Positions 1 to 64,000 of a stretch of 64,000 nt of DNA are shown here, one piece after another (the first letter of the stretch is position 1; every line of letters starts with the position of its first letter). The stretch spans positions 992,001-1,056,000 of the forward strand of contig OZ001293.3 in the NCBI GenBank assembly GCA_963921275.4. The letters are read 5' to 3'. Source of the DNA: an uncultured Hormoscilla sp. (GTDB lineage Bacteria > Cyanobacteriota > Cyanobacteriia > Cyanobacteriales > Desertifilaceae). Below the pieces are notes generated by a model. It was not told the origin of the DNA. It was given only the letters and a program-made list of their open reading frames with translations, and did not search any database. Position numbers and translations under genes: made by a program.

Positions 1-613
1 TAAGGAACCAGCGAAATAAGGCTATATGCGCTGGCCTAAAAAGGAAATGGTAGCTAGTATTAGTTTTAGACTCTGGCTAATATAGTACTCAAATAGCTCC
101 CGGGGTATAGTGTGGACCTAAAGGTATCGCGAAATGTTGTTAGGGAACGAAGTAACCTCTCGTGTGCTGTCCATCAGGACAAGTTAGATGTTAAGCGCAA
201 GCCACGGGGGGAGGGATGGCCCAAGAAGCGAATGCCCGGGGTAATTCCTGGGATAACATCTACAGTAATGTAGATGATGCTGGGTAGCCAGCGCTGACGT
301 GGGTCGGTGATACTAGGAAGCTGCTGGAATGAGTAATCCTAAAAAGCCACGGAACTAATCCGAAACGCAAGTGGAGGATAAGGTATGGATAACTGGTAAA
401 ACTGACTTGAAAATGGTGATACTAACGGTTATCAGAACAACCACTCGCTAAACCAGGAAAGGGAAGAAAAGACAGGCGGCAAGGGCTAACGGAAGTAATT
501 CCTATTAAGTCTACCTATGAAAAGGGCCTAGTACCCAGTAGCCGGATGCGGTGAAAATCGCAAGTCCGGTTCCTCAAGGGAGGGTCGGGAAGCGATTCCC
601 GGCTCGACCCCAT
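1..613 (+). mobile_element. ORF-less group II intron (IIB-like), 5' part outside the window, inserted antisense into the eCIS baseplate gene
   Basis: Domain V (gtagccggatgcggtgaaaatcgcaagtccggttc, 538-572) and domain VI with bulged A ending ...ctcgAccccat at 613. Near-identical reverse complement of 36774-37386 (one mismatch seen). Confidence 0.9.
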
Positions 614-2120
614 CCAAAGGACGATCGCAACTTCAACAGAGGCACAGATGCTTGGGGGTCTTGCTGCAATATTTCTGCTGCCGAGGATTCTTTTGCCCGT
701 GCGTGATTGTAAACTTCGCCGTAAGTTATATCCTTCTCTTGCAGTTGGGGACTATAACCACCCCCTGCTAGCACCTCCGGCAGTTCCTCTGACTGGCTTT
801 CGCCGTGATCTGCCAGTATGATATTACCCCGAGCTAGGCTAATTGGCACCGTGCCGGAAAAATCAGACGTTTCTCCGCAAATAGCCTTAGCTACCCACAG
901 AGGGAAAGTCAGAGCATCTTGAACATCCCATTCAATCTCCGTCATCTGCTGTGCCGTATAATCTGGCGGGTTTTTAAATATTCCTGCTAGGGGGTCTTCC
1001 TGGTCAGGATCTACCTTAGTCAAGCGTACCACCTGACGGCGATCGGGATTTCCCGCTTCGCCAGTTTCCGGATTTTTCACCTCTTCTAGTAGCAGCACAT
1101 CTCCAACTTGCAAACCATCGAAACGCCCTTTCAATGTCGCCTTCGTGGCCCCTTTTTCCAGATAAAGCTCAGAAGCACCCCAAGCATAGAATTCCATTTG
1201 ATTGTGCTCTGATCGCAGTTCTTGGTCGTGTAGGGTTTGGAAAATCCTTGCTCCTTTTTTTCCCAGCACCTCGGCAGCATCGCGAGAATCAGGATTAAGC
1301 ACAGGCACCGTGCTTGATGCACCAGTGACTAGCTTTGTATCCCTTTCTAGCACCTCCGGCAGATCCGAACTTAACTCCATGTATACCCAAACCCGGGCAT
1401 TGCAGCCTTCATGTAGAGCATAGTCTACCAGACGACAGTGGCGACGGATAGAAATGCGTTGTCTCGCCCTGCTCAGGTAAGCTTCTGTCGCCACCGCATC
1501 CTAATAATAGCTAGCACTATCAGCAGCATAAGCCAATATTTCCGTTAGCATAATCCCGATATCAGATGGATTGCGCTCTATCCATTCAGGCATCACCACC
1601 GACAAGCGATCGAGTATTAATTGGCGAAAGCTGCTATAGTCCTTTGCTAGATAAGTAATCTCTATATTTTCGCGAACCTTCAACTCCCCGGACTGCTGCT
1701 GTTGCGGGTCAACCTTAGTAACGATCTGATTTGGTTTTCTGAATCCAAAGCTCAGAGCCTTAAAGAACCGATCTAGCCTGGGTATATTAATCAGCTCTAA
1801 TGTATAGGAATTGCTCTGTTCTTCGCTCTCCCCGGCTTTCAACTCATGCCTAACCTCAAGTTTCAGCCGGTTTCCCTGGATCCCCCACTCACCGCTCCAC
1901 CTTTAGTAATGCTGATATTGCCAGCAGTGACTGTTGCGGGAGCCACCTGTTTAATTGTGCCCGATGCTGCTGGCACAAAATAGGCCCATATATTCCACTC
2001 GTCATTCTTGACCCACTCGACCTTAATATAATCAAGCCCTATCTGACTCGGGTGATGACTCAGGGCCACCCGTCGCTGACTTCGGAATTGGTTGTCTGTT
2101 GCGATCTTTTCGTCGATCAT
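614..2120 (-). pseudogene. eCIS baseplate J-like assembly protein (Afp11/12-type), with a frameshift near 1860, in-frame TAG at 1501 and intron interruption at 613
   Basis: ORFs 1863-2120, 1501-1842 and 574-1494 join into one baseplate protein (YLAKDYSSFRQLILDRL...YY*DAVATEAYL...ARGNIILADHG). Confidence 0.85.
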
Positions 2121-2479
2121 AGCGCCCCTCCCTGCTCGAACTGGGCCACTTCTCGTTGCTGATTGCGTCTAATTATATATGTAACTGTCACCTTTAATTT
2201 AGTATCTTCACTCTCTACCCCTAGGCTTTCTACTTGAATCAGTTCTCCCAACCACTCTTGCAAAGATCCTTGTACCATCAATTCTACCGCGCTATTCATG
2301 TCTTGGCTATTGGGAGCAAAAATTAACTGCATTAGACCGGTGCCAAAGCTTGGCCGGTTAACTCGTTCTCCCGGGGTCGTGAAGAGCACTTGCTCGATCA
2401 TCTGACGGATATGTTCTGACCAGTCCGCTTCTGCCACTCGCTTGCGATCGTCTATATGGAAAGGATATGCTATTTCCAT
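2117..2479 (-). CDS. GPW/gp25-family baseplate protein (Afp9-like)
   Basis: IAYPF...IEQVLFTTPGERVNRPSFGTGL motif. Stop overlaps the baseplate gene ATG. Confidence 0.9.
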   Translation of the reverse strand: MEIAYPFHIDDRKRVAEADWSEHIRQMIEQVLFTTPGERVNRPSFGTGLMQLIFAPNSQDMNSAVELMVQGSLQEWLGELIQVESLGVESEDTKLKVTVTYIIRRNQQREVAQFEQGGAL

Positions 2480-2590
2480 TTGTTAATTTTCATTTTAGCT
2501 ATAACTCTCTCACGTCATCATCGGCCTCACCGGTGGCTTAAAAACCCGGCAACTCTGCTCATAACTTACCACACTTACCATTCACAACTA

Positions 2591-3423
<833 letters not shown>

Positions 3424-3424
<1 letters not shown>

Positions 3425-4269
3425 TACATTACTTCTAGTTCCGCACCCGTCCCGTTTTCAATCTTTACTTGCACCTGAGATAGCTTAAGGCCAGCCCCTG
3501 CTTGGTTCTTGACATTGACTTTATTCGAGTCCACCTCTACTGCTGAGCCATCATTGCTTATTTTTATCCCTGATGAAGCTAATTTTACCTCTGACTTACC
3601 GTTCTTTAGCTGAATGCCATCCTGGGTAAAATCTGCCGTAGATGATTTTTTCTTCAATTTCATCCCCTCTGCCACCAGCTTCAACTCCCCCTCTTCCTTC
3701 TCCTTCAGTTGGATATGCTTAGCCGCAACATCCACTATTGTTTCCTGATTTTTAAACTCCAGCAACTCTTCTGTCATTTTTAACAGCGTTTCTTTATCGT
3801 TCTTGATTTCAATCCCCTCCTTATTTAACACCACTTTCAGCAACTTTTTCTCATTCTGGTTATCCTTTTTAGGCATTTTTACTTCCAATGTCACCCCTTC
3901 TTTTTGCTTTCGCCTACTCAAGATGAGAATGAGTTATTCGGTCTTAAAAACTTGAATCTCCGCTGGATCGTTATTTTGTTCGTAAGCCACCTCCGCCTCT
4001 TTAGGCAGTTCATCATCTCCCCAGAAACAGCCGGTCCAAATCGGGCGTTCTCGATTGCCGCCCTCAAATTCTACCCAGACCTTAGCGCCCTTTGGCGGGA
4101 TTGTAAACATCCCTACATCTTTGCCAGCGTATGGCACACAAGGCATGGCCCAGTTTTTGTTATCTGTGTCCAGAACCTCGGGCACGCTTACTTGCAGTCT
4201 GCCCAGCTTTTTGGGGTCTTGATTATTTTTGACTGTACCTCGATATTTTCCCAAAAATTCTTTTGTCAT
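3424..4269 (-). pseudogene. eCIS spike gp5/VgrG-like (OB fold plus beta-helix repeats), frameshifted near 3930
   Basis: FLGKYRGTV...DPKKLGRLQVSVP...WAMPCVPYAG...VWVEFEGG...PIWTG in 3934-4269, continuing in 3424-3921. Paralog of 8695-9510. Confidence 0.85.
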
Positions 4270-4376
4270 AGAACGCTGATTTTTTGTGGCCCAACCTGGG
4301 GTTCGTAGGACTTATCTCGCCTGTTCGGGAAAACCCTAGGACCGGTGCGGAGCGAGAGTATGGACATACTTAAGAG

Positions 4377-5273
4377 TAAGGCAGGCGATCGCCCTACCGC
4401 AGTCCGAAGTAGTCTAGCATAGGGAGCCTGTCGGGAGCAATAAACAAGTCTTTTTGCTCCTCCGACGAGCCCCGCCGGAAAATGCTAACCATATATTAGG
4501 GTATGCTCGCAGGATTGTCAACATCATTTCCCAAAAATTTCTATCAGAGAACCCTGATTTTTTCTAGCCCAACCTGCTTGCCCTTGTTGCTTGTCAATGT
4601 CATTGCCTGTTAGCACCTTCTCCATCACCGGCAGTATGTCCGAGTTGCCCAAATAATTTACTCTCTTATCCCGACATGCTCCCAGTAAGGCAGGCGATCG
4701 CCCTACCGCAGTCCGAAGTAGTCTAGCATAGGGAGCCTGTCGGGAGCAATAAACAAGTCTTTTTGCTCCTCCGACGAGCCCCGCCGGAAAATGCTAACCA
4801 TATATTAGGGTATGCTCGCAGGATTGTCAACATCATTTCCCAAAAATTTCTATCAGAGAACCCTGATTTTTTGTGGCCTAACCTGATTGCCCTTGTTGCT
4901 TGTCAATGTTATTGGTTGTTAGCACTGTCTACATCACCGGCAGTATGTCCGAGTTGCCCAAATACTTTACTCTCTTATCCAGAAATGCTCCCAGGCAGGC
5001 GATCGCCAACTCTCAAATCCTTTAGCCTGCCAGTAACAACGCTCCCAAAAAGGAGTTAACCATATATTAGAGCCTGCTCGCAGGATTGTCAACATCATTT
5101 CCCAAAAATTTCTATCAGAGAACCCTGATTTTTTCTAGCCCAACCTGCTTGCCCTTGTTGCTTGTCAATGTTATTGCCTGTTAGCACCCTCTCCATCACC
5201 GGCAGTATGTCCGAGTTGCCAAAATACTTTACTCTCTTATCCCGACATGTTCTCAGTCAGGCAGGCGATCGCC
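4377..5273. repeat. Tandem array of three ~215-bp repeats (about 4486-4702, 4795-5007, 5057-5273) separated by spacers
   Basis: The GCAGGCGATCGCC anchor recurs at 4381, 4690, 4995 and 5261. Spacers 4394-4485 and 4703-4794 are identical; 5008-5056 differs. Confidence 0.95.
4493..4521 (-). promoter_or_regulatory. sigma70-like promoter in repeat 1; copies at 4802-4830 and 5064-5092
   Basis: Minus strand reads TTGACA-N17-TAATAT in all three repeats. Confidence 0.7.
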
Positions 5274-5857
5274 AAACCTCGCCTTAAAGTTCGCTCTCCC
5301 CTGACGCTGCTTGCCTAATGGCTACATTCGGTGTTCCCCGTTCCCGTTCCCCGTTCAGTGTTCCCGGTTAAGCATTCCCCAAAATATCCAGAGTATTATT
5401 ACATGATACTGTGGGGTAATTGGGGGGTCTGACCCATTATCGATCTCAAGTATTGGCAACTGACAACTAACAACTACCGGCGTATACTCTTGTTAGGGGA
5501 GAAGCAATACTTCAAAGTTTTGGATATAGCTTGTCCGGAGCGAGGGAAGGATAATCGCGATTGTTGCACAACGACGGGATGACTTGCAACCACAGAATAC
5601 AGGCTGGTAGTGACCATGTACCAGAAAAATGACAACTGACAAATGACATTAGTCGAGCCGTAATGGCTCAGACCTACAAGCGTTAGTTTGTAGTGAGAGC
5701 GAAAGTTGTGCGCCAGGGGGAGCATGTCAAAGCAAGTAAATAAGTATTTTTGCGAAAAAACCTCATTACTGGCTCATTGGTCAAAACTTTGAGGTTCTTG
5801 AGAGCGATTGTCCGCACAACAGTTGCAAAACAAAAACGAAGCAGCCACACTACTCCC

Positions 5858-5915
5858 CCCACCCAAATCCCACCCAAATCCCACCCAAATCCCACCCAAA
5901 TCCCACCCAAATCCC
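5858..5915. repeat. 11-bp tandem repeat (CCCACCCAAAT) x5
   Basis: Directly visible in the sequence. Confidence 0.95.
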
Positions 5916-6579
5916 CTAAAATACGACATATAATCAGAAATATAGTCAAAAAAAGACTCTTGAAGAAAAATTTAGAGTTTTATCCAGAAGGCTCTCAAAG
6001 TAAGTATATTTTGCAATGTATCTCATAGATGCTAGCGGGCGATCGCTTTGATGCATGGGAGAGACGAGCGCCCTAACTCCCCTGCCGCCGGTGGTCCCCA
6101 TGCTTTGCAGATCGAGATGGAAGTAGAGATATGCTGAACACATAAAGGGAAAAAGGCGCTCTATTAAAATTTCGCGGGGTTGCACAATTACGGGACGATC
6201 GGGGCTGCTAATGGCCAATACTCAAAGGTTAATCTAGATAGTCATTGGTAGTCATGAATAGATGTATTTACTCTTTTAAACTAGCAATTAGCCAAAGTGC
6301 AATTTTCAACCATTGGCCGCTATCATCCCAAAAATGTGCAACGCCCGCGATTAATTTATGAGAAATTGAGGAGACCTCCCCGGCCTTCGCAGCGGCTGCG
6401 CAGCCAAAGCGCAATCTCCCGGCTCCCGGCTCTCCCAAAGCTTGGATGGGACAACTACCGGTCGATGTCCTAGTCACCAATATAACATTTTGTGACAATT
6501 ACCGAAAATTTGTAACAAGTCACCTTAGAGGAAGCGAATTCCGATAAAATAGATTGCAGTTAACTTACTCAAAGAATTA

Positions 6580-7212
6580 ATGAGTTCATTTCCCGGTTCG
6601 CCGCGTACCCTGAAGGGGGCAATAGCCTCGATCGACGCCTTGATACCGCTACCCAAGGTGATCGTGTTCCAATACAATCCAGAGACAATGACGCGGACAC
6701 TGACTTCCCGGATAGCCGGTTATGAAAACACTGAGGGAACGAAAATCAGCCAACCACCAGAAGAAACAATCAGTGTGAAAATCGAAATAGATGCCACGGA
6801 TCAACTAGAAAAGGCAGATGACACAGCAACCAGTCTAGGAATACACCCCCAGTTGGCAGCCTTAGAAACATTAATATATCCCATGAGCGTGGACGTAACT
6901 GCTCAGGAAGCACTGTTGCTAGCAGGAACTCTAGAGATATTGTCCAAAAGCCCGCCATTAACGGTGTTTATGTGGGGAGTAAAGCGGATAGTGCCAGTGC
7001 AGATCAAGAGTATGTCAATAGAAGAACAAGCATATGACGTAAATCTAAATCCGATCCGGTCAGAAGTTAGCCTAGAGATGCAAGTGCTCAGCTATAGCGA
7101 GTTTAAATTGTTAAGCGTGGGTGGTTCAATGTTTATGAGTCATCAGATCGCGAAGGAACTGATGGCGGTAATGAAAACTGTCAGCAGTGTCAGCAGTCTG
7201 GTGACTGGATAG
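6580..7212 (+). CDS. eCIS tube-initiator-like protein (Afp7/Pvc7 N-terminal type)
   Basis: SFPGSPRTLKGA...IVFQYNPETMTRTL...FMWG..RIVPV...EQAYD.NLNPIR motif, in eCIS context. Confidence 0.8.
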   Translation: MSSFPGSPRTLKGAIASIDALIPLPKVIVFQYNPETMTRTLTSRIAGYENTEGTKISQPPEETISVKIEIDATDQLEKADDTATSLGIHPQLAALETLIYPMSVDVTAQEALLLAGTLEILSKSPPLTVFMWGVKRIVPVQIKSMSIEEQAYDVNLNPIRSEVSLEMQVLSYSEFKLLSVGGSMFMSHQIAKELMAVMKTVSSVSSLVTG

Positions 7213-7237
7213 ACGGGAAGTAGAGGGAGAAAAAACC

Positions 7238-7540
7238 ATGTTATCAGAAGCAAGCCGTTACTACAATCTAGAGACAGCAAACTTCACAGACGCAGAGGGT
7301 AGGATAGTAGCCTACAAGCGTCGGCGGTTTCTGCCTCAGAGTGAAAAGCTGAAGTTGCTTTTAGAAGTAACGGTAACAGAGGGCGATCGGCTAGACGCGA
7401 TCGCCAACAAGTACATCGGGTCTCCAGAAATGTTCTGGCAGCTGTGCGATGCAAACAACACGATGAACCCCTTCGATCTGGCGGCCACCCCAGGGAAACA
7501 GATCCGGGTGCCCCAGCCAGATATCCAGGGAAATTTTTAA
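7238..7540 (+). CDS. eCIS LysM-domain protein
   Basis: VTVTEGDRLDAIANKYIGSPEMFWQLCDAN LysM-like motif. Confidence 0.85.
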   Translation: MLSEASRYYNLETANFTDAEGRIVAYKRRRFLPQSEKLKLLLEVTVTEGDRLDAIANKYIGSPEMFWQLCDANNTMNPFDLAATPGKQIRVPQPDIQGNF

Positions 7541-7561
7541 CAAATAGGTCTAAACAGAAAA

Positions 7562-8698
7562 ATGATCTTCCTGGGCGTACAACTGACTATACTAATAGGC
7601 AAGACAGTGCCAGTGTCAGCATCCCGCTTGCTGCTGGAATCCCTAGCTAGCGTTGAAGTAACAAACAGCGATACCGGGCGATCGGGGTTTCAGATGAGCT
7701 TTAGTGCCAATCGCAATGGGATGTCAGATCTAGATTATCCCCTACTAAAGGAGCTAAAGCAGTTTAACCGCGTCATCCTGGTGGTAATATTCAACGGCAG
7801 GCCCCACGTGCTCAGCGATGGCATAATAACCAACCAGCAAGTACAACCGAGCACTCAACCAGGGGTATCTTCAACAATAATAGCGACAGGGGAAGACGTG
7901 AGCGTGATGATGGATATGGAGGAAAAAATCGCACAGCATCCATCCCAGAATCAAACGACGATCGTCAGCAAAATCATTGCCCAGTATGCTCGATACGGTA
8001 TAATTCCCAAAGTAATTCCCCCCTCCGGGGACAAGCCCCCCTTACCGACCGAATATATTCCGACCCAGCGCGGCACTGACCTAGAATACATTTTGGAGAT
8101 GGCCGAGAGGAATGGCTATGTGTTTTATGTTTCCCCGGGACCGGCCCCGGGTACGAGCATTGCCTATTGGGGGCCGCCGAAGAAGTTGGGGGTACCCCAA
8201 TCAGCCCTATCCGTAAATATGGGGTGGCACTCCAATGTGGACTCAATTAACTTCCAGTATGACGCTCTAGCAGCTAGCGAGGCATCTGGAAAATTGCAGG
8301 ACCATAAAAACAATAAGTGCCAGGGGGTAAAAGTAAAATCCTCCAAGAGCAAGCGTCCGACTCTGGCTACCTCATCAGGATTGAAGCAGAGTAAAGTGCG
8401 GAAGCGCTTGCTTTCACCTCAGGGGTCGGATCGGTCCCAGTCTAAAGCCCGCGTCCAGTCGATAACAGATACTTCTCTAGACCAAGTAGTCACAGTCCAA
8501 GGAGAACTGGATTCCCAGAATTATGGTAGTTTACTCAGGACTCGGGGTTTAGTGGGTTTGCGAGGGGTAGGCAAAAGTTACGACGGGCTCTATTATGTCA
8601 AAAGCGTCACCCATAAGTTAGAGCGAGGAAAATATAAACAGAGCTTCACCTTGACCCGTGAAGGTTTAGGTGCAACTGTTCCAGTAGTGAAACCATGA
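7562..8698 (+). CDS. eCIS baseplate hub / phage late-control D-like protein (gp27-like half of VgrG)
   Basis: QRGTDLEYI...AERNGYVFYV and VGLRGVG.SYDGLYYVKSVTH motifs. Stop overlaps the next ATG. Confidence 0.8.
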   Translation: MIFLGVQLTILIGKTVPVSASRLLLESLASVEVTNSDTGRSGFQMSFSANRNGMSDLDYPLLKELKQFNRVILVVIFNGRPHVLSDGIITNQQVQPSTQPGVSSTIIATGEDVSVMMDMEEKIAQHPSQNQTTIVSKIIAQYARYGIIPKVIPPSGDKPPLPTEYIPTQRGTDLEYILEMAERNGYVFYVSPGPAPGTSIAYWGPPKKLGVPQSALSVNMGWHSNVDSINFQYDALAASEASGKLQDHKNNKCQGVKVKSSKSKRPTLATSSGLKQSKVRKRLLSPQGSDRSQSKARVQSITDTSLDQVVTVQGELDSQNYGSLLRTRGLVGLRGVGKSYDGLYYVKSVTHKLERGKYKQSFTLTREGLGATVPVVKP

Positions 8699-9510
8699 AG
8701 AACTTATTTGGCAAATATCGCGGAAAAGTTACAGATACGAAAGATGTAAACAAACGAGGTCGCCTGGAAGTGAGCGTGCCATCAGTCCTAGGAGACAAGC
8801 GCCTCTGGGCGGAACCCTGCGTCCCCTACGCAGGTAAAGATATTGGCATGTTTGCCATCCCGCCGAAAGGCTCGAATGTCTGGGTAGAATTCGAGGGAGG
8901 CAATCTAGATCGCCCGATTTGGACGGGTTTTTTCTGGTGTCCAACAGAAATGCCTACAAAAGCTGCTGAAGCTACAGTAGCGGGGGAACCAGAGAAGTAT
9001 CAGGTGTTTAAGACCTCCGGAGTCACGATCGCGGTCAGGAGTCTGAGCAAAGGGGAAAAATATCTGTCAGTGGAGGTGGCGAAACCGGTGGTGGATAAAC
9101 CCCTGAAAGTGTTATTTAATGACAAGGGAATTGAAATTAACAATAACAATAAGACGACGGTGAAATTAACAGAAAAGGAGATTGATTTAAAGAACGGAAA
9201 GGAATCTATAGTGATGATTACGGAAGAGAGCATCAAGCTAACGGAAAAGCAGGTGGAAGTAGAACTGAATAAGGACAAGATAGGATTAAAGAAGAGCAAG
9301 TCGATCGCCGAATTGACGGAAAGTGCGTTTAACCTAGAGAAGGATCAAGCAAAAGTACAGCTATCGGACTCAGGGGTAAAAATGAGTAAGACAACAGCGG
9401 CAGTGATAGAAATAACATCTTCGGCAATTAAATTAAAGAATGGTTCGGCGACTGTCGATTTGTCAGGCAATAAAGTAAATATAAACAAAGGGAGTTTAGA
9501 GGAAATGTAA
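8695..9510 (+). CDS. eCIS spike gp5/VgrG-like protein (intact copy)
   Basis: FGKYRGKV...RGRLEVSVP...WAEPCVPYAG...VWVEFEGG OB-fold, followed by beta-strand repeats. Confidence 0.88.
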   Translation: MKNLFGKYRGKVTDTKDVNKRGRLEVSVPSVLGDKRLWAEPCVPYAGKDIGMFAIPPKGSNVWVEFEGGNLDRPIWTGFFWCPTEMPTKAAEATVAGEPEKYQVFKTSGVTIAVRSLSKGEKYLSVEVAKPVVDKPLKVLFNDKGIEINNNNKTTVKLTEKEIDLKNGKESIVMITEESIKLTEKQVEVELNKDKIGLKKSKSIAELTESAFNLEKDQAKVQLSDSGVKMSKTTAAVIEITSSAIKLKNGSATVDLSGNKVNINKGSLEEM

Positions 9511-9562
9511 GTGGTGATTCGCGTAGGGCGGGCGTCTCGCCTGCCGGTCGGTGGTCAGGGGA

Positions 9563-10459
9563 CTAGGCGATCGCCTCCTTATGTAAGGATCGCTGCCAAT
9601 TTTCCTGAAGGCCCAGATTGGCAAGAAGTGCGATCGCCCTTATGGCCCGATCGGGGATAATAAGCTGGCGGGGCTTTTCCACTGGCAGCATAGGCGACCA
9701 AGTCAAATTAATCTCGATGCTATTATTGCCAATGATATCATATATCCGAGCAATTGCAGCGCAGAGATTAGCGCTAACTCCCTGTTTTTCCGTGCCGACA
9801 AAAGGCGATAAATTCCCCGTAGACAGAGATTTCTCTGCCGCCCAGGCGATCGCCTTCAAAGCTTGCACCCAGGTCTTGACAACTTGGCGATCGAATGGTA
9901 TCATATAATTATGAGCACCATGATGAGTTGAACTAATTGGGGATAGAATGGTAAGAATGCAGCCAGGATATGGCCTCGTCAATCCGAGTCGCAATTGACC
10001 CAGGTAAGCAAGGGCTTCTCCAGCGGGTTCTGGAAAGTAAGCTTGTCTTTTAAGAGTAGCACAAGCTGCCCAAAGGAGGGTATCTCTCAGAGATTGGATC
10101 AGATCGATGTTATCTGCCAGCAGCATGGTGCCCTTGTCAGCAAGAGTCGGAGGTACGCGCAAGGCGATCGCATCGGAATCGGAATTAATAATATCGCTGA
10201 GTATTTCTAACTGTGATCGATCTTCAGCAGATTCCAAATTTTCTATAACTTGACTGATGAGAATGGGAAAATCCGTAAATTCTGACTTCAAAGGTAACAG
10301 AATATCGAATTTATCTCCCGAATCAGTTTTCTGAATCCAAACAGATGCTCGATCGGCAATCATACTCTGTTGGTTCCAACCATTAGCTTGCAGGTATGTA
10401 GCCACCTGGGGTGGTTCTATAGCTTTAAGAACATCAAAATCTCGGATAACTGCTTTCAT
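9563..10459 (-). CDS. Conserved hypothetical protein, probable start MKAVIRD at 10459
   Basis: Long open frame with a YLQANGW motif. The upstream part of the called ORF appears to belong to the broken neighbouring gene. Confidence 0.6.
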   Translation of the reverse strand: MKAVIRDFDVLKAIEPPQVATYLQANGWNQQSMIADRASVWIQKTDSGDKFDILLPLKSEFTDFPILISQVIENLESAEDRSQLEILSDIINSDSDAIALRVPPTLADKGTMLLADNIDLIQSLRDTLLWAACATLKRQAYFPEPAGEALAYLGQLRLGLTRPYPGCILTILSPISSTHHGAHNYMIPFDRQVVKTWVQALKAIAWAAEKSLSTGNLSPFVGTEKQGVSANLCAAIARIYDIIGNNSIEINLTWSPMLPVEKPRQLIIPDRAIRAIALLANLGLQENWQRSLHKEAIA

Positions 10460-10941
10460 AGCGTTTCTCCTGCTCCAATGCGCTGCATAATCCTCTTCAT
10501 ATCGTCCACTGTGAACAAATTTTGGCGTGGCACGTATACTGTCACAGTCTCTTGATTTTCTGTCCCTGGCGATCCTCGTAATGACATCCAGTAGCCACAA
10601 CATTTCAGATTGATGCCACCACTGTTCTACATTTTCCGGGACTAAAATTACCACCAATATCAGAGGTATTACACGATTATCGTCTCTCAAGCGTTCGTAG
10701 TCTATGACTCTAAGAGGATACCTGCCGATCTCCAAGTACATTTCTAGAGGTAGATTTCACCTGCAAATGGACTTGAGGAAAACTCCGCTGCTCTCCCTTG
10801 TACTCCCAGTCCTGTAAAGATCGCGTCAATACCAAGTTTATCTAAGGGTGAGGATGCTCTCTGAAATGAGTAACCTGCCGCTGATGCCACAGTATATATG
10901 TACGCATAGCTGAATTCCTCTTTCTGGGTATTGAGATCCAC
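10460..10941 (-). pseudogene. DUF4365-family protein, frameshifted
   Basis: DLNTQKEEFSYAYIYTVASAAGY...LGID and YPL...YERLR...PLILVVILVP lie in different frames. Confidence 0.7.
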
Positions 10942-10967
10942 TCTTACACTACCTCCACCTCCGCTAA

Positions 10968-11585
10968 TTATACAATTTTTTGACATGGACGGGCACCGGG
11001 TTTAACAGCATGAACGTACTCGCTACCAGATGCGGGCCATCCCCGTCGGTAAGATGCCTCAGAGGGTTTTCCCCATCCTAGCTGCAAGACCATTTCCAAA
11101 AAATCTGACTTCTCCCATTTCCACAGGTAAGCCCATTCCGTTCTGCGAGCAAGTCCTTCTACCTCCCCAGGGGCGATCGGTCGGTAGTCCTTACCGCTGG
11201 CAACACTCAAATACAATTCCATCCCCAACGTCACCTCTTGCCAGAATGCCAACACTTCCGCCTGATGCGCCTTCAGGATCTCCAGGTCCCTAGAGAGAGC
11301 GATCAGCTGCTCGTGGACTACTGGATAATGGAGAATCTTACCCTTAACTTGCAGGTGACGCCAGACAATACCCGAGACTTGCCGTTTCCTCTGGTAGCGG
11401 TGAACCGTCGCCTTAAAATCTTGATAGGCCGTAAACTTTTGCAGCCCCTCAACGTTCAGCAAGCAGTCGATCGCAGGATTGCCAGACGCTTTGGCCTTAA
11501 GATTGAGGCGCTCTCCCTTTATGCAAGCTTGGCGCTCCGAGGTCAATATTTCGATTAACTCCTCAGTACTGTAGACCTGTGACAT
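10968..11585 (-). CDS. Conserved cyanobacterial hypothetical protein
   Basis: 205-aa ORF (YSTEELIEIL..ERQAC...QLGWG...GSEYVHA). Confidence 0.7.
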   Translation of the reverse strand: MSQVYSTEELIEILTSERQACIKGERLNLKAKASGNPAIDCLLNVEGLQKFTAYQDFKATVHRYQRKRQVSGIVWRHLQVKGKILHYPVVHEQLIALSRDLEILKAHQAEVLAFWQEVTLGMELYLSVASGKDYRPIAPGEVEGLARRTEWAYLWKWEKSDFLEMVLQLGWGKPSEASYRRGWPASGSEYVHAVKPGARPCQKIV

Positions 11586-12162
11586 GACCCTCAGCCCATC
11601 AGTCTCTTCCTTCAGTTTAACGCGAGTAGTCTGTTAAGGCAAGCTTCTATAGCGGTTCCTTAAGAGTGCCCGTCATGCCTTCGGGCGATCACCTTTTTGC
11701 TGTTCTGGTAGTTCTGCTCGTGAGGAAAATCCTGATCAGCATACCGCTCCGGTCAGGATTGGTTCTTTCGTGAAAAATCCTATTTAGCTTATCATATCCT
11801 GGACCCTAATGACAAGAGGCTAGTGCCAGCGATCGGCGAGCGGTTACCAGTACCAGTCCGATACCAGTGCTATGAGATCGGTTCGAGATGTCCAAGAGCA
11901 TCTTTTTTCTGTTCCGTCGGCCTGTTTTGCCGTGCTTGTGGTACTTTCTCTCTACATCTCCCGTTGATTTATGGCTAGCGATCGGGCCTGTCCGACTCTT
12001 TTTCTAACCGGTTTGCTGACCTGCTCTAGCTCTTCTTGCCCACGGGAATGAAAGGCGATCGGGTTGCGGATGCCTTTAGTTAAGAAACCAGTTTAATCCT
12101 ATAAAACCAGTTTTTCAGTTTAGAACTTTTTCTCAAGAAAATTAGATTTTTTTGAAAATGGC

Positions 12163-12191
12163 TTGAAACAAATATCATTCGATGCTATAAT
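12163..12191 (+). promoter_or_regulatory. Consensus-like sigma70 promoter with extended -10
   Basis: TTGAAA-N17-TATAAT, with TG just upstream of the -10 box. Confidence 0.5.
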
Positions 12192-12531
12192 TATGGAGGA
12201 TGTGGGAGGGAAATTTATAGATAATTGAATTTTTTAAAAGAATTACAGCGAAGGTAGCGTTCGCTGTTAACAGTAGCATTTCAATTTGGAATCATCAACA
12301 TGTTTTTTGGGGAAAAAACATAACTGTTGATCTTCTGAAATGGATTATTGGGAGAGTGTTCGCCGAGATATCTGTTCGGTCGATTTCCCAGTGTAGCCCT
12401 TCACTTCTAGTAAAACATCAGGCTTGAAATAACCGAGCCTTTGGTAGTTAACATCGTAACAAGACCCCTCTTCTATCTCTTTATTCAAGACTGGACAAAA
12501 CCAGTCAGTATCTTCTTTTTTCGGAGTGAGG

Positions 12532-12828
12532 TCTGTGTCCCCCCTTTTGTGCGGTTACGATGTCTCGGCGATGTGCGATTAATGTGCTCTGCGCAGTGCG
12601 AATAGCGCGCGCAGAGCACATTAGGCAGTGCGAATACGATGTCCCTCGGGTAGTGCGAATACGATGTCCTCCGGGTAGTGCGATTAGCGCTTCCGGAGGA
12701 CATCGAGCTCCCGAGGGACATTGAACGCGCAGAGCACATCGGGGGTAGTGCGACTATGATGTCCCGTGCGTCCGGGGGACATCAAGCGTCCCCTGGAGGG
12801 GGGACATCGAGCTCCCGGGGGACACAGA
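12532..12828. repeat. Multi-layer nest of hairpin micro-elements
   Basis: Outer inverted repeat TCTGTGTCCCCC/GGGGGACACAGA encloses several CGATGTCC...GGACATCG units with TAGTGCGA(A/T)TAGCGC loops. Confidence 0.85.
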
Positions 12829-12901
12829 AGTGGTAGCTTGCGTTCGGATGCACCCCAAATCATCCTCTGATTGTGCAACGCCTTACTTTTTACTCGATCG
12901 G

Positions 12902-13474
12902 CTATTGAGTCAACTCCACATTGATTTCATTCACCGGTCGCCGCCTCAACTCGACCGATTCCGATCGGGGTAACAAATCAAACACCTCCCGGAAGGCATC
13001 ATCCACCCGTTCAAAGGGGATATTGCCGCTAGCGTTAAAAACCACCTTACCCGTCTCATCCAGGATCAGAGTTTGAGGCACCAAGCCTTCATAATAATAT
13101 CCCGATTCCGTAGGTTCATAGGTAGATTTGGGCAAGATCGCATCCACATCGATCGGGATCAAATCTGCGGGCACTCCATAAAATGCCTGAAGTTGGGAAA
13201 CCACAGTAGAATATTGCTTGCAGTCGCGGCTGTCATCCACGTAAAACACCAGCAGAATGGGTCGATCGCGCTTCAGAGCTTGTGCCAATGTCACTTTCGG
13301 CGGTATCAATGAACCATTACCGCCATAGAGAGCAAAGATATTACCATCAAAGTTATCATCATTAATCCCCGCTAGCGCCGGTGGCATTTCCAGCAGCTGC
13401 ATCCAGCTGAGGGTAACACACAGCATCAACAGGCAGATCCCTGCCAGAGTACGCTCTAATCGACAATCAGTCAT
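12902..13474 (-). CDS. Thioredoxin-like thylakoid protein (photosystem I accumulation factor family)
   Basis: Signal-like N-terminus, then DDNFDGNIFALYGGNGSLIPP...FYVDDSRDCKQY. Start uncertain. Confidence 0.75.
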   Translation of the reverse strand: MTDCRLERTLAGICLLMLCVTLSWMQLLEMPPALAGINDDNFDGNIFALYGGNGSLIPPKVTLAQALKRDRPILLVFYVDDSRDCKQYSTVVSQLQAFYGVPADLIPIDVDAILPKSTYEPTESGYYYEGLVPQTLILDETGKVVFNASGNIPFERVDDAFREVFDLLPRSESVELRRRPVNEINVELTQ

Positions 13475-13604
13475 AATAGTTGAGATTTGAAACCGTAATA
13501 GTGAGCAGTGACCAGGCCGAGTGACCAGTACCGTGACGCTGACAACTGATAACTGACTACTGACCACTTACAATTTACAACTGACCGCTTACAACTGACA
13601 ACCC

Positions 13605-14003
13605 ATGAATCAAAATGAGATTATCACTCTTGGGGCCACTCGGCACCCGCTCGATCGAAAACTCTTAAAAACCTCCAACTCCAATCAGATTGAGCGAATT
13701 TGGTATCAGGGGGAAGAGCCTTATTTTGACGTGTTTTTTGATTTCCTCGAAGATGAAGTCATCTGGTTTCAGTTTACCTTGCTAGGTCAATGTATTACCT
13801 GGCATAAAAAACCACCCCGACTAGAAACAGGTTTAACTTTTGAAAATCAAACAGCCGCATCTAAACATCCTGCTAGTAAAATAATCCACTCCGAAAACAA
13901 ACTCGACGGCAATTTCCTTGACATCGTCCAGGCAATTATGCAAATTAGAGCCAGTGAATTTCCCTTCGACCGAGCCATCGCTATCCTCAAAAATTATCGC
14001 TAA
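13605..14003 (+). CDS. Conserved hypothetical protein
   Basis: 132-aa ORF with a RIWYQGEEPYFDVF motif. Confidence 0.7.
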   Translation: MNQNEIITLGATRHPLDRKLLKTSNSNQIERIWYQGEEPYFDVFFDFLEDEVIWFQFTLLGQCITWHKKPPRLETGLTFENQTAASKHPASKIIHSENKLDGNFLDIVQAIMQIRASEFPFDRAIAILKNYR

Positions 14004-14071
14004 TATTGTCAGTTGTCAGTTGTCAGTAGCGTAGCGTGTAGGGCGGGCGGATCGCCTGCCCGTCAGTTCTT

Positions 14072-14144
14072 CATTTTCAATTCTCCATTTTCAATTCTCC
14101 ATTCTCCATTCTCCATTCTCCATTCTCCATTCTCTATTCTCCAT
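14072..14144. repeat. Heptamer tandem repeat (ATTCTCC)n, STRR-like
   Basis: Directly visible. Related heptamer runs at 13540-13600 and 19680-19722. Confidence 0.9.
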
Positions 14145-14246
14145 AAGCTGCCGCGCATTTAAATTGCATAAAAAGAAAAGCTAAGATAATTGTTATCAAT
14201 TGCTTTGGCAATTTTTAATTTTGAAGAAATAATTTTGAATTGCTTA

Positions 14247-15971
14247 TCATTTTTGCCGCTCGCCATTTTTGTCAAGCTGATTTTCCGACCAGGAATTACC
14301 TATTCCTTGCAGGATACCGCGACCAATTAAACCAATACCTCTACCAATTACTTGGGTAAGAATATAGACAATGCTGCTACCGACGAAAGCAATAACCGAT
14401 CGCAAACGAGGCTCGATCGCATCCCTTATTTCTAGGGCCAAAGTAACCGCCTGCTGCCAGCCAGTCAGTTTTTCTAACTCTGGGCGTCTGGGAGCATAGA
14501 TCGATATTTTTTTAATGCCCCGACTATCAAAACCAAACAGAATATACTGGCTTTCAAAGATCGCCTTGGGTTCTGCCAACAATTGCTCGTAGCGATATTT
14601 CCAAGACAAATTATTTCTAAATCTTTCTATAGCGCGAGTTGAAATTAATTCCCGGTCATAAAACAATGATTTAATTGCCATCACATCTGCAAAATTATTC
14701 AACAGGGGTTGCACGACCCCATTAGCCACCTGAATGATTAAATTTTCCATCACCGCTTCGGCGCGGGCGATCGCTTCAGGGGTTCCCGCCGAGTAGGGAG
14801 CATTATAAATCATTAAAGGCTGCTCGTACAACAAATGAGAAAATAGCTCCATCACCAGAGGAATTTTGTTAAGAATTGTTGCCCTCACAACTGGGGCATC
14901 TTCCAGCATAACCGCCAGCAGATCCAATGAGCGATCGCCCACTTGCACCCGATAATACTTCCCAAAAAAATCTCTAATTGACTCCGACCACAAATCCTGC
15001 AAAATTTCCAACTTCTGCTCTTTTAATTGACTTAGTTCTACCTGACCAAAATGTAATTCATTCAAGATTTTTTCTAATTGCCGCAATATAGTATATAGCA
15101 GTTCCCGTTTCTTTTCCTCGCGAAAAATATCAATTTCTAGGGGCAGACCCGTCAAGTTTTGCAAGTCCCAACCCAGTTTAGCAGTCATCGAGGGAAATAA
15201 AGAAGCTTGTCGGGAGCTAAAACTCCAGCGTTCCAGTGAAGCATTAGGAATTTCCGACCCCTTTTGCGGGACCATACCAGTATTGGGGAGTGGGCTTATC
15301 GGAACTGGCAGCTTATTCTGGACCTGTGGGGCGAACAGCTGATTGAGTAACCAACTAGCAGTTTGCAGTTCTCGCAAGCGTCCCACCAAAATTGCCCGAC
15401 TCAGAGGAGAAAGGGCTGGGTTTTGCAGTTGACCGATCGCCTTCGCCCTGGCGGCCGCAATTTGTCGCAACCCCGACGAGCGCCAGCTATTACCCACACG
15501 GGCCACAAAACCTAGAGGTCTCGATCCAGAGGATCTCGCCAGTTCCCAGTAATTCTCACCAGCTGCCACAAGGCGTATCACCCTCACCAACTCGGGGACC
15601 GCAATACCTTTAGGACAATAACCATTCACCCCCAAAACCTGAGCTTGACGCAGCACTGTTGCATCCTGTATAGCAGTCAGCAGTAAAACAGGCAAGTCAT
15701 AATATCGGGTTTTCAACAGCTGACAGATTTGTAGGGGATCCCCATTGGACATATCCAACACTAGATCGAGAATTACCAAGTCCACTCGGACAGTTTCGGA
15801 ACGGGCGGCCAGAACCTGCTCCGCCCCTGCCCTACTGTCAGCTTCTGCCACCACCTCCAGGTCCGCAAACTGCTGGCATATCGTCCGTAGACCCAGCCGG
15901 AAAATATAATCCCGATCGATTAACAACAGCTGCCATGAATACTCATCATTTATTCGTGCTATCTTTATCAC
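14247..15971 (-). CDS. Ycf55-like response regulator (REC plus DUF3685)
   Basis: N-terminal REC (LLLIDRDYIFRLGL...GYCPKG) and C-terminal STR.IERFRN.LSW...PKAIFES...IGRGIGLIGRGILQG. Start uncertain. Confidence 0.85.
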   Translation of the reverse strand: MIKIARINDEYSWQLLLIDRDYIFRLGLRTICQQFADLEVVAEADSRAGAEQVLAARSETVRVDLVILDLVLDMSNGDPLQICQLLKTRYYDLPVLLLTAIQDATVLRQAQVLGVNGYCPKGIAVPELVRVIRLVAAGENYWELARSSGSRPLGFVARVGNSWRSSGLRQIAAARAKAIGQLQNPALSPLSRAILVGRLRELQTASWLLNQLFAPQVQNKLPVPISPLPNTGMVPQKGSEIPNASLERWSFSSRQASLFPSMTAKLGWDLQNLTGLPLEIDIFREEKKRELLYTILRQLEKILNELHFGQVELSQLKEQKLEILQDLWSESIRDFFGKYYRVQVGDRSLDLLAVMLEDAPVVRATILNKIPLVMELFSHLLYEQPLMIYNAPYSAGTPEAIARAEAVMENLIIQVANGVVQPLLNNFADVMAIKSLFYDRELISTRAIERFRNNLSWKYRYEQLLAEPKAIFESQYILFGFDSRGIKKISIYAPRRPELEKLTGWQQAVTLALEIRDAIEPRLRSVIAFVGSSIVYILTQVIGRGIGLIGRGILQGIGNSWSENQLDKNGERQK

Positions 15972-16040
15972 AAAGTCGCGCAGCGTTCGAGGAACGAAGC
16001 AATCTCAACTTTTAGCAACTACAACATTGGCGTCAGAGAT

Positions 16041-18429
16041 ATTAAACTAAGCCAGAGGGTCACCCCTCCGACTCGTCTCCAAAACCGGACTTGATACTTT
16101 CGCATCATCCGGCTCCTCAGTAACGCCACCCTTGTCATGGGTACGGCTGTGACTACCATCGCTGGCAGTCTTTATATCGTGGCAATGTTTGTGTAGTAAC
16201 TGTAGGTTGTCGTACTAGTTTTTACCCCCTAATGAGAGGGGCTTGATATGGTCAACTTCCCACTTGTCACCATCCATAAACGTTAATCCGCATTGTTGGC
16301 ACTTTCCTTTTTGTCTCTTGAGTAGCGTTGCTACCCTCTTATTTAGCTCGGGGCTTTTGCCTAATCTCGTACTCCAATATGTAAGGTTCCCGTCATATGG
16401 GCTTGCTGTACCTTTCACTTTTATGTGCCTGATTATCTCAGTTTCGGAGTGTCTGTACAGCGTTATTTCTTCCTCTCCTATTTGGCACCGGAATCGCCAT
16501 TTACCGTCCTCACTCAGGGACCAGTACTTACGAGCTATCCAATGACTGGATTTATTGGGATGTCTCCTTTTTGCCCACTGCCAGAGAATGGTCCATAGGT
16601 AGTGGTCCATGTAGCTGTATGTTTCTTTACTTACCACTGTCCTATAATAGTTTGACCATCCCCGTATTATCGGGTTTAGCTTACTTATTAAGGCTGCTTG
16701 TGGTGCTGCTTTATGGCTGGCCACCATTTCTGATAGCCGTTCTTTATGCTTCCCTATGGACTTATTACTGGGTTTGATTAGGGTTTTGAATCCTAGGGGT
16801 GTTCCGTTGGTTGACTTGCCGGTTCTGTATTTACCTATCTCATATTGCCTTACTTTGAAACCCAGGAAGTCAAACCCCGGGCTTTCTCCTTTTAGCGTAT
16901 GAGCTATTTTTGTCTTCTCGGCTTTCAATTCTAGCCCTATTCCCTTTAGCCATTCTGCCACCACTATCTGCGCTCTGTCTATCATTCCCCTATCTTCATG
17001 CATTACCACAAAGTCATCAGCATACCTGACTACTGTCAGCTTTTGCTTTTCTTTTTGTGTCCTGGCGAGTTCCTTTACTGCCTCCTCTAGTCCATGTAGG
17101 GCTATGTTGGCTAGTAGTGGTGATATGACTCCCCCTTGGGGTGTTCCCGCTTCGGTTGCATGCCATTCTCCTTTGTCTATCACCCCGGCTTTTAACCATG
17201 CCCGTATCTGCTTACGGATTGGTGACGTTGTATTTAATTTTTTTATTAGCGCTTTGTGGTCAATCTTATCGAAACATTTTGCAATATCGGCATCCAATAC
17301 CCACTTGGGTTTATATCTGATGCTGTTAAATATTGCCTTGATTGCATCGTGGCATCCCCGACCCGGTCTGAATCCATAGGAGTTCCCTTCCATGTACGCT
17401 TCCCATTCGGGTTCGAGCGCAATCTTGAAAAGTCCCTGTGTCGCACGGTCGTACATCGTTGGTATTCCTAAAGGACGCTTCTCCTCTCTCCCCGGCTTTG
17501 GTATCCATACACGACGTGTAGGTTTGGCCTTGTTTGAGATTTCAATCCGTCCTACCAGTTCTGAGCGTTGCTTTGGGGTCAGTGCTTTTACACCGTCCAC
17601 TCCCGCCGTCTTCTTTCCCTGGTTGTCTTGAGTTACCTGTCGTACCGCTAGACTTTTGGCAGCCCGGGATTTTACCAGTAACCTTTGGAGTCTGCGAACT
17701 GGTCGCTTATTACGCCTTCCATTGCCGCTCTGTAAATTCGCTTTTGCAACTTAAAGACTACCCGCTCCAGCCGAGGCCAGGGGGTATCCTTCCATTCATT
17801 CATCGATTCGGAAATCGTGCTCATGACCTGTGTATTGCTACTTACAACTTTACAATTAACGTTACCGTGAGGGCGTCTGCATATCCTATCCATTACAGAC
17901 AGGCGTTGGCTTCTCCTCAAAATCTTTCCCAGATACAACCTGCCTTCCGAAGAGCAGATGTTGCGCCTGTGGTGGCTACTCAACCTATCGACCGGTGGTT
18001 GAGAGTATGTACCTGGTTTACTTCGTTCCTCTAGATGATTGGTCGTAGTTTTAGGTGGACTCTATATGCCGGGTTTGTTGTCAGTGCTTATTGGTCGAAT
18101 TACAACCGCCAATGACCTGTATCCTTTCCCTTTTGGGCCAGCGTATCAGCCTTTTCGCTGGTTTGGTATAACGACACTTATGAGCCTTTGCTTTTGCTCA
18201 CCATGACTACTTGCTTGACGGTAACCGGTTTAAGCTGCCAGTTATTGCGCCTTCTCTCCCGCTTTACGGATTGATGCCATCGCTACCGTCGGAAGAGTGC
18301 TGTCACTCCTGCACCTGGAGGGGTGGGCTTTCACCACCATCATCTAAAAGTTGTCAGGGCTAATGGAACCCTGCTAGTGGTCCCCTTTCTTGACCTGTGT
18401 CAAGTCAGTTTACAATAAACAAATCGCAC
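16041..18429 (-). mobile_element. Full-length RT-encoding group II intron (~2.39 kb)
   Basis: 5' GTGCG at 18429. DV GAGCCGGATGATGCGAAAGTATCAAGTCCGGTT and 3' end ...TTAGTTTAAT at 16041. EBS1 TGTAAT pairs 6/6 with the 5' exon ATTACA. Confidence 0.92.
16130..17825 (-). pseudogene. ltrA: Group II intron reverse transcriptase/maturase with HNH endonuclease, frameshift near 17710 and TAG at 16215
   Basis: GTPQGGVISPLLANI, YADD, X domain, CQQC...VDHI.P...*YDNLQLLHKHCH. Confidence 0.9.
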
Positions 18430-18877
18430 TGTAATTATACCATCATATGCGTCAAAGGCGATCGCCTGCAATGCTCTCAACATATTATTGAGAGCGCGTT
18501 TTTCGTGCGGCATTGCACATTTTGGGGATGATGCCCTTTTTTGCACCAGCAAAACGCTACTGAAAATGGCTTGTAGTCTAAGTTTGAGAGTTCTGCAACT
18601 ATCTCCATCATCCCGTCGGAAGTGCAACGCCTTTCGTGCTATGTACTTTTTACCTCTTTTTCCTCTCCTGACAATGGGACCGCCGATGTGACGCTCGCAC
18701 ATCATCTCCGGAGTGGCACCAAGATTATGCGTTGTTTGAAAGCCTTGGTGCAAGCATAATTTGCCCGATGTCTCCAAGACTTTTTTTATTCTATACTCGC
18801 AAAGGGATTGCGCTGCGCGCACACGGCTGCGCCTACGCGAACGACTTGCGCTTTTTGCGGCTATTGAATGTGTCATT

Positions 18878-19018
18878 GCTTCGATATCTCTGGGGTCGAG
18901 ATATCTCCTGGGAGCTTTCGGTGTCCCCGCGGAGCGCGGTTGAGCACTGAAGAGGGGACACCGAACTCGCACAAAAGAGGAGATACCTCGCGCTACTCGC
19001 ACTACCCCAGAGATATCG
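18878..19018. repeat. Three-layer nested hairpin micro-element
   Basis: Concentric inverted repeats CGATATCTCTGGGG/CCCCAGAGATATCG, TATCTCC/GGAGATA, TTCGGTGTCCCC/GGGGACACCGAA. Confidence 0.85.
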
Positions 19019-19497
19019 AGGGGGGACCCAAAGGGAGATTACCTTGCACTCCAGGCCCGAGTCCCCCGGCCTTCGCAGCAGCTCCATCGTGCGTAAGCAG
19101 GAGCGACCTTCATCTCAACGCCATCATGATGACTGGAGATTGCTTCGCTAGGGCAGCGCTACGGGGGGAGTTACTCAAAAAGCACAAGGCTCTCTCAATT
19201 ATCCCCCCCAAGTATCACTTGACATGCGTGATCTGATATATGATCACGCTATGTCAAGTGATACTTGCCTCGCAATGACATTATTGATCCCTTAAGCGCA
19301 GTTCCTGACCGTTCGAAGTATAACAAACCCATCTTGGCTTTTGTCAACCTAGTTTAACAATACTTAATATTTTTGCAATAAGCGTCCATGCTCTAGCGAA
19401 TCGTTAATGGCTAATGGCTAATTGTTGGCGTTGCGCAACGACGGGATGATAAGTGACCGCGTACCATACCTTGGGGTGACCGCGTACCATTCGATTC

Positions 19498-19659
19498 CGA
19501 TGTCTCTGCCAGAGATCTTGTCCAAGGGGACATGGCTGCGCTCCCGCAAGGGATACGGCACACAGGAGACATCGTCTCTGGGTCGAGGTATCTCTTGGGA
19601 GCGCCTTAAGCACTACCCAGGAGATACCTCGCGCCTTAAGCACTACCCCAGAGACATCG
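19498..19659. repeat. Adjacent hairpin micro-elements: one long-loop variant and one two-layer nest
   Basis: CGATGTCTC...GAGACATCG termini. The inner GAGGTATCTC...GAGATACCTC unit has the same loop as the outer unit. Confidence 0.85.
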
Positions 19660-19760
19660 TCTACTGACCGGTACCATGACCTGACCAGTGACAACTAACA
19701 ACTGACAACTAACAACTAACAACATCGAGAGCAACCATCATCCCCGAGTTGGTGCAACGC

Positions 19761-21668
19761 CTAATAGTTTAGTTCAGGTTCTGGGATCTGCGATCGGACG
19801 GGTTGTCTGCTATAAGCTGGTGTCCGAACTGGAGCCTGATAGGATGTCCCCGGAGGTGTAGCTTGTGCCGATCGAGGTGCAAGCCGATAGGCTGGAGCCG
19901 GTTCATAGGCTGGATCTGGTTCATCGGATGATGCCAGTTCATCGGATGTTGTCGGAAGTTGAGGTTCAGGAGGGGGAGCATAAAGAACCGCCAGTTCCGA
20001 TCTCCAGCTGGCGATCGCATCTTGAGCCTCATAATATATAGGTCTACCCCAATCAATAGAAGAAGCCGTTTGGATAGCAGCAGTATAACGCCCAATAGAT
20101 GCCAGATAGTATCCATCCTCGAGAGTCTCGCGGTCCTCTGCAATTTGAATTTCCTTGTCCCAACCCTCGATCGCCTCTTGGGCCTCCGAATACAATACCC
20201 GACCGGGAGCTATTTTTTTTGCCACCTCAATTGCTTCCTGGAGGTTACCTTGGTCTGCCAAAGAACTCGCCCGTGCTATGATCGCTTTATCCTCCATAAC
20301 CTCTATGCGCTTGTTCCACTCAGCGATCAAAGTTTGAGCCTCTCTCCGCTGCGGGCGTCCCAGTTTCACCAAAGATGCTTCCGTCACCGCCGCCCTAAAG
20401 CCCTCAATTGTTTCCGTCTGGGCCAACTGGCGGGCGCGCATAATTAATGGTCGGTCTTCAATCCGTTGAATTTCCTTACGCCAGTGAGCTATTTGGGTCT
20501 GAGCTTGAATGCGTCTGGGCCTGTCTTTTTCTACCATCTGAGCCACTTCACTCGCCATCGAAAATGTCACCGGTTGTCCCACATTGGCGATCACATTAGC
20601 GAATTTGATTTGCAGCCGATCTTGGATATGCTGCTCCCAGCTTTCCATTTTCCCTTGTGCTTGAGAGTATAGCGGACTATCTGGACCAATCTTGCCCGCT
20701 ATTGTCTTCGCCTCCAACCACGAGCTTATATTTTCTTTTGCTGCCAACCCTTGGGCGCGACTCAGCAGAATCATATCTTGGGCTTCCCTGTATAAAGCCG
20801 TATCTTGAGGCACTCGTCCTGCGATCGCGATCGCCTCTGCCCAACTCCCCTGGGGCAACTTTTTTCTTGCCATATCGATCAAGCTGCGACTCCATCGAGC
20901 CATTTCTGCCTGGGCTTCTGGTCTTGCGTAGCTTTTTATCCCAATTCCCCTCGCCAAATTTATTGCTGCTTCTATTTCTTCTGGCCTGCCTATCTTTGCC
21001 TTTCTCCTCGCCTCTGCCAAATCTTTCCACGCCTGCTTTTCTGATGCGATCATCTGGCGCAGTTCCCCAAATCTTTTTCTTTTCCAGTAGGGGTTATCCA
21101 GATTTGAGAACAATTGCAATTTATTTAATGCTGACTGCCATTTTTTCCCTTCTATTTCCTTGAGTATCGCTTTTTCAATTTTCTCTCCTCGATCCCATAT
21201 CACTTGCCAGTCAGAAATATATGCTTTAGCTTCCTCATAAACTGGGCTTGTTGCCGAAATTTTGCTCAGCGTCGCCACAGCTGACGACATATTCCCCATA
21301 TGCATTTGCTGACGAGCCTGCACCAGAATTGCTTGGGACCATTGACCCATCAACCGTTGCGCTTCCGCGTATAGGGGGTGAGAGGAAGACCAACTTTCCA
21401 CCAACTCTAATGCCCCCCATAACTGGTCTAAGGACCCTGTACTCGCCGCCTTATGGGCACAATACAGCCGCTCGCCATCCGCCGATATAGTCGAAATTTC
21501 CTTGCAGTTTGGGGGTGGCGGTACCGTCGCCAAGAACCTCACTGCATATACACCCGCGCCACCACAAACCATTAGCACAGTCATACATAATAGTGACCAC
21601 TCCCAACTGCTTTTTCGATCGCGATAGTGAGCTAATTTCTTGTTATTTGAACTTTGGTCTTGATTCAT
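19761..21668 (-). CDS. Membrane-anchored alpha-helical repeat protein (cyanobacterial hypothetical)
   Basis: 635 aa, N-terminal TM, PPPPNC...RLYCA motif, repeated AI..A..I...Y.EAQ..I..W units, Pro-rich tail. Confidence 0.75.
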   Translation of the reverse strand: MNQDQSSNNKKLAHYRDRKSSWEWSLLCMTVLMVCGGAGVYAVRFLATVPPPPNCKEISTISADGERLYCAHKAASTGSLDQLWGALELVESWSSSHPLYAEAQRLMGQWSQAILVQARQQMHMGNMSSAVATLSKISATSPVYEEAKAYISDWQVIWDRGEKIEKAILKEIEGKKWQSALNKLQLFSNLDNPYWKRKRFGELRQMIASEKQAWKDLAEARRKAKIGRPEEIEAAINLARGIGIKSYARPEAQAEMARWSRSLIDMARKKLPQGSWAEAIAIAGRVPQDTALYREAQDMILLSRAQGLAAKENISSWLEAKTIAGKIGPDSPLYSQAQGKMESWEQHIQDRLQIKFANVIANVGQPVTFSMASEVAQMVEKDRPRRIQAQTQIAHWRKEIQRIEDRPLIMRARQLAQTETIEGFRAAVTEASLVKLGRPQRREAQTLIAEWNKRIEVMEDKAIIARASSLADQGNLQEAIEVAKKIAPGRVLYSEAQEAIEGWDKEIQIAEDRETLEDGYYLASIGRYTAAIQTASSIDWGRPIYYEAQDAIASWRSELAVLYAPPPEPQLPTTSDELASSDEPDPAYEPAPAYRLAPRSAQATPPGTSYQAPVRTPAYSRQPVRSQIPEPELNY

Positions 21669-21696
21669 TTTCTGCCCTTTTCTATCTCATCTCTTT

Positions 21697-21785
21697 CGAT
21701 GTCTCCGGAGAGCTTTCGGTGTCCCCCGAGAGCGCTATTCGCACTACCCGATGGACACTGAACTCGCACTACTCCGGAGACACCG
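21697..21785. repeat. Two-layer nested hairpin micro-element
   Basis: TGTCTCCGGAG/CTCCGGAGACA outer stem around a GTGTCC...GGACAC inner unit. Confidence 0.8.
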
Positions 21786-22074
21786 CTGTCCCATCATTTT
21801 TCAATTTTTCTGACATAAAATACTTTCCTTGTTAGTCGTTACTTGTCCCTTACTGTACAAGTTGCTCTTTATCCGCCTGCATTTACTACTGGTTTTAGTT
21901 CAATCTTACCTAGTCCAATCTTCTGTTATTAGATTGAGGATCTGGACTATTTTATTACCCATATCACTAATATTATATCATTATAGTGCTCTTTTGAATT
22001 ATTTACAAGCCTTGTGTAGGTACTTTCTTTGCCCCGAGCCCAGGGTAAGCGCAAGAATCATGCTTGGGGCATCT

Positions 22075-22665
22075 ATTAGGGGTCGAGCCGGAAGTCACCC
22101 TCCGACCCTCCCGTTCGGAACCTAAAGAGCGACTTTCACCGCTGGGGCTTGTCCTTAGGCATATCGGCACTCGCGACAAATCCCATGCGATTTTGCTCCT
22201 TTACATCTATACCTCATCACCTATAGTGAAGGGTTCATAACATTTTCAGAGTTACTTTCTACCTGAGACTTCCTACTATCACCCACCCTCACCGCACGTC
22301 GGCGTATCCCGGGCATTACTCGGCGTCTTCCGCATGCTCTTGTCCTGAAGGACACGGCTGGCGCCCCCAGCGTAGCGCCATCGGCAGGCTCCAGACACCG
22401 CCCAGGCATTAGCTCCTTGGGGGCAGGCTTGGGCTCCCTCTCGTGGCATACGCTTCACATCTGACTGGTCCAGTTGGACAGCCCACGAGGGGTTACTTCG
22501 TTCCCTGGTCTCCGGAGCGCGATGCCTTTAGGTTCCTACTACATCCCGGTAGTTATTTGAGTACGTTGTTAGCCAGATAATACAACTAACACTAACTACA
22601 GTGACTTTTGTCTCCGGCGCATAAAGCCTATTTCGCCGGTTAATAGTTACGAGGCTCTCATAGGT
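22075..22665 (-). mobile_element. Degenerate ORF-less group II intron, 5'-truncated
   Basis: 3' end ...CTCGACCCCTAAT at 22075, damaged DV, and domain I segments homologous to 36774-37641. Confidence 0.75.
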
Positions 22666-22995
22666 ATTAGGGGTCGAGCTGGGAATCGCTTCGGTACCCT
22701 CCCGTTCGGAACCGGACGTGCGACTTTCATCGCATCCGGCTACTGGGTACCAGGCCCTTGTCATGGGTAGGCTTACTAGGGATTACTCGCCGTTGGCCCT
22801 TACTACTTGCAATTTGGCCCCTTCCCTGGTTGGTGAGTGGCGCTGCCGAGAAACCTTTAGGATCACCATTTACTCGCTCAGGGAGTTATTTATCCCTATG
22901 TCACTAATTGTGCATGGTTTATAACGTGTTAGGGTTACTTTCAACCAGTAGCTTCCTGATATCACCGACCCGCGTCAGCGTATCCATGGGCATTC
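22666..22995 (-). mobile_element. 3' part of a second ORF-less group II intron, abutting or inserted in the first
   Basis: Intact DV/DVI (GTAGCCGGATGCGATGAAAGTCGCACGTCCGGTTC...CTCGACCCCTAAT). Confidence 0.8.
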
Positions 22996-23506
22996 AAGCA
23001 ATGGCTCAATCATTCGCTAAATCCGGGTCAAGAATATATTATCGATAGTTTCCCTGTGCCAGGATGTGACAACATGATCGATGTAAAATTTATACAGAAG
23101 AAGAATATAGAGGATATATCGCCAGCAAAAAACGTTATTTTTATGGATTGAGAGTTGTTAGTCAACAAAACTGGTAAACCAATAGAATTTTATTTTGCTC
23201 CTAGTAGTTGTAATGATGCGAAAAAATTGCTTTGCCATCAAAAGTTTATGGAGACAAAATTTATAACAATTATCAATTAGAATATTTACTAAAAGAGTCA
23301 ATGAATATAATGTTCAAACCTTTGCGTAAAAATAACGCGGGTTCAATATGTACAGAACGTAACTAGAAAACAAGTATAAACATGCTTTAGTCGAATAACT
23401 AATTTGTTTCCTAAGTCCTGCTGTTACATCCAAAGGGTTCGAGTTAAAATTAATTCTCTTTATCATAGCTTTTTGTGTTCAATTTTTATAGGTCGCAACT
23501 TAAGTT
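22996..23506 (+). mobile_element. IS982-family transposase remnant
   Basis: Broken frames reading IIDSFPVPGCDN and YRGYIASKKRYFYGL. AT-rich. Ends near GCAACTTAAGT. Confidence 0.7.
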
Positions 23507-23601
23507 AGTATCACTGGAGTCAAGTGACATCGGCTGCCCATCCGCCAGCAATTAGGACAGATAATCAGCATTAGCGGTTTCGGTGTTGCGGAAAAACTCT
23601 G

Positions 23602-26259
23602 ATGAACTTAAGCATTAGGCATTGGCTGGAAGAACACCAGATTGAACTTGTGCAGCTAGACCACTCAGGAGGTGTTGTCTTCGGCATTGTCCAGGAGATA
23701 GAGCGAAAAAGCCTGACGGTGTTTGACATCAGCGTACTGGCAGAAGTTTTGTCACTGCCTCTCGTAGTCGCCATAACTCAGATGCAGCCGTTATCTCAGC
23801 TGACGGGCTCCTTGCTACGCCAATTGTCTCATAAAAAGCCGCTCAAGAGGAATGAAGGAACCTGGCTTGCCTTTCAAATTGCCTATCTTAATGGCTTGCT
23901 TCAGCTATTAGAGCAAGAAGAATCACTTCACAAACCCTGGATGAACCGGGGTCGGGGGTTGCTCCAGCAACAGCTCGACGATCCGGAGTTGTTAGAATTG
24001 CTCAAAACCATCAGTCCTGGGCGTTTGAGTGACACCCAAACGGAACAGGCCCTATCGGAAATGGGCAACTCAGACCTGGTGTAGCGGCTGTCGCGGACGA
24101 CGAGGGTTTGGTTGGTGGCCAATGGTGCTGAGGAGACGGAAGCGAAACTGCTGACCGGACGGCTCAATCATGGATTGTCCGGTCACTTGCTGACCTGCAT
24201 CGCCCTGCATGCGATCTGACTGCCTCAACTACAAAAATTTGTTCGCCTGGGAAATACTGCTGGCTTGACCGAAACTCTGAGCGCCAGCGATAATTATGAA
24301 TTGTTTGAATCATCACTAGTACACCAAAGCTCTCTCACTCCAACCATCGACCTGAACAGGGAACGCTATCGAGCTAGCTTCAGCATGCGCTTGAGCGAAC
24401 CATTTTTTGAAGAATGCTTTGCCCTGAAAGATTTATACGTCCCTCCTCAGGGCATAGCCAAAGCAACTTTTAGCGATAGCTTGGAGGCTTCTATCCATGA
24501 GGCTGTTGATTTGACGCAGTGGCTGGAGGGACAGCTACAAGATAGAGATAGCTTCGCCGTGATTGAAGCCCCACCAGGTTACGGTAATATTGCCCAAACT
24601 TATTTTGACTTCTTGAAAAGGGGAGGCATGTTTCGCCGCGACCTCGATCAGGTAGAACTCAAGGCAATGGTTCACCAACCTTTGATGCTTTATCTGTTGG
24701 GAATATTACATCGAGATGGTTTGCTCGATGAGGGGATTTTGCAAATGCCCTATCCCCAAGTTAAGTTTGAAATTTATGACCGGCTAGTAACCTGGCTGCT
24801 GGGAGAACCTACGGCTGGGTTATCTACCCCGATTCATCGGACAGCAGTGATCCAAGCTGGTTTGAGCCATGCTGGACGGTCTCGGGAGGCGATCACGAAT
24901 CTGCTCCAAGATACTCCACCCGAGGAGCTGCGTCATCAAATGCAAGTAGCGGCTCTTCAGAGCGGTCACAGTGGGCGGGCCTGGGCTGCCAAAACCGGGC
25001 CACTGCCAGCTTTTTACTTCCGTTCTGTTTCGGTGAACTGGCCAATGGGCTCTAGCTTGGAAGGGCTAAGGGTAGAGTTTTCTCATCCTAACTTGGGAGA
25101 ATATCTCTGTGCCGAGCAAATTGCTGCGAAACTCAAATCCCTCACCTCAACCACACGGGATGCCTATGGGGAACTCACCTTTGAGATCTCCTCTGCGGCT
25201 GTATTTGCCCAACAGATATACGACTTACTCGGCTATGGTCTATTGTCCATAGAAATAGAAGAACTGGTAGCAGAGCGTCTGTGGCGGGAGGAAGCGCGCG
25301 ATCGAGGCAAGTTCCGTTTCCGGACCCTGTTTACACGCCTCCACAGTTTCTATAGATCTTACTGTCGCGGTCGGTGGATGGATGAAGGGATGGCCCACTC
25401 GGCTCGCGATCGCTTCGGTGAGCTTGGCAACCCTTTCAACGCCCTCCAAATCGATGCCGCTGTGGGACTGAACGTGTTTGTATTGCTTTGCGCCTGTGGT
25501 CGGGAAGCCCAGATTCCCTTCTCTCCCTGCGGCAATTCCATCAGTTCGGACAAACCGACAATTGGCCAGCTTAAAGTCAGCAATGCTGATGTGGCGATGG
25601 ATTTTAATCCCAGCTAGCTTTTGGTTCTGGCCCGCAGGACAGCCGTGCTTTCTCCCACTATTTTTTGGGCTAGAGTGCGACATACTCTTAAGAATCTTAA
25701 TCTGCGCGGTGCTTACTTGAATCGAGCCATGCTAGCTGGAGGCAGTCTCCAGCAATCAGATTTGGAGGCGGCAGTGTTAATTGAGGCTAATTTGGCCGAA
25801 GCTAACCTTAAAGCTACCAATTTGTCTTGGGCAAATCTGACGGGGGTGAATCTATCGGGTGCCAATTTATCGAGCACTAATCTGGAAGGGGCTAATCTCA
25901 CTGGTGCCAATCTTCACCGCACTAATATCACTTCTACTAATCTGACGAATGCTTGTCTGTTTCAAGCTCAAATGGATGAGAAAACTAAGAATATCGCCAA
26001 AACTAAAGGTGCTTTCTTTTCTGGTTCTCAAGCGATCGGGTCTCAAAGCCTCAAAGATTTGTCCCGCACGCCGACTTTCAACCACTCTCACGAACAAGAG
26101 ACCTCCGTCCTCCCCATTGAAATGGCGGAAGATGAACCTGTTGTCTATACCACCAATGCGATTCGGACCGCATCAACTTCCACTACTCAGGTTCGCGACC
26201 TTAAGGGAGATATTGACACCGTTGTCCTCAACCAAAACTCTGGTATGGATAATAGTTAA
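23602..26259 (+). pseudogene. Large pentapeptide-repeat protein with an NTPase-like central region, interrupted by stops near 24082, 24217 and 25615
   Basis: Same-frame ORF pieces 23602-24084, 24265-25617 and 25621-26259. LKDLYVP and IEAPPGYG motifs, then A(N/D)Lxx repeats. Confidence 0.8.
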
Positions 26260-26327
26260 TAGCTAATTGCTAATTGCTAACGGACAATTGCGAATTATAT
26301 GAATAAATAATCAACAATTCTCAATTT

Positions 26328-26816
26328 TCAATTCTCCATTGATCGGTAACCGTAGAAGTCAATGCGATAGTCAGTGATTTTGACTCCTGTTTGTTGTTCA
26401 ATTTTCTCGAGCAACTCTTGGGGCAGTTCCACGTGAATGTCCAAAATATGATTGGTATCTAAACAGTTGATGTGGCTGTGGGATTCACTGATGTTGCCGT
26501 ATAGTCTTCCCTCTGAGCGTTCCACACATTCTATTATCCCTTGAGCAGATAGGGCCTCTAGATTTTGATAGACTGAGATATGAGCGATCGCTTTCCCGGA
26601 CTGGTTCAAACTGTCATATATATCCCCTGCTGACATATGTGCTTGTCTTTCCCAGAGTAATTCTAAAATAAACAGCCGCTGACGAGACAGGCGCATGCCT
26701 AATTCCTGACAACGGTTCAATGATATTCTAGGGAGCGAATGGGTTTGGCATCTACCGTTTGCTTTTGCATAATTAGTAACTTTCACCCAACTGAACGAAT
26801 AATGCCAAGAATTCAA
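26328..26816 (-). CDS. Fur/PerR-family transcriptional regulator
   Basis: GMRLSRQR..ILELL...HMSA.DIY...SVYQNL...HSHINC. Start uncertain. Confidence 0.85.
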   Translation of the reverse strand: MNSWHYSFSWVKVTNYAKANGRCQTHSLPRISLNRCQELGMRLSRQRLFILELLWERQAHMSAGDIYDSLNQSGKAIAHISVYQNLEALSAQGIIECVERSEGRLYGNISESHSHINCLDTNHILDIHVELPQELLEKIEQQTGVKITDYRIDFYGYRSMEN

Positions 26817-26843
26817 AATTGAAAATTATGAATAAAAAATTAA

Positions 26844-28218
26844 GGCTCTTCGGTACCTAGTTTGCTAAACTATCAAATAAATCCTCATAAAATTAAACCA
26901 CAATTGTTATCCTTGAAGAGTAAACATATTGCTGTACTTGACTTGTAGCGGTTTTTATCCTTTACTGAACTTGAGGACAAATTGAAAATTGAGGTGAAAT
27001 CATCATGGCTTCAAAAGGACAACTCAAACTACTAACCGATTTTCTTAACATCCCAGATTTTAAAGTTACTCATTTCATACAGGATCCATCTCTAGGAATA
27101 ATCCTCTCCGTAGCTAGTTTAAATTCTGAAGTAGCTTGTCCTCACTGCGCTCAAATGAGTCATAAACTTCACCAAAATCATTCAGATCTCATTAAAGACT
27201 TACCTATGAATCGTCAAAATGTTTATTTACAGGTAAATAAACGACAAATGAAATGTGAAAATTGTTTAAAAACTTTTAGTGAGCCTTTGGATTTTTGCGA
27301 ATCAAAACGCAACTATACTAAAAGACTTGCCTCAGATATATTGAGTCAGGTAAAACATAGTAATATTAAAAGTGTTGCCGAAAGGACAGGGGTAAGTGAG
27401 TCATAAATTGAAACTATGTTAAAGGATTTAAAAAAACTTTGGTAGGTCAAAAACCTCAAGAGTTAAAAAGATATTAATGAAATTAGTTTAATAAAAGGAC
27501 AAGGTAATTATTGTGCGGTATTAGTAGATTTGGACAATAGTCAACTTCTAGCTTTAGTCCCTGATAGAACTCAAGAAGCTATTGAGGCTGATGGATGGGG
27601 GTATAGAGGTTTTGGAAGCTATAGAAGAAGTTAGCATTGATTTGTCCTTATAAAAGTCTGGTAGAAAAATTAATGCCCAATGCTGATGTGGTAGCTGATA
27701 GATTTCATGTAATGAGCCAGGTTCAAGAAGAACTAGACAATGGTCGTAAACAAGCAAAAAACGAGGTAAAAAAAATGGATGAATCCGATCAAAAAACTGC
27801 CAAACTAAATGCAATTAATCACAGTAAATATGTGCTACTTGCTAACGCAGTTAAACGAAGTTAAAAAAAGTCAATTATAAGAAATCAATAAAGAATTTTA
27901 TAAACTTCAAAAAATGAATTAAAAGAAAAAATTTTTGATGAAAATATTAATTTTTTAGATGCTTTATTAAATTTAGCGGTTGAAAAAATCAGCAGAACTT
28001 TTTCCCAAAAGTCAAGGTACAATTCGTCGCTGGTTAGTAGAGATAACAGCATATTTTGAACGGAGAACAACTAATCGTATAGTAGAGGGAATCAACCAAA
28101 AAATTAAGTTAGTCAAACGGAGCGGATTTGGTTTTCGTAACCTAGACAATTTTGAGCTAAGATGTTTGTTATCTTTTTAAGATTAGCAATAGTTTAGCAA
28201 ACCAAGTACCGAAGAGCC
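26844..28218 (+). mobile_element. ISL3-family element, transposase pseudogene
   Basis: TIRs GGCTCTTCGGTAC/GTACCGAAGAGCC, 8-bp TSD AAAATTAA, CPHC zinc finger, ADRFHV and EGINQKIKLVKR motifs. Confidence 0.92.
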
Positions 28219-28631
28219 AAAATTAAAAATAAAGTTCAGTATTATTTTGGGCTATTTTGAACTTTTAATTTTGAACTTTTAATTTTTATTCAGCCCCTAT
28301 CATCCCTTCCTTGTGCAACTCCCAATGCTTATTCCCTTCCCAGGCTAAAGCGGACTCATTACCACTTCACCGCCGATTTTCAGAATCTGTCTGTACCCCA
28401 GCGACAACAGAACTTATGCAAATTCAACCGTTGTCAATTACCGATAGCGTCTGGTGGGCGGTGCCCATCCTACATTTATTGCCTGCAAGTAAAATTAGCT
28501 CAAACCCTTTATCTGTAAGGATTTTGGGCATACTGTCAACCTCCTACTAACAGCCTCCTACTATAGTGTTGTCAAACAGCCATTGTGCTATTATGTAGCA
28601 TAATACCTAGATATTGTCAATAAATAAATTA

Positions 28632-29117
28632 ATGGCAATCAAAATTACGCTTCCGGCTGAGTGGATCGATAAATTGCAGATATCACCGGTGCAAAAGGTG
28701 ATAGAGCAGCTGCTAGCAGAAGGGGCTCACGCCTCCTCGGAACAGCAGCTGAGCTTCCAAATCGATTATCCCCGTTCTCCAGAAGACCCACGGGAACTCT
28801 CGGAAATTCCCGAAGTGCGCCTCTGGTTTATTCGCCTAGATACAGTTTATCCTTGGTTGCCGTTTCTGCTAGATTGGAGAGCTGGGGAACTGGCCCGTTA
28901 CGCGGCCATGCTGGTACCCCACGAGTTTCATCGCACCGAAGGCATCCAGTATAACCCAGAAGCCCTGGAAATCTTTGTGATGGTGAAAATTTTCGTTTTA
29001 AGGGATTGGATGGCACAGCAGGGCATTGAGGGCCAATCCCGGCTGAAGTCGATGGCGCAGATGTTCGGCTATGAACTGGATGATGGCTTCTTTGAGCTGA
29101 TAGCCGCTCAATCCTAG
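28632..29117 (+). CDS. crr6: CRR6-family NdhI maturation factor (DUF1817)
   Basis: DPRELSEIPEVRLWFIRLD..YPWLP..LDW..GELARYAAMLVPH.F motif. Confidence 0.88.
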   Translation: MAIKITLPAEWIDKLQISPVQKVIEQLLAEGAHASSEQQLSFQIDYPRSPEDPRELSEIPEVRLWFIRLDTVYPWLPFLLDWRAGELARYAAMLVPHEFHRTEGIQYNPEALEIFVMVKIFVLRDWMAQQGIEGQSRLKSMAQMFGYELDDGFFELIAAQS

Positions 29118-29689
29118 GATGCTCTGCGATCGAGCACCTGGTTGACAACTAGAAAGCAAAAAATCTTAAATTAGATGTAGACCTGGGGTGCATGTACTAT
29201 CCTAGAAAATGAGCAATTATTAGCGAGTACGAACAGAAATAGACAAAACGTTAATATATAAAATTATTGCCACTCTGATGGCTATGTAACCGGATACATA
29301 AGTGGCAATAATTGTGGTATAATTCGCAGAACGAAAGGCCTCTTCGGACTTGGAGTCTTGCTGGACAGATGAAGAAACAGTCAATAAAATAAACGGGGCA
29401 CAAAAATTATTTTTGTCATGGCAAAGCCAGAATGAAGGCGCGATTGAGAAGATGGCAGAAAGCATGGAGCAATATTTCAATGGCTAAAGTAGCAGGTTGA
29501 TCTGGCTTCTTCAGACCTGAGTCAGATGCCAAATGCGAGGCCTTGTATAAGATCATTACAGCAGCCTAGCGTGCCCGAAGATCGAAAAGGTTCGATGACT
29601 CTATATGGTAACGGGGCTATATGCTCAGAAAAGGCGATCGGGCATCTCCCGATGTTATAATCAGAGACAACCATTATCAGTGAGTAGAT

Positions 29690-31641
29690 ATGACGAGCAG
29701 CACCTTAAACATGCAGATAGGCCAACTCAAACAGCTTCAGGAAATCTATACCTTTAAGGATAGAGAACCAGGAGAGGTATTACAGTTCATTGAGAAGTAC
29801 CCCTTTCCGATCCCCCTGTTACTAGAAGCACCAGACAAGGTTCGCGCATTCTTTCCCGACGCTTCACTGATGCTCAAGGTTAATATCTATCCAGAGAGTT
29901 ATTCCGAAGAGAGTAACGAATTGCTACTCCTGATCAAGTCTGATATTGACCCAGAAGAGTCGGTTGACATCCTGGAAGAATTAGATTATGCTTGGGGGCT
30001 GGATGTCAGGGTAATTACATTTTGATTGTGTGTTGTAATAATTGTCTTGTGGCTAAAAATTGAAATATAAATCTTAACTTTATGCCGAGCAAATTTTGAG
30101 GTAAATAACTGTTTTGTTCTCGCCCTACAGCTATGAATGTATTCCTGTAAAACCAGTCCCGTCGTCAGAATTTATATTCCGTTGTATTACCTCCTAAAAT
30201 CTAGTCTCTCTAGTCGCTGCTGTGACTTCTGAAAATCTTATTTCGGTATGTTGTCCTCGAGAATTTTCAGCATAAAGGAATTATCCATAGCTGCAATATG
30301 AGCGCTTCATATTTAGACTCCCCCCAGAGGGTTCTTGTTTGAGGAGATTAACTCCGTTCGCGACGTAGCCAACCGATATTTTCACTACTCTTGTCCGCAA
30401 GGTATCCGACTCCCATCAACGTGTTACGTCACGTCTAAAACCCAATTGCTTTGAATTTTCAATACTCCCATGAGAAGGAATAACCTGATTATGGCGCTGT
30501 CGGCATCCAGGCTACTAATGTAGAACCTCACCTCAGTAGTGGTCTTATTCCATAGTTGCCCCTGGCTCCAAACCATCACTACGGTAGTTAAGCCCGCCCA
30601 CTGCTCTTGGCGATGTAACAGAGGCAGTTGACTGACCGGCACTGCCCGGCGCGAATCTCTCGGCATCGGGCGATGATGTCCCTTATTCACTGTCTCGTGA
30701 TAACTGTAGTCAAGACCCAGCCAATGCAAGAGATTGGGCTTGCTCAAAGCAATTCTGGACTTGCTGATAGAGTAACCCCTGGTTTCCTTTAAGAGCTCCC
30801 ACATAGTATCGGACCGCCTCGTGAATCTGCTGCACAATCTCGAGAGAGTGTACCCATGGCATCAAAGGTGACCACCGCTTTTAAATTGTTGAGTAACTTC
30901 TACAATTTGGGCACTGCTTTGATTTCATTGGACTTGCTGTCCACTTTCTTTTGTCCCAACATCAACCCATGTTCGCTGCAAAGGGCACAGACGCGCTTGT
31001 TGAGCTTTAAGTCCTTGCTCTCGGTCATAAGAATCTCGGCTTGTCTTGCCATCTATATGAATCAGTTTCACATTCATTTTCTGAGTGATGCAACTTACCC
31101 AACGAGGGAAAACAAGGCGTGAAGTTCCTCTTGGTCTAGCAAGGCAAACACCGGACCAAAGGTATGGTGAGATGGAATCGGTGTGGGTCAAGTCCAAAAA
31201 CTTCTCCAGCCAGGCTCGCGCCCCCTTGACCATAGGTCTCGATGGCTACAAAAGTATCGGCTCCCGCCAGGATGGCCAGAATTGCGATGGTAATGATACT
31301 GGTTAGACTATGGTCCCTTCGACGACCCGTTCTCGGATCGGTGATTTGCTGAAAATGTTTAAGAACACATAAGATTGAGAATGGGGACTTCCCGCTGTTG
31401 TTGAGGGGTCAGTATGGGTTGACCAAAACATAAAGCTATAATAGCTGGGGGTAACTATAGCAGGACTACTTCCTAGGATAGCTCCTCGACCTGTGGTGTA
31501 GCATCATCTGGAGCTGAGCCAGTCTTATAGGCATACATCTTGTTATTTGTCAAGGACAATTTATACAAAACAAAATGCGATTACCCTGGGCTGGATGTCT
31601 CAAGTCGTTCACAGAGAAGGATGTTTATCGATCTACAGTAA
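29690..31641 (+). pseudogene. Small antitoxin-like protein upstream of a HEPN gene, split by ISAs1
   Basis: Reads ...AWGLDV|SSRSQRRMFIDLQ* once the IS and one TSD copy are removed. TAA overlaps the HEPN ATG. Confidence 0.7.
30007..31588 (-). mobile_element. ISAs1-family element, degraded transposase
   Basis: TIRs CAGGGTAATTACATTTT/AAAATGCGATTACCCTG, 10-bp TSD GGCTGGATGT, IHIDGKTSR and EVRFYISSL...WVLDVT motifs. Confidence 0.9.
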
Positions 31642-33408
31642 TGAGTTTTAACTGGTCAGAATATCTCGGGTTGGCTCAACAATTGGCAGGAAAGGCTCCG
31701 ATTTCTGCTACTAGAGAATCTCGATTGCGTTCCGCTATTATTCGAGGCTACTATGCTGCTTTTATTCAAGCACGGAATTATGGCTCTTCTCAATCTAGTA
31801 TGCGGGCATTGATGCTAAAAGCACCAGCAAAGTAGACTACGCAATCGGAAATTATCCAGATTTCTAAACCCATATCCCTTACGCTTAATTAACTTGAGAC
31901 CGTTATTTATTCCTGACACAGTTCCTTGAGTCGTCCCCGATTCAAAATAACCTACAACTTCTCAGCAACCTAGAATAATTGTCCTCACACGGGAAAATAC
32001 TCTTTTGCCTCTAGGAGACAATCGATCAAAAGTAAGGTAGGATTTGCCGACTTTTCATATCTCTCGTAAATATCGCGTAGCTGTTCCTTGAGGCGGTGCA
32101 TTTTACCTAGCTCGGGGATCTGACGAGTGAATTTATTTAATCTTAATTTCCTGTTCGTCGTTGAAATATTTCTCATTTTTAAGCAATATATATTTACTTT
32201 GGTTTACCATCGATATTTTGGCCTTGGGACTTGGATTTTTTTGCTTCATTTTTACACTTCTTTCGACAATTGTCTAGTTCTTCATTCACCTGTTTAAACA
32301 CATGAAAACGAGGGGCTATAACTTCAGCATTCGGCATCAACTCTTTTACTAAACTTTTATAGGGTTTCCACAGGTCGCTTGCTCACTTCTTCTAGACCAT
32401 TTAAAACCTCATCACCCCATAATAGCAAGACTTCTCGTAAATCTTCTTGTCGCCGAGACGGGACTATTTCCATAAGTTTGCTATTAGAAATGTCACTGCA
32501 TACTGCTACATAATTTCCTTGCCCTTTTACCAGCGCAATTTCATCGATACCTAGCTTTCTTAGTTCAGTTGACGGCGGTTCAATTTTCAGATTTCCTACA
32601 TCTGACAGCATTTGTCGCGTTCAGATTCTTTTAAGTCATACCTTGTCGCTACCCAAACGAATATCCCTATTTAATACTTCTCGAACCACTTGTTCTTTCA
32701 GTCTATTTGTATATTGGCGCCGCTCTGCTACATATTCTAATTTTTCACCCTTCGGGCTTTGAGCAGCAATCGCACTTGTCGGCGATTTATTTTGAGAAAA
32801 ACTTTTTTTTCATTCCAGGGCAAATCCTTAATTAAATAAGTATGATTTTGATGCAATCGCCGAGGATGACATATAGGACAAATTGCTTCTTGTTTTTCGG
32901 CCTCAATCGTCATAATTTATTCTGTTAAATGAGGCCGATAACTTTCACCCCGGGAATGTTTAACAAGGTTGTTAGTATTTTATTATTCGAGCGTGCCATA
33001 AAATAAATTCCCCCTGTTTTTTCTAGAGAGCGCCAATATTTTCTACCATAACTAGACGATTAAAGTCAAACCTGATAAGGTTTTCCGGTTTTCGATCCCG
33101 GACGTTGAGCCGACGTTGATGCACCCATTCAATACCTATTTTAGCATACTAGATTGAGAAGAGCCGGAATTATTTACGAGACCACGATGGTCTTGCTATC
33201 CCAACTCGGAACACTCATGAATACGTCATCAATCAATTTCTGAATAGTCCCGATCTCGATCGTCAAGAGATAGGAAGCAGCTGGAAGCGTCTGAGGATTG
33301 GTCGCAATCAAGCGGATTATGATGATGCATTTGCTGATTTACCGATTGTAACTAAGAGGTACTTAAAGCTAGGATCCAAAATAATTGCTAAGTTGCAGAG
33401 TATTTGAG
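31641..33408 (+). pseudogene. HEPN-domain protein split by ISL3
   Basis: MSFNWSEYL.LA...RSAI.RGYYAAF..ARNY|LRD...H..VI...RNQADY. Confidence 0.8.
31782..33165 (-). mobile_element. ISL3-family element, transposase pseudogene
   Basis: TIRs GGCTCTTCTCAATCTAGTATGC/GCATACTAGATTGAGAAGAGCC, 8-bp TSD GGAATTAT, LGIDEIALVKGQGNY motif. Confidence 0.92.
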
Positions 33409-33429
33409 CAGGTAGAGCAATGCTAATGC

Positions 33430-33675
33430 TCATCGCCAATCATTTACTTCTAGACTTTTCACGTCTTCTATGAGTTCAACGATGTCGTAGTGGAGAGTAA
33501 TTTTACGGCTAGCGAGTAACCTTTGAAATTGAAGTTGATTCATGCGGGCAAACCGACTCGCTTGTCCTAGGGTAAACCGCTCTTGTTGAAATAGCATGAC
33601 GGCAATTTCGGTCAGTAATTGGGCTTCAGACAGCTGAATTTTATGTAATACTTCATCGTCAATGACAACGCTCAT
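33430..33675 (-). CDS. UPF0175-family antitoxin-like protein
   Basis: EIAVMLFQQERFTLGQASRFA.M....FQ.LLASR.I.LHYD. Confidence 0.85.
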   Translation of the reverse strand: MSVVIDDEVLHKIQLSEAQLLTEIAVMLFQQERFTLGQASRFARMNQLQFQRLLASRKITLHYDIVELIEDVKSLEVNDWR

Positions 33676-33780
33676 GGTTTTCTTCTCTCATCTAGGACTG
33701 TTGTGAAAATTGTGAATGGTTAATTGAAAATTATTTGCGATTGGCTTCACAATTGACAATTAACCATTTACCATTAGCAA

Positions 33781-34740
33781 TTAACCACCTAGGATTTTCT
33801 CCAGGACGGTTTCCGGTGAGATGTCTGCCATCTTGCCCGTGGGGGATTTGATGCCTATATATTTCTCAGAGTTGGGTAACAGTTTTTCTGGGTCCGTCGG
33901 ACCAAAGAGGGCAATGGTGGGAGTTTTGACCCCTACCGCTAGATGCATGGGGGCACTGTCGGTACAGAGCATGAGGTCGGCACTGGCAATTATTGCCGCT
34001 AGTTTACCCACATCTCCTGGTGAGGTAACTTTCAAATTGGGCACTGACTGCAACAGAGAACTTACCCATTCGGCATCTTCTGGTCCTTGGAGTACCACTA
34101 TGGGTAAGTCTGGTTGCTGCTGTTGCAGGTTCTGAATAATCTGTTGCCAGTTCTTTACGGGGTAGATTTTGTCAATGCCTTTAGCTTGCGCTAGTTCGCT
34201 GGAACCGCCGTGGATCAGTAGGTAGCCGCTTTCGGCAATCTCTAGTCTCCTCTGCTGAGCTTCTGCCCATTCTAGATCTTTTTGGGGCAGGCTAATGGTT
34301 AGTTCTTGACAGGGCTGATTTATACTTAGACCTTGCAGCAGGTCGTGGTACATACTAGCTGCATACTGCTCGGTCTTCAGGGGGACTGGGTTGGTGAGAA
34401 ACAGGGAACCGGGACCGCTATAGCCAACCCGGGTGGGAATGCCGGTCAGCCAGAGCAGTAGTCCTACGGCCCAGCGCTGTCCTAGGGATAGGGCCACTTC
34501 ATACTCCTGATCGCGGATTACACCCAGCAAGTTGCCCCAGTCGGCGGCAGAGTTGCGGTCTTTGAAGTCAAAGGGGATGACTTCGTTGACTGACTTGCAG
34601 ACTCGATAGGCTCCTTTGGCGCGGGGTTCGACAATCACGTCGATCATTGCGCTTGGGTAAGACTGTTTGAGATCCTCCAGGGTGGGGAAGAATAGAATTT
34701 GGTCGCCAATTCCGCCAGGGACAAGAGCTACTACTCTCAT
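33781..34740 (-). CDS. Glycosyltransferase family 9 (LPS heptosyltransferase-like)
   Basis: GGIGDQILFFP...DSAPMHLA...IALFGPT. Confidence 0.92.
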   Translation of the reverse strand: MRVVALVPGGIGDQILFFPTLEDLKQSYPSAMIDVIVEPRAKGAYRVCKSVNEVIPFDFKDRNSAADWGNLLGVIRDQEYEVALSLGQRWAVGLLLWLTGIPTRVGYSGPGSLFLTNPVPLKTEQYAASMYHDLLQGLSINQPCQELTISLPQKDLEWAEAQQRRLEIAESGYLLIHGGSSELAQAKGIDKIYPVKNWQQIIQNLQQQQPDLPIVVLQGPEDAEWVSSLLQSVPNLKVTSPGDVGKLAAIIASADLMLCTDSAPMHLAVGVKTPTIALFGPTDPEKLLPNSEKYIGIKSPTGKMADISPETVLEKILGG

Positions 34741-34810
34741 GATGTTCTCCCTAATTTACCAACCATTCATTTTACTGCCTAATTCCCATAAGTTAATGGA
34801 AGGTGATGTG

Positions 34811-35075
34811 GTTAAACTAAGCCAGGAGGTCACCTTCCCGACTCGTCTTCAAAACCGGACGTGAGACTTTAGAAGGTAAGGTTTGAGAGTCACCTCTCTC
34901 CCCTTCCCGCTACTTAAGACCTTACATTTGATACTACCGTGAGGGCGTCAGCTTATCCTACTCATTACAAGTAGGCGTTTGCTTCTCCTCTCAATCCTTT
35001 CCAATCACGACCTGCCTTCTGAGCAGAGGTTGCGTCTGCGGTGACTACTCTGTCTATCGACCTGGACAGAGAGTA
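34811..35075 (-). mobile_element. Internally deleted group II intron remnant (RT-intron lineage)
   Basis: 3' end ...GGCTTAGTTTAAC with half of DV, joined to a segment homologous to 17860-18005. Confidence 0.7.
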
Positions 35076-35080
35076 GGGGC

Positions 35081-35476
35081 TTAAGGTTCCCACGTTACCT
35101 TCACCTGATATTGTTGACATTGTTGCTGGATGAAATAGAGTTGAGATTGTGAAGATTCACCGATTAAATGGATTCTTGCCTGGCGATTAGAGAACGAACT
35201 TCTGTAAATCAACAATTGACCGAGAGCTGATTTCCACTGTGAAACCCGCTTGACCTCGATAACTTCCATCCGCGTTAAGACATCAATACGACCACCAGGA
35301 ACGGTAACTTCGGTCTCGCCACCGAGCTTATTAGCCAGGCGATCGCGATACCAACTCTCCGTTCCTTTCTTCAGTGGGCGAGGCGGAGGTGGGGGAGGTT
35401 TGGAACCGTTGATTAAAATCCGAATCCATTTTCTCACCGCTTTCTGAAATTCGTTAGGCTTCTGTTGCTTGGGCAT
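35081..35476 (-). CDS. Hypothetical protein with a PD-(D/E)XK-like nuclease fold
   Basis: GG..EV....GRIDVLT..EVIEVK....WKSALGQL..Y motif. Confidence 0.6.
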   Translation of the reverse strand: MPKQQKPNEFQKAVRKWIRILINGSKPPPPPPRPLKKGTESWYRDRLANKLGGETEVTVPGGRIDVLTRMEVIEVKRVSQWKSALGQLLIYRSSFSNRQARIHLIGESSQSQLYFIQQQCQQYQVKVTWEP

Positions 35477-35480
35477 CAGC

Positions 35481-35927
35481 TTAACGTTTTTTAAACAGTT
35501 TGTAAACGCCGTAGCCCGCCAAACCAACAACAGCTCCCGCCGCCGCCACCGGAGCCATCGTTACCGCAACCCCTGTTCCGCCAACAAGCAAGCCCATCCC
35601 GCCAATGAGAGCCGACGCGCCCGCACCGACAGCCGCACCGCCCGCAGCCGCACCAACCGCCGTGGCATCTCCTTCCTCGATCGCTTTTTTCACGCCGTAA
35701 CCAGCCGTCCCGACAACAGCTCCCGCCGCCGCCACCGGAGCCATGCCGATCCCGACAGCCGTCCCAGCCGCCGCTAATCCCATCCCGCCAACCGCTGCGG
35801 AAACTCCCGCACCAGCCGCAGCACCTACCCCGACGCCGGTAGCAGCAGAAATCATCTCTTTGGTCTTGTTGTTCTTGGAGTCCGTTTCAATCATGTCTTT
35901 GGTCTTGTTGTTCTTGGAGTCAGTCAT
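35481..35927 (-). CDS. Gly/Ala-rich glycine-zipper-like membrane protein with internal duplications
   Basis: Two ~50-aa GxxxG-rich repeats and a duplicated TDSKNNKTK N-terminal block. Confidence 0.65.
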   Translation of the reverse strand: MTDSKNNKTKDMIETDSKNNKTKEMISAATGVGVGAAAGAGVSAAVGGMGLAAAGTAVGIGMAPVAAAGAVVGTAGYGVKKAIEEGDATAVGAAAGGAAVGAGASALIGGMGLLVGGTGVAVTMAPVAAAGAVVGLAGYGVYKLFKKR

Positions 35928-36035
35928 CGCTCATGTCCTCGTCACATCTTCTTGAGTATACCACGTTTTCCGATCGCACGATTAGGGTTAATCATTGTTG
36001 CTGTTCTCAAGGACACCAATCAGCGCTTAACCTAT

Positions 36036-38789
<2,754 letters not shown>

Positions 38790-38802
38790 TCACAAGATCG
38801 CT

Positions 38803-39048
38803 TCAGGGCCCTGGCTTTCCTTTCGGGTTGACCCAGCGCAACCGGTAGTAGGCAATTTTGCCCGCATCTTCGCTATCAAATTTCGATATATAGGGAGTGC
38901 GGGTATTGAGGCCGAAAAATCTCAACTCATCTGTATTCGTCGGCGGTGCGTCCCCGATCTTCACCCAAATTTCTGCCCCCATGACACCAGCAGGTTTAGC
39001 CCGACAGTTAGGAGTGGTTTCGTCGAAGAAACGCAGCGTGTGACTCAA
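38803..39048 (-). pseudogene. Fragment of a hypothetical beta-sandwich (FN3-like) protein
   Basis: RAKPAGVMGAEIW...TRTPY...DAGK.AYY.LRWVN.KG..GP. Truncated at both ends. Confidence 0.5.
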
Positions 39049-39547
39049 GGGTTGGGTTACTTCGTTCCTATAGATGATTTTTCGTAGCTTTAGGTGGGTA
39101 TTCTACACCGGGTTTATTGTCAGTACATACTGGTCAATGACAGAGTTGCCAGCGACTAATCCGTGTCCATTTTTTGGACGTTGCGTATCAGCCCTATTTC
39201 GCAACTTGCTTATGACGACGCTTAGATACCTTCACTTGCGTTCACCATGGCTCCTTGCTCAACGTATACCAGTGGTCGGATTTCATCCTGGGCTTCTGGC
39301 AGAGTGCCTTTCATTCCCGCTTTACGGATTGATGCCATCGCTACCGTAGGGAAAGTGCTGTCACCCCATGCACCAGGGAGGCGGACTTCCTTAGAAACCT
39401 AATGGTTCACCTGCTGTCTTTGCCTGTTGGCTCGGCAAGCGTCACCGCCATCATCTATAAGTTGTCATCGCTTCCAAGGAAAGGAACCCGGTGCTAGTCA
39501 TCCCAATTACCTGTGAACCGGTGAAGTTTCGACTAAACGAATCGCAC
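39049..39547 (-). mobile_element. 5' half (domain I) of a group II intron
   Basis: GTGCGATTCGTTTAG at 39547. Homologous to 18010-18429. Domains downstream of DI deleted. Confidence 0.8.
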
Positions 39548-40190
39548 CTATCTTTAAGCCTCACAAGGTTAACAACCTTGAGCAACTACAACATCAGCAT
39601 TAGAAATGGTAATTACACCATCACTGCTATGGCTATGCTAAAGGCGATAGCCTGCAATGCCCTCAACATATTGAGAGCGCGTATACGTATTGCGTTGCGA
39701 CGCACACGCGCGTGTGTTATGTACTTTTACCTCCTTTTTTCCTCGTTACAAGGATCCGCCTTGTAATGCCTTGCACATGCGTACTGTGGGCGTGTCGTGC
39801 CAAGTAGATGCAATACCTACCAGGGTCAAGGTGCAGGCATAATTAGCCCGATGTCTTCCTTGACTCTTTTTTACTCTAACTTACTATGTTAGCTAAAGTC
39901 AAGCTTGTTAACAATACCTGAGGGGCAACATGCCTGCTGAAATCCATACCGGCTATGTATTTCAGCCCATAAGTTCCCAAAACATGCTGTTTTGGGCAGA
40001 CAGACGACGTAGCTATAAGGGTTTGAGCTTCATGAAAATGAAAGGAGGGTCAATTTGCGAATGTATCTTGTCTGAGATCATTGGTCTCAAAGCCTTATCT
40101 AGTAAGCTTTTGAGGGCTCATGTGCTCCTATCAGTAACAATATTTAATATTTTAGCTATAAGCGTCTATGTTCTAACAGGAGACACTACC

Positions 40191-40883
40191 GTGCATTTAT
40201 TGATACCAGCTGCTGGGATGGGCAGGCGCATGGGGAGTAGTCGCAATAAGCTACTCCTGAGTTTGTTGGGCGAACCTTTGATCGCTTGGACTCTGCGTTC
40301 CGCCCAGTCCTCTGGCCTGATTAGCTGGATTGGGATTATCGGACAACCTGCTGACTGGGATGATTTTCAGCAGATTGTCGCTGGTTTATCGCTGAGTAAG
40401 CCTGTAAAGCTGATTACAGGCGGGGCGACCCGCCAGGAGTCGGTTTATAATGGTTTGCAGGCTTTACCTGACTATGCGCTGCGGGTGTTAATTCATGATG
40501 GGGCCCGGTGTCTGGCTACCCCAACATTATTCGATCGCTGTGCTCAGGCCCTACTGGAATGTTCGGGTTTGATTGCGGCGGTGCCAGTGAAGGACACGAT
40601 TAAGGTAGTGGATGAGACTGGAGTGATTCAGAATACACCTGACCGCAAGCAGTTGTGGGCCGCCCAAACACCCCAGGGATTTGAGGTGCCTCTCTTGCGG
40701 CAATGTCACCAAAAGGGGCAGGATCTGGGTTGGCATGTTACTGATGATGCTGCTTTGTTTGAAAGGTGTGGGTTGCCTGTTCGGGTTGTCCAGGGGGAGG
40801 AGACGAATCTGAAGGTGACGACACCGGTAGATCTGGCGATCGCCGAATTCATTCTCCGCCAACGGGATAAGCAATTTGTTTGA
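40191..40883 (+). CDS. ispD: 2-C-methyl-D-erythritol 4-phosphate cytidylyltransferase
   Basis: GTG start after an AGGAGA RBS. LLIPAAGMGRRMG, VLIHDGARC, AAQTPQGF, TDDA, NLKVTTP.D motifs. Confidence 0.95.
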   Translation: MHLLIPAAGMGRRMGSSRNKLLLSLLGEPLIAWTLRSAQSSGLISWIGIIGQPADWDDFQQIVAGLSLSKPVKLITGGATRQESVYNGLQALPDYALRVLIHDGARCLATPTLFDRCAQALLECSGLIAAVPVKDTIKVVDETGVIQNTPDRKQLWAAQTPQGFEVPLLRQCHQKGQDLGWHVTDDAALFERCGLPVRVVQGEETNLKVTTPVDLAIAEFILRQRDKQFV

Positions 40884-41006
40884 TATCTTAATATCAGCTG
40901 AGGGTATTAGCCGCTCCTGTCACTTTACACATATAATTGAATATATTTTCATATGTGTAAAAATCAGAACTCTCGGTCGGTAAGGGCACTTCCAGAGCTA
41001 CCACTT

Positions 41007-41145
41007 CTGTGTCCCTCGGGGCGAGGTGTATCCTGGGGCGAGGTATGTCTCGGGAGCGCTAATCGCACAAAAGGGGACATACAGAGCGCTAATTGCACAT
41101 GCATGGGAGACACTTCGCGCTAGTCGCACTACCCAGGATACACGG
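41007..41145. repeat. Degenerate three-layer nested hairpin micro-element
   Basis: Three left arms followed by three GCGCTA(A/G)T(C/T)GCAC loop plus right-arm units. Confidence 0.75.
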
Positions 41146-41297
41146 CCCTCACCCGTTCCCAGGCGGGAGCCTCTTAACGAGGGGTGGAGCTAGACAAACC
41201 TTCGCCCGCCTGCGCGGGCTAGATTATCTTCTTGAGATGCTCCCAACAGAAGGGGCGATCGCCAACTCTTGACTGTCGGTCTATTAAGAAAACTTGG

Positions 41298-41356
41298 AAG
41301 CACTAAAGTGCTTACTACGAACTCCCAAGGCAAGCACTAAAGTGCTTACTACGAAC
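41298..41356. repeat. Two direct copies of AAGCACTAAAGTGCTTACTACGAAC (small hairpin repeat)
   Basis: Directly visible between convergent genes. Confidence 0.85.
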
Positions 41357-41360
41357 GAGA

Positions 41361-41920
41361 TCAGCGCAGTTCCTGCAATAGGGCTTCTGCTTGTTGGACG
41401 CCATCAGTGTCTCCCTGACGGCGGTAGAGTTCCAGGGCTTGGAATAAAGCAGTGATCGCCTCGGGAATGCGATCGCTCATTAACAGGGCTTGAGCAAGGT
41501 TATAATGGGCATCAGCATTTTGGGGAGATAACTCGATCGCCTGCCGATAAGCGACGCTCGCCAGAAGGTAATCGGACTGCTGCATATAAAGAGCGCCCAT
41601 TGCGGCATGTGCTTCGACTAGACTGGGTTGGAGTCCGGCAGCCTGCTGATAAGCGGCTATTGCTGAGGGGATGTTGTTGTATTTCTCGTGAATTCTACCA
41701 ACCTGAAGGTGAACTTCGGCATTAGCTGGAGCGATCCTGACTGCTTGTTGCAGGGCCTCACGCCCGGCATCGATGTTACCTAAATGCAGCCACGCGGTAG
41801 TTAATTTCAACTGCACGCTAGTTGCTCTTGGGTTCAGTTTAGCTGCCTGCTGGAGCTGTTCTATCCCTTCCCTGTGTTGTCCCAGTTGCAGCAGCGTTAT
41901 CCCGATCGACTCGTAAGAAA
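41361..41920 (-). pseudogene. TPR-repeat protein, 5'-truncated and frameshifted
   Basis: Repeated A...Y.QA..L.P..A.AH..LG motifs. Frame break near 41840. Confidence 0.75.
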
Positions 41921-42140
41921 TGAGGATTTAATAATTTGTCAAAATTACGTAGCGTATAGGTAGGGAACGGGGAACGGAGGGGGCTCCAGGGGCGATCGCG
42001 GTAAGGTTGATCCTGTTGCATTTTAATACTGTCAGATCCTTCCGATTTGGCGGGGGGCGATCTGGACCCTCAGGGGATCTAGCAGAGCCTTTTTTCCGTG
42101 ATGCCTGATTTTTAGTGCTCCCTCAACGCTCTCTAGCGCC

Positions 42141-42783
42141 CTACATCGGTTGTGGCTTGGCTGTATAGTTCCATTGTGGGAGAATATTGTCAAAGACAAT
42201 TTGCATATTTTCCTTAAAACTTGAGCCAACTTTCACTCCTGTTTGATAAAGCTTATCAATTACGGTTGTAAATACCTTTAATCCTGTCTTTGTTGTCCTT
42301 GTGGCTATCAAATTTTTGACCGTTTCCACCTTGTCGAATATTACCCCCTCACATGTCCGACATGGGGAAACAACCGATGTTCAATGGGATTATACTTAGA
42401 GGTATAGGGGGGATAATGAGCCATCCGAATTTCTATGCCTAGCTTGTTGCTAAGCTTTTGCAGATTTTCCTTAAACAGGTAAGAGCGGGAGCTGTTACTA
42501 CCACCGCCATCACATAACAATAAAATTGAGCTTGCCAATGGATACAGTATAGAGCCGTAAGTGAGCCACCAATAGCTAATTGAGTCACTTCACAAGTGTC
42601 ATGAGATGTCCCAATCTGTATCAAGCCCTCCTTGTAGTTGAGATCGTATAAACCATGGGGAATTATCTTGCCTTGAGCCAGAGATGGCCAGTCATGGTCG
42701 TAAACATTGATTCTCTCTTGGGTTAAGCAGAGCCCATCACGATATAGTTGAGCTATAAACTCTTTTTTTTTGTGTCCATACTT
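42141..42783 (-). mobile_element. ISAzo13-family transposase fragment
   Basis: LLCDGGGSN...AHYPPYTSKYNPIEHRLF...LPQWNY. Confidence 0.85.
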
Positions 42784-43049
42784 ATGGAAGGGGGTAATTG
42801 CGAATGAAAACGTGTTAATTGCGAATCATATGCCAAGCCAATTTAATATTTATAATTCATTTTTATGAGGATAATTTATGGTTGATGATTGATGATTGTA
42901 AATATGAGATGCACCCACTTTACGGGGAGCAATCATGTACTATAGAAGCAGATCAAAAAAAAGAGAACTTGTTGTGCTCTGCCTATAAAAAAACTTATGA
43001 ACACCATCAACCGCGACAATGGAAGCGAATTTGCCAGTGTCAGAGCAAT

Positions 43050-45212
43050 GGGTGCATCTCACTTTTGCATCTGTGACCTATCATAGACTTTTATCTATGA
43101 TAAAATTTATTGGCTTTTGCCAAGGATGCATCTTACTTTTGCAAAAACATCATGTAGAAAGGGCCCCATTTATATAAGCACAACGTCAAGAAAGTATTTG
43201 GGGAAGGTTGGATATATTCCATTGAGCCCCTGAAATTTTTATCCGTGTTCCAATACGTTTAATCACTGATTCTATTGAACCAGAACCGATAGAACTCACT
43301 GATTCTAACTGATAATACTGATAATCAATTATTCGAGAACGATGTTTTTCCAAATAATTACATAAATTCTGAGTTTCTTTTTGATCCGATTGAATAATAG
43401 TATTGTTTCATCAACTTTTCCCGACCAGAGGAGATTTTTAGCTTTTTTTATCCTCGTAGCCTCCTACTTTATGAAGATTTTCCTTGAGATGATACCAATC
43501 TAATATTTCTCTTCTCTTGCCTGGTTCGCCTATCTGTTTAAATAATTTCCAAATTCCTGCATGTCCATCTCCTAGACAATAAAATGGAGCCAAAAGTTTT
43601 TGACAATTTACCCAATCAAGTTTGCTCTTCTTGAAAAAATGCTCCGCAATATATCCCACTGACTGCTTTATAATCTTTCCATTCACAAGCTTGTCCTTTT
43701 TCTTTTGTTCTAATCCTTGCTTTTCCTCCGTGCGACTTCTTTCACTTCCAATACTGATGTTGGCAACTCAAAATCCTGCCTTTGAACTAATCTATGTAAT
43801 GTACTATGACTAATTTTTATTCCCGTGAGCTCTGCAGCTTTTTGATAAGATTCATTCGCACAAATTAACATAGCATTTTTCTCCATTTTGGGACTGGATT
43901 TCACATGAGACTTCAAAATAATTAGCTTGTCGATTGGTGATTGATATCTTTCCCACAATGTCAATTGACGTTTTTTTCCTGTTTTTATCCCCGTATTCAA
44001 TAATTTGTGAGTTCTGGATCCACTCTTTCGATCAGAAAATCGTTCAATTTCTAAATCTTCAAAATTTTCCAAGTTTGGAAAATTTTAACCAGTAGAGCCA
44101 AATTTTTTAAGTTTTTGTCTATACATTCGTCAATTTTAAATTCCTCCATATCAAAAAGTTGTTCTGGGTTCATAGCAGCAAGAAAATAACTTCAATTTTA
44201 ATCTATCATAGATAATGTATAAATATCCAAAAGACTGCAAGTTTTTATTATATAAATATCGAAGCTGGGGTCGAGCCTATTGTCACCTCCCAACCCTCCC
44301 TTTCGGAACCGTGCATGCGACTTTCACCGCACACGGCTACTGGGTAGATAGCCCTTGTCCTAAGTAGAATTACTCAGGATTACTCCCTTTGTTCCTTTCT
44401 TCATGCAATTTCACCCCTTATGGTTAGTCTCAGACTACATATATGCCCAACTCCGGAAGGTTCGCGGGGGATAACAGTACCAACCCATATTATCCGCTCT
44501 TTACTAACGTTTACCTAATTTATTAGGTTCTCCAAGTTTTACCCGGTCAGGTCTTTAGTCCAACATTCATTACCTGGGATTTCTCCTGGTCTATAACATT
44601 AAGGTTACTTTCACCCAAAGATTCTATCTATCACCGACCCACGTCAGCATATCCATAGGTGTTACCCCAGGCGTTCGCTTCTTGGGCCATCTCTCTTCTC
44701 ATGGCTTGCGCTTTACATCTAACTTGTCCAAATGAGGACAGCTCATGAGAAGTTACTTCGTTCCCTGGTCTCATTTCACGATATCCTTAGACCCTCACTT
44801 TACCCCGGTAGTTCTTCGAGCACGATATTGGTCAAAGTCCATAACCAATACTAACTACTTTTCCCTTTTGGACCAGCGCATAAAGCCTTATTTCGCTGGT
44901 TCTACATTACGAGGCTTACACGAGTTTGCTTGTTCTGATCTTAGACATCTTTCCTAGCGGCGTCACTGATTTAGGCTATCAGCTATCCTACATTTAAGTC
45001 CTCGCTTAGCACCGCGACGATGTGGCTCCGCAGCACCTCACGCGGTTACCCCCATGCCTAGGGAGAGGAAATTTAACCCCCATGAGTACCAGAGTTCCTA
45101 GTTTCCTAGGCTAGCGTTCCGTATTTGACCACGTTAGGCTAGAACTCATCGCACAGACTCATCATAGATAAATATCTATGATGAGTCACAGATGCAAAAG
45201 TGAGATGCACCC
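43050..45212 (-). mobile_element. ISKra4-family element A (pseudogene) with ~50-bp TIRs, carrying a group II intron
   Basis: TIR GGGTGCATCTCACTTTTGCATCTGTGAC at both ends, 8-bp TSD AGAGCAAT. ANESYQ..ISHSTLHRL, LGDGH.GIW and LDWYHLKENL motifs. Confidence 0.88.
44264..45154 (-). mobile_element. Complete ORF-less group II intron (~890 nt)
   Basis: 5' GTGCG at 45154. DV GTAGCCGTGTGCGGTGAAAGTCGCATGCACGGTTC. EBS1 GGACTT pairs 6/6 (two G-U) with the 5' exon GAGTCT. 3' end atypical (...CCCCAGC). Confidence 0.88.
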
Positions 45213-46810
45213 AGAGCAATGGGAAAAGCACGTAAGGGCCATAGAGAGTGCCCAAAACTTGAGTGCGTTGGTAATTGCTGTATTACAAATGGCTTGGTAC
45301 CTGGGCTTACAACTGCTTGAAGCAGAACTAGAACAGCGAGGCAGCCTCGTCCGAGAGAATCGGTTTTGTCCTCACTGTGGAAGTCGTCTACACAGTAAAG
45401 GGAAAGTTCGCCGCCAAGTCCACACCTTGTTGGGGGTGGCGCAATGGAAACGGCGAGTGCTGCGATGTCCCCAGGGTTGTCCTGGGAGTCAGCAAATCCA
45501 TCAGATGAGAAGTTGGGCATCGCCCCTTATGAGCAAACCTCCTGGGAAGTCAAACGACTGGGGTGTCTATTGAGTGTGTTTGTGCCCTATGAGTTGGCCA
45601 CGCAATTGCTCGAACAACTCACAGGAGTCCGCATCCGCGACAGCAGTCTATGGAATTGGATACAGCAGGCAGGCCAACGAGCCAAACTGATTTGGGAAGA
45701 GCGTCTGACAGCGATGGAATCTGGAGAGGAAGTGGCCAAAGAAGCCATGAGTGCTGAGCTTCAGACCTTGATGATGGTGTTGAGTGCCGATGGTGTGATG
45801 GCACCGAAGGTGGTATGGCGAGCGTGATGGTGGAGTGGGCTTTTGGCGACTGTATCGAGAGTGCTTTTCTGACTGTGCGGTCGGTATTCTAGACTTTTAC
45901 CATGCAGCAGGCCATCTATGGCGAGCGGCGACTGCTTGGTTGGGTCATGACCCCGAAGCGGCTGAGATTTGTTTTGAGCGCTGGCGACATCTCCTGCGCC
46001 ATGGCAAACATACCCAAGTGCTCATGGAGTTGACCCGGCTGGTGAATCGAGTGACTTTGAACGCCGAATCCATGAAAGTACTGGCACAAGTCCAAGCAGA
46101 TTTCCAAAATCACTGCCAGCATGTGGCTTATTCGGCCTTTGAACAGGAGCAGTTGCCTTTGGGTTCTGGTCTTGTGGAAAGTGCCTGTAAATGGTTAATT
46201 CAGCAGCGCTTTAAGTGGGTGGGTATGGGTTGGAGTTCCACGGGCTTTGAGCATCTCCTCTATCTTCGCTTGGCTTGGGTCAATCAACGCGGGAGATACC
46301 CTTTTCCCCTCAGCCCTAATGTCAACCCCCAACCTTTAGATGCGCCCCGTGATGAAACATTGCTGGTGCGTCCAGTGGTTCTGGGTCTCAAAAAAAATAC
46401 CCGTAATGGAGAAAATTTTCATTGCCATTCTCTGTAGTCTAGCAGCAGATGTTGTTAATACAGCCCCAGTGGCTGTACTGTATCGAGGACCCGCTTCGTA
46501 TTGAAGGATTATTCCAAACAGTGACAGAAAATTTTCACTGCTCCCTTCAGACTTTGGGTTATCCGGTCATCGGCTTGATTTTCTTTTTGTTTGGCAATGG
46601 TAGCTTATAAGATTTTAGCTGTTGGGCGGTTTTAGGTAAGGTGCATGGTCCCGGAAAAATTATGGCTGCGCCCCCCGTAGCGTGGCCCAGCCATGCGCAG
46701 CGCTATCGGCCTCAGATTTTTACTTGGTCAATGAAATCCAAGGGACGCGGGATGATGATTGCAATTGAACCAGAACAAAGGATGCGTATTTGCATCAATA
46801 AACAAATTTA

Positions 46811-47778
46811 TAGCATTTCTCAAAATAGTGAGGTACAGTAGCAACGTAAAAAAGTTGTATAGATCTGACAAACTAACATTTTCAAAACCATCAGTAATTG
46901 CATGGTTCTCGGTGACATTTTTTTTATAGCTCTTTAGCTGCGACCAAAAGTTCTCAATTGGAGAAAAATCGGGAGAATAAGGAGGTAGATAGACTAACCG
47001 CGTACCTACTTTTTTAATAGTTCCTCTTATGGCTTTTCCATTATGTATTGTACATCGGTCCACGACTAGGCTCCTTTCCATAAACGAGGAACTAAATGTC
47101 TAACTATAAAAGCTTCAAAAGTTAAGCTATCATAAGAACCTAAAATCTTGAATGAACTCACTACTCCCTTAAGACGCTCCGACTATCGAAACGTTTTTTC
47201 CTCGCTTACTTGGCTTACTTCCATGGGCTCTTTGACCACATGCGACCATAAATGCGTGTTAACCCCAGGTTAACACCGGATTCGTCCAAGAAGATTAAGT
47301 CAAAAGGGTCTATTCCTTCTATTTCTTTCCAGTAGTCTACCCTTAATTTTTGGACTCTATCACTTCTTTTCTCTGTTGGATGTAACACTTTTTTTTTGAC
47401 GGTAAATCCCAACTTCTTTATCATCCTATCTATTCTCGAACGGCTGACCACCGGTCTCTTTTTCAAGACTAGATTGATATTCTTCTAAGGTCCAGTCATT
47501 ATTTTCCTTTACTAAATTATGAATAATTGCCAGTTCTTCATCCTTAAGTTTTCGTGGACGACCAGGACTTTTCTTAGGTAACAAATTGCCGCCGATCTTG
47601 CTGGATGATTTTGGTAACAAAACTTAAAGCTACCCTAAATCTGCTCGCCAGTTTTCTTTGTGATATATTCTCATTTTTATAGACAGATTTTTGTAGATAT
47701 ACTGAATAGGGTTTCATAGCTTTCTCGTCCATATATTCTTGACTCTCTTATTGTACCTCATGTTTTTGAGAAATGCTA
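46811..47778 (-). mobile_element. IS630-family element (pseudogene)
   Basis: TIRs TAGCATTTCTCAAAA/TTTTGAGAAATGCTA with TA duplication. IFLDESG and YLPPYSPDFSPIENFWS motifs. Confidence 0.92.
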
Positions 47779-48210
47779 TAAGTTGGTAGATGTTCTTTGA
47801 GATTTAGCAAAAACGAATTCCTTTAATTGATTTTCTGGGTGCAGCCCCGCGCACCCAAAGTTCCGACTCTATATGACCCTCGTCATCGGAATGTCTCAAC
47901 TGCCCGACTTTTAACGAACGCATCTCGGTCACCTTTCCCATCACATTCTCGACCCACTCATCGGTGTCGCGTCGAAGGTAGGAAAGGAGTATCATAACTA
48001 ATTTTACTGCTTGAGGCAATCTCTGATTCTCAACAGATTTAAATAAATTGAGAATCAGCTAGCGCATAATCATTGATTATCAATTGCCTCAATTAATTGA
48101 TAATCATCTGACAAAGAAGTGGAACTAACAAAGACGCGAATTCCCAAACAATTCGAGATTTTAAATTTTGCCTATATATTGAGAAAATTTCGCCAAAGAA
48201 CTGAACAATT

Positions 48211-48287
48211 CGATGTCTCTGCCAGAGCTTTTGTCCCAGGGAACATGGCTGCGCTCCCGCAAGGGATACGGCACACAGGAGAGATCG
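48211..48287. repeat. Long-loop variant of the hairpin micro-element
   Basis: Near-identical to 19498-19574. Confidence 0.85.
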
Positions 48288-48702
48288 ACGCAACAACCGA
48301 GAAAAATATGGCTGCGCCCCCAGCGCAGCGCGATCGGCTGGGCGGGCCATTGTTTCCCGTCACCTTGACAGGGCTAGGAGACAAACTTAGCTATTGAGAC
48401 GGGCACAGGAGGCTTGACAAAATACAACCGAACAAAGCTGCGTCTCCCGGGGGACACAGCCAGAAGCTGTGGGAGTTTTGTTTTAACCCTACCTGATAAA
48501 ATCCAGAGGTCTGTCAAACAAATAGATCTAAAGCCTGTCTTCAGAAGAGATGGCTAATGGTATAAATTTACCTAATTTTAAATAAATGACTATCTTTGAA
48601 GTTAGCCGCTCGCAGAACTTTCTGGTTAATCTGGCGGCGGGAAGGAAAAAATAACTCGGGACATTTGATATAATAAGGCGTATTCGCGAGCAGGATTCAG
48701 AA

Positions 48703-51563
48703 ATGGAAGATTTACCCCAGTTAACAGGTCTGGCGACGGTGGTGATGGTAGTGAATGGCGACCCAATAACCATCGAAGTGGACGGCACAAATGCCCCAAT
48801 TACCTCTGGTAACTTTGTCGATCTGGTGGAACGACGGTTTTACAACGACATTTCCTTTCACCGAGTGGTACGGGAACCAACTCCGTTTGTAGTGCAAGCT
48901 GGAGATCCGCAAAGTAAAGACCCGAATTTTCCCCCAGAACTGCTGGGAACAGGCGGTTTTGTTGACCCGGAAATTGGTGAGGAACGGGAGATTCCTTTGG
49001 AAATTAAACCTGTAGGGGCCGCTGAACCGATCTACAGTCAAACTTTCTCTCAGGCGGGAATTACGGCGCCGCCAGTGTTGCCAAATGTTCGCAGTACGAT
49101 CGCGATGGCGCGGGTAGGTGGGATTCCTGATTCAGCGTCGTCCCAGTTATTTATTAATTTGGCAGATAATCCTTTCCTGGACGGGGAATTTGCTGTCTTA
49201 GGAAACGTGACGGCAGGAATGGATGTGTGCGATTCTTTTAGCTTAAAATAACTTGACACAAGTCAAGAAGGGGGACAGCTAACAGGGTCTCATTAGCCCT
49301 GATAACTTATAGATGATGGTGGTGAAAGCCCACCCGTCCAGGTGCAGGACTGAAAGCATAACCCCTACGGTAGCGATGGCATCAATCCGTAAAGCGGGAT
49401 TAAAAGGCGCTCTGACTGGTAGCCTAAACCGGTGATCGCCAAGCAAGTAGTCATGATGAGTGAAAGCAAAGACTCATAAGTGTCGTCACCCAGAACCAGC
49501 GAAAAGGCTGAAACGCTGGCCCAAAAAAAGGGAAAGGATAATGGCCATTGGCGGTTACATTCCCGACCAATAAGCACTGGCAACAAACCCGGCACATAGA
49601 GTCCATCTAAAACTACGATCAATCATCTATGGGAACGAAGTAAACCAGGTATGTACTCTCTATCACCGGTCGATAGATAGAGTAGCCACCAAAGGCGTAA
49701 CATCTGCCTTCCATTAGGGCAGGTCATATTTGGGAAAGATTGAGTGGAGAAGCAAAAGCCTACCGTAATGGGTAGGATAAGCTGACACCCTCACGGTAAT
49801 GTCAAAAGTAGAGTTGCAAATAGCAATGTAAATGTTATAAGCACGATGGGTATATCGATGAATGAATGGGAGAGTATCCCCTGGCGGAAGTTAGAGAGGA
49901 TAGTCTTTAAGTTGCTTCTGAGAATTTACAGAGCGGCACAACGTGGAGATAAGCGGACAGTTCGCAGACTCCAAAGGTTACTGGTAAAATCCCGGGCAGC
50001 CAAAAGTCTAGCGGTACGACAGGTAACACAGGATAACCAGGGAAAGAAAACAGCAGGTGTGGATGGTGTGAAATCACTGACCCCAAAGCAAAGAATGAAA
50101 CTGGTAGGACAAATAGAAATCTCAAACAAGGCCAAACCTGCACGACGAGTGTGGATACCAAAGCAAGGAAGAGACGAAAAACGTCCATTAGGAATACCAA
50201 CAATGTACGACCGTGCGACACAGGGGTTACTAAAAATTGCGCAGTTATCCTGAATGGGAAGCGTATATGGAAGGAAACTCCTACGGATTCAGACCGGGAA
50301 GAGGATGTCATGATGCAATCGAAGCAATATTTCTCAGCATCAAACAAAAATCTAAGTGGGTCTTAGATGCTGATATAGCCAAATGTTTAGATAAAATTGA
50401 CCATAAAGCACTAATGGAAAAACTGAATACAACATCACCAATTCGTAAACAAATACGAGCATGGTTAAAAGCCGGGGTGATAGAGAAGAAAGAATGGTAT
50501 GCAACCGAAGAGGGTACAGGGAGGAGTCATATCACCATTACTAGCGAATATAGTTCTACATGGACTAGAAGAAGCGGTAATGGAACTCGCAGAAACACAA
50601 AGAGAAAGATACAAACTGACAGTAGTCAGATATGCAGATGACTTTGTGGTAATGCATGACGATAGAGAGAAGATAGAACAAGTGCAAGAGGTCATAGCAA
50701 AGTGGCTAAAAGGAATAGGACTAGAACTCAAGCCTGAAAAGACAAAAATATCTCATACGCTAAAAGGAGAAGATCCAGGATTTGACTTCCTAGGATTCAA
50801 CATAAGGCAACATGAGGTAAGTAAGAACAGAAGCGGCAAGAGCAGAAATGGAAAACCCCTAGGCCAAAAAACCCTCATCAAACCCAGTAATAAATCCATA
50901 GGTAAGCACAAAGAAAGGTTAGCAGAAATAGTAAGCAGCCTTAAAGCAGCTCCACAAGCTGCCCTGATAAGCAAACTAAACCCGATAATACGAGGATGGG
51001 CAAACTACTTCAGGACTGGAGTAAGCAAGGAAGTTTACTCAGACATGGACAAATACCTATGGGAAATCCTGTGGAATTGGGCAAAGAGAAGACACCCTAA
51101 CAAATCAAAAGGTTGGATAGCCAAAAAATATTGGTCAATAGACCAAGATGTACAATGGCGATTTCAATGTCAGAGAGAGGAAGGGGATGTAGAACTATAT
51201 CAACACGCGAGTGTAGAGATAGTAAGACATGTGAAAGTTAAAGGAAAAGCCAGTCCATATGACGGGAACCTCACATATTGGAGCACGAGACTAGGCACCG
51301 GGACTGCTGTTTCTCCAGGAAATGTGGATGCTGCCGATCGCATTATTGATTTCAATCCGGGCCAGGGCGATTGGGTGGCGATAGCGGGTTTGAGTAATGC
51401 AAGTAATTTGGAATTTAATGCCTCGGGCAGTGACACGCTAATTCAACTGAGGAATGGGAATATTTTGGGCATTGTCGAAGATACCGCAGCGAACATCGTG
51501 GAGAATGCGACATTCATAGTGAGTGGCCGGGATTTAGGGATGACTATTGGCATCGGTAGGTAG
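48703..51563 (+). pseudogene. Cyclophilin-type PPIase/RTX-like protein, copy 1, disrupted by a group II intron and a deletion
   Basis: 5' part 48703-49226 and 3' part ~51297-51563 match the paralog at 51674-52882. Confidence 0.88.
49227..51296 (+). mobile_element. RT-encoding group II intron, 3'-deleted (no HNH, DV or DVI); RT ORF from 49846 frameshifted
   Basis: GTGCG at 49227. EBS1 ACATTC pairs 6/6 with the 5' exon GGATGT. YADD present. Related to 16041-18429. Confidence 0.9.
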
Positions 51564-51673
51564 AGTAGGCATAATAGATCAGTAGGGTGGGCATCGCCCA
51601 CCTTTTGATTTCCTAAGGAAGGCGATCGGTTTGATATAATCAGGCGTATTGAAATTGCGAGAGTGATGCAGAA

Positions 51674-52882
51674 ATGGAAGATTTACCCCAGTTAACAGCT
51701 CCGGCAGCGGTGGTAATAGTGGTGAATGGTGCCCAAATTACCATATCAGTTGACGGCACAAATGCCCCAATTACCTCTGGTAACTTTGTCGATCTGGTGG
51801 AACGAGGCTTTTACAACCAAATTTCCTTTCACCGAGTGGTACGGGAACCAAATCCGTTTGTGGTGCAAGCTGGAGATCCGCAAAGCAGAGACCCGAATTT
51901 TCCCGTAGATCAGCTGGGAACAGCGGGTTTTATTGACTCGGTAACCGGTCAGGAATGTAGAATTCCTTTAGAAATTCAACCTGTCGGCGCAGCAGAACCG
52001 ATCTATAGCCAAACTTTCTCTCAGGCAGGAATAACGACTGCGCCACTGTTGCGGAATGTTCGCAGTGCGATCGCGATGGCGCGGGAGGGCAATAATCCTG
52101 ATTCAGCCTCGTCCCAGTTCTTTATTAATTTGGCAGATAATCCTTTCCTCGACGGGGAGTTTGCTGTCTTCGGGAACGTGACCCAAGGAATGGATGTGGT
52201 TGACCAAATTCAACAGGGCGATCGCATTATCTATGCTGGGGTAACTGAGGGCATAATCTCGGGTCGAGTTTCGTCTCTGATTACCGATTCTGTGCTGCTG
52301 AACAATTTGGTGAATGCTAGTAATGCTATCAAAGTTCCGGTTCTGACCAACTCCAGAACTGATGGCAACGAGGTGATTCAGCTTTCGACAAGCGATCGGG
52401 GAATTCTAGCTTTAGATGGCATTGATAATGTCGTTGGTTCCGATAACTCTGATGTGGTTAACGGTAATCGCGATGACGATATCATTGAAGGTCGTGCTGG
52501 TGATGATTTTCTCCGGGGCGGAAAAGGGAATGATATTTTAATTGGCAGCAGCGGTAACGATTATTTGGTGGGAGATTTGGGTTTGGATATCCTCACTCGT
52601 GGCAGCGATGCAGATACTTTTATCTTGCGCACCTTTGCCGCTGAGGCTGACGTGGATGCTGCCGATCGCATTTCTGATTTTAATCCCGGGGAAGGCGATC
52701 GGGTGGCGATCTCGGGCGAGATCGATCAAACAGATTTAGTATTTAATGCCTTGGGCAATGACACGCTAATTCAACTGACTAATGGCAACATTTTGGGTCT
52801 GGTGCAAAATGCCGCAACGGACATCGTGCAGAATGCTACATTCATAGTGGGTAGCGGGGATTTGGCGATGACTATTGGTTAG
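51674..52882 (+). CDS. Cyclophilin-type peptidyl-prolyl isomerase with hemolysin-type Ca-binding repeats
   Basis: APITSGNF...FHRVV...FVVQAGDP...AMAR...SASSQFFINL, followed by GGKGNDIL/GSSGNDYL nonapeptides. Confidence 0.9.
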   Translation: MEDLPQLTAPAAVVIVVNGAQITISVDGTNAPITSGNFVDLVERGFYNQISFHRVVREPNPFVVQAGDPQSRDPNFPVDQLGTAGFIDSVTGQECRIPLEIQPVGAAEPIYSQTFSQAGITTAPLLRNVRSAIAMAREGNNPDSASSQFFINLADNPFLDGEFAVFGNVTQGMDVVDQIQQGDRIIYAGVTEGIISGRVSSLITDSVLLNNLVNASNAIKVPVLTNSRTDGNEVIQLSTSDRGILALDGIDNVVGSDNSDVVNGNRDDDIIEGRAGDDFLRGGKGNDILIGSSGNDYLVGDLGLDILTRGSDADTFILRTFAAEADVDAADRISDFNPGEGDRVAISGEIDQTDLVFNALGNDTLIQLTNGNILGLVQNAATDIVQNATFIVGSGDLAMTIG

Positions 52883-53020
52883 AGAGTGATAGGGTGGGCA
52901 ATGCCCACCTTTCTTTCTATGATAATATATCAATAGGTTAGTTCTAGGATCTGTCCCCCACAAGCTGTCGAACTCATGTTAAACTGCTAGCAGCAGCGCC
53001 TCCTGGGAGCACTATTCGTA

Positions 53021-53605
53021 CTACCCAGTAGACATTGCTTTGGCATATTCGACAAAAACATCAAAGTAGCGGTCTTCTTTAAATACACCCGTGTCCAACA
53101 GTTCAAATTCTAACCTGCGGCTTCGATGTCTCCTGGGAGCACTATTCGTACTACCCAATAGACATCGATCGCGCCTTTGATTCTCTTCGACCAACCAATC
53201 ATAAGGATAAGCCCCAAGGGGATATTTGTACAGACCCTTCATATAGGAATGAGTTGGGGTACTGTCAAGATATCAATAATAGTCTTTAACGTTCTCCCCA
53301 TGATTTCCTTGACAGGAAGTCAAGCCAAATGTCCGTTCTTTCAGCATGGGGTCTTTGCCATTCCAGAGGGCAATCTCGAAACACAGTCGCTGGTGGTTAT
53401 CAGAAATTCTCAATATCCCATCTTCTCCCCAGCGATAAGCGCGGTAATGGGATTGTTCGTGGGCAAAATAGTCCCAAGCTGCACCGTCAGGGCTATAATC
53501 TTCCCGCACCGTTCCCCACTGTCGTTCGCTTAAATAGGGACCCCAACGTTTCCAATAAGCTTGGCGGTTTCTGTCTGCTTCTAGTCTTTTTTCTTCCTGA
53601 GTCAT
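53021..53605 (-). pseudogene. MGH1-like (GH63) glucosidase, N-terminal fragment
   Basis: [21 protein letters not shown]...AYRWGEDG...GNHGE.VK.YY...[20 protein letters not shown]. Confidence 0.88.
53120..53167. repeat. 48-nt hairpin micro-element inserted in a HIP1 site
   Basis: GCG[GCTTCGATGTCTCC...GACATCG]ATCGC. Confidence 0.9.
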
Positions 53606-53612
53606 GGTTTTG

Positions 53613-53920
53613 TCAGTTTTCCCTTGTTACTGTTTGCAACTTAGGGGGATTAGGTAGCGATCGCCAAAAGGGCTTATAAGACAAATTCAACCTCTGACAG
53701 CGATAAGCCCCTTCAGGAATGCCGATATCCGCCGGAATCAATTCCCCCATTTTTTCTGGTAAAAGACCTGTTTTCGGTAGTCCTAGGGTCATCGTCCAAC
53801 GCCCTTTCATAAAATCTCCTGGAGCCTCTCCCGTAGTATAATCGACACCTGATGGAACATCTAGAGATAAAATGGGCGCCTTTGTAATATTTGTCCAGTT
53901 GATTAATTCCCGTGCAACTC
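53613..53920 (-). pseudogene. nnrE: NAD(P)H-hydrate epimerase (YjeF N-domain) fragment
   Basis: PILSLDVPSGVD..TG...TMTLGLPKTGL...ADIGIP across a frameshift. Confidence 0.75.
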
Positions 53921-53958
53921 CCCCCTCGTCATACTTGGCAACCTGTTCTACGACAAGT

Positions 53959-54078
53959 TTAGCAACCTATTCGCTCATGGGACCCTGACGCCACATCAAC
54001 TACATAATGCTGTACCCTCAAAGCTGCGCTCAAGGTTTGGGCTAAAGCTTCGTCATCCTCCACTAAAAAAAGTCTCAT
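53959..54078 (-). pseudogene. OmpR-type response regulator N-terminal fragment
   Basis: MRLFLVEDDEALAQTL...HYVVDVA. Confidence 0.6.
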
Positions 54079-54088
54079 AACCTTTGCT

Positions 54089-54133
54089 CGATGTCTCCTG
54101 GGTAGTAAGAATATTGCTCCCAGGAGACATCGA
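54089..54133. repeat. Hairpin micro-element 30 nt downstream of the ftsZ stop codon
   Basis: CGATGTCTCCTGGG...CCCAGGAGACATCG, a perfect 14-bp stem. Confidence 0.9.
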
Positions 54134-54163
54134 AAATGCTCAATCCTGAACCCTAGGCAACAG

Positions 54164-55441
54164 CTATCTTGGTGGACGCCGCCGTTGCAGAAAATCAGGA
54201 ATATCCAATCCTGGTTTGTTTTCTGGCTCCGTCGTCGGCCCTGGTCTGGTTCTGGTAATTGGTGGCACCGTTCGCGGTTCCACATTAGCTACTCGCTGTG
54301 AACTAACTGGTGGGGCTTGCACTTCACCAGTGAAACCCGTAGCGATCACAGTAATTCTGACTTCACCCTCAACGCGGTCATCAATCACCGCACCAAAAAT
54401 AATATTGGCGTTAGGATCTACCGCTTCGTAAATCACCTCAGCAGCTGCATTCACCTCATGCAAAGTCAGGTCACTACCGCCAGTAATGTTAAAAACCACC
54501 CCTTTAGCACCAGAAATCGAGGTTTCCAGCAATGGGGAAGAAATTGCGGCATAAGCGGCCTCACTAGCTCGGGATTTGCCCGAACCGCCTCCGATACCCA
54601 TCAGGGCCGAGCCAGCATCTGCCATTACCGCTCGGATATCGGCAAAGTCTACATTAACTAGACCAGGAACTGTAATGATATCGGAAATCCCTTGTACCCC
54701 TTGGCGTAGAATGTCATCAGCCACGCGAAATGCTTCTTGGACTGGGGTCTGTTCTGAAATCGCCGATAATAGCTTATTGTTCGGGATGATAATCAGGGTG
54801 TCTACCCGGCTTTTCAAGGCTTCAATACCTTCATCGGCTTGGCTCGTGCGACGCCGTCCTTCAAAGGTAAACGGGCGAGTCACTACCCCCACTGTCAAGG
54901 CTCCCATTTCCTTTGCCACTTCCGCCACGATCGGGGCTGCACCGGTGCCCGTCCCACCTCCCATGCCAGCCGTGATAAAAACTAGGTCTGCACCTTCTAA
55001 GGCGATCGCCAGTTCTTCCCGAGACTCTTCAGCTGCCTTTTGACCGATCGCCGGATTACCACCAGCCCCCAGTCCTCGGGTCAGCTTTTGTCCTATTTGC
55101 AGGCGTCTGGAAGCTGCTGAGTTTACTAATGCTTGGGCATCCGTGTTGATTGTCCAAAATTCTACACCAGCAACTTCGCTAGCGATCATGCGGTTAACAG
55201 CATTGCCGCCACCCCCACCAACGCCAATCACTTTGATTTTCGCTATGCTACTGGGCACTATATTGTCATTTAATGGTTCTTCTGCAAGCCGGCGGCCATC
55301 TCGCGACTGGGCCATTTGGAATCCAGCGTTGCCAAATGGGTTGGCGGCGTCCACTGCCTTTGAATAGGTAGATTTCTTTTCGCCATTGGAGCTTATATTA
55401 GTAAGCGGTAGCTGAGTCTGATTAGTAGGTGTCATCGGCAA
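54164..55441 (-). CDS. ftsZ: Cell division protein FtsZ
   Basis: [33 protein letters not shown]-terminal LDIPDFL. Confidence 0.99.
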
Positions 55442-55625
55442 TTCAGTAATGTCTAGTCAATGACGCTGGTATGAGCGCAGCAGAAGACGGCGGTTTATGT
55501 CACATGGTAGCCTAAGGGCCACGGCATATTCAGCCAACAGTCTCTCAGAGTACTGTCACTTGACCTGCATTATATGCTATTCTAGCGTGCCTGTCAAGTT
55601 ACAGGTAAGTTCGGTTATGTGTATT

Positions 55626-56429
55626 CTATTTTACTGTATCTGACTTCATTTGAATTGAAGGTGAGGCGGGATTGGTGAGGTCAATGTAAGCAATTTGGCT
55701 AGAATTTATCTGTGCTGGCAGCTGTTGCATTTGAGCTAGAGTCAAAAGTTGAGTGGAAAACTGCGTTGACATTGAGCCAACATGAACCATCCCGAGCTGT
55801 GTGTTCAAAATTATATTTCTGGGGTTTTGCCAATCTATTGTCAATATTTTCACCGGACAGCGGCTGATTGCTTGATACACTGCTTCCCAGTGAGGTTGAT
55901 ATTGAGCCGGTGAACCGATGACTGTGAAGTTGGGTAATGGAAATGACCCATTGACATTAGTATAGCTGTATTTTGGCATCAACTCCCCCTGTGAGTCTAG
56001 TAATCCTAGCATCTTTGGCTGTCCTGCTTCCTTAACGGCGATCGCCACTGGCTCTCGTTCGAGTACCTCGATTATCAGCCTGGGCGGTAACAGATGGCGA
56101 CTGACTGTTGCACTTGCGATCAGGGCTTTTGCGGACAGCCCTCTAGCAATCTCTTGGGGTTGCAGCCGAAACAGGGACTGGGGATAGTCGATCGGTAGCG
56201 CCTTACGAATCGCCGACCTTGATAGCAATTTATTGCCGGCGATCTCCACCTGCTCTGGTTGACGGATCACCCAACCGGGCTGGGCGATCGCCCAGACTAC
56301 ACCGCCAGCTATGCCGCTGACAGCTACTGTGCGCCAGAGGGTCTGCAAAATTTTTAGACGCCTCGCTTGTCGCAATTTTTGACGCCGATGAGCCAATTGA
56401 GCTTGATATACATCAGGGATGATTGTCAT
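55626..56429 (-). CDS. ftsQ: Cell division protein FtsQ/DivIB
   Basis: TM, POTRA domain, C-terminal YIDL.NP..P. Immediately upstream of ftsZ. Confidence 0.92.
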   Translation of the reverse strand: MTIIPDVYQAQLAHRRQKLRQARRLKILQTLWRTVAVSGIAGGVVWAIAQPGWVIRQPEQVEIAGNKLLSRSAIRKALPIDYPQSLFRLQPQEIARGLSAKALIASATVSRHLLPPRLIIEVLEREPVAIAVKEAGQPKMLGLLDSQGELMPKYSYTNVNGSFPLPNFTVIGSPAQYQPHWEAVYQAISRCPVKILTIDWQNPRNIILNTQLGMVHVGSMSTQFSTQLLTLAQMQQLPAQINSSQIAYIDLTNPASPSIQMKSDTVK

Positions 56430-56622
56430 CAATACGCGCGGCCACATGCTTCTAGCTTTGGGAGCTATCCTATGTTATAATTATAAGGGATAAAACAGGA
56501 TAGTTAGATTTTACGGCACGCTGCGCGAAAAATCGGCTCGGCTCATCAATAGAAATATCATGCCCAGCTGGAGAGCTTTTAAGTTATAGTTGTAAGCAAA
56601 CTAACAATACCAGAGTACAGGT

Positions 56623-58404
56623 ATGAAAAAGTTTTTAGTTCTGTGCTTGTTTATCTTGGGGCTGTCAATGGTCCTGTTAAACTTCAAAGGTCTGGCCAGA
56701 TCGGGAGAGTTTCAGTCTATCGTACTGGACTTTCGGGAAGAGCGAGCGGGCCAGATAACTGAGCAGGTGTGGGCGATCGCGGATCGATACGGGGTCACCC
56801 CCAAACTCAACAGCGAGTTCTCAGATGCGGACAATGTCTATATTGTAGAGGGCGATCTGGCATTGCTGAAGGCCTTGAGAAGGTCCGAACTAAAGGATTA
56901 CACGGAATACATCGAGCCTAACTACGTCTACCAGACTAGCTTAGTACCCAACGATCCGGAATATCCCAAACAGTGGAATCTTCGCAGCATTAACATTGAA
57001 CCAGCTTGGGATGAAACTAAGGGGAATGGGGTGACGGTCGCGGTGCTGGACACGGGCATCAGTAGAGTTCCTGACTTAAAGGAAACGAAGTTTGTCCAAG
57101 GTTACGACTTTGTCAACGATCGCATCGAAGCATACGATGATGTCGGTCACGGTACCCATGTTGCTGGTACTATAGCCCAATCCACCAATAACGAGTATGG
57201 CGTGGCTGGCATCGCCCACGAAGCCAAACTCATGTCCCTAAAGGTGCTGGATACCAGTGGCAGTGGCACGGTTGCGGATATTGCTGAAGCGATCAAATTT
57301 GCCGCCGATCATCAGGCGGATGTAATCAATGTGAGCTTGGGTGGCGGTGGCGAAAGCCAACTGATGAAAGAGGCGATCGATTATGCTCACCAAAAAGGCG
57401 TGACGATCGTGGCAGCAGCTGGCAACTCGAATCAGAATGCTGCTAGCTACCCCGCCCGTTATCCCCATGTCATAGGGGTGGCGGCGATCGGTCCAGCTGA
57501 GGAAAAAGCCCCCTACTCTAACTTTGGAGCTGGCGTGGATATCTCCGCCCCCGGTGGGGTGATTACAGAAAACAGTTCTAGTGGTGGGATTCTCCAAAAT
57601 ACGATCGATCCACAAACTGGCAAACAGATTTTTGCTGCTTACCAGGGCACTAGCATGGCCTCTCCCCATGTCGCCGCTGTGGCAGCTTTGGTGAAATCAG
57701 CCAGCGTAGAAAACCCTGATGAAATCCTAGAGATTCTCAAGCAGTCCTCCAGGAAAGTGGCAGAAGACCCACTTAATCACTTTGGCGCAGGTCATCTGGA
57801 TGCGGCAGCGGCTGTTAAACTCGCCTTGCGAGGACAAATTAATTTTCGGGATTTCTTCTGCTGGTTGCGAGATAATGGCTATCTCAATCCTGGCTTTTGG
57901 ATAGATAGCGGTGCCGTAGCACTCCTGCCCAAGATTGCGATGGTCTTGGGTTCCTATCTGCTAGCATGGTTACTGCGGTATTATTTCCCCTTCGGCTGGA
58001 GTTGGTCCCTGGCTACTGGTCTGGTTGCTGGCAGCAGTGGCCTATTCCCACTACGGGGCTTTTATCTGTTCGACCTGCCGCAATGGCCGTTCCGGATGAT
58101 GGGCAGTTCCATTCCCGAACTGGGTAACGCAGTTACTGGCAGCAGTTTGTTAAACCCCCTGTTTGCCAGTATCCTCATCCCAGCTGTGCTCGTGCTGTTG
58201 CTGCTGGGACATCCTCACTGCAAATGGTTTGCCATTGGCACAACTCTGGGGGTCGCTAGCTGTTTGGCAGTGAATGCTGTTGTAGACCCAGGGATGTTAT
58301 GGTTGGGTGCTGGCATTCCAGCCCGTCTCTTCTTGCTGGTGAATGCTCTATTATGCTTTGCACTGGCTCGTTTGGCAGTGAAAGGAGAAGGGAAGCTGGC
58401 ATGA
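56623..58404 (+). CDS. S8 subtilisin-like peptidase with a C-terminal membrane domain
   Basis: VAVLDTG, HGTHVAG, GTSMASPHVA catalytic triad. Confidence 0.95.
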   Translation: MKKFLVLCLFILGLSMVLLNFKGLARSGEFQSIVLDFREERAGQITEQVWAIADRYGVTPKLNSEFSDADNVYIVEGDLALLKALRRSELKDYTEYIEPNYVYQTSLVPNDPEYPKQWNLRSINIEPAWDETKGNGVTVAVLDTGISRVPDLKETKFVQGYDFVNDRIEAYDDVGHGTHVAGTIAQSTNNEYGVAGIAHEAKLMSLKVLDTSGSGTVADIAEAIKFAADHQADVINVSLGGGGESQLMKEAIDYAHQKGVTIVAAAGNSNQNAASYPARYPHVIGVAAIGPAEEKAPYSNFGAGVDISAPGGVITENSSSGGILQNTIDPQTGKQIFAAYQGTSMASPHVAAVAALVKSASVENPDEILEILKQSSRKVAEDPLNHFGAGHLDAAAAVKLALRGQINFRDFFCWLRDNGYLNPGFWIDSGAVALLPKIAMVLGSYLLAWLLRYYFPFGWSWSLATGLVAGSSGLFPLRGFYLFDLPQWPFRMMGSSIPELGNAVTGSSLLNPLFASILIPAVLVLLLLGHPHCKWFAIGTTLGVASCLAVNAVVDPGMLWLGAGIPARLFLLVNALLCFALARLAVKGEGKLA

Positions 58405-58622
58405 GCATTAACGTCACTGGCAAGATCGAACGCAAAGGATTTGGTCCGGGCACTTGGGCTCTGGTAACTGATGAAACTACCTATGAACTTAAAGATGCCC
58501 CGGCTGAGTTATGCCAAGCCGGACTAAAGGTCAAAGTTGCTGGTATTGTCCGAGATGATGTCATGACTTTGGCTATGATTGGTCCGGTTCTGGAAGTTAA
58601 CTCCTTTGAATTGTTGGAATAG
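58401..58622 (+). CDS. Small conserved hypothetical protein
   Basis: ATG overlaps the peptidase stop. G.GTWAL...TYEL...DVMTLAMIGPVLEV. Confidence 0.75.
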   Translation: MSINVTGKIERKGFGPGTWALVTDETTYELKDAPAELCQAGLKVKVAGIVRDDVMTLAMIGPVLEVNSFELLE

Positions 58623-59124
58623 TGGAGGTAGGGGCAAACTCATCTTATTTTTGAGATGAGTTTGCCCTGGAAATCATCCCCGGTATGGTTGTTAGTGCTC
58701 TTGGGTGTGGTCAAAAGTAGTTGATATCCTGGCAAAAAGGATCGACTCGGGCAGATTACAGCGTAGCGAACGTAATACGAAAATAATAAGTAGTATATGT
58801 AATCATTAGTATTACAAGGGCGGGAGCTGCTTATCAACTGGTTAAATAGTCAGATATGACCTTTTCTTCCCAACTGGTTTTGACCGCACCCAGTGCTCTT
58901 GTATATTTAGCCCCTTGGCTTTTTGCTCCCAATTAAGCAAAAGGCCAGAATATTGAATAATTTCGTATCGTAATTCTATGATGATTTACGGAATTCCAAG
59001 AGTTTTCCGATGGCGAGGTAAATAAATTTGAAGTTTTATACTATAACCTTCAACCTTGAACTTTTATACTTCATCAGTCAGACTTCATCATACTTTCTGA
59101 GGAGATAGAAGTCGATAGCTGAGC

Positions 59125-59176
59125 AAAAAACCCTCAGTCTATCAGCTGGGGGAGATAAATCAGGGTGCATCTACCA
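59125..59176 (-). ncRNA. nsiR1: NsiR1-like small RNA
   Basis: Minus strand GGTAGATGCACCCTGATTTATCTCCCCCAG...CTGAGGGTTTTTT, terminator-like end, TCCGGA at about -35, located upstream of hetF. Recognised from memory of the family, not from a search. Confidence 0.75.
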
Positions 59177-59205
59177 TTCCTTTGTTCTCGGGTTTGCCAC
59201 TACCA

Positions 59206-59211
59206 TCCGGA
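59206..59211 (-). promoter_or_regulatory. DIF1-type TCCGGA promoter motif
   Basis: Palindrome 30 nt upstream of the GGTAGATGC start of the sRNA. Confidence 0.65.
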
Positions 59212-59469
59212 TAAATTTTAGCTCGATGTCTCCGCCGTGTCTCCGATGTGCTCTGCGCGCTCGCGGTAGGGTAATTTTTTGGGGTGCATATAAGAGCAAC
59301 TTTTTGGAGTGCTAATCTTATGGGAAGGCGTAGAAATTGAGACTAAATAAAGCTGTTAACGGGAATTGGTCAGTTGCGTAGGGCGGGCGGATCGCCTGCC
59401 CGTCAATTGTCAATTTTGAATGCAGCACGAAGCCTCGATTTGAGAAGCAAGCAGGAGTGCAGGTGAAGT

Positions 59470-62199
59470 GTGACTCAAGAATTTCATCTTTCTGTGACCC
59501 CGGTGGGAGCAGATACCTATTTAGTGCGGACGGAACAGGTGGCTCGTGGCGTGCCACTGGCAGAAGAGCAAGTTGTCTGGCCAGTTTCTGATTGGTTAAA
59601 TCGGGCTCGTCAACTCTATTTAGACCCAATACAGGGCTGGCTAGAGACCCCTGTATTATCAAACTCAGAACCCGCTCTCCCTGTAGCCCCCTCGGGGGCA
59701 CGACCTCATTTATTGTCTCTGGGTCAGCAGCTCTATGAGGCTTTGTTTCAGGGGACTATTCGCGATAGTTGGCTGATCGCTGGGGTGCTGGCCCAGGACC
59801 GGGGCGAAAAGCTGCGGCTGCGGTTGGGACTGAAAACGTCCGATCGCGTAGCGTGCGCTCCGCGCAATCGATGTCTCCTGGGTAGTACGAATAGTGCTTC
59901 CAGGAGACATCGAAGCTGTTTGGCTCGCTTGCCTTGGGAGGTGCTCCATGATGGCTCTCGCCCTCTTGCTACTGGCACGGATGTGGTGTTTTCTCGCTAT
60001 CATCCGGTACATATCTCTTCATTTAATGGCTCTTCCGATCGCGAGTTATCGGCAGATCCCTTAAAGATTTTAATGGTGATCGCGGCCCCGAGCGATCAGG
60101 AAACTCTGGAGCTGGAACGGGAAGCCCGCAATTTGCAAGCGGAACTGCAACTGGCGAATGGGTCTGTTGGCCAAATTCAACTGACTATCTTAGCTCAGGC
60201 GGACCGGGAGCAATTGACTCAAGCCTTGGAACAAGGGAAATATGATGTTTTTCACTACGCGGGCCATAGTAACCTGGGGGTGTCTGGGGGAGAGATTTAT
60301 CTGGTCAGCGGCAGAACTGGTCTGACGGAAAGGTTAACTGGGGACGACCTGGCGGGGTTGCTAGTTAATAATGGTATCCACGTAGCGGTGTTTAATTCCT
60401 GCCGCAGTGCTGATGGGGTGGCCGAGAGGGGCGATCGCAATTTGGCAGAAATCCTAGTCTTGCGGGGTATTCCGGGGGTGTTGGCCATGGCCGAACGCAT
60501 TCCCGATCAAGTGGCCCTCACTCTCAGCCAGCTGCTTTACCGCAACCTCAAGCAGGGCTATCCGATTGATTTGAGCCTGTCTCGTGCTAGACAGGGACTG
60601 ATTTCTGCTTACGGTTCTCATCAGCTGTACTGGGCTTTGCCTATCCTTTACCTCCAGCCTGGGTTTGACGGTTGTCTTACCTCCAACGGCTCCCGAGAAT
60701 GGGATTGTCTGTCTGCTGAACCAGAAGATCAAATGTCCGATGGGACGATTCTGCCAGATGGCGATCGCACCAAAGAACTTGGCTTATACCAGGAGGCGGT
60801 CTCTGGCAAGGATAATGATTTACTGGCTGACAACAATTTAGGCTTGACCTTATATAGTCAAGGACCTATTCATGATGCGATCGGGGTCAAGCAGCTAGCT
60901 GCTTCGATGTCTCTTGGGAGCACCTCGTTCCCAGGCTCTGCCTGGGAACGTACTACCCAGGAGACATCGCTAGCTAATCTGAATTTTGCTGATGCCCATT
61001 ATAACTTGGGGGTGGCTTTTTACGAACAAGGACAGCTCGAACAGGCGATCGCCTCTTACCTCAAGGCGATCGAAATTAATCCTGACTTCGCTGATGCTCA
61101 CAATAATTTGGGCATAGCTTTCTATGAGCTGGGACGCATTGATGAGGCGATCGCCGCTTACCAGCAGGCTCTTGTAATTGACCCCCTCCACGGTAATGCT
61201 AACTATAACTTGAATCTCGCCCGCCTGTCTGGATCCAGACTCTCAGTTGCTGCGCCCACTAAGAGTCTGGATCCTCAAGCAGAACAATTGTCAGCTGTTC
61301 TGGAGAGTGGGAATGAGAATTTATCTCAAGAGCAAATCTCAATTGAGAGTAAGTTTTTGAAATGGCTGTGCTTGGGCATGGGGGTAACTGCTTTATTTTT
61401 GTTCTTCGGGTTGTTTCGCTGGCAGCCTAGTTCCCGGTTGGACCCACTACCTCCCTACCTGGATCCCCCTCCTGCTTCGATGTCTCCGGAGAGCGCTAGG
61501 AGCACTACTTCGGAGACATCGAATGCTAATTCTGACTCTTCTAATGATAACATAAATATTACAGATCGCGCCGCTCAACTTTTCCGTGAGGGTAAGATCG
61601 ACCTCGGGTCAACTGAGGTGGAAAAACTCTTAGACTCGGGCGTGCTCAACTTTGCTTTGGCAGCGATCGCTGCCGTGCCCAAAGACCAAATTAATCACCC
61701 TCGCATCAGTTATCTTCGGGGCCGACTGGCATGGCAGCAGATCCAACAAGGGAACAGCAACTACAGCTTGGACGATGTGCGACGTTTCTGGGAATGGGCC
61801 GCCAAGCAGGAAGGGGATAACCCTATTTATTACAATGCTCTTGGTTTTGCTTATTATGCTCTTGGTAATCTGGATCCAGCTTACTATAGCTGGATCCAGG
61901 TACTGGAGTTGATTAAAAATTCCCAACTACCTGACCAAAAAACACAACAAGTTTGCCCTGTTAATCAAGATGGATTGACTGCTTGTGCTGGGTTAGCTCT
62001 TGTGCTTTTCAAATCTGCCCAGAACCTACCCCTCGACCAACAGGATCCTTTGCTCGATCGGGCTCAAGCCTTGCACCAGCAGGTAATCCAGGCCGATCGG
62101 AGCAATTTTCAGCCCTTGGCCTTAGCTAAAAATAACTGGCTCTGGACCGAAACCGCCATCGCTGATTGGCGATCGCTATTTGTTGAGAATGAGAATTAA
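59470..62199 (+). CDS. hetF: HetF-like CHAT-domain protease with TPR repeats
   Basis: MTQEFHLSVTPVG...VPLAEEQV.WPV..WL, HYAGHS and VFNSC catalytic motifs, LYWALP.LY. Contains three in-frame micro-element insertions. Confidence 0.88.
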   Translation: MTQEFHLSVTPVGADTYLVRTEQVARGVPLAEEQVVWPVSDWLNRARQLYLDPIQGWLETPVLSNSEPALPVAPSGARPHLLSLGQQLYEALFQGTIRDSWLIAGVLAQDRGEKLRLRLGLKTSDRVACAPRNRCLLGSTNSASRRHRSCLARLPWEVLHDGSRPLATGTDVVFSRYHPVHISSFNGSSDRELSADPLKILMVIAAPSDQETLELEREARNLQAELQLANGSVGQIQLTILAQADREQLTQALEQGKYDVFHYAGHSNLGVSGGEIYLVSGRTGLTERLTGDDLAGLLVNNGIHVAVFNSCRSADGVAERGDRNLAEILVLRGIPGVLAMAERIPDQVALTLSQLLYRNLKQGYPIDLSLSRARQGLISAYGSHQLYWALPILYLQPGFDGCLTSNGSREWDCLSAEPEDQMSDGTILPDGDRTKELGLYQEAVSGKDNDLLADNNLGLTLYSQGPIHDAIGVKQLAASMSLGSTSFPGSAWERTTQETSLANLNFADAHYNLGVAFYEQGQLEQAIASYLKAIEINPDFADAHNNLGIAFYELGRIDEAIAAYQQALVIDPLHGNANYNLNLARLSGSRLSVAAPTKSLDPQAEQLSAVLESGNENLSQEQISIESKFLKWLCLGMGVTALFLFFGLFRWQPSSRLDPLPPYLDPPPASMSPESARSTTSETSNANSDSSNDNINITDRAAQLFREGKIDLGSTEVEKLLDSGVLNFALAAIAAVPKDQINHPRISYLRGRLAWQQIQQGNSNYSLDDVRRFWEWAAKQEGDNPIYYNALGFAYYALGNLDPAYYSWIQVLELIKNSQLPDQKTQQVCPVNQDGLTACAGLALVLFKSAQNLPLDQQDPLLDRAQALHQQVIQADRSNFQPLALAKNNWLWTETAIADWRSLFVENEN

Positions 62200-62371
62200 A
62201 AATTGAGAATTGCTTCGAGTATTCCCTCGTTCCCTGTCTCTGGCAGAGAACGCGATCTTGAGGCTCTGCGGACAGTCAGATATCCACGGGAATATCTGTA
62301 GTTGATGCCACTTGATAAAAGACAAAGTTACTGTTACAATATTTAATAGGAGAGAGCAGGAGTTAGTGAGA

Positions 62372-62598
62372 ATGTCAGAGAAACTAATAGCCGACTTGAC
62401 AGTAGACGAACTCAAAGCTTTGATTGCAGAGGTGATAGACGAGCGCATGAGGTACTGGCCAAAATTTGAGCCAGTGGTAGACAAAGTGGCTTTGAAGAAA
62501 ACTTTGGAGTCGATCGACAGCCATATGTGGACACGCTGACGCTACCACCAGGAGCGCGCTCGACGCTGGAAATGTTACGTGAGGATAGAGGCAGATAA
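62372..62598 (+). pseudogene. Antitoxin-like gene, broken near 62537
   Basis: IADLTVDELKALI...PPGARSTLEMLREDR. TAA overlaps the toxin ATG. Confidence 0.65.
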
Positions 62599-62990
62599 TG
62601 GCAACTTATGTAGTTGATACCAGTGTAGTGTTCAGCGTTTCATCATAGAGCAATACACAGGTGCGGGTATTGTTGGAGCGGATGCATCAAGGCGATCAGT
62701 TATATATTCCTGAGTTTTGTACGAGCGAGTGCGTCAAGGTTTTGTGGAAGAATGTTCGCTTTCAAGGACTGCCACAGACAGATGCAGAGCAATTTATTGA
62801 TGAACTGTTGGCTCTAACGTTTCAGATTGTACCAGTCAAGTATCTACTTTTGCAGGCTTTGCAAATTGGCTTGACTCGTCAATTGGCAGTGTACGATTCC
62901 CTTTATATTGCTTTGGCTTTAAAGCTGAATTGCCCATTAATTACAGTAGACGATCGTTAAGCAGCGGCGGCGGCAGAAAACGGTGTTACC
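62598..62990 (+). pseudogene. vapC: VapC/PIN-domain toxin, frameshifted and with a premature stop
   Basis: YVVDTSV...E...L.VYDSLYIALA..L.CPLIT.D. Confidence 0.8.
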
Positions 62991-62998
62991 CTAGTATG

Positions 62999-63839
62999 CT
63001 ATCGCCGCCCCAGTAGCAAACTAATACCTACAAGAGCAAAAGTCAATAAGCCAGCCGTAGATTCTGGTACAGACTTGGGAGAGAAGACAACCTTACCAAA
63101 AATCTGGACATTAATATCTGAGGACTTGTTCCACCCGTTGCCATTGCTATCGACGGTCCCCAAGAATGTGCCCCTCGCATCAAATTCTAGAAATTGATTG
63201 TCCGCACCTTCCTGGGGCGAACCACTCAAGGTAGCGTTGGCAGCGTGGATGTAGGCAGGATAGAAAAAGTCTTGCCCTGGTACTTGACCCCCGAACACCA
63301 AAGCGATATTCTTCTCCACCGGCGATCTCCCAATTGAGATTGTTAAAATCTACTTGCCAAATATTAACTTCCTCACCAAAGTTGTTGTAGTTGGCGCCAT
63401 TGGAATAGGTGACTTAGGTGAATGTCACATTGCTGTCGTTGATAAAGTTGTCAGTCGTTGCAACTGGCGATATATCACTGCCCGACCTATCACCAGTGAA
63501 AAGGGTAACGCTTTCAAACCATTCTCCCAAATTGGCAGGGTCACTAATAGAAAGACCGGGTACTATCCAAGTGCGGATCCTGTCGATCGCATAAGTTTCG
63601 CCAGTTGTTCCTATAGTGAAATCATCACCATAGAATTCTTGGCTATTAACACCGGTGTCCCACCGGATATTAGAGCGGTTTGCGTCATTCCCGTTGAGGT
63701 TTTCTGCTGGCAGTCCCCGTGAGAACAAAAGGGCCCCATGAGCTGGCCCTGTGCTATCGGACAGTACAACTCCAGCAGCGGCGATGGTGGGGACGACTGT
63801 TGCGAGCGCTATATTTTTCCAATTCCTGACCATGTTCAA
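62999..63839 (-). pseudogene. PEP-CTERM sorting-domain secreted protein, stop at 63414 and a frameshift
   Basis: Signal peptide ending AHG/A and C-terminal VPES...TM...GRR. Confidence 0.75.
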
Positions 63840-64000
63840 AGCTCCTGAAAAAGATTTTTTACCGCAAAAGATGGTGCTGGGGTGTATATTACGGGAATCT
63901 ATGTTAAGTATTAGAGACTGATCTGTTGGAAAATCAATATTGGCATCAGTTCGGCCAGTCGGTGTGGTACCGGCGATCTTTGGTCAATTTCATCAATGAC

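Follow-up and report, generated by a model that had tools for sequence, protein, structure and literature searches.

Genes of the locus

The stretch of DNA analysed here (the window, 64,000 nt; coordinates are window positions unless stated otherwise) comes from an uncultured Hormoscilla species (G000), a member of a genus of sponge-associated cyanobacteria, and carries a contractile injection system (CIS) locus organised as two divergent arms. Tube, LysM, gpD-like and spike B genes lie on one strand and spike A, gp25 and baseplate genes on the other, an arrangement common to the related genomes G001 and G003. To the left of the window, the minus arm includes Tail_P2_I, DUF6519, Pvc16_N, AAA ATPase and eCIS_core genes. 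A first-pass annotation of this DNA had named the gene downstream of the repeat array described below as a spike, and its match to PF04717 (E 2.3e-26) bears this out. Spike A is divided as follows:

3934..4269, minus strand: spike gene A, N-terminal OB domain (PF04717, E 2.3e-26), ending at a TAA at 3934-3936
3424..3933, minus strand: remainder of spike gene A, past the TAA and still in frame

The in-frame TAA occupies codon 112 (3934-3936, minus strand) and is strain-specific, the codon being GAA in G003, G001 and G004; contigs from sequencing runs X1, X2 and X4 cover 3800-4404 without differences. In G002, spike A is frameshifted near codon 23. Single in-frame stops also separate large ORFs of the minus arm, one pair of 133 and 308 aa (stop at 1501-1503) and another of 1158 and 1147 aa (outside the window on its left, near -4674 to -4676 on the same numbering). 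Since the spacing of tblastn matches suggests that the first of these boundaries lies at the same place in four relatives, the minus-arm stops are probably gene boundaries rather than breaks.

The same genome has a second CIS cluster (L021, at C1:4222001-4241000) that is colinear and apparently complete, with two sheath genes and gpD-like, spike, gp25 and large baseplate genes, whose proteins are only 21-36% identical to those of the window. The sheath family PF04984 matches L021 only, so no sheath gene is seen in the two-armed locus. An ORF at 16215-17600 (minus strand) with RVT_1, GIIM and HNH domains encodes a group II intron reverse transcriptase/maturase. A search for literature combining Hormoscilla with contractile injection found none.

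A tandem array upstream of spike A

Three head-to-tail units of 309, 309 and 262 bp lie at 4375-5273. A repeat finder placed the copies in register at 4375, 4684 and 4946 (100, 96 and 70% in ungapped comparison), and TRF reported 2.0 copies with a period of 309 and 95% matches. In minus-strand order, the parts of a unit are a HIP1 box, a segment of ~110 nt (U), a segment termed g' (a copy of the final ~30 nt of the spike 5'-UTR and of the ~8 codons that follow, in which CTG replaces ATG), a fossil of spike coding sequence that contains a promoter-like site, and a leader, the "spacer" of the first-pass annotation. From the promoter-distal edge toward the gene, the features are:

5260-5273, unstranded: HIP1-containing box GGCAGGCGATCGCC, promoter-distal array edge
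5148..5254, minus strand: unit 3 U, a duplicate of the spike gene's native upstream region, aligning with the G002 upstream region and the other units
5092..5147, minus strand: unit 3 g' (5'-UTR end and ~8 codons, ATG to CTG), by homology
5057..5096, minus strand: unit 3 fossil, spike codons 52-66 (z 4.6-5.7), containing the promoter-like site 5064-5092
5008..5057, minus strand: leader 3 ("spacer 3", 49 nt), unlike leaders 1 and 2
4994-5007, unstranded: HIP1 box GGCAGGCGATCGCC between units 3 and 2
4886..4992, minus strand: unit 2 U, by alignment
4830..4885, minus strand: unit 2 g' (spike pseudo-start), by alignment
4781..4834, minus strand: unit 2 fossil, spike codons 52-70, identical to unit 1, with the site at 4802-4830
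4703..4795, minus strand: leader 2 with hairpin, identical to leader 1
4689-4702, unstranded: HIP1 box GGCAGGCGATCGCC between units 2 and 1
4577..4683, minus strand: unit 1 U, by alignment
4521..4576, minus strand: unit 1 g' (pseudo-start), 85% identical to the gene start at 4241-4298
4472..4525, minus strand: unit 1 fossil, spike codons 52-70 (54 nt ungapped, z 6.2-7.6), with the site at 4493-4521
4394..4486, minus strand: leader 1, with the hairpin GUCGG-A-GGAGCAA...UUGCUCC-CGAC found by folding
4380-4393, unstranded: HIP1 box GGCAGGCGATCGCC nearest the spike gene
4270..4374, minus strand: gene-proximal upstream region, a diverged fourth U copy that reaches the spike ATG

This layout agrees with much of what the first-pass annotation had described: three repeats each carry TTGACA-N17-TAATAT on the minus strand (4493-4521, 4802-4830 and 5064-5092), the HIP1-containing boxes said to bound the units are present at all four unit boundaries, and its statement that the array has no credible ORF is matched by our finding none common to all three units. 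It had also judged the array not to be CRISPR-like, and we concur. The repeat-spacer layout is a superficial likeness, but CRISPR arrays have short (about 23-50 bp) identical repeats, unique spacers and cas genes nearby, whereas here the units run to 262-309 bp, leaders 1 and 2 (two of the three "spacers") share one sequence, each unit has homology to the gene beside it and the neighbours are CIS genes.

Between units 1 and 2 there are 13 differences in 309 positions, every one within 4564-4675, and leaders 1 and 2 (92/93 nt) are therefore identical. Across the 197-nt cores, unit 3 differs from unit 1 at 9 positions and from unit 2 at 17. The result is a mosaic: units 1 and 2 share the promoter part, leader and HIP1 box without a difference, their U segments account for the 13 mismatches, and the U of unit 1 is closer to that of unit 3 than to that of unit 2. 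Such mosaic identity points to ongoing recombination between the units.

Repeats of ~300 bp are longer than short reads, and no contig from any of four runs spans the whole array (those of run X5 covered 11/30 bins), which raises the question of whether a single copy was mis-assembled or falsely expanded. Against such an artefact, short-read unitigs from runs X1 and X2 contain the unit-specific junctions 4626-4713, 4843-4961 and 4935-5104 without differences, at depths of 1x in the flank, 2x in leader 1/2 and 3x in the core, although X1 and X2 may be the assembly's own source, so that this agreement is not independent support. Two copies are also present in the independent assemblies of G003 and G001, and we give an artefact almost no credence.

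Short tandem repeats occur in the same intergenic region at 5333-5380, 5457-5476, 5627-5648 and 5858-5915, comprising heptamer runs and an 11-nt unit, CCCACCCAAAT, repeated 5.3 times without imperfection. The 1.3 kb that separate the array from the plus arm contain no ORF conserved in G003, and the small ORFs at 5474-6498 were rejected as genes because stops and frameshifts interrupt them in that species.

Origin of the unit

A search of the 7.03-Mb genome with the unit, referred to as the module where genomes are compared, returned four matches, all at this locus. The first-pass annotation had proposed looking for more copies genome-wide, and none lies elsewhere. The fourth match is the start of the spike gene itself (52-58 nt at 4241-4298, 85%, E 2.5e-8), and this 58-nt stretch is the best-kept link between unit and gene (84-87%). 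In G002, which lacks the array, the sequence immediately before the spike gene is present once and aligns with U, and this identifies U as the gene's native upstream region. An alternative in which U is a fossil of the upstream gene was rejected, as comparison with the gpD-like 3' end that precedes spike B gave z -1.4 to 0.2.

Directly behind g', 54 nt match spike A codons 52-70 without gaps at about 70% identity. Scored against the whole spike A genes of three species, the fossil was significant in 6/6 tests (z 4.6-7.6; 3000 dinucleotide shuffles per test, of which 0-6 reach the observed score), and with another scoring it was again significant against spike A in 8/8 tests (p 0.003-0.023), always from codons 52-53 onward, whereas 4/4 tests against the paralogue spike B lacked significance. 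Blastx recovered the same codon register (E 0.017-0.05 in a two-sequence search). Considered as a pseudogene fragment of the adjacent gene, the fossil thus has colinear, same-strand homology, while the PF04717 profile recognised none of the three translated fragments, which are short and decayed, at E up to 10. The leader tails, compared with spike A codons 64-140, showed no significant similarity (z -0.4 to 1.0).

Because the unit matches U, g' and codons 52-70 in turn, it is, as judged by alignment, a partial duplicate of the 5' region of the spike gene from which codons ~9-51 are missing. The start codon is lost in all module copies. This derivation of the repeat had been missed in the first-pass annotation.

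Distribution and copy number

Of 61 genomes searched at the DNA level, five including G000 have the module: it is present in 4/4 other genomes of the genus, but in 0/9 genomes of other genera of the family and 0/47 of others of the order. Similar arrays beside the CIS loci of relatives, a possibility raised with the first-pass annotation, do occur, since all four other species of the genus have the module at the orthologous locus, and only there. Two metagenome pattern scans yielded no further module, and a scan of species-representative genomes returned only two relatives already known. A dispersed or MITE-like element was rejected, there being no copies elsewhere in the 7.03-Mb genome or in the relatives. 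Across the genomes searched, the module is therefore restricted to this locus and genus, with a copy number that varies:

G000: three promoter-bearing copies; spike A with nonsense codon
G003: two promoter-bearing copies; gene-proximal copy with a damaged -10 (TAATAC) and a 3-nt insertion
G001: two promoter-bearing copies, strongly diverged (TTGACG-N17-TAATAT and TTGACA-N17-TAAAAT)
G004: one promoter-bearing copy
G002: no promoter-bearing copy; leader tail, HIP1 box and U only; spike A frameshifted

Two of these loci have additional features of their own. In G001 (L016, 4268-4546), ~41-nt tandem repeats in at least six copies lie between the promoter modules and the spike gene, and this array is absent from the window. 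In G002 (L017, about 3860-3960), the truncated module is immediately preceded by a G9/C8 hairpin (TTAACTGGGGGGGGG...CCCCCCCCAGTTAA) and unrelated sequence, with no plus arm within 4 kb; the hairpin region resembles the terminus of an element that was inserted or rearranged.

Several of these observations fit the main rival of the explanation that we favour below, namely that the array is a neutral relic, debris of partial tandem duplications from rearrangement of the CIS cluster, in which the promoter-like site arose by chance and is unused. The units do derive from the spike gene, with the start codon gone from every copy. Between species the copy number drifts, the -10 is damaged in one G003 copy, and the promoter part is gone entirely from G002. 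Neither G000 nor G002 has an intact spike A, and the nonsense codon in G000 implies that the arm may be decaying and that the array may be neutral in this strain. The conservation of the promoter-like site bears directly on this reading.

The promoter-like site

The exact string TTGACA-N17-TAATAT occurs three times in the 64 kb, where 0.01 are expected, the three occurrences being copies of one another. Each matches the sigma-70 consensus at 10/12 positions with a perfect -35, so that, taken as a sigma-70-type promoter, the site has near-consensus hexamers, separated by the expected 17 +/- 1 nt and lying on the same strand as the gene downstream. At the aligned stretch, the live gene reads TTTACA-N17-TAAGGT (Phe-Thr ... 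Ala-Lys-Val), which matches the consensus at 8/12. The coding sequence and the unit are separated by three changes, all toward consensus, which take the match from 8/12 to 10/12, a direction that speaks against a chance product of decay.

Hexamers and spacing are kept in 8/8 module copies from four species with at most one change each, as TTGAC(A/G), a 17-nt gap and TA(A)NA(T/C), although copies within one genome are homogenised by recombination and are not independent. When the two G001 copies were compared with unit 1 of G000, 22/24 hexamer positions were kept as against 15/34 positions between the hexamers (Fisher p 2e-4), in a test that was chosen after the alignment was seen and that concerns two copies from one species, the most diverged. 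At the level of these alignments, the hexamers are preferentially conserved over the bases between them, which would not be expected of a neutral relic. The three species with unbroken spike A (G001, G003 and G004) each keep at least one intact promoter copy, a second point at odds with neutrality.

A promoter is also required for the arm, and the stretch from 4493 to the spike ATG (4269) has no other promoter-like site on the minus strand to fill that role. Many cyanobacterial promoters have no -35 box, so a promoter could still lie within the gene-proximal 105 nt. Taken together, the evidence leads us to regard a neutral relic as unlikely, though it deserves to be weighed seriously. We infer instead that the site has promoter activity, with transcription starting near 4486 in the case of unit 1. 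One of the two interpretations offered by the first-pass annotation, a tandem promoter stack for the gp5-gp25-baseplate arm, fits this picture, given the 8/8 retention of hexamers and spacing and the lack of another site before the spike.

Leaders

The other interpretation, a cassette array of small RNAs with variable spacers, did not hold up. As the first-pass annotation had noted, spacers 1 and 2 are the same, the 92/93-nt leaders showing no differences, and spacer 3 is different (compared with leader 1, z 0.7, not significant). The hairpin that it described in leader 1/2 also exists (MFE -32.4 kcal/mol), if folding modestly better than shuffles (z -1.9; 7/200 shuffles fold as well), and leader 3 is unstructured (z +0.63). 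With two of three spacers being one sequence that is kept in sister species, the variable-cassette picture fails.

An array in the manner of NsiR1, in which the promoter of each unit makes its own small RNA and the leaders are functional RNAs, would account for the promoter-like site at the edge of every leader and for the hairpin of leader 1/2. Such RNAs would be expected to end within the unit, yet no terminator was found after leaders 1 and 2. The region has five terminator-like sites, compared with 3.0 +/- 1.8 in shuffles, but not one is positioned so as to terminate a leader RNA; the only candidates are the HIP1 palindrome adjoining the gene and, at +2 of leader 3, a weak stem of 5 pairs. 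An Rfam search of 3500-7000 at E up to 10 gave three chance-level matches (E 3.6-10), all to eukaryotic families, and so assigned the spacers to no RNA family. Across five homologous leaders from four species, none of five covariation measures for the hairpin rose above shuffles (140-197/500 reach the observed values), and the changes mostly break pairs; this decay without compensation is also what a neutral relic would show.

Nor do the leaders have counterparts elsewhere. Homologues of leader 1/2 are confined to the same locus in relatives, with the sequence present in two of them, and leader 3, compared with its own genome and four relatives, matches nothing except the HIP1 box. The spacer matches that the first-pass annotation had suggested seeking are thus absent outside the locus, and no similar or complementary target of the leaders was found elsewhere in the genome or in the four relatives. 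With the leader 3 fold and the modest z of the hairpin also against it, we consider independent small RNAs very unlikely.

A further possibility concerns the repeated U and g' segments, which in read-through transcripts could serve as decoys or attenuators that titrate a factor controlling how the spike mRNA is translated or how stable it is. Transcripts from the upstream units would carry one or two extra copies of the 5'-UTR end (~30 nt) and first codons, and the 58-nt stretch that would be involved is the best-kept part of the unit relative to the gene (84-87%). This idea is pure inference, with no known factor or binding motif; of the ~120 positions of U, 13 are not the same in units 1 and 2, and one species manages with a single unit. 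We rate it as highly improbable.

Proposed explanation

The explanation that we favour, with a probability of roughly 0.6, is that the array is a copy-number-variable, read-through promoter stack for the spike-gp25-baseplate arm, born from a pseudogene fragment. A partial tandem duplication would have left a dead copy of the spike 5' region as a ~300-bp module, and three changes would have turned the fossil coding TTTACA-N17-TAAGGT into TTGACA-N17-TAATAT. The resulting site may be the working promoter of the arm, which otherwise has no promoter-like site in front. Three units would then provide three tandem promoters, and since there is no terminator between units, each would read through the units downstream, producing a nested set of 5' leaders about 217, 526 and 788 nt long. 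On this view, the "spacers" would be transcribed leader sequence rather than cassettes, and unequal recombination between units would change the copy number.

A more ambitious version, a "promoter rheostat", would have the promoter of the orphaned arm, born in the dead copy, tune baseplate-arm output through a dosage of 0-3 copies that is set by HIP1-bounded recombination. The promoter would have been gained after the CIS cluster split into two arms, and a second level of control may come from the read-through leaders, in which the spike 5'-UTR is present in additional copies. We regard this extension as distinctly unlikely.

If the site is active, it would be a clean natural example of promoter birth from coding sequence, with the coding ancestor still in a live gene 250 bp away and only three changes apart. 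The new promoter would then have been amplified in tandem, with copy number differing between sister species, and the locus would show a rearrangement-orphaned operon fragment regaining expression. For CIS biology the array carries little weight, apart from marking where to seek the control region of the arm.

Comparison with known systems

Among cyanobacterial tandem arrays, the nearest counterpart is NsiR1, in which each repeat reportedly has its own promoter and terminator and gives a discrete ~60-nt sRNA, and which is said to be conserved in many species. In the account used here, NsiR1 of heterocystous cyanobacteria is a direct-repeat tandem array upstream of a protein gene (Ionescu et al. 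2010, cited in PMC6596454). The present array shares with it the tandem direct repeats upstream of a protein gene and a promoter or promoter-like site per repeat. It differs in that no terminators, no Rfam family and no structural covariation were found, and in that its units copy the 5' end of the neighbouring gene and are confined to one genus.

CIS clusters are common in cyanobacteria, and one, in Anabaena, has been studied (PMC8894136). The two loci are of the same class, with tube, LysM, spike, gp25, baseplate, Pvc16-like cap and AAA ATPase genes. The Anabaena cluster is described as one operon with a 400-bp region upstream of its first gene as putative promoter, whereas the Hormoscilla locus is divided into divergent arms, with a spike paralogue at the head or the end of each, and its minus arm has the repeat array as upstream region.

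The proposed origin of the site resembles the laboratory evolution experiments of Yona et al. 2018 (PMC5906472), in which random sequences in E. coli became promoters by one or a few changes. The likeness lies in the few point changes that turn a near-miss (8/12) into a strong sigma-70-like site (10/12); the difference is that this would be a case from nature, one that started from a dead, incomplete duplicate of the gene that the site now precedes and that was later multiplied in tandem. An active site would therefore complement the laboratory work on the ease with which promoters originate. The array is best seen as a variant of known phenomena and an evolutionary curiosity, not as a new kind of genetic system.

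Follow-up and report, generated by a model that had tools for sequence, protein, structure and literature searches.

The window, the whole stretch of 64,000 nucleotides analysed here, contains at 12532-12828 a tract of about 300 bases that lies between two co-oriented minus-strand open reading frames, one at 12902-13567 and a small, conserved one at 12345-12488. Two further open reading frames on the minus strand (12485-12739 and 12684-12878) are spurious and are created by the nest described below.

The sequence of the tract matches the one quoted in the preliminary description, which had called it a nest of hairpin elements with four or more layers. We confirm that the tract is a Russian doll, in which a hairpin repeat of 44 bases is present about eight times. 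It holds seven loop cores and one further unit with a truncated loop, at a nesting depth of four to five. Since its deepest path crosses five unit-level stems, in addition to these seven cores and the truncated unit, the count of four or more layers was right.

Architecture of the nest

Read on the plus strand, the outermost layer begins with the left arm TCTGTGTCCCCCC (12532-12544), of which 12532-12543 pairs at 12 of 12 positions with 12817-12828. An outer inverted repeat enclosing the nest had been described, and this is it. By sequence, the arm is followed by a TTTT linker and the loop core GTGCGGTTA (12545-12557); the "CTTTT" linker variant recurs across the genome. The second layer begins directly 3' of this core. 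Its left arm, CGATCTCGG...GGGG, is present here in the form CGATGTCTCGG...GGGG, with the first part, CGATGTCTCGG, at 12558-12568 and the remaining GGGG at 12742-12745. The preliminary description had placed the inner units at the loops of outer units, which does not hold for all of them: the 173-nt block in between (12569-12741) splits the left arm of layer 2 (CGATGTCTCGG, block, GGGG). A hairpin inside an arm with the same junction, CGATGTCTCGG/CGATGTGCGAT, recurs at about four loci, and the unsplit form, CGATGTCTCGGGGG followed by the loop, is present in relatives (L088).

The splitting block is a composite, here called the Z module, in which CGAT+GTGCGATTA is followed by a hairpin, then by a second loop core that carries two nested layers, and finally by another right arm with the ending ...CACATCG. 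The module is found at at least eight loci in the genome, with inner units differing between loci. Its hairpin, ATGTGCTCTGCGC/loop/GCGCAGAGCACAT, is present in the tract as a ATGTGCTCTGCGC variant (12582-12621) with 13-bp arms around the loop AGTGCGAATAGCGC, and is complementary at 15 of 15 positions when flanks are included (12580-12594 with 12609-12623). The connector TAGGC and the second loop core AGTGCGAATA follow (12622-12636), and directly 3' of them begins a two-layer class-I nest (12637-12723) that follows the canonical junction grammar set out below. Its outer unit is CGATGTCCCTCGGG ... CCCGAGGGACATTG, with TAGTGCGAATA as the left and AGCT as the right connector. Its inner unit (12662-12705) is the innermost complete 44-nt unit of the tract, CGATGTCCTCCGGG/TAGTGCGATTAGCGCT/TCCGGAGGACATCG, which has a canonical loop and arms complementary at 13 of 13 positions (12662-12674 with 12693-12705). 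The next-to-innermost unit forms a less perfect inverted repeat (12629-12650 with 12710-12731, 82% of 22). The Z module closes with the second right arm GCGCAGAGCACAT(CG) at 12727-12741, of which 12727-12739 pairs at 13 of 13 positions with 12582-12594; the stem ATGTGCTCTGCGC therefore has two alternative right arms, at 12609 and at 12727.

After the split arm, layer 2 continues with its loop core TAGTGCGACTA (12746-12756). Directly 3' lies an inner unit of the TGATG...CATCA sub-family with the shortened, non-canonical loop GTGCGTCC (12757-12784); longer versions of this sub-family are located at C1:723033 and 6575720. The connector AGCG and the right side of layer 2, TCCCCTGGAGGGGGGACATCG, occupy 12785-12809, the latter sequence also being present in a sub-family at C1:1292579 and 6801263. 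Finally, the connector AGCT and the outermost right arm CCCGGGGGACACAGA (12810-12828) complete the tract.

Folded as DNA, the region 12520-12840 reached -97.8 kcal/mol, compared with -55.5 +/- 4.6 kcal/mol for 100 dinucleotide shuffles (z -9.3), none of which folded as well. Folding as RNA gave z -10.5 for the plus and z -9.1 for the minus strand, again with no shuffle as good. The predicted minimum-energy structures nest the stems in the manner described previously. Rfam covariance models yielded no relevant match in 11500-14000 at E up to 1; a single snoRNA match (23 bits) is due to chance.

A hairpin unit with a constant loop and a covarying stem

The unit is a hairpin of 44-46 nt with a stem of 14-16 bp, whose left arm reads about CGRTGTCYCCNGRG, and a canonical layout of 14+16+14 nt. 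The constant 16-nt loop, TAGTGCGANTAGCGCT, can be written as T-AGTGC-GANTA-GCGCT and may itself form a 5-bp mini-stem (AGTGC/GCGCT) around GANTA. GTAG marks the junction of arm and loop, GGGTAGTGCG, and not the hairpin foot; units with the CTTTT linker lack it. In one sub-family the arm is a split palindrome that contains HIP1 (CGATGTGCGATCGCACATCG in L137), and the copy at C1:279048 is flanked by ACTGACA-type heptamers.

The genome contains 194 canonical loops, and for 154 of them the adjoining 14+14 nt form Watson-Crick pairs at 12 or more of the 14 positions. Overall, 85% of stem positions were paired, compared with 62% after shuffling right arms among units. At the most variable stem position (pair 4; TA 66, GC 47, CG 39) the paired fraction was 0.887, compared with 0.326 after shuffling. 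In an independent alignment, made of 64 units taken from four sister genomes, 92.6% of cells were paired (versus 80.2%) and 138 cells were doubly changed (versus 39 when shuffled; none of 500 shuffles reached 138), with double changes at all 11 variable pairs. The three top pairs and the loop are invariant in this alignment only because the search pattern fixed them. The stem thus covaries strongly. Among the non-Watson-Crick intermediates, summed over pairs, G-T/T-G (56) and A-C/C-A (50) were equally common, so no single transcribed strand is favoured.

The 267 compact units comprise 249 distinct sequences, and only five identical pairs have unrelated flanks. Such a near-absence of identical copies is unusual for copy-and-paste transposition. 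We also considered a mobile loop inserted into pre-existing palindromes and rejected it: loop-less, arm-like palindromes account for only 8 of the 362 perfect palindromes of at least 16 nt. These eight belong to sub-families whose inner arm is itself palindromic and therefore look like deletion derivatives.

Inner units occupy fixed positions in their hosts

The genome (7.03 Mb, 7 contigs, 47% G+C) is rich in HIP1, with 4754 copies of GCGATCGC, which marks it as cyanobacterial. A strict parser, which demanded an 11-nt arm adjoining the core and its reverse complement within 900 nt at no more than one mismatch, recovered 569 paired units at 470 root sites, 401 of them solo and 69 nests. Depth 2 was reached by 49 nests, depth 3 by 16 and depth 4 by four; 12 pairs crossed.

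Compared genome-wide, insertion positions within host units were not random. Directly 3' of the host loop word GTGCNNNTA begin 57 of the 99 inner units (class I), while 15 begin after the GC(GC) that follows this word (class II). In most of the other 26, the separating string opens with CGATG or GCGC by our own reading; we read these strings as probable intermediate units that the strict parser missed and that would start at the class I or II positions. The class-I junction has the form ...GTGCGANTA, CGATG...CATCG, right connector, and the connector (4-6 nt) stands in the place of the GCGCT found in solo hosts. The class-II junction reads ...TAGCGC, GCTGC...GCAGC, A. The right connectors of 69 cleanly parsed pairs were AGCGA (16), AGCT (8) and rarer forms. 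Plain insertion predicts ...GANTA(unit)GCGCT..., but the right connectors found fall short of this by 1-2 nt and are altered as well, which argues for more than simple insertion. Each layer lengthens the left side by 25 nt and the right side by 18 nt, which accounts for the 25-nt tandem period of the tract.

Word counts place the start of another unit behind 215 loop cores and the GCGC of the loop itself behind about 404, so that roughly one third of the loops are occupied. About 600 loops of 16 nt make up 0.14% of the genome, and with random insertion about one of some 700 units would be expected in a loop. The proposal that the element preferentially targets its own loop therefore stands in so far as units land overwhelmingly in copies of their own family and at fixed positions (57 and 15 of 99); it does not extend to the junctions that lie in stem arms. 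A like junction is found where GTGC is part of an arm, in the recurrent module CGATGTGCGATTA/ATGTGCTC.... As junctions recur in arms too, the guide looks like a sequence word or homology, not loop geometry alone. The absence of a target duplication, of a terminal-repeat parent element and of a neighbouring transposase suggests, in line with the preliminary description, a process other than ordinary transposition.

Orientation was balanced (227 plus versus 242 minus) and did not switch along the chromosome, and thus no replication-strand bias was seen. Among 469 roots, 130 lie inside predicted open frames of at least 150 codons; lengths are not multiples of three (25/130).

Gain or loss of units and their remodelling between sister species

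Nest depth at orthologous loci, which the preliminary description had named as informative, differs between sister species. The window's nest is absent from the orthologous spacer of three of them (G002, G003 and G004). G003 has a near-empty site with flanks that can be aligned across the insertion point, and an unrelated hairpin repeat is present in one copy in G002 and in two copies in G004. In G001 synteny holds for the right flank alone, which no unit adjoins. These comparisons show that the nest arose in the window's own lineage.

Of the relatives' loci, 45/74, 12/28 and 12/30 could be mapped onto the window's genome (G000), and a gap scan gave 14 further differences. Many orthologous units are retained in both compared genomes. 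In nine clean cases a whole hairpin of 43-47 nt is present in one genome and absent in the other: L009, L021 (44 nt), L034 (44 nt), L040 (43 nt), L048/L072 (45 nt), L069 (46 nt), L093 (45 nt, only in G000), L132 (47 nt) and L134 (45 nt). Messier cases are L027, L037, L067 and L120. These differences show that units come and go between species as whole hairpins, by gain or by precise loss.

None of the nine clean cases has flanking direct repeats or a target-site duplication. Their solo insertion sites have no target word in common, and the surrounding sequences are unrelated. By our own reading, 5 of about 11 solo sites have 3-4 nt in common with the element ends (GATG directly 3' in L134, L120 and L048, CATC 5' in L093 and TCG in L132), which points to microhomology at these five sites.

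Nest content changed at the same host unit in four instances. L099 is solo in G000 and carries one extra layer in G003; L113/L059 has an intact loop in G000 and three extra layers in G004; L033 is either solo or a class-II nest; and L088/L106 has the same host with a different inner unit. Further changes affect parts of units. Loops are inverted between orthologues (L024, L031/L042), the linkers GGGTAG and CTTTTG are exchanged (L001, L024, L049/L057), and at one orthologous junction the right connector varies between GAGCGA, TCCCGA, GAGCTC and GAGATC (L094/L098 compared with G000). Orthologues with 98-99% identical flanks differ by a compensatory change from T:A to G:C (L073 compared with G000). 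In L113, one left unit has been copied over the adjacent left unit, while the right partners were not homogenised. Copies are thus shown to be under continual remodelling, in which the two arms change in concert, loops flip, and linkers and connectors are exchanged block by block. Together, the data show a mobile, self-targeting hairpin family whose copies are reshaped by concerted, template-switch-like events.

Search for a mobilising activity

No transposase associated with the repeats was found in the genome. Two matches to PF01797 (Y1, RAYT-like) are present, the better one (69 bits) in an open frame of 206 aa; a Y1 gene is located at G000:C1:241795-242139. We rejected the gene with the better match as the mobiliser, as arrays of another GTAG repeat, GTAG+CCCGCGCAGGCGGG..., border it on both sides. 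Two GIY-YIG matches lie in a 672-aa open frame, which we take to be UvrC-like, and in a broken small gene; neither is near a unit, and a GIY-YIG nuclease was likewise rejected. No hairpin root lies closer than 3.5 kb to any Y1 or GIY-YIG match, at a median root spacing of 9 kb. A parent element with terminal repeats was not found either: the 19 arm pairs enclosing 250-6000 nt represent two separate hairpins or an intron, with no transposase.

Group II introns are abundant. One 16-base 5' end occurs in 252 exact copies and 348 copies with up to two mismatches, with two main sub-families of 151 and 91; RF00029 matches exceed the gathering score, and of 87 RVT_1 matches many lie in open frames of 480-609 aa. 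Sub-family B uses AGTGYR as 5' exon, and we considered group II introns as the origin of the loop word GTGCG; only 3 of the 91 sub-family-B introns lie in hairpin loops, after TAGTGCG, and this origin was rejected. The introns in loops are read as probable target mimicry, given the resemblance of TAGTGCG to the usual 5' exon AGTGYA, and would reflect neither co-mobility nor an origin of the hairpin.

Distribution and relation to known repeats

The exact word of loop plus stem top was found in at least 74 stretches of a species-level genome collection and, among the matches listed, all were in Hormoscilla sp. MAGs. Its 19-base version was present in all five genomes of the window's genus (89 copies in the window's genome, 19-48 in each other congener) and in none of 36 other relatives, with zero matches for the reversed control. 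The 13-base loop word gave 235 matches in the window's genome, whereas 400 further genomes of the phylum had 0-2 matches each, the level of the reversed control. When 120 further genomes of the order were scanned with a covariance model of the unit, under stricter filters and with 46 candidates scored per genome, none gave a match at E up to 0.001. Among the genomes searched, about 500 other cyanobacterial ones, the family was not found outside the window's genus, to which it appears to be confined.

The closest described elements are the self-nesting SDR elements (SDR1-8) of Nostoc punctiforme and relatives, which the hairpin family resembles. The SDRs of Nostoc were reportedly described by Elhai and co-workers in 2008 (Genome Res 18:1484) as self-nesting units of 21-27 nt. 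We know of no enzyme that mobilises them. Both families are very small dispersed cyanobacterial repeats that form a hairpin backed by compensatory changes. Both have copies inside their own copies that build complex nests (here 69 of 470 root sites), precise insertion points, some copies within heptamer tandem repeats (here C1:279048) and a link to HIP1 (here the split palindrome arm of L137). The Hormoscilla unit differs in being larger (44-46 nt, as opposed to the reported 21-27 nt) and its host does not belong to the Nostocaceae; the likeness is one of behaviour. According to two later papers (PMC5861425, PMC4390886), the insertion point of SDR5 lies between nucleotides 3 and 4 of HIP1, and SDR-like repeats had not been found outside the Nostocaceae. 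Insertion into HIP1 in the manner of SDR5 was rejected for the Hormoscilla family: the clean solo empty sites inspected are not HIP1.

REP/BIME sequences and REPINs were reportedly connected with RAYT (Y1 HUH) transposases by Bertels and Rainey in 2011. To our knowledge, self-nesting is not a described property of REPs. The Hormoscilla unit contains GTAG and the genome has a RAYT-like gene, but this gene is not flanked by the unit and has the GTAG+CCCGCGCAGGCGGG... repeats instead. The REP tag GTAG/CGTC stands at the foot of a 20-40-nt palindrome, whereas the GTAG of the Hormoscilla unit stands at the arm/loop junction. Further likenesses to REPs (Di Nocera et al. 2013, PMC3733652) are short extragenic palindromes in hundreds of copies and no target duplication. 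MITEs have the terminal inverted repeats of a parent IS and target-site duplications; for the Hormoscilla units neither was found, with 0/9 cases showing flanking repeats.

IS200/IS605 elements and their miniature derivatives transpose as single strands, depend on hairpins, insert with a strand bias 3' of a short fixed word of four or five nucleotides and make no target duplication. The Hormoscilla family is similar in its hairpin, in the fixed position inside host units and in the lack of target duplication. It differs in that its solo sites have no common target word, no tnpA adjoins any unit, there is no replication-strand bias, and a 44-nt unit is too short for two distinct end hairpins. 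Quasipalindrome template-switch mutagenesis, which is known from E. coli genetics, accounts for the correction of one arm by the other, for inverted loops and for block-wise replacement where palindromes are imperfect. It is, however, a mutational process and not a mobile element, and on its own it puts no hairpin into unique DNA.

A literature search of main texts by topic and by sequence words returned nothing in print on these hairpin repeats. The main text of a comparative genomics study of Hormoscilla (PMC6520454) does not contain "intron", "transposase", "mobile" or "palindrom", and its three uses of "repeat" refer to "repeated attempts" and to protein repeats.

How the nests may have formed

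We conclude that the tract is best explained as a pile-up of a non-coding, non-autonomous hairpin micro-repeat that is restricted to the genus. The element is most likely selfish. As to mechanism, we favour, on balance, a model in which a putative trans-acting activity brings a complete hairpin, as a single strand, into the loop of a resident one that has been extruded, with remodelling thereafter. A resident palindrome would be extruded as a hairpin, and the incoming hairpin would enter whole, as single-stranded DNA, by an activity that would be encoded away from the repeats and act in trans. Since the loop of an extruded hairpin is the only part of the family that is both single-stranded and constant in sequence, the family would be its own best target. 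After insertion, replication template switching within and between hairpins would keep the arms complementary and shuffle the junctions, and repeated rounds would build nests. Against this explanation stand the lack of an enzyme in our searches, the insertions into arms, the shorter and altered right connectors and the scarcity of identical copies. In addition, copying between copies fits the recurring composite modules and the connector swaps at orthologous sites as well as insertion does.

The alternative that fares best dispenses with a dedicated enzyme: nests would grow by homology-guided copying, with replication switching templates from one copy to another or with gene conversion among copies. 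A growing strand would copy (GGG)TAGTGCGANTA, re-anneal on a nested copy, copy the inner unit and connector, and return via the CC(C) of the right arm. This route would explain why the junction tracks a sequence word even within an arm, and why right connectors are discrete (AGCT, AGCGA, TCCCGA, AGAT) and replace one another at orthologous junctions. The one-sided homogenisation in L113, the loop flips, the block-wise replacement of linkers, the recurrence of composite modules with so few identical copies and the 3-4 nt common to element ends at solo sites agree with it as well. However, solo hairpins with exact boundaries lie in unrelated unique DNA, for which homology to the loop word cannot account. 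Inner units differ from copy to copy of one and the same module, which means independent hits at that site, and the return switch would depend on only 2-3 nt. We regard homology-guided copying as possible but rather unlikely.

A more far-reaching idea, which we put forward tentatively and ourselves find somewhat doubtful, is a class of mobile DNA that needs no element-encoded or dedicated protein at all. Here, a 44-nt palindrome would be propagated by replication template switching with the constant loop word as its homing address; the arms would be regenerated from each other, such that stems drift yet stay complementary, and the family would build nests as its own preferred target. In a bolder variant, cDNA would be made by the genome's many group II intron reverse transcriptases.

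Spread through RNA, with stable hairpin transcripts copied by group II intron reverse transcriptases and the cDNA integrated, appears improbable. The intron 5' ends, RVT_1 domains and RF00029 matches counted above would provide the enzymes, and several inserted units carry, by our own reading, one or two extra 3' bases, mostly A (CATCG+A, +AA, +TA). RNA intermediates were reportedly argued for SDRs by Elhai and co-workers in 2008. However, the few sub-family-B introns in loops sit at another position than the units, the intermediates are symmetric with no strand-specific signature of RNA wobble, and unit orientation is unbiased.

We consider it very improbable that the nest is a selected, non-mobile RNA or DNA structure built in place, such as a terminator, an attenuator or a protein-binding array. 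Strong covariation, a constant loop, the position between two co-oriented reading frames and a stem with two alternative partners would suit such a role, but the same spacer does without the nest in three sister species, two of which have an unrelated repeat instead, units are gained and lost at many unrelated sites, and loops flip orientation between orthologues. Least probable of all is an assembly artefact in which short repeats were wrongly joined. Palindromes and dense repeats are indeed hard to assemble, but the contig that holds the tract is 6.88 Mb long, and the flanks are unique and conserved in relatives. The arms of each layer match each other and differ from those of other layers, which collapse or mis-joining would not yield. 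A comparable three-layer nest has one and the same architecture in the independent assemblies G000, G002 and G004 (L094/L097/L098/L101), so nests as such are not artefacts.

The Hormoscilla family is a new case of a known, mechanistically unsolved kind of repeat. It also has a practical side, as nests yield spurious open reading frames and are assembly hazards. How elements a few dozen bases long move has been an open question since SDRs were described in 2008. The genus, a lineage known mainly as sponge symbionts, provides a rich natural experiment on this question, with hundreds of units, at least nine clean gain or loss events, four depth changes and five congeneric genomes, together with a well-defined junction grammar and visible arm-to-arm correction and loop flipping. 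The family thereby extends self-nesting repeats beyond the Nostocaceae.

The nest-bearing spacer

The pile-up of hairpin units at 12532-12828 sits between a small ORF of 47 aa with a TTG start (12345-12488, minus strand) and the stop of a 221-aa ORF (12902-13567, minus strand). The start region of the small ORF is 98% conserved in two sister species (G002 and G004). Two further ORFs that cross the nest (12485-12739 and 12684-12878, both on the minus strand) are spurious. In G002 and G004, the orthologous spacer (loci L077 and L078) instead carries one or two copies of a different hairpin repeat, GTGTTTACTACAAAC.GTGCCCCT..AGGGGCAC.GGGAAACACTGAA. Therefore, we conclude that the spacer is a hotspot for several repeat families.

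The hairpin family is represented by additional units and nests elsewhere in the window, with loop cores at about 19002 (minus strand), 21744 (minus strand), 41068 and 41129 (minus strand) and 61505 (minus strand).

Other elements within and near hairpin units

Three hairpin loops of the genome (contig C1) contain a group II intron of sub-family B, in each case directly 3' of TAGTGCG (949413, plus strand; 1123598, minus strand; 2518774, plus strand). The orthologues of the site at 2518774 in the sister genomes are uninterrupted and lack the intron.

We also observed a 24-nt GC-rich element, TCGCGCAGCGTGCGCGCAGCGCAT, that is unlike the hairpin family and occupies a hairpin loop 3' of TAGTGCGA (C1, between 5697213 and 5697327, the orthologue of locus L063). 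Its entry into the loop created a site of HIP1, a cyanobacterial repeat abundant in this genome. Strings resembling the element are present at other loci, and it may represent a second SDR-like family.

At locus L085 (C1:241345-243600), arrays of a GTAG-tagged REP of the GTAG+CCCGCGCAGGCGGGCTTTG type lie on either side of a gene for a RAYT-like Y1 transposase. This REP is also dispersed close to many hairpin sites and is present in relatives.

Other features of the genome

Among long perfect palindromes on C1, the 18-nt TCAAGAATATATTCTTGA is by far the most frequent, with 82 copies genome-wide. Contig C3 (31,420 bases) has a G+C content of only 17.6%, compared with 42-49% in the other six contigs; it may be of foreign origin or represent an unusual replicon.

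Group II intron load

Across the whole genome, the 16-base group II intron 5' end GTGCGATTCGTTCTAG occurs in 252 exact copies (348 when up to two mismatches are allowed), and the intron 5' ends fall into two main sub-families (n = 151 and, for sub-family B, n = 91). Intron 5' ends lie in the window at about 3424, 37641 and 45154 (minus strand), together with an RT domain match at 16851-17504 (minus strand) and RT fragments at 50252-50804 (plus strand). RVT_1 matches number 87 in the genome, many of them within open frames of 480-609 aa; most intron copies appear to be ORF-less. Matches to RF00029 scored above the gathering score. The group II intron load of this genome is extraordinary and may be among the highest for any bacterial genome.

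Follow-up and report, generated by a model that had tools for sequence, protein, structure and literature searches.

The hetF-like gene in the window (the whole 64,000-nt stretch of DNA that was analysed) contains three short stretches that each fold into a hairpin, and the question is what these stretches are and how the gene has stayed intact around them. To our knowledge, it has been an open question ever since the first descriptions of the smallest bacterial repeats (SDR-like, 20 to 50 nt) how such repeats move. A first-pass annotation had proposed that the three stretches are in-frame insertions of a mobile structured micro-element. Comparing the source genome (G000) with four same-genus relatives (G001 to G004), we found empty sites, about 390 places in the genome with related sequence, and covariation within the hairpin, all of which support that proposal. 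The three inserts probably belong to a genus-restricted, very small, non-autonomous mobile hairpin family that works like REP, SDR, and RPE repeats.

Three hairpin copies in an intact hetF-like gene

One open reading frame runs through all three stretches, which were present where the first-pass annotation had placed them (Table 1). Its 909-amino-acid product has a CHAT domain at residues 151 to 393 (Pfam PF12770, E = 1.6e-26), TPR repeats at residues 507 to 572, and, in an alignment of orthologues, the conserved N-terminal block and C-terminal domain that are features of HetF. Full-length HetF orthologues were found in 4/4 same-genus genomes and in other genera, and NsiR1 lies upstream of hetF (Rfam, 50.1 bits). 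By its CHAT domain, its conserved blocks, and the upstream NsiR1, the host gene is predicted to encode HetF, a CHAT-domain protease.

The core of copy 1 has the ends CGATGTCTC...GAGACATCG, and the frame reads 16 amino acids across 59869 to 59916. GCTT occupies 60901 to 60904 at copy 2 and 61474 to 61477 at copy 3, and the frame reads these copies as (A)SMSLGSTSFPGSAWERTTQETS and (A)SMSPESARSTTSETS, respectively; the inserted peptides include ASMSPESARSTTSETS. Folded as single-stranded DNA, copies 1 to 3 all form, on both strands, an outer stem of about 14 bp, a 1-nt bulge, a 5-bp inner stem, and a 5-nt loop, which confirms the hairpin drawn in the first-pass annotation. Fold energies ranged from -16 to -25.9 kcal/mol, with z scores from -5.6 to -9.2 (-7.9 and -8.6 for the strands of copy 1; -9.0 and -9.2 for those of copy 2), and 0/200 shuffles folded as well for each of the six strands.

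In addition to the three hairpin copies, the gene holds two other kinds of micro-insert that the first-pass annotation had not separated from them. The total insert at site 1 in G000 is 69 nt and consists of the 45-nt hairpin and a separate 24-nt repeat piece. This piece is found only in G000 and is missing from G002 and G003, which do have copy 1; the genome has 4 exact matches to its 20-mer and 45 at up to 2 mismatches, and 168 matches to a 14-mer of it at up to 1 mismatch. The second kind is a hairpin element of about 24 nt inside the loop of copy 2, so that the 69-nt length of that stretch is that of a hairpin copy with a second-order element within it. The second-order element is missing from copy 2 of G002 and has 19 strict and 61 loose matches in the genome. 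A piece of this type takes the place of the 5-nt loop in other copies among relatives, at G000:2713627 and G000:2715780.

Table 1. Positions of the host gene, the hairpin copies, and the accompanying inserts in the window. A, apical-module orientation; a slash within a sequence marks the junction of an empty site.
Feature	Position	Strand	Basis and remarks
hetF-like ORF, 909 aa, intact	59470..62199	+	ORF call, Pfam, orthologues
24-nt repeat piece, GTAGCGTGCGCTCCGCGCAAT-like, adjoining copy 1	59847..59870 (limits ambiguous by a few nt)	.	hetF DNA alignment
Hairpin copy 1	59869..59916	A orientation on -	core 59869-59912, AAGC to 59916; nhmmer 54.1 bits
Hairpin copy 2	60903..60969	A orientation on +	TT + core 60905-60969 with nested insert
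Second-order hairpin element, ~24 nt	60925..60948	+	core TTCCCAGGC-nnn-GCCTGGGAA; sits in the loop of copy 2
Hairpin copy 3	61476..61523	A orientation on +	TT + core 61478-61521 + AA; nhmmer 55.1 bits
Further full-length copy	53122..53168	+	nhmmer 49.2 bits; empty in G003, GTGCGG/CGATCGCGCC
Further full-length copy	54087..54134	-	nhmmer 49.6 bits
Further full-length copy, nested in another copy	12660..12707	-	nhmmer 34.0 bits; variant covarying termini CGATGTCCTC and GAGGACATCG

Empty sites and the length of the unit

The alignment of HetF orthologues, a check suggested with the first-pass annotation, revealed unoccupied sites for the first two copies. G001, G004, and 10/10 other-genus orthologues aligned lack the insert at site 1 (CCGATC/GCCGTTT), which is filled in G002 and G003; the metagenome contig X5 also spans this site without the insert, joining 59847 to 59918. 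Site 2 is empty in G001 (GCTGCC/CAAGCT) and filled in G002, G003, and G004. All five genomes have copy 3, which in all four relatives is a remnant decayed via in-frame deletions (a 24-nt internal deletion in G001 and a 39-nt 5' deletion in G002, G003, and G004). Read from this alignment, copy 3 would be older than the genus and now decaying, copy 2 would have arrived after the split of G001, copy 1 would be the newest, and the nested 24-nt pieces would be later still.

Only one RNA library, X15, had related sequence (0.08 of sampled words), present as contigs of a relative. Its hetF-like contig has a short copy 3, with 24 nt missing at 61487, and is without copy 2, 60899 being joined to 60983 with 17 other letters in between; the library may contain DNA, so the contig is not proof of mRNA. 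Contigs from X3 stop at the copies and are uninformative on polymorphism.

Two clean sites fix the length of the unit. At hetF site 1 (net insert 59871 to 59915 or 59870 to 59914) and at the copy at 53122, which lies inside a HIP1 octamer and is empty in G003, the net insert is 45 nt with a 1-nt ambiguity. The element thus adds exactly 45 nt, or 15 codons, and the 48-nt unit given in the first-pass annotation has to be corrected. No target duplication beyond 1 nt was seen, the ambiguity at clean empty sites being 0 to 1 nt. The CTAGCT reported on both sides of copy 2 is likewise not a target duplication: the right side reads CCAGCT in the relatives, and the empty site of G001 has CCAGCT once.

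Presence and absence also vary at other places. The copy at 54087 has shortened forms in G002, G003, and G004 and is missing in G001, whose flank has diverged there; the copy at G000:2713627 has an empty site in G002; and G002, G003, and G004 lack the 213-nt composite of the ARC6 gene. We examined 30 places, of which 17 had flanks that could be paired with a relative, and 4 of these 17 were empty in some relative; the other 13, with flanks not pairable with the relative loci compared, are excluded from this figure. Copies with exact termini numbered 65 in G000, 32 in G004, 22 in G003, 20 in G002, and 3 in G001. The hairpin element is polymorphic between close relatives. Only about five clean empty sites were seen, which counts against the explanation that we favour.

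A conserved apex on a covarying stem

The first-pass annotation had noted, from the hetF copies, that the sequence varies while pairing is kept, and this holds across the family. Among 134 unselected distinct copies, 89.7% of cells were paired, compared with 81.3% (standard deviation, 0.3) in shuffles, and double changes were found at most outer-stem pairs. Among 40 selected copies, 12/19 pairs had changed on both sides, a value reached by 0/500 shuffles. The outer stem covaries freely, whereas the apical module AGCGCTAnTCGCACTAC, which includes a bulge and a single fixed mismatch, is conserved. G17, C18, C20, G26, C27, C29, T30, A31, and C32 are invariant columns, and the fixed position, C18/A28, is C.A on one strand and G.T on the other. 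The termini covary as well (CGGTGTCTC, CGATATCTC, CGCTATCTC, and others), and the middle is conserved. Next to the apical stem-loop lies an invariant CACTAC, which is GTAGTG on the opposite strand; GTAGTG overlaps both bulge and inner stem and is enclosed in the 14-bp outer stem. Because both strands fold about equally well, these data leave undecided whether DNA or RNA is the active form and which strand is active. Choosing a strand from wobble pairs was also tried and given up, the strands being alike apart from the fixed C18/A28 position.

Insertion sites and nesting

Preferred sites read ...G[G/C]C^G, followed by the 3' motif AnGnnTcATT. A target logo built from 80 copies that are not nested and have unique flanks gave A 50 at +1, G 47 at +3, A 55 at +8, T 51 at +9, and T 40 at +10, with CTT at -3 to -1, and the 3' tail motif was already there in three empty sites. 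At offset +3, this tail is similar to the consensus terminus GAGACATCG (3.66/9 identities, compared with a background of 2.23). It does not covary with the arm of the copy beside it, so guidance of insertion through base pairing with the element is not indicated; target recognition by pairing with the element's own arm was dropped, since tail identity to the own arm was 3.44, compared with 3.45 when shuffled.

The target bears on the possibility that the element spreads through RNA, being transcribed, folding as an RNA hairpin, and returning to DNA at recognised sites through reverse transcription or reverse splicing. Precise, duplication-free insertion at a sequence-specific target would be expected of such a route, as in retrohoming; the compensatory changes preserve the stem, the invariant non-Watson-Crick position would, on the strand that carries GTAG, form a G.U wobble, and copies within genes are certainly transcribed. 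However, the tail lacks the covariation just described, G.T and A/C mismatches outside the fixed position are nearly equal between the strands (52 versus about 60), and no Rfam family matches. We consider spread through RNA unlikely.

Loops of hairpins are a second kind of site. Copies nested in the loop of another copy make up 41/134, five nested composites have 89-nt cores (44 + 45), and three copies occupy the loop of the genome's classical REP. Junctions depend on this context: at C^G sites, the insert is TTCGATG...CATC, and in loops, it is TCGATG...CATCG, while the second-order element substitutes for a loop instead of being plainly inserted. From context-dependent junctions and loop replacement, no single cut-and-paste rule can be derived, and this counts against the favoured explanation.

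Such junctions could instead arise with no dedicated mover at all, if template switching between hairpins during replication or repair (by copy-choice or gene conversion), with the aid of short homologies, had spread the unit. The junctions, which have 1-nt ambiguities and vary by context, the substituted rather than interrupted loops, the preference for palindromes (HIP1, the loops of REPs, and those of the element itself), and the frequent in-frame partial deletions of copies are all consistent with this idea. Harder to reconcile with it are the identical 45-nt unit at unrelated sites, a motif that reaches 10 nt past the junction without covarying with the copy, and a conservation of the apex that far exceeds the needs of pairing, and we regard template switching as quite improbable.

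Size and range of the family

A search of the genome for more copies, also proposed at the outset, found hundreds. In G000, the two terminal 9-mers had 253 and 249 exact matches, all on contig C1; 130 pair within 150 nt, 49 of these 130 with a 44-nt core. An nhmmer search (E <= 1e-3) gave 405 matches, or 388 distinct places in the genome, and full-length copies lay at 201 distinct places with 148 distinct sequences. There are also sub-families with common termini and different interiors, 11 members having 41-nt cores and some about 55 nt. Outside the source genome, a covariance model matched 5/41 related genomes, every one of the same genus; the exact pattern was found in 1/401 genomes sampled across the phylum; and in the species collection, 72/72 matches listed fell in Hormoscilla records. 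The family was found only in one genus, Hormoscilla by record titles.

A Rfam search of positions 58500 to 63000 (E <= 1) gave no match on the copies and returned only NsiR1 and a chance lncRNA match. Literature searches found no description of the hairpin element, those with the terminal 9-mers returning only primer and shRNA matches, and a word search of the main text of Hormoscilla genome papers found no mention of such repeats. Within these searches, the element did not coincide with an already described family, and we read it as an undescribed REP/SDR/RPE-like selfish hairpin.

Candidate movers

The first-pass annotation had seen no cognate enzyme in the window; genome-wide, we found no parent insertion sequence (IS), and RAYT-like genes do not track the element. 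Perfect inverted repeats at the termini, sub-families that share those termini around different interiors, and the many IS copies in the genome would suit an ordinary MITE, that is, a deletion derivative of an IS moved by a DDE transposase that recognises terminal inverted repeats. Yet pairs of termini (up to 1 mismatch) lying 400 to 4000 nt apart had no recurring spacing, and none enclosed a transposase. Target duplication does not go beyond 1 nt, and covarying termini around a conserved middle are the reverse of a MITE. The 45-nt length is far under the 70 to 300 bp that a passage in PMC3733652 gives as usual. An origin as a MITE is therefore very unlikely indeed. A set of 16 + 18 copies that looked like an autonomous element proved to be the interior of an IS transposase gene. 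The 33 neighbouring copy pairs, 250 to 3500 nt apart, shared no architecture.

Orientation along the chromosome was unbiased (105 versus 96), with no replichore pattern, which counts against IS200/IS605-type insertion into the lagging-strand template, since that would predict a bias. The invariant GTAGTG beside the apical stem-loop would suit another HUH-type candidate, in which the element would be a GTAG-type REP derivative moved by the genome's RAYT (REP-associated tyrosine transposase). GTAG-tagged REPs occur in cyanobacteria, also within ORFs, according to a passage in PMC3733652; Y1_Tnp genes are present in 5/5 genomes of the genus; and the lack of target duplication and the three copies inside the loop of a classical REP are consistent with such a mover. 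On the other side, the sole Y1_Tnp gene of G000 (C1:241783-242256) has arrays of another GTAG-type REP, GTAGCCCGCGCAGGCGGGC, on its flanks, and the nearest element copy is more than 3 kb away. An orthologue of this gene (84 to 85% identity) was found only in G003 and not in G001, G002, or G004, which hold from 46 to at least 136 copies, and Y1_Tnp homologues with 52 to 64% identity occur in four genera without the element, so no single HUH gene tracks the family. The 14-bp outer stem surrounding the tag, nesting in place of REPIN doublets, and the absence of a strand bias also speak against RAYT. With its own different REP at its flanks and a mismatched phyletic pattern, RAYT was rejected as the leading mover, and we judge this derivation distinctly improbable.

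For the mobile hairpin family that we favour, the stem can be any pairing sequence and the apex is fixed; from this we infer a trans-acting, structure-specific enzyme that would read the folded single strand by its apex. The fixed parts available for recognition would be AGCGCTAnTCGCACTAC, the bulged base, and the invariant C.A (G.T on the other strand). By analogy with HUH/Y1 "peel and paste" movement, the element most likely moves as single-stranded DNA that would be inserted, with no duplication, at C^G sites or in hairpin loops. A further step, which we put forward tentatively and think rather unlikely to be right, is that this is an undescribed mode of moving DNA. A host- or element-independent enzyme would read the hairpin apex (GTAG module, bulge, and wobble) on an arbitrary stem and paste 15 codons, duplication-free, into C^G sites upstream of AnGnnTcATT or into hairpin loops, and the same logic would apply to the nested SDR-type elements.

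Copies inside protein-coding genes

Stop-to-stop ORFs of at least 200 amino acids contain 48/201 copies, compared with 52% of 5000 random positions. Long ORFs enclose at least 35 copies, and 15/20 host ORFs tested had Pfam families, PEP carboxylase (PEPC), GltB, MetRS, GlyS, Omp85, and ARC6 among them. The copy in PEPC sits in a loop about 31 amino acids longer than its maize counterpart. These host proteins suggest that the element adds peptide loops to many real proteins besides HetF, as had been proposed. One Ser/Thr-rich reading frame is used by 23/35 internal copies. Length modulo 3, tabulated inside and outside coding sequence as the first-pass annotation had recommended, was biased toward the frame: composite (non-canonical) lengths were multiples of 3 for 14/20 inside ORFs and 11/33 outside (Fisher p = 0.012).

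Four to five of the element's six frames are open. Because the unit is also a multiple of 3, insertion into a gene merely adds a 15-amino-acid loop. Selection would then retain copies in tolerant loops and linkers and would favour one hydrophilic frame (SMSPGSA-RTTPETS) together with in-frame composites and deletions. That hetF is intact with three copies would follow from such insertions and from selection for tolerated, in-frame copies.

Comparison with known repeats

Elhai et al. are said to have described, in 2008, the small dispersed repeats SDR1 to SDR8 in Nostoc punctiforme and relatives and reportedly proposed RNA-mediated spread for these cyanobacterial SDRs. The hairpin element resembles them as a very small dispersed hairpin repeat of filamentous cyanobacteria with compensatory changes, nesting, and a narrow taxon. 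Both insert precisely into HIP1: SDR5 goes in after the third nucleotide and before the fourth in the octamer, according to a passage in PMC4390886, and the hairpin element goes between the first and second or the second and third at two clean sites. The unit differs in size, with 45 nt compared with 21 to 27 nt; the second-order piece nested in it, at about 24 nt, falls within the SDR range. Further differences on the side of the hairpin element are its 14-bp outer stem around a conserved apex, its 10-nt 3' target motif, its dozens of copies that would be translated within genes, and its non-heterocystous genus, Hormoscilla. We would set it apart from SDR1 to SDR8 by their description rather than by sequence identity.

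Rickettsia palindromic elements (RPEs) are about 100 to 150 bp long, and their host is an obligate intracellular alphaproteobacterium. Like RPEs (Ogata et al. 2000, cited in passages of PMC3184786 and PMC3733652), the hairpin element is a palindromic repeat found in frame within many genes, housekeeping genes included, as a tolerated peptide segment. It is only 45 nt long and nests, and since no sequence relation is expected, the likeness is one of description.

With GTAG/CGTC-tagged REPs, and REPINs with RAYT, as treated by Di Nocera et al. 2013 (PMC3733652) and Bertels and Rainey 2011 (PMC3116915), the element shares short imperfect palindromes, hundreds of copies, a GTAG that may correspond to the tag beside their stem-loop, presence of some copies in ORFs, and occurrence in cyanobacteria. 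It differs in not flanking a RAYT-like gene, in its extra covarying outer stem, and in nesting where REPs form inverted doublets. Cyanobacterial MITEs (Nezha, MaeMITE, and those of Anabaena), which a passage in Delihas 2011 (PMC3184786) describes as 130 to 435 bp long with flanking direct repeats and ends that match known IS, are likewise non-autonomous, with empty and filled sites between relatives and occasional ORF fusions; the hairpin element has 45 nt, no duplication, and no parent IS that we could find. As in IS200/IS605-derived (PATE-like) elements, it inserts without duplication beside a fixed short target, but it is a single symmetric hairpin rather than distinct left and right sub-terminal hairpins and lacks a replication-linked orientation bias.

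Implications

The family offers handles on how micro-repeats move: a unit of constant length (45 nt), a stem free to covary below a conserved apex, a 10-nt target preference, levels of nesting, and differences in presence and absence among five close genomes and natural metagenomes. A free-standing cyanobacterial genome of 7 Mb appears to tolerate 15-amino-acid inserts in enzymes regarded as essential, namely PEP carboxylase, glutamate synthase, two tRNA synthetases, Omp85, the division protein ARC6, and HetF, and one hydrophilic frame is clearly filtered for, which turns the family into a natural test of the places at which proteins admit loops. If the mode of movement is indeed an undescribed one, such micro-elements would form a transposon class of their own among bacteria, with a 3n length that would be adapted to life inside genes, and would steadily supply proteins with new loops. 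In practice, copies break short-read assemblies at insertion places and inflate the apparent divergence of orthologues in this sponge-symbiont genus. The host cyanobacterium is itself sponge associated.

Hairpin copies in hetF

The first-pass annotation took three stretches in hetF for copies of a mobile, structured micro-element that inserts in frame, and this reading holds on the strength of empty sites, genome-wide copies, and in-frame inserts. The window covers positions 992001 to 1056000 of contig C1, and the host gene in it is a single open frame of 909 amino acids. Its hetF label is sound because the product combines a CHAT domain (PF12770, E = 1.6e-26, amino acids 151 to 393) with TPR repeats detected with Pfam, and because a match to NsiR1 (RF02399; 50.1 bits versus a gathering score of 39) lies on the minus strand about 300 nt upstream. 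In heterocyst formers, NsiR1 is described upstream of hetF; Hormoscilla is not known to form heterocysts. All three stretches lie where the annotation had placed them, and the frame stays open through each with the peptides that it had quoted. Every copy also folds as DNA into the described hairpin on both strands, with energies of -16 to -25.9 kcal/mol and z-scores of -5.6 to -9.2, and in each of the six folds none of 200 shuffles equaled the copy.

We aligned the HetF protein and gene from four other genomes of the genus (G001 to G004) and ten genomes of other genera. The empty sites that such an alignment had been proposed to reveal were found for copies 1 and 2. Site 1 is filled in the source genome (G000), G002, and G003; it is empty in G001 and G004 and in every other genus aligned, and a metagenome contig from run X5 joins 59847 to 59918 across it. 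Site 2 is empty in G001, and a contig from run X15 is without copy 2 and carries copy 3 in a short form. All five same-genus genomes carry a copy at site 3, shortened by in-frame deletions in G001 (24 nt, internal) and in G002, G003, and G004 (39 nt). Outside hetF, G003 has an empty site where the window carries its copy at 53122, G002 has one in place of the copy at G000:2713627, and a 213-nt composite in an ARC6-like gene is absent from G002, G003, and G004. Among 30 places in five regions, 17 could be paired with a relative, 4 of them empty there.

A repeat family with a conserved apex

The source genome contains the two terminal 9-mers 253 and 249 times, always on the chromosome contig; they pair within 150 nt in 130 cases, 49 of which have a 44-nt core and 11 a 41-nt core. 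A search profile made from the 49 copies with the 44-nt core gave 405 matches at E <= 1e-3, corresponding to 388 distinct places, so the predicted further genomic copies exist; 201 places are full length and comprise 148 distinct sequences. These showed no orientation bias (105 versus 96) and no pattern along the chromosome. An oriented copy of this 45-nt element reads (C)TT, CGATGTCTC, five variable stem bases, and AGCGC-TAnTC-GCACT, followed by a bulged A, a C, the complementary stem bases, and GAGACATCG.

The outer stem varies through paired substitutions that extend into the termini, whose variants include CGGTGTCTC/GAGACACCG, CGATATCTC/GAGATATCG, CGATGTCCC/GGGACATCG, and CGCTATCTC/GAGATAGCG. 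In 134 distinct unselected copies, 89.7% of stem cells were paired, versus 81.3% in 500 shuffles (standard deviation, 0.3; maximum, 82.2). A set of 40 copies, biased because it was picked for good folding and diverse stems, had two-sided changes at 12 of 19 pairs, with observed values reached by none of 500 shuffles. The apical module (the inner stem-loop with its bulge) is near-invariant, including one C/A mismatch that is G.T on the opposite strand. MITEs have conserved ends and a free middle; the hairpin element, with its conserved apex and varying termini, inverts that pattern.

Two sub-families are bounded by the same outer termini, CGATGTCTC/GAGACATCG, around interiors that differ markedly (see the table). 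In the main family, about 20 copies have CAAAAGGGG in place of CTAC and the stem, and their hairpin is weakened by this.

In a phylum-wide sample of 401 genomes, 1 had the exact pattern. Among 41 relatives, covariance-model matches were confined to the five same-genus genomes (under a ceiling of 150 scored candidates, at least 150 in G000, 136 in G004, 121 in G003, 120 in G002, and 46 in G001), where copies with exact termini number 65, 32, 22, 20, and 3, respectively. When the species collection was scanned for the apical module, all 72 of the matches listed were in Hormoscilla sp. records.

Copies inside genes

Genes are avoided about twofold, far from fully: 48 of the 201 full-length copies lie in stop-to-stop frames of at least 200 amino acids, versus 52% of 5,000 random positions. 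From 44 host frames we picked 20 with an internal copy for a Pfam search, and 15 contained families at E <= 1e-5 (5 had none), among them PEP carboxylase, Omp85, GlyS, glutamate synthase, AmiC-type amidase, ARC6, MetRS, TPP enzyme, and hybrid kinase. The copy in PEP carboxylase lies in a stretch about 31 residues longer than in the maize enzyme. Among 35 internal copies, the frame TCG ATG TCT (SMSPGSA-RTTPETS) accounts for 23; another 5 share its orientation but not its frame, and 7 have the opposite orientation. A comparison of length modulo 3 inside and outside frames had been suggested, and it revealed a bias: multiples of three made up 14 of the 20 composites of nonstandard length within long frames, versus 11 of the 33 outside them (p = 0.012).

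Junctions and the proposed transposing activity

At two clean sites, the net insert is exactly 45 nt; its ends are ambiguous by 1 nt, and nothing is duplicated. Another copy's apical loop is the site for 41 of 134 copies, the junction falling after GC(T) and before TAnTCGCACTAC; five composite cores of 89 nt (44 + 45) were found. For 80 non-nested copies whose flanks are unique, information in the 3' flank extends to +10 and no further (A+1 in 50, G+3 in 47, A+8 in 55, T+9 in 51, and T+10 in 40). Because empty sites already have this tail, it is a target preference and not part of the element. When copies were compared with their own termini, the tail did not track the variant terminus.

No recurrent long pair of termini was found in the source genome. 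A RAYT-like Y1_Tnp gene (158 amino acids from the ATG) lies outside the window, with two REP units upstream and about six downstream, all of the classical GTAG type (GTAGCCCGCGCAGGCGGGCTTTG-like); these flanks indicate a separate REP/RAYT system. We rejected this gene as the leading candidate for the mover, as the gene, the only one of its kind in the genome, is flanked by arrays of that different repeat, its ortholog occurs only in G003, and homologs with 52 to 64% identity occur in element-free genera. Elsewhere in the genome, three 45-nt hairpin copies sit in classical REP loops. Since these searches identified no enzyme, we commit only to a trans-acting, structure-specific activity, which we infer to recognize the folded apex. 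The apex-recognizing activity more likely acts on single-stranded DNA; the main rival reading is spread of the element by an RNA route.

Relation to known repeats

In 2008, Elhai reportedly described SDRs as very small repeats that nest and that undergo compensatory changes. Palindromic repeats lying in frame are familiar from RPEs and from REPs in ORFs, according to two reports (PMC3184786, PMC3733652), and a third has SDRs targeting HIP1 (PMC4390886). The hairpin family differs from SDRs as described, from RPEs, and from REPs in size, architecture, and target. We found no description of it in the literature searched, nor by word search in the main text of two Hormoscilla genome papers. The family is a selfish micro-repeat, and it is mainly of interest as a well-marked system for learning how repeats of this kind move.

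Neighboring repeats and other observations

A separate 24-nt repeat piece precedes copy 1 in the source genome, and a hairpin of about 24 nt is nested in copy 2 but missing from that of G002. At two other loci, a piece of this nested type (about 24 nt) substitutes for the 5-nt loop of a copy in relatives, for a net gain of 21 nt. The relatives' hetF genes (loci L002 from G003, L003 from G002, and L005 from G004) hold more in-frame micro-inserts exactly at HIP1 octamers, a position that recalls the reported siting of SDR5.

A different 48-nt repeat immediately follows the hetF stop codon. A metagenome contig from run X6 joins 62220 to 62269 across it, its borders show loose ends on both sides in several runs, and the genome has 5 near-full copies and 18 partial matches. 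Small repeats nested in each other also form dense arrays, made up in part of hairpin copies whose termini vary, heptamer runs of the GCGTAGC type, and GTGCTCTGCGC-like pieces. Several families of micro-elements apparently target each other there.

Positions and junctions of the features described (window coordinates unless a contig or locus is named)
Feature	Position	Length	Detail
hetF open frame	59470-62199		
Copy 1 (site 1)	59869-59916		
Copy 2 (site 2)	60903-60969		
Copy 3 (site 3)	61476-61523		
NsiR1 match	59123-59176		minus strand
Clean junction, hetF site 1			AAACGGC^GATCGG, on element's strand
Clean junction, second site			GTGCGGC^GATCGCG, inside HIP1 octamer
ARC6 junction			GATCGGC^GCAG
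Sub-family, 41-nt core		41 nt (core)	contains GGGTTTTCGCCGTGCGTCC
Sub-family, longer core		~55 nt (core)	contains TGTGCCG..CCCTGGGACAAGAGCA
Example sub-family places, G000	C1:230509, 672259, 845478; C1:3318250, 3322496		
HIP1 micro-inserts, relatives' hetF	aligned to about 60431 and 60764		
Palindromic piece, relatives' hetF		24-27 nt	inside GCGATCGC (GCGAT...ATCGC), HIP1 octamer
Second HIP1 micro-insert, relatives' hetF		15 nt	GCGATCGCTGCGCGAAAAATCGC
G004 hetF insert	near 60800	72 nt	
Repeat past hetF stop codon	62221-62268	48 nt	
Nested arrays	12558-12700, 19560-19660, 21697-21800		
Y1_Tnp gene with flanking REP units (L131)	G000:C1:241500-242700		
~2 kb repeat	L060 about 1725-3795 = G000:C1:1041225-1043295	~2 kb	
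~0.5 kb repeat	L060 17700-18300 = G000:C1 about 1057200-1057800	~0.5 kb	

Contig C3 of the source genome (31,420 nt) has 17.6% G+C, versus 47% for the chromosome, and may be foreign DNA or assembly contamination. Two longer repeats (about 2 kb and about 0.5 kb), probably insertion sequences, recur in the same-genus genomes, each with dozens of copies that are 70 to 85% identical.
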